Shown here: in pieces, positions 1 through 14,941 of the stretch
Position numbering within the stretch: the first letter of the stretch is position 1
Layout of the letters: the number at the start of each line of letters is the position of its first letter
Virus record (IMG/VR): IMGVR_UViG_3300028549_003773
Strand: one strand, 5' to 3'
DNA: 14,941 bases
Source: a virus
Taxonomy: Duplodnaviria; Heunggongvirae; Uroviricota; Caudoviricetes
The notes under the pieces: generated by a model
The model's database searches: none
What the model was told of the DNA's origin: nothing
Seen by the model: the letters and a program-made list of their open reading frames with translations, nothing else
Made by a program: the position numbers and the translations under genes

Positions 1-90
1 GAAAGAGATAAAGAAGTAGATAAACTCATTGAGCTTACAGCTGAAATTAATGATTTTATTGATGTGTGTAATATTACATTAGAGCTTTAA
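1..90 (+). CDS. 3' end of a hypothetical protein (partial, ...ERDKEVDKLIELTAEINDFIDVCNITLEL*)
   Basis: Open frame from base 1 to TAA at 88-90; truncated by the window edge. Confidence 0.55.
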   Translation, partial: ERDKEVDKLIELTAEINDFIDVCNITLEL

Positions 91-298
91 TATAATTTAC
101 ATAAATAACGATAAAGATCTATAAAAAGACTTTAACAGGTGATACGGCTGGACTACCAGCAGACCCAGGATTTAGGGTTTAGGTATAAGGACCATAGGTA
201 TTAAAACTTGTTACTCAAATAAAAATCCTTGTAATAGAATATAGGTTTTAAAGTCTTTCCTTTAGGTGCTCACAAGGCAGTTATTTGTGTAAATTATA
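91..298 (+). ncRNA. Candidate ~208-nt structured ncRNA of unknown family
   Basis: 19-bp terminal helix 91-109/280-298 (one G-U); nested helices 112-116/260-264 and 125-135/248-258; hairpins 147-160 and 161-180; loop-loop complementarity 167-173/223-229; intergenic. Confidence 0.6.
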
Positions 299-314
299 TA
301 ATTAAAGGAGAATA

Positions 315-1289
315 ATGAACAAAAAACAACTAAAGCATATGCAAAGCATAATTGACACTGTTATAAAAAATAGTGTTGCTAGAAAATTATTTACAACAAC
401 ACAAATTAATGCTGGAGACACTGCATCCATAGTAACTAAGCAAAAAACTTCTTGTTGGGTACTCCCAGGCTTGGGTTATGTAGCACAGAATTTTGTTGAA
501 AATATAAGAGACGAAATATATGTTCCCACGTTTACAATTGATTCGTCTGCTGATTGGCGTATCGTTTGTGACAATACAAAAGTACCAACCCTAGCTGCTA
601 AAAGATGCGCTATGAACTTGTGCAACTATGAGGAAGATTCAGCTTTTGATATAATTATACGGTCTGCGACTACTTCCTTTATAAATAATACTGAGTTAAA
701 TATTTGTAAAATAGCTAAAGGTCTGCCGGGATATGGTTATTTGTCGGTTGAGTTGTTATATGAAATGTTTAAAAGCTTTGAAACACGCAAAAAAACATTA
801 ACCGACATATGTGTAGGACCAAAAGACGTTGAAGATTTAAAAAAATTAGATAATCTGTTTATAGACCCAAAAGGTAACCTAAATATTCTCATAGATTTCA
901 AAGGTAAATCCTATACAGTAGCTGTACATGGAATAGGAAATCTTGGCACAACTGGTAAGTACAATATTAATGGACATACTTCTGAGTTTGGTAAATTTAT
1001 TGCAGATAAAAACAACATTTTTAATAATTATTCACTGTCTAAGCCTAACATACTAACTAGTGAAGGTACTGTAGTTACACAAGGCGAAACCCAAATTTAT
1101 GGTTTTGATAAGAGTATAAAGAAAAATATGATTATGGTTGTTAGAAAAAAATATGAAATTTATAATGACCCTACTCTCCTTAAAGCCCAAAGACATGGAT
1201 TTTTTGGTTGGGAAGAAGTTGGGTATGTTTTTCTTGAGAATTTAAAAAATCCTAGAATATGTATGGGAATTATTGATCGTTCTAAATGA
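315..1289 (+). CDS. HK97-fold major capsid protein-like protein (diverged paralogue)
   Basis: SD AAGGAG upstream; motifs WVLPGLGYVAQNF, YVPTFTIDSSADW, TLTDICVGP, GETQIYGFD, DPTLLKAQRHGFFGWEEVG and MGIIDRS resemble, from memory, the capsid proteins of one clade of large phages. Confidence 0.65.
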   Translation: MNKKQLKHMQSIIDTVIKNSVARKLFTTTQINAGDTASIVTKQKTSCWVLPGLGYVAQNFVENIRDEIYVPTFTIDSSADWRIVCDNTKVPTLAAKRCAMNLCNYEEDSAFDIIIRSATTSFINNTELNICKIAKGLPGYGYLSVELLYEMFKSFETRKKTLTDICVGPKDVEDLKKLDNLFIDPKGNLNILIDFKGKSYTVAVHGIGNLGTTGKYNINGHTSEFGKFIADKNNIFNNYSLSKPNILTSEGTVVTQGETQIYGFDKSIKKNMIMVVRKKYEIYNDPTLLKAQRHGFFGWEEVGYVFLENLKNPRICMGIIDRSK

Positions 1290-1294
1290 ATAAA

Positions 1295-1367
1295 AGGGAT
1301 GTAACTCAATTGGTAGAGTATCTGGTTTTGAGCCAGAGAGTCGTAGGTTCAAGCCCTACCATCCCCG
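1295..1367 (+). tRNA. trnQ: tRNA-Gln(TTG)
   Basis: Cloverleaf; anticodon arm TCTGG-TTTTGAG-CCAGA; T arm GTAGG-TTCAAGC-CCTAC; 1-72 mismatch; G73; no CCA. Confidence 0.9.
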
Positions 1368-1387
1368 AATTTTAAAAGGAGTAAATT

Positions 1388-1696
1388 ATGAATGACTTAG
1401 AATTTCACAAAAGACTTATATCAAGCGTAACTAAACTTGGAGTAGTGGGAGATAAACTACATCACCATATACAAGATGTATGGGACGACGCTATTAAAAG
1501 TGTTACAGTAATAGATAATAGTAAAAAGAATAGTGCTACCGACGAAGATTTGCAATCTTTTAGAGACTTTATAGTGGATTCCACCAATACAGAAGTACTT
1601 GTAGATATATTTGAAGCAGAAACTTTTGATAGGTTGTGGAGTATGACGGATGAAGAATTACAAAAAGAAAAAGAATTTTATGGATATTTAGATTAA
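1388..1696 (+). CDS. Hypothetical protein (102 aa, acidic)
   Basis: SD AAAGGAG, ATG start, phage-like composition. Confidence 0.75.
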   Translation: MNDLEFHKRLISSVTKLGVVGDKLHHHIQDVWDDAIKSVTVIDNSKKNSATDEDLQSFRDFIVDSTNTEVLVDIFEAETFDRLWSMTDEELQKEKEFYGYLD

Positions 1697-2065
1697 TATA
1701 TTAAGGAGGTTGGCTTAGAAGCAGCCATTTGGTACAAGTCCTACTACTTAACGACAGAAATCGTTATTAGCGTCTCAGGGCCAACGTAGCCAAACTTATA
1801 CAAATAAGGGATAGCTATGCCTTTAAAGAGTGGATCGTGATACTTGGAATAGAGACGATAATGGGGAAACCATTACAGACTATTCCTCTATACGGATAGT
1901 AGTAGAACCTAAGATGAACTCTAGGACGTGGCCGTATAAGATGCAGCGGAGTAGTTCACCAGTGACTAGGCTGAGAGTGGTTGACTACTCGTGCCCATAC
2001 CTACACTGCAAAGTTAGACTCAACCATGGATCCTTTGGCGTAACAGCACACTTTTTATATTAATC
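1691..2065 (+). ncRNA. Stand-alone 23S rRNA GTPase-associated-centre (H43/H44) mimic interrupted by two structured insertions
   Basis: 1704-1728 AGGAGGTTGGCTTAGAAGCAGCCAT, 1820-1831 CCTTTAAAGAGT and 2038-2052 GCGTAACAGCACACT correspond in order to 23S rRNA ~1054-1078, ~1079-1090 and ~1091-1105 (E. coli numbering); closed by helix 1691-1700/2056-2065; no other rRNA sequence nearby. Confidence 0.8.
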
Positions 2066-2086
2066 GTTTTATTATTGAGGATAGGT

Positions 2087-2332
2087 ATGATTCAAACAAA
2101 ACATTTAACAATACATAAGTATCGTTTAAATACATTAGTAAATAAATCTAAAAAACTTTTGTTTCCCAGTATACGTGGTACTTTATTACCTAGTTTTGAT
2201 CCACAATATATTGCAGTTGATAGGGTAAAAATATCACCAACTACAACAACTTTTAGTAGAAAGCTAAACGGTATAGCAATAAATTGGTTATGGATAAGGA
2301 TAAAAATAATTGCAAGAGACTTCAGAATTTAA
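2087..2332 (+). CDS. Hypothetical protein (basic, ~81 aa)
   Basis: ATG at 2087 preceded by GAGG/AGG; preferred over the TTG start at 2075. Confidence 0.5.
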   Translation: MIQTKHLTIHKYRLNTLVNKSKKLLFPSIRGTLLPSFDPQYIAVDRVKISPTTTTFSRKLNGIAINWLWIRIKIIARDFRI

Positions 2333-2368
2333 CACTACCACTACAATTTTATATAGGACTTTAAAAAT

Positions 2369-3049
2369 ATGTTAGATGTTTTTATATCAGATGTACATTT
2401 AGGTACAAAAGACAGTGGTTGTGAACTACTCGATAAGTGGTTGAAATTACATAGTAAACAAATAAATAATATATATCTAGTTGGTGATATTATTGATATG
2501 TGGCGTCTTAAATATAAAAGTCATTGGCCACAATCACATGTTAATTTTGTTAGAAGAATATTATCATTTTCAAGGTCAGGTAAAAATGTTTATTATATAA
2601 TTGGTAATCATGATGGACATTTAAATGATTATACCAATAATGACCTATATTTCGAACTAGGTAATATGAAAGTTTGTAGAACTGCGCACTACCACGGGTA
2701 TCTTGTGCTACATGGTGATCAATTTGATCCATACAAAATATTTTCTCATATAGGCGACAGATTATATGGGCTTCTTTGTATGATAGCCGGTAAAAAATCT
2801 GGTAGTATCAAAAATAAAGTTAAAAAATTTTTTCAAGACAAGTTTAAAATGAGAGAGCAAGCTATTAAAGTTGCTATGTCTGGCAAGCATAGAGGAATAA
2901 TTTGCGGTCATACACACGTACCTGAAATTTCCGAATATTACATAAACTGTGGTGATATGATTGAAAATTTTACATTAATTACATTTGAAAATGGTGAAAA
3001 TCCACAATTAATTTATCTAAAAAATGAACAGAATACTCTTAGTAACTGA
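2369..3049 (+). CDS. Calcineurin-like metallophosphoesterase, LpxH/PlcP family (putative phospholipase C PlcP-like)
   Basis: Metal-binding motifs FISDVHLG, LVGDIID, IIGNHD, LHGDQFD, CGHTH; WPQSH segment typical of the PlcP-like branch. Confidence 0.85.
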   Translation: MLDVFISDVHLGTKDSGCELLDKWLKLHSKQINNIYLVGDIIDMWRLKYKSHWPQSHVNFVRRILSFSRSGKNVYYIIGNHDGHLNDYTNNDLYFELGNMKVCRTAHYHGYLVLHGDQFDPYKIFSHIGDRLYGLLCMIAGKKSGSIKNKVKKFFQDKFKMREQAIKVAMSGKHRGIICGHTHVPEISEYYINCGDMIENFTLITFENGENPQLIYLKNEQNTLSN

Positions 3050-4025
3050 CGCGTGGTATCCACAAGTTTCTGGTGTTGTAACTACACTAGAACAGTATTG
3101 TAAACATATAGTAAAAAAACACGCACTTTTTGTTTTAAACCCTACTATGTTTAAAAGATCTTTTCCTTGTCCATCGTATAATGAAATAAGACTTTCTGTA
3201 CCATCTTTTAAAATTATTAATACTATGTTGACACATGTAGATCATATACATATAATGACAGAAGGCCCTATTGGCATTTGTACTGCCATTGTGTGTAAAA
3301 TAATGGGTTACAAATATACAACATCTTTATTAACAAGATTCGACCAGTATGTTGCTGTAGAAAAACCATATGCTGAAAAGTTTATAAATGCTTGTATGAG
3401 AGTTTTTCATTCCGGAGCTGAAAAAACATTCGTGTCTACACAACCGTTAAAAGAAGAATTGGAAGCAAAAGGTTTTAAAAACCTATGTATTATAGTAAAA
3501 GGTATTGATACTGAGCTATTTACTATAAGACCTCCTCATATAAAGAGAGAATACCCAACAATGCTTTATGTTGGAAGAGTGTCAAAAGAAAAGAACCTTG
3601 AAGAATTCTTATCACTTGATATAGAAGGGCAGAAAGTTGTAGTTGGTGACGGTCCGTGTTTCAATGAGTATAAAACTAAATATCCTAAAACTATCTTTAC
3701 TGGAGTTTTACAAGGAGAGAAATTAGCAAATGAGTACTCTTCTGCGGATGTTTTCGTTTTTCCCAGCAAATCTGAAACATTTGGTCTTGTACTAACAGAA
3801 GCTATGGCAAGTGGTACACCTGTAGCAGCTTTACCAAGTCCTTCTTCAAACGTAATAGTAACTCAGGGTGTTAATGGTTTTGTTGACAACGACCTCGCTA
3901 TTGCAATAAAAAAATGTTTGGTTATTGATAGAGAGATGTGTAGAAAATCTGTACTAAAGTACAGTTGGGAAAAATCTACGGACATGTTCCTAAGTAATCT
4001 TGTAAAAAAAATTAACCATTTTTAA
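3024..4025 (+). CDS. GT4 (GT-B) glycosyltransferase, Agt-like glycolipid synthase
   Basis: TDAWYPQVSGVVTTL, HIMTEGPIG, YVGRVSKEKN, VVGDGP, ADVFVFPSKSETFGLVLTEAMASGTPVAA; overlaps the upstream phosphoesterase. Confidence 0.9.
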   Translation: MNRILLVTDAWYPQVSGVVTTLEQYCKHIVKKHALFVLNPTMFKRSFPCPSYNEIRLSVPSFKIINTMLTHVDHIHIMTEGPIGICTAIVCKIMGYKYTTSLLTRFDQYVAVEKPYAEKFINACMRVFHSGAEKTFVSTQPLKEELEAKGFKNLCIIVKGIDTELFTIRPPHIKREYPTMLYVGRVSKEKNLEEFLSLDIEGQKVVVGDGPCFNEYKTKYPKTIFTGVLQGEKLANEYSSADVFVFPSKSETFGLVLTEAMASGTPVAALPSPSSNVIVTQGVNGFVDNDLAIAIKKCLVIDREMCRKSVLKYSWEKSTDMFLSNLVKKINHF

Positions 4026-4044
4026 GTAAGGCTAAGGAGTACGT

Positions 4045-4260
4045 ATGGATTTTATAGATTTTTTTGATATTTATAATGTTAAACATTTAGCAGCTTATAA
4101 ATATTTAGCAGAAAATGGGTCGTGGCCAGAAGGATTTATACCAGAAAATTGCGATTTGTCACCATATTGGATGTATCAAATAGCTGAAAAAATGGCTGTT
4201 GCTTATGTTGAACTTGGGGTTACTGGTAAAATATTTGGTATGCCAGCTATAGACCAATAA
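4045..4260 (+). CDS. Hypothetical protein (71 aa)
   Basis: SD AAGGAG, ATG start. Confidence 0.75.
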   Translation: MDFIDFFDIYNVKHLAAYKYLAENGSWPEGFIPENCDLSPYWMYQIAEKMAVAYVELGVTGKIFGMPAIDQ

Positions 4261-4273
4261 AAGAGGAATTTTA

Positions 4274-4483
4274 ATGAGTATACTTTATTGTCTTTTTGTT
4301 ATTTTAAACATAGCACTTGTATGTAAGTACTTTAAATTAGATGGGTCATTGGACTCAGGAATTGTTATGCTGGTAACTCTACTTGGTCAAGTAGGTACAG
4401 TGTTTATTTTACTTGGTTTATTTATTAACAAATTCGGCCTAAGTAAGTATTTTATTGTTCAAAACAATAAAAATAAAAATTAA
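4274..4483 (+). CDS. Small membrane protein (two hydrophobic segments)
   Basis: SD AAGAGG; hydrophobic stretches ILYCLFVILNIALVC and IVMLVTLLGQVGTVFILLGLFI. Confidence 0.7.
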   Translation: MSILYCLFVILNIALVCKYFKLDGSLDSGIVMLVTLLGQVGTVFILLGLFINKFGLSKYFIVQNNKNKN

Positions 4484-4504
4484 AAAGGTATTTATGCAAA
4501 ACCT

Positions 4505-4578
4505 GCGCCCGTCGCCAAATGGATAAGGCTTCAGATTTCTACTCTGACATTTTGGGGGTTCGACTCCCTCCGGGCGTA
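4505..4578 (+). tRNA. trnR: tRNA-Arg(TCT)
   Basis: Acceptor GCGCCCG/CGGGCGT; anticodon arm TCAGA-TTTCTAC-TCTGA; T loop TTCGACT. Confidence 0.92.
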
Positions 4579-4586
4579 AATGTAAA

Positions 4587-4658
4587 GGGCGTATAGCTAA
4601 GCGGCTTAGCAGCACACTCATAATGTGCCACACGCAGGTTCGAATCCTGCTGCGCCCA
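4587..4658 (+). tRNA. tRNA with CAT anticodon (elongator Met or lysidine-type Ile2)
   Basis: Acceptor GGGCGTA/TGCGCCC; anticodon arm GCACA-CTCATAA-TGTGC; T arm GCAGG-TTCGAAT-CCTGC; no initiator features. Confidence 0.9.
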
Positions 4659-4668
4659 AAATAGAGCT

Positions 4669-4799
4669 TGAGAGATAGCTGAGAACGTAGGTATATAGCA
4701 GGTTAGGCCAACCATAAGTATGTACAAACAACACCTAGCGATTGGTGCTGCAGCATAACAAAAAGCCAATAGACAGCGTAGTAGTGCACGTTTCTCTCA
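4669..4799 (+). ncRNA. Candidate structured RNA with H-type pseudoknot
   Basis: Closing helix 4681-4688/4788-4796 (alternatively 4669-4675/4793-4799); 4688-4692/4733-4737; pseudoknot 4741-4745/4766-4770 crossed by 4746-4750/4774-4778. Confidence 0.35.
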
Positions 4800-4825
4800 T
4801 GTTGTAATTAAACACATTTAATAAC

Positions 4826-4925
4826 GTAGGAAAGTGACATAGTTCTATTTATTTGCGACCGGACCAATAAATAGATATGTGGTACAGGTGCACTGTACGT
4901 AGTAGACAAATCCTACTCTATGTCA
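4826..4925 (+). ncRNA. Candidate pseudoknotted RNA in the leader of the nucleotidyltransferase
   Basis: Crossing helices 4826-4831/4911-4916 and 4835-4842/4918-4925 enclosing hairpins 4844-4853/4866-4875 and 4882-4887/4893-4898. Confidence 0.5.
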
Positions 4926-4943
4926 TGAATACTAAGGAGCATT

Positions 4944-5543
4944 ATGAAATTATTACAAAGATTGAAAAAAGAAGAAAATATTGATCTACCAGAATTTATA
5001 TTATTTAATACAATGTATGCTACATACATGGGTTCTGTAGCTTATGGAGTTTCAGATTTAGGTAGCGATGTAGACATTTACGGGTTCTGTATTCCACCAA
5101 AAGAACATGTTTTTCCACACTTATCAGGAGAGATTTATGGTTTTGGTAATCAGATCAAAAGATTTGAACAATGGCAGAAACATCATATAAATGATAAATC
5201 TTCAGGTAAAGAATACGACATAACGATATTTAATATTGTTAAATATTTTCAATTATGTATGGAAAACAATCCTAATATGATTGATTCTTTGTTTGTGCCA
5301 AGAGTTTGTATTTTACAAAGTACTGCTTTAAGTGAACTTGTTCGTGAAAATAGACATATTTTCTTACATAAAGGGGCTTTTCATAAATTTAAAGGGTACG
5401 CTTACAGTCAAATGCATAAAATGAGAATCAAGGTTCCAGAAGGCTTAAAAGAACTTAAAAACTTTGAAGACACGCATAATATACCACATACTACTTCATT
5501 AGCAGAAATTGAACAAGAAATGCAGCGAAGAGCTTTATTGTAA
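4944..5543 (+). CDS. Pol-beta superfamily nucleotidyltransferase (RlaP/PF10127-like), N-terminal part
   Basis: MGSVAYGVSDLGSDVDIYG catalytic motif, NPNMIDSLF, HKFKGYAYSQMHK; SD AAGGAG. Confidence 0.85.
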   Translation: MKLLQRLKKEENIDLPEFILFNTMYATYMGSVAYGVSDLGSDVDIYGFCIPPKEHVFPHLSGEIYGFGNQIKRFEQWQKHHINDKSSGKEYDITIFNIVKYFQLCMENNPNMIDSLFVPRVCILQSTALSELVRENRHIFLHKGAFHKFKGYAYSQMHKMRIKVPEGLKELKNFEDTHNIPHTTSLAEIEQEMQRRALL

Positions 5544-5545
5544 AA

Positions 5546-5600
5546 ATATCTCCTTATCATAATGTAACCTTATTATATAAACATATAGATAAGGAGATAT
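5546..5600 (+). promoter_or_regulatory. Hairpin sequestering the endonuclease ribosome-binding site
   Basis: Perfect 13-bp inverted repeat ATATCTCCTTATC (5546-5558) / GATAAGGAGATAT (5588-5600) containing the SD AAGGAG. Confidence 0.75.
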
Positions 5601-5604
5601 AATT

Positions 5605-6192
5605 ATGACAAGCGGTGGTTTAAATAAAATAAACTTAGTGGGAGAGATTTTTGGTGGACTTACTGTGATAAAAGAAGCCGACTCTTCTATAAGAGGTTTA
5701 GCTAATTGGTTGTGTCTTTGTGAATGTGGTAATGAATTTATAACAAGTGGTTATTACTTACGACAAGGACGAAAGAAATCTTGTGGTTGTAGAAATAGTA
5801 GACATTACGGAAATAAAAACCCAAGATGGAGTGGTTATAAAGATTTAAGTGGCTCCTATTGGCATAGGGTTCGTCAAGGAGCTTTAGCTAGGGGATTTCC
5901 TTTAGAAATATCAATAGAAGACGCATGGGAGCAATTCATTAATCAAAATAAAACGTGTGCTCTTACTGGACAACCCCTGATAATGTGTGATTCAGCTGCT
6001 AAATCTAGAAAAAATTTAAACTTGCAAACAGCTTCACTTGATAGAATAGACAGCAAAAAAGGCTATATAAAAGGTAATATACAATGGATTCATAAAGATA
6101 TAAATTGTATAAAAATGGACCTCGAACAAAATTACTTTATACACTTATGTGAAATGGTGACCGAATATGCTAAAAAAGTTAGGGGATACTGA
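5605..6192 (+). mobile_element. Free-standing putative homing endonuclease (N-terminal CxC...KSCGC Zn/DNA-binding domain plus His-Me finger/HNH-type nuclease domain)
   Basis: GEIFGGLTVI...WLCLCECG...KSCGC; CALTG...ASLDRIDSKKGYIKGNIQWIHKDINCIK; lies between the two halves of the nucleotidyltransferase. Confidence 0.8.
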
Positions 6193-6619
6193 ATTGATTG
6201 AATACCATAAGTTATATTCACATACTAGCAAACGTGCTATCGACACAAAAATAAATGGGTATTCAACTAAATTTTTATACCATACAGTAAGACTCTTATC
6301 TGAATGTGAGCAGATACTGGTCGAACATGATATTGATTTACAAAAGAATAGAGAACAATTAAAATCAATTAGACGTGGTGAATGGTCTGTTGAACAAATA
6401 GAACAATATTTCCAAGACAAGGAAAAACAACTCGAAGACTTGTACAGTAAAAGTACCTTAAGATACAAACCAGAAGAAGATGAAATTAAAGAGTTGCTAT
6501 TGAAATGTTTGGAAATGCACTACGGATCTTTAGATAAAGCTATAACAATTACACCTACTATAGAAAAAGATATACAAGATGTTTTAAAAATTCTTGACAA
6601 ATATAAAACTTACATGTAA
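6167..6619 (+). CDS. RlaP-like nucleotidyltransferase, C-terminal part
   Basis: GYSTKFLYHTVRLL, QLKSIRRGEW and LLLKCLEMHYG match the C-terminal helical half of the family; own ATG with GGTGA 6 nt upstream. Confidence 0.82.
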   Translation: MLKKLGDTELIEYHKLYSHTSKRAIDTKINGYSTKFLYHTVRLLSECEQILVEHDIDLQKNREQLKSIRRGEWSVEQIEQYFQDKEKQLEDLYSKSTLRYKPEEDEIKELLLKCLEMHYGSLDKAITITPTIEKDIQDVLKILDKYKTYM

Positions 6620-6651
6620 AATATACATACATAAAACAAAGAGGTGATTAA

Positions 6652-6801
6652 ATGCGAAGAAGTACTACGGGTCCTAAAAACAAAAAAATTAATAGTTTGA
6701 AAAAAAATGAACTTGTACAACTGATTAAGAAGCTCGAAAGTAATAATCAAACGAGTAGTAGTGTTTATGCTGCGGCTTCTAAGCAACTTACTTTAAGGTA
6801 A
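6652..6801 (+). CDS. Small basic hypothetical protein (49 aa, MRRSTTGPKNKK...KQLTLR)
   Basis: Strong SD GAGGTG; below the ORF-track size cutoff. Confidence 0.6.
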   Translation: MRRSTTGPKNKKINSLKKNELVQLIKKLESNNQTSSSVYAAASKQLTLR

Positions 6802-6829
6802 ACTTACTAAAATTACAGTTGAGTAGTTT

Positions 6830-6904
6830 GGGGTGTTAGCTTAGCTGGCTTAAAGCATCGGCCTGTCACGTCGAAGACCACGGGTCCGAATCCCGTACAC
6901 CCCG
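6830..6904 (+). tRNA. trnD: tRNA-Asp(GTC)
   Basis: Acceptor GGGGTGT/ACACCCC; anticodon loop CTGTCAC; G73; T loop TCCGAAT (C at 55). Confidence 0.9.
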
Positions 6905-13715: not shown

Positions 13716-14024
13716 ATAAAAGACTTATACGACATAATGAACGATGGGTATTTATTAGAGGATGAGTATGCTAAAAATTTTACAGAAGATACTTTTCAGA
13801 ATGATAATTCTGTATTAGAAGCAGCTATTTTTGGGTCTGCTTTGACATTTAGCGACTTGCTTTTAGATGAAGAGAACAAAAATCCAGAAGATTTACTCGA
13901 AGATATTGAAGCTTTACTAAGTGACAGAGAACCAGAACAACTGGTTGAAAAGATAAATTTCAAAAGGGGCACACAGACTGGGTTAGCTTTTGAACAATAC
14001 GTATATTCTAAACTGAAGAGATAA
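13716..14024 (+). CDS. Acidic hypothetical protein (start uncertain: ATA 13716 or ATG 13737)
   Basis: SD GGAGGT at 13705-13710 sits just before the in-frame ATA; D/E-rich. Confidence 0.65.
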   Translation: MKDLYDIMNDGYLLEDEYAKNFTEDTFQNDNSVLEAAIFGSALTFSDLLLDEENKNPEDLLEDIEALLSDREPEQLVEKINFKRGTQTGLAFEQYVYSKLKR

Positions 14025-14025
14025 G

Positions 14026-14211
14026 ATGCCTATTTATAACTATAGATGTAAAACTTGTGGTAAAGAATATGAATCTTTTGAAAAACTTGATACAAAAGTA
14101 ATAAAATGTTCTTGTGGCGAAACAGCAGAAAAAATAATTTCTTTGTCTAATTTCCATCTAAAAGGTGGAGGTTGGGCAAAAGATAATTATTCTAAAGCAA
14201 ATAAACAATAG
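14026..14211 (+). CDS. FmdB-family zinc-ribbon protein
   Basis: MPIYNYRCKTCG...KCSCG...KIIS...FHLKGGGWAKDNY. Confidence 0.88.
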   Translation: MPIYNYRCKTCGKEYESFEKLDTKVIKCSCGETAEKIISLSNFHLKGGGWAKDNYSKANKQ

Positions 14212-14228
14212 ATAAGAGACATCTATAT

Positions 14229-14399
14229 ATGAAAATAAAAAATATAAAAGCATTACTAGATACATTCAATGAAGAAGCAGAACTTGTATTGCTAGGAAAA
14301 GACTCAACTATATTTGAAATAGAAGGTAGCCAAACAAAAAAGAATTCCACTTTGGTATGGCTTGATATCAGGGATGCTGTAAAATGTGATGGCTGCTAA
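14229..14399 (+). CDS. Hypothetical protein (56 aa)
   Basis: MKIKNIKALLDTFNEEAELVLLG...; below the ORF-track cutoff. Confidence 0.55.
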   Translation: MKIKNIKALLDTFNEEAELVLLGKDSTIFEIEGSQTKKNSTLVWLDIRDAVKCDGC

Positions 14400-14466
14400 A
14401 ATTTTGTACTTGTTGTTCTAATGAATATTACTAAACAGCCATGTCCAAACTACAGTAAGAAATAAA

Positions 14467-14715
14467 ATGTTAAATCTAACACTGGGAAAAAAGTATACAT
14501 TTACTTTATTTGTAAGTAATAAACCTTTTATAGCAAAAGCAAAACATAAAGAAGAACGAAGTTCAAATTGCCATTTATACTGGGTAACTTGGTGGGATGA
14601 AAAAAGAAAGCAAGAAGTAGGTCATTACATATATGACTACGGATATGCTAATAAAGGTAGAACAATCGTATTAAACGAATATAGTATTAGAACTTGTAAA
14701 GAATATTGTAATTAA
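14467..14715 (+). CDS. Hypothetical protein (82 aa)
   Basis: Open frame on the coding strand. Confidence 0.55.
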   Translation: MLNLTLGKKYTFTLFVSNKPFIAKAKHKEERSSNCHLYWVTWWDEKRKQEVGHYIYDYGYANKGRTIVLNEYSIRTCKEYCN

Positions 14716-14732
14716 AAATTGGGGATGTTATT

Positions 14733-14941
14733 ATGCCACTCATTGAAAAGGCTTTTCAATTTGCAATAGAAGCTCATAAAGGACAGTTTAGAAAATTCGA
14801 TGGCACTGCTTACATACAACACCCACTTGCAGTAATGGGTATATTAACAGAAATTTATGCCAATAATGCCGAGGTACTTGCAGCAGCTTTACTACACGAT
14901 ACTGTTGAAGATTGTAAAGACATCACACTAGAAGTTATACA
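14733..14941 (+). CDS. HD-domain (p)ppGpp hydrolase, small alarmone hydrolase/Mesh1-SpoT-like (5' part, truncated by the window)
   Basis: KAFQFAIEAHKGQFRK...YIQHPLAV...LAAALLHDTVED. Confidence 0.85.
   Translation, partial: MPLIEKAFQFAIEAHKGQFRKFDGTAYIQHPLAVMGILTEIYANNAEVLAAALLHDTVEDCKDITLEVI

Follow-up and report, generated by a model that had tools for sequence, protein, structure and literature searches.

A fundamental question raised by this locus is why a tailed phage would carry a piece of 23S rRNA among its tRNA genes. The window analysed here is a stretch of 14,941 nucleotides from the IMG/VR virus record IMGVR_UViG_3300028549_003773, and the initial annotation, made from the letters alone, had proposed that it contains a free-standing, split copy of the GTPase-associated centre (GAC) at positions 1691-2065. 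The whole record measures 69,985 bp and CheckV places its completeness at 26%, which makes a phage of jumbo size probable. The element occurs once in this record. It is ~375 nt long, lies on the + strand between an ORF at 1388-1696 and an ORF that begins at 2087, and has a G+C content of 41-49% vs 23-33% in its flanks. Three collinear GAC pieces (H42-H44 of 23S), two structured insertions (1729-1819, termed A, and 1832-2037, which comprises insertion B and a linker at 2034-2037) and a 10-bp closing helix make up its full length. As read from the sequence, 1691-2065 is a predicted non-coding RNA gene of a jumbo-type phage, a stand-alone and self-closed GAC that consists of the top of H42, H43 and H44.

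The three pieces were found where they had been proposed, at 1704-1728, 1820-1831 and 2038-2052. The first is identical to E. coli 23S positions 1054-1078 at 24 of 25 nucleotides (blastn E 2e-7), and the spliced core (1704-1728 + 1820-1831 + 2038-2052) agrees with the 58-nt E. coli segment 1051-1108 at 47 of 58 positions. The differences from E. coli 23S include a compensated pair, G1058-C1080 (1708/1821), and the second pairing predicted to span an insertion, U1090-A1101, is present as U1831-A2048. A covariance model (R1) built from a MAFFT alignment of 24 other, compact phage copies matches 1796-2060 with 44.7 bits (E 1.5e-12) and 1696-1756 with 25.6 bits (E 8.7e-7), the match falling into two parts owing to insertion A; the rest of the window gave no other R1 match below E 0.03.

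Read from 5' to 3' on the + strand, the element opens with the 5' strand of the closing helix (1691-1700), an H42 extension that forms 10 perfect pairs with the 3' strand at 2056-2065. This AT-rich helix had been thought to replace H42. The helix itself stands, whereas the replacement is incomplete, since the top three pairs of H42 (1703-1705/2051-2053) remain with a G1706.A2050 apposition beside them, and the closing helix continues H42 past two U.U mismatches. The segment 1703-1728, which includes the H43 match, carries the H42 top (1703-1705), G1706 and the 5' strand, loop and 3' strand of H43, with A1067 at 1717 and the U1060.U1078 apposition at 1710/1728. Insertion A (1729-1819) sits between U1078 and C1079, and a fold constrained by the GAC pairs resolves it into two hairpin domains (1729-1733/1780-1784 and 1785-1790/1814-1819). 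Direct reading of 1820-1831 gives the 3' strand of the H43 base (C1079-U1081), the U1082...A1086 turn (1823-1827) and G1087-U1090 of H44. Insertion B (1832-2033) is, in the same constrained fold, a self-closed domain of four or five helices, closed by 1832-1836/2029-2033 with an extension at 1837-1839/2025-2027 and G2028 bulged. A UUUG linker (2034-2037) leads from insertion B to G1091, and the last core segment (2038-2055), read directly and inside the 44.7-bit match, supplies the H44 hairpin (G1091-C1100, C1092-G1099; loop 2040-2045 with A1095 at 2042), A1101-C1102 and then the H42 3' strand. The unconstrained minimum-free-energy fold mispairs the GAC core and was for this reason not used. 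Because they exit the core at fixed sites, we read insertions A and B as putative peripheral expansion domains. Compared with E. coli 23S, neither has significant similarity (the best match is a 12-mer, E 0.05), and a sarcin-ricin-loop hairpin (AGUA-C-GNRA-G-GAA) is absent from both in the window element.

The split architecture recurs widely. Of the 39 IMG/VR contigs that contain an exact 21-mer of H43, two resemble real 23S and the others have the split design; a scan of IMG/VR for the family-specific 3' signature gave at least 120 matches. Extraction from IMG/VR loci yielded 95 distinct copies, so that the family has at least 95 members among the matches listed. The conserved blocks of this set were partly fixed by the search patterns; the covarying positions were not. 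Within the 24-member alignment 88% of cells are paired, 19 of the 26 pairs have changed on both sides, and the covariation score is 0.617, vs 0.16 in shuffles and 0.11-0.18 with slid partners. Among the 95 listed copies, nine positions of the closing helix covary, and every one of them occurs in all four Watson-Crick types; at pair 1058-1080, GC is found in 43, UA in 32, AU in 11 and CG in 3; pair 1057-1081 is AU in 80 and CG in 7; and pair 1082-1086, which makes a tertiary contact in the GAC, is UA in 48, CG in 29 and AU in 8. The covariation at 1058-1080 and 1082-1086 is that expected of an authentic GAC fold. A candidate pairing of the UUUG linker with UAAAG of the 1083-1087 turn was dropped, as the covariation of 1082 with 1086 agrees with the turn of the authentic GAC. 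All 95 listed copies have U1090-A1101, where real 23S has U1101, and the window element shares this pair together with the other family features, namely the covarying closing helix that continues H42, the helix-closed insertion followed by UUUG and a setting in a tRNA array.

These results bear directly on the explanation that would make the element an artefact or a relic, either an assembly chimera with host rRNA or a decaying 23S fragment devoid of function. In its favour, the 25-nt H43 piece is almost the same as its counterpart in bacterial 23S and draws very high k-mer depth from true rRNA in metagenomes. However, the LSU rRNA model detects no other 23S sequence in the 70-kb record, and phage genes flank the element. 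The proposal that a phage bears H43/H44 as a free-standing copy is borne out. Independent metagenomes also contain variants, 88-99% identical, that are split in the same way; the architecture is shared, with compensatory changes, by at least 95 copies and extends to complete genomes of cultured phages; and the U1090-A1101 signature is unlike that of real 23S. Joint conservation of the three pieces in relatives, on which the initial annotation had staked its case, is thus observed, the host-rRNA chimera that it had named as grounds for rejection is contradicted, and we regard an artefact or relic as extremely improbable.

Which positions are held and which are free to vary indicates what is selected. 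Near-invariant in the family are G1071, C1072, A1088 and the pairs 1091-1100 and 1092-1099, which on our understanding of the L11-RNA crystal structures build the base triples of the GAC. The factor-facing or exposed positions A1067, 1096 and 1097 are variable, and this variation fits selection on fold and protein binding more than selection on loop chemistry. Separately, U1061 is changed to A in 18 of the 95 listed copies, with A1077 constant throughout; in vitro, U1061A makes the rRNA fragment more stable in its tertiary fold, and the phage copies may have been selected for such stability.

The insertions are a further feature of the family. One lies between 1090 and 1091 in all 95 listed copies, is 41-369 nt long and has a closing helix that covaries at all five pairs across the family, and the UUUG linker before G1091 is near-invariant in copies found by the H43 pattern alone, a search that left this site unconstrained. 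Insertion B therefore helps to define the family, in which it is ever present and has a covarying closing helix of its own, and is no accident of the window copy. A second insertion, always between 1078 and 1079, is found in 15 of the 95 listed copies, and the window's insertion A (91 nt) is the second longest of those 15. A syntenic metagenome contig (L283), 88% identical across the element, keeps the first A domain and the whole of insertion B but has a different hairpin in place of the second one of A; another relative (L040) has the start and end of the first A domain in common and a shortened second hairpin. In outdoor, sediment and wastewater runs, variants 92-99% identical to the window copy show 17 substitutions within insertion B. 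Seven fall in helices of the consensus fold of five haplotypes, and six of these preserve pairing and one breaks it: pair 1910/1923 has gone from U-A to A-U (both changes counted as one of the six), the change at 1912 turns A.C into G-C, and four others give G.U pairs. The insertions of the window copy are thus under structural constraint.

Such constraint raises the possibility that the GAC fold is a mere scaffold or protein handle and that function resides in the variable insertions, which might, for example, tether a factor to uL11/uL10 or to visitors of the GAC. Insertion B, obligatory, helix-closed and structurally constrained among natural variants of the window copy, is what this explanation would lead one to expect, and subgroups of the family do have common motifs at the start of the insertion. 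On the other hand, insertion sequences are not conserved family-wide, half of insertion A has been swapped between close relatives, the inserts match no Rfam family and no 23S region, and the invariant part of the family is the GAC core itself. For these reasons a handle for the insertions is improbable, although less so than the artefact discussed above. Two observations on individual insertions are of separate interest. The B insertions of two of the 95 listed copies (L008 and L084) carry, around position 223, a stem-closed hairpin of the sarcin-ricin-loop type (AGUA-C-GNRA-G-GAA), and in these copies a single RNA imitates both halves of the ribosomal factor-binding site. A compact member (L019) has a T-arm-like GUUCGAAUC motif inside insertion B.

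Insertions that interrupt a core could also be introns that are spliced out, or could pair with each other, giving a contiguous GAC RNA in either case. Both are preceded by U and end in G, and a run labelled RNA-Seq includes one contig in which 1729 is joined to 1820. One side of that joint is, however, only 23 nt long, and real 23S or family members that have no insertion A explain it; relatives have insertions of as little as 20-41 nt at these positions, too small for introns; and no intron covariance model in Rfam matches at E up to 10. As for mutual pairing, the longest complementarity between A and B is 8 nt, a length reached by 13% of shuffles, and it is not kept in L283. Splicing or pairing of the insertions accordingly has very little to recommend it.

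The element is also present in cultured phages, where it is unannotated. These carriers were found with a short, 35-nt H43 probe and full-length copies were confirmed with R1; with the whole element as a blastn query, 50,697 phage records yielded no match. Pseudomonas phage pf16 has a copy at about 29,413-29,607 of KU873925 (92.5 bits), between tRNA-Asn and tRNA-Pro; Xanthomonas phage XacN1 at about 150,355-150,592 of AP018399 (87 bits), directly after a gene for a 2'-5' RNA ligase; Aeromonas phage 4_4572 at about 75,078-75,367 of MK813943 (84 bits); and Cronobacter phage GAP32 at about 289,512-289,761 of JN882285 (82.8 bits). All four genomes are complete. Pectobacterium phage CBB is also a carrier by the 35-nt probe, and the hosts of the cultured carriers thus comprise Pseudomonas putida, Xanthomonas, Cronobacter, Pectobacterium and Aeromonas. 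A 16-mer scan of cellular genome contigs returned 8 true copies in 120 listed matches, the rest being chance matches of the kind expected for 14 specified bases in 596 Gb of sequence. The true copies are mostly on contigs of metagenome-assembled genomes with up to 25 tRNAs, and these contigs are probably phage.

The element is strictly co-oriented with the tRNA genes around it. The window has eight tRNA genes, all on the + strand, the nearest being tRNA-Gln at 1295-1367 (+). In the loci of the 95 listed copies, 511 of 511 tRNAs are on the strand of the element, 35 copies have a tRNA within 60 nt and many lie between two tRNAs. L283 has a tRNA-His that stops 12 nt short of the closing helix and lacks the protein genes that flank the element in the window (315-1289, 1388-1696 and 2087-4025), a setting from which we infer that the ancestral location is the tRNA array, later invaded by other genes in the window phage. 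No neighbouring protein family is conserved across the family, the maximum being 7 of the 95 listed loci, and any partner of the RNA should consequently be a host component. A gene for uL11 or bL12 was not found in the 70-kb fragment, and a search for a sigma-70 promoter or an intrinsic terminator adjoining the element gave nothing above chance.

Several neighbouring features deserve description in their own right. The ORF at 1388-1696 (+; 102 codons) belongs to no known family and has its stop codon inside the 5' strand of the closing helix; 11 of 15 substitutions in relatives fall at third codon positions, so it is a real gene, and it is missing in other relatives, with L283 having tRNA-His in its place and one wastewater contig linking tRNA-Gln to position 1650 via 12 nt. 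Among the tRNA genes on the + strand are a metallophosphoesterase (2369-3049), an RlaP-type nucleotidyltransferase of the Pfam 'RNA repair pathway' family (4944-5543) and an HNH endonuclease (5605-6192), and these make up an RNA-maintenance island with the Ro60 orthologue at 11817-13364 (+), which has a TROVE domain (E 7e-30), a weak Ro60 vWA match and membership of phrog_850. Bacterial Ro60 works together with Y RNAs, and the non-coding gaps near this gene (about 10166-10379, 10773-11245 and 13365-13661) could hold one, though a search near Ro60 with Rfam at the gathering score found none. The GT4 glycosyltransferase at 3024-4025 (+) also scores on PF20706, 'GT4 in conflict systems' (E 2e-7). 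In L283, as oriented, 7001-7379 is a stretch of ~375 nt on the 3' side of the element that differs from the window and is apparently non-coding; it may be another structured RNA, and this flank also appears in metatranscriptome contigs.

Is the element transcribed in its own right, or is it part of a neighbouring gene? Three libraries from three studies, recorded as metatranscriptomic, each contain one contig, of 266-318 nt, that is confined to the element (within 1712-2052), one of which extends 87 nt into an L283-like downstream flank, and none of the three has a contig for the tRNA-Gln 340 nt upstream. These are assembled contigs at low depth and could derive from contaminating DNA, and the depths of wastewater-run contigs were left out as evidence of expression, those runs being probably DNA. 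The confinement of the contigs to the element suggests that it gives a stable RNA. A rival explanation holds that the element is the cis-acting leader of the downstream gene (2087-2332), whose ATG lies 22 nt past the closing helix with a GAGGA motif before it, or that the 77-codon ORF at 1830-2063 inside the element is a real gene. The downstream gene is nevertheless absent from the syntenic L283, no downstream gene is conserved in the family, and many copies have a tRNA on either side. The inner ORF has 5 of 15 substitutions at third positions, which is no codon-position bias, and one set of its substitutions is a compensatory pair. The element is non-coding, and a leader or a hidden gene is a most improbable reading.

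The initial annotation had raised, as hypotheses, the titration of uL11 or translational GTPases, a dampened activation of RelA and a lure for defence enzymes aimed at rRNA. We propose that the element is a free-standing, trans-acting RNA that would serve as a decoy of the host site to which uL11/uL10 bind, a reading to which we assign a probability of roughly 0.45. The RNA would be transcribed together with the tRNA array and, in relatives, could be freed by the enzymes that process tRNAs. It would then adopt the authentic GAC tertiary fold and lure host proteins that recognise this fold, uL11 first and probably the uL10-bL12 stalk base too, leaving ribosomes or free protein pools short of uL11/uL10-bL12. 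One consequence might be a relaxed, RelA-blind state, as loss of uL11 gives a relaxed, RelA-blind phenotype; another might be a change in the autoregulation of the stalk proteins. The rationale for preferring this reading is that the core needed for GAC folding is kept and no phage protein travels along with it, so that a decoy is the most economical explanation. Several points count against it. Insertion A breaks H43 at U1060.U1078 and insertion B breaks H44, and the fold or the docking of uL11 could be disturbed; the RNA would have to compete with tens of thousands of ribosomes; the gene context, in a fragment that has neither uL11 nor bL12 of its own, points to no partner; and a pure decoy leaves unexplained the insertion that is obligatory in every family member.

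The main rival supposes that the RNA is a decoy of another kind, a substrate for an enzyme that attacks the GAC, whether an abortive-infection effector of the host or the toxin of a competitor, so that ribosomes would be spared. This would parallel, by analogy, the phage tRNAs that replace or shield host tRNAs hit by anticodon nucleases. Enzymes aimed at the GAC do exist: the Rhs toxin Tre23 ADP-ribosylates H44 at 1095-1098 and thereby blocks the GTPase of EF-G (PMC8661411). The element resides in tRNA arrays, and phage tRNAs are reported to be counter-defence genes (PMC11464382, PMC11555353). Counter-defence would also suit a neighbourhood rich in genes of the RNA-repair type (RlaP, metallophosphoesterase, Ro60), the XacN1 copy that follows a 2'-5' RNA ligase gene and the sarcin-ricin-loop-like hairpin in insertion B of two of the 95 listed copies. 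Against the proposal, the loop positions that such an enzyme would read (1067, 1096 and 1097) vary in the family and the stoichiometry relative to ribosomes is unfavourable. The searchable literature yielded no anti-phage system that targets the GAC, and to our knowledge none is known. A decoy substrate is for these reasons unlikely, although it is better placed than a handle for the insertions. A broader statement that spans both kinds of decoy, namely that phages of many hosts use a copy of this rRNA platform to capture uL11/uL10-bL12 or to absorb a GAC-directed effector, with RelA blinded or an rRNA-targeting defence disarmed as a result, is speculative, and we consider it somewhat doubtful; it would constitute a new class of viral counter-measure made from an rRNA domain.

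If such a reading is correct, phages would carry, besides tRNAs, tmRNAs and a few ribosomal proteins, a working piece of rRNA that is used outside the ribosome. It would further mark the uL11 stalk base as the seat of a host process that phages need to control, be it the stringent response, the homeostasis of stalk proteins or an undiscovered defence directed at an rRNA site. For structural work and for work on thiopeptide antibiotics, the family would also supply a natural minimal GAC, tested by evolution, together with sites at which insertions are tolerated. The cultured carriers make the question directly testable.

How, then, does the element compare with known systems? Its closest counterpart is the GAC of 23S rRNA, the 58-nt fragment that binds uL11 and thiostrepton, of which it keeps H43, H44, pair 1082-1086, the A1067 and A1095 loops and the bases that form the tertiary triples. 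It differs in being a separate phage gene, self-closed and outside any 23S rRNA, with U1101 replaced by an A that pairs with U1090, with an insertion and UUUG at 1090/1091 and, in the window copy, with an insertion at 1078/1079 as well. The L10 leader (RF00557), to which L10-(L12)4 binds, is likewise an extra-ribosomal RNA that offers a stalk-region protein a site resembling the one on rRNA. Leaders of this type are, however, cis-regulatory, lie upstream of ribosomal protein genes and are only loosely rRNA-like, whereas the element follows rRNA nearly letter for letter, lies among phage tRNAs and has no conserved downstream gene; Rfam gave no match to L10_leader or a similar family, and the downstream ORF belongs to no family. 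GOLLD and ROOL are structured phage ncRNAs of unknown function, often beside tRNAs; unlike them, the element has a core derived from rRNA, and it has no Rfam match to either.

Phages also encode proteins of the same ribosomal region, bL12 in several cases and uL11 in PhiMa05 (PMC6375957, PMC13157829), and the element resembles these as a component of that region but is RNA rather than protein. The likeness to the phage tRNAs reported to neutralise PARIS or retrons (PMC11464382, PMC11555353) is that both are host translation RNAs copied by a phage, encoded in shared arrays and with one orientation. A tRNA copy can stand in for a damaged host tRNA, whereas a ribosome cannot be mended with a GAC fragment, which can therefore only bind or absorb something. 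Rfam 15, searched both with gathering scores and with a limit of E 10, returned nothing beyond tRNAs and a snoRNA match attributable to chance, and the searchable literature, including papers on phage-encoded ribosomal proteins, yielded no description of a phage GAC mimic, in agreement with the original impression that no such family had been described. The phage GAC-mimic RNAs are, by these two sources, an undescribed family, whose nearest described relations are the rRNA domain itself, the ribosomal protein leaders that loosely mimic rRNA, and the phage tRNAs.

Follow-up and report, generated by a model that had tools for sequence, protein, structure and literature searches.

When a virus genome carries a copy of a ribosomal RNA domain that is interrupted twice, are the interruptions removed to leave a minimal domain, or do they stay in the RNA? 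We explored this question in a 14,941-nt stretch of viral DNA (hereafter the window), which makes up the final 15 kb of a virus record of 70 kb in IMG/VR and contains eight tRNA genes. At 1702–2054 (+), the GTPase-associated centre (GAC) of 23S rRNA (E. coli 1052–1107) is rebuilt from three pieces, separated by insert 1 (1729–1819, 91 nt), between U1078 and C1079, and insert 2 (1832–2037, 206 nt), between U1090 and G1091. An earlier reading, made from the letters alone and called here the sequence-only reading, had noted that both inserts can be placed to follow a U and end in G, as group I splice sites do, and had offered two options: a non-canonical bipartite ribozyme that splices itself out, or a permanent scaffold displaying the GAC.

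A GAC copy in three pieces

The borders of both inserts, the U before each of them and the G at their ends were found as described. The 20-mer at 1709–1728 is exactly identical to E. coli 23S 1059–1078 (H43 with the A1067 loop), and the rest of H43/H44 comes from 1820–1831 (C1079–U1090) and 2038–2049 (G1091–C1102, including the A1095 loop), so that the base preceding each insert, U1078 or U1090, is rRNA-derived. The closing stem of the window copy is short and AU-rich. The parts of this GAC-mimic RNA are listed below; arm 2 was delimited from its MFE structure, from substitutions in two close relatives (L250 and L265) and from closing-helix statistics.

1702–1709 (+): closing (H42-like) stem, 5' strand, and base of H43; E. 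coli 23S 1052–1059
1709–1728 (+): H43 with A1067 loop; 20 nt identical to E. coli 23S 1059–1078
1729–1819 (+): insert 1 (arm 1); stem 1729–1733/1780–1784 and an irregular conserved UACAAG/CUCAGGG segment
1737–1775 (+): hp1 of insert 1, with tip 1749–1754/1761–1766
1785–1819 (+): hp2 of insert 1; interior hypervariable
1820–1831 (+): H43 base 3' strand, junction UUUAAAG and lower H44 5' strand; C1079–U1090
1832–2033 (+): arm 2 (insert 2)
1832–1839/2025–2033 (+): arm 2 helix with bulged G2028
1846–1852/1880–1886 (+): arm 2 helix, with tip 1859–1864/1870–1875
1889–1895/1932–1938 (+): arm 2 helix, with hairpin 1908–1912/1921–1925
1942–1945/2007–2010 and 1949–1960/1979–1990 (+): arm 2 helices
2034–2037 (+): UUUG linker from arm 2 to G1091
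2038–2054 (+): top of H44 with A1095 loop (GUAACA), H44 3' strand (U1101 changed to A) and closing-stem 3' strand

Searches with the whole element gave no match in Rfam at the gathering threshold or at E ≤ 10, barring one chance snoRNA hit, none by blastn in the INPHARED phage collection, and no second copy or shared module when blasted against the rest of the window. A promoter and terminator scan around the element returned nothing above chance, and the 102-aa ORF upstream yielded no relatives in a related-loci search. The closing-stem 5' strand contains AAGGAGG (window 1703–1709), a perfect Shine-Dalgarno look-alike; since the sole start codon after it, a TTG at 1710, runs into a stop two codons on, use as a ribosome-binding site is unlikely.

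The element and its arms across the phage family

The H43 20-mer occurs at 110 IMG/VR loci, three of which are real 23S genes, and a free-standing GAC core is common to about 100 non-rRNA loci from IMG/VR and metagenomes (L232, L245, L246, L248, L250, L254 and L265 were added by a metagenome scan and one more IMG/VR scan). The non-23S loci share the layout GGRN-H43-CNUYUAARGAGU-[arm]-UUUG-GCGUAAYAGCAC-ACC, in which the 3' anchor GCGUAAYAGCAC is kept throughout. The window copy has all the features of the family (H43 20-mer, junction, GUAAYA loop, closing stem and a position outside an rRNA gene), together with the family features of the arm (closing helix 1832–1836/2029–2033 and UUUG at 2034–2037). 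A tRNA gene lies within 2 kb at 72 of 102 distinct loci, and at 24 of these 102 a same-strand tRNA ends no more than 40 nt upstream. Counted over 71 distinct cores, pair 1058:1080 is GC in 29, UA in 22, AU in 18 and CG in 1, the closing stem from 1055:1104 to 1052:1107 covaries through all four types (GC, AU, UA and CG), and 1056.1103 is constant as R.A. G1059:C1079 is paired in 69/71 cores and G1087:C1102 in 70/71, while U1090:A1101, G1091:C1100 (once as A:U) and C1092:G1099 are paired in 71/71. Since U1090:A1101 and the other pairs flanking both insert sites covary or are kept, the flanking pairs are under selection.

Neither Rfam 15 nor the literature that could be searched was found to contain the GAC-mimic RNA, which looks like a phage RNA family undescribed so far. 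Its H43 is changed at L265:758–777 (GUAGGC for GUUGGC and GGAG for GAAG in the 1065–1073 loop region), so scans with the "invariant" 20-mer miss part of the family. In L068 (minus strand), insert 1 and the start of arm 2 are present, a tRNA gene comes about 85 nt later, and the 3' GAC half is missing within 950 nt; this element is either a truncated copy or one split by a large insertion.

Arm 2 was present in all 82 parsed elements, with lengths of 40–334 nt (the shortest, 40–43 nt, in L010 and L015) and many unrelated sequence types, and the arm-less form GAGUGCGUAAYAGCACAC had no match in IMG/VR. Its closing helix stands directly between GAGU and the UUUG linker, covaries over 3–5 bp and then gives way to internal loops; at least three consecutive bp are formed in 75 of 80 correctly parsed elements, two of the 82 having been mis-parsed and left out of this count (75/82 overall). 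Closing-helix sequences differ widely between elements, and strands paired better with their own partner than with that of another element (scores of 3.9 vs 2.8). The linker is UUUG in 70/82 elements (UUUA in 7, UUAG in 2, UUGG in 2 and CCUG in 1); a pairing between it and the junction UAAA, checked by eye, was rejected, the variants occurring without covariation. The base of the arm also carries motifs common to many subtypes, for example RCGAAG (5' side) and UAAGGnnGAAn (3' side). Arm 2 is an integral domain of the RNA with a variable periphery.

Site 1 is occupied in about one-eighth of the elements (unbiased 20-mer sample), by at least seven unrelated inserts, several of which are plain hairpins of 20–40 nt (the smallest, in L044, of about 20 nt). 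Being sparsely filled by inserts that are unrelated and sometimes this short, it behaves as a permissive expansion site. The window type (GGUACAAG-type insert 1) is a conserved cassette, CCAU/YGG-UACAAG-hp1-CUCAGGG-CCR-AC-hp2-G/CC (slashes at the insert borders), present in 8 distinct elements (besides the window, L250, L265, L248/L108, L245, L232, L246 and L254), and its Y:R pair covaries (U-A, C-G and U.G). At least four or five arm-2 types occur together with it, and the arm 2 of L248/L245 is homologous over its full length to those of L070 and L043, which lack the cassette. At L254:11920–12306 (minus strand; the same in L258), hp2 holds a 128-aa HNH endonuclease ORF (phrog_2255, E = 1.4e-37), around which the hp2 closing stem is retained and whose last codons cross the UUUAAAGAGUG GAC junction into arm 2. 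The cassette bears no likeness to H42 of E. coli 23S. A short-word blast of more than 80 elements against E. coli 16S, 23S and 5S yielded no significant match beyond the GAC itself; the arms thus do not recognisably copy any other part of E. coli rRNA. Copies of the sarcin-ricin loop were absent from the window arms, only a few family members came within 3 edits of it, and hp2 of L250 contains a hairpin loosely similar to this loop.

The close relatives L250 and L265 have an arm 2 that is 94% and 91% identical to that of the window (91–94% among all three), while their DNA outside the element cannot be aligned with the window; among the three, the arms are as conserved as the core, loops included. 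All ten complementarities listed by the sequence-only reading, within and between inserts, are perfect in the window, and most of the local helices recur in the MFE structure of each arm. Compensatory changes in L250 and L265 support 1729–1732/1781–1784 (including 1730:1783), the hp2 closing stem 1786–1790/1814–1818 (four pairs), hairpin 1908–1912/1921–1925 (UA/AU/GC and CG/UA) and 1942–1945/2007–2010, and wobble changes only were seen in 1832–1836/2029–2033, 1846–1852/1880–1886, 1859–1864/1870–1875 and 1889–1895/1932–1938. Helix 1949–1960/1979–1990 is invariant barring a mismatch at 1953:1986 in L265, the one arm-2 substitution within the listed helices that is neither wobble nor compensatory. 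The earlier claim that the inserts are rich in helices holds for most of the local helices, kept in both relatives by wobble or compensation, and is not confirmed for 1915–1920/1953–1958, which is invariant and clashes with the 12-bp helix 1949–1960/1979–1990.

Both arms were only moderately more stable than shuffles (arm 1, z = −1.70, 14/200 shuffles folding as well; arm 2, z = −1.84, 9/200). In arm 2, covarying stems stand next to several invariant loops and linkers, a pattern that points to tertiary or ligand contacts. A 77-aa ORF overlapping arm 2 (1830–2063) was rejected as a gene: L265 carries a frameshift in it, substitutions show no preference for any of its codon positions, and a search for contigs encoding it gave no record. 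A 71-aa ORF further along the window, at 4045–4260 (+), has no significant Pfam or PHROG match and, alone among the window proteins, has homologues close to the element in both L250 and L265 (61–66% identity). These homologues lie about 220–380 nt downstream of the RNA in L265 and L250; in the window, about 2 kb with phosphoesterase and glycosyltransferase genes separates the RNA from the ORF.

Taken together, these comparative data suggest, with a probability that we put at roughly 70%, that the phage encodes a non-coding RNA with a free-standing GAC core, in which both insertions persist as structured accessory arms. The scaffold option of the sequence-only reading fits, given covarying closing helices at two fixed sites and arms conserved to the same degree as the core.

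Alternatives to retained arms

One or both inserts could instead be introns, self-splicing or protein-helped, whose removal would mature a GAC RNA of about 60 nt; we judge this to be very unlikely. The RNA minus both inserts is indeed a near-perfect bacterial GAC, the U and G borders are those of group I introns, and insert 2 lies exactly at L1090, a genuine group I intron site in fungal LSU rDNA (PMC1299323). Insert 1 is sporadic, and the HNH ORF in its hp2 in one relative, L254, is a classic intron feature. Against this, models of group I and group II introns, GIR1 and small self-cleaving ribozymes gave no match in window 1600–2150 at E ≤ 10, Rfam intron and ribozyme models none in the loci of 12 relatives at E ≤ 1, and RF00028 none anywhere in the 70-kb record at E ≤ 10 (of the control genomes searched in the same way, 8/14 gave a score, 2 of them above the cut-off). 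The canonical group I P7 that the sequence-only reading had been unable to find did not emerge from the covariance-model search either, which detected no group I core. No P1-type 6-nt guide was present in the first 80 nt of arm 2 in the window, L250 or L265, and across the family a P1-like guide occurred in 12/79 members, vs 7.0 expected from shuffles. The terminal (omega) G of group I introns is an A at the end of insert 2 in 7/82 elements (G in 75/82), and inserts at site 1 end in U, C, A or G depending on type, those other than the window type in U, C or A. A group I ribozyme core needs about 200 nt or more; insert 1 of the window has 91 nt, and family arms go down to 40–43 nt at site 2 and about 20 nt at site 1, and arms of 20–40 nt are, to our knowledge, too small for any known self-splicing core. 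Moreover, insert 2 is never absent, and the ends of the inserts pair together in a covarying closing stem, an arrangement unlike that of group I splice sites. Along with arms that do not pair with each other in relatives, these results tell against the bipartite ribozyme that had been envisaged. Bacterial 23S rRNA also has intervening sequences that are excised by RNase III, and by analogy the arms, as helical outgrowths of rRNA-like helices, might be cut out without religation, the GAC being held together by base pairing. We find this barely credible: the closing helices run for 3–5 bp before reaching internal loops, long perfect duplexes of the RNase III type are lacking (the longest window helix has 12 bp with a mismatch and is far from the junction), and the 12-nt middle piece would hang on about 5 base pairs.

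The patchiness of the window-type cassette and its HNH-bearing copy allow a mobile or intron-derived origin of insert 1, by homing into the invariant DNA of the GAC mimic, the cassette being now tolerated or co-opted as an arm. Its conservation in eight elements, its association with several arm-2 types, including one shared with cassette-free relatives, and the closing stem kept around the ORF would agree with such an origin, which we nevertheless consider unlikely: repeated loss accounts equally well for the patchiness, the ORF is found in one copy only, HNH genes are often found free-standing in the tRNA regions of phages, and without the ORF the cassette is about 40–110 nt long and matches no ribozyme model. 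Its frequency, moreover, is biased by a search pattern that required the cassette. The IMG/VR pattern CAGCCATN{0,3}GGTACAAG was too loose and returned mostly chance matches in coding sequence. A bolder version, in which the cassette would be a new small mobile RNA homing via HNH and, with arm 2 at L1090, would derive from introns domesticated as arms or still removed by a non-group-I mechanism, seems quite improbable. The sequence-only reading had also proposed that the inserts pair with each other, and arms pairing mutually or with the 5' end could form a pseudoknot or a switch hiding and exposing the GAC. The perfect inter-arm complementarities of 8, 6 and 6 nt are, however, at chance level, an 8-mer Watson-Crick match between inserts being present in 20% of dinucleotide shuffles and the 8 inter-insert 6-mer matches (shuffle mean 4.7) being reached in 15%. 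Only one of the three cross helices is intact in relatives; the other two are broken there and face competition from local stems that are conserved or covary: 1741–1748/1898–1905 loses two positions and overlaps the conserved local stem 1744–1746/1768–1770, while 1738–1743/1922–1927 shows apparent compensation in L250, yet is broken at two positions in L265, and its competitor, the local hairpin 1908–1912/1921–1925, covaries perfectly. The third, 1771–1776/1852–1857, is kept in the window, L250 and L265, with uninformative variation; in other cassette-bearing members the hp1 stems are fully self-paired. Whole-element folding does favour long-range non-GAC pairings, by about 20 kcal/mol in nearest-neighbour MFE (−95.5 vs −75.9), and RNAalifold, run on two sequences, returned a global fold without the GAC in which 1706:2032 looked like a compensatory pair. 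The underlying pairing between the 5' end and the 3' side of the arm was rejected, as it does not covary across the family (own 3.77 vs other 3.81, p = 0.72), and we regard a pairing switch as highly improbable. The GAC fold depends on tertiary contacts, ions and uL11; the energetic preference for a non-GAC fold implies that the GAC fold of the element needs tertiary contacts, ions or protein.

Proposed architecture and known systems

If the arms are retained, the core of the RNA would consist of H43/H44 and a short closing stem, as a free-standing copy of the 23S GAC. Arm 2 would exit H44 between U1090 and G1091 through its short closing helix and a UUUG hinge, and arm 1 would be an optional expansion leaving the base of H43 between U1078 and C1079. 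Both would stay in a mature RNA of about 350 nt, presumably leaving the A1067 and A1095 loops unchanged in sequence, and the invariant loops of arm 2 may add tertiary contacts or extra binding sites. The element, which would be transcribed together with the neighbouring tRNA genes, might produce a decoy for uL11 or some other factor that binds the GAC, with the arms stabilising or extending it.

The RNA that bears the arms reproduces a functional centre of the ribosome and is widespread among phages. Should the arms be retained, the molecule to study would be one of about 350 nt with conserved loops of its own, not a minimal GAC of 60 nt, which would change what to express, probe and test for uL11 or other GAC ligands (translation GTPases, RelA-type factors and thiopeptides). 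In addition, the arms point to two places where large insertions are tolerated by the GAC fold, which is useful for RNA engineering, and the HNH-bearing cassette indicates that mobile DNA can in turn target such decoy genes.

With the bacterial 23S GAC (end of H42, H43 and H44; E. coli 1051–1108; the uL11/thiostrepton domain), the mimic shares the 20 nt of 1059–1078, the UUUAAAG junction and the GUAAYA loop, and it keeps 1057–1059/1079–1081, 1087:1102, 1090:1101, 1091:1100 and 1092:1099, with 1056.1103 as R.A; the Rfam LSU model gave a weak match to one relative (L024, model positions 1098–1143). Unlike the 23S GAC, the mimic is free-standing in phage tRNA regions, has A for U1101, always carries the 1090/1091 arm and sometimes carries the 1078/1079 arm.

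The tRNA regions of GAC-mimic phages gather several kinds of RNA look-alike. YrlA-type Y RNAs, tmRNA-like RNAs and RNase P-like RNAs share this genomic niche with the mimic and have no sequence or structural relation to it. A sub-threshold match to RNase P class A at L246:1980–2223 (+) (63.5 bits, gathering threshold 100, E = 4.7e-17) covers the full model span in just 244 nt, between tRNA genes and right downstream of the GAC mimic; it is a possible miniaturised RNase P-like RNA of phage origin. Other sub-threshold matches in tRNA regions were tmRNA-like at L024:4144–4232 (−) (41 bits) and YrlA-like at L029:5015–5109 and 4448–4506 (−) (36 and 26 bits).

Insert 2 has in common with the group I introns L1090 and L1094 of fungal nuclear LSU rDNA its position after U1090 and its usual terminal G (PMC1299323). 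It differs from them by lacking a group I core, P1 and P7, by a length that goes down to 40 nt, by a variable 3' G, by its presence in every member and by a host RNA that is a phage mimic rather than rRNA.

Leaders of ribosomal protein operons (the L1, L10, S8 and S15 autoregulatory sites) mimic rRNA binding sites; they are cis-regulatory and resemble rRNA loosely. Like the mimic, they copy a protein-binding site of rRNA outside the ribosome; unlike them, the mimic is a stand-alone phage gene, near-identical to rRNA and equipped with accessory arms. Expansion segments of rRNA are helical outgrowths of variable length that arise at fixed permissive sites and are retained in the mature rRNA. The arms of the mimic share with them fixed sites, a covarying closing helix, wide variation in length and sequence between lineages and conservation within lineages, and differ in that they stand on a mimic of about 60 nt, on which arm 2 is obligatory and has conserved base motifs and invariant loops.
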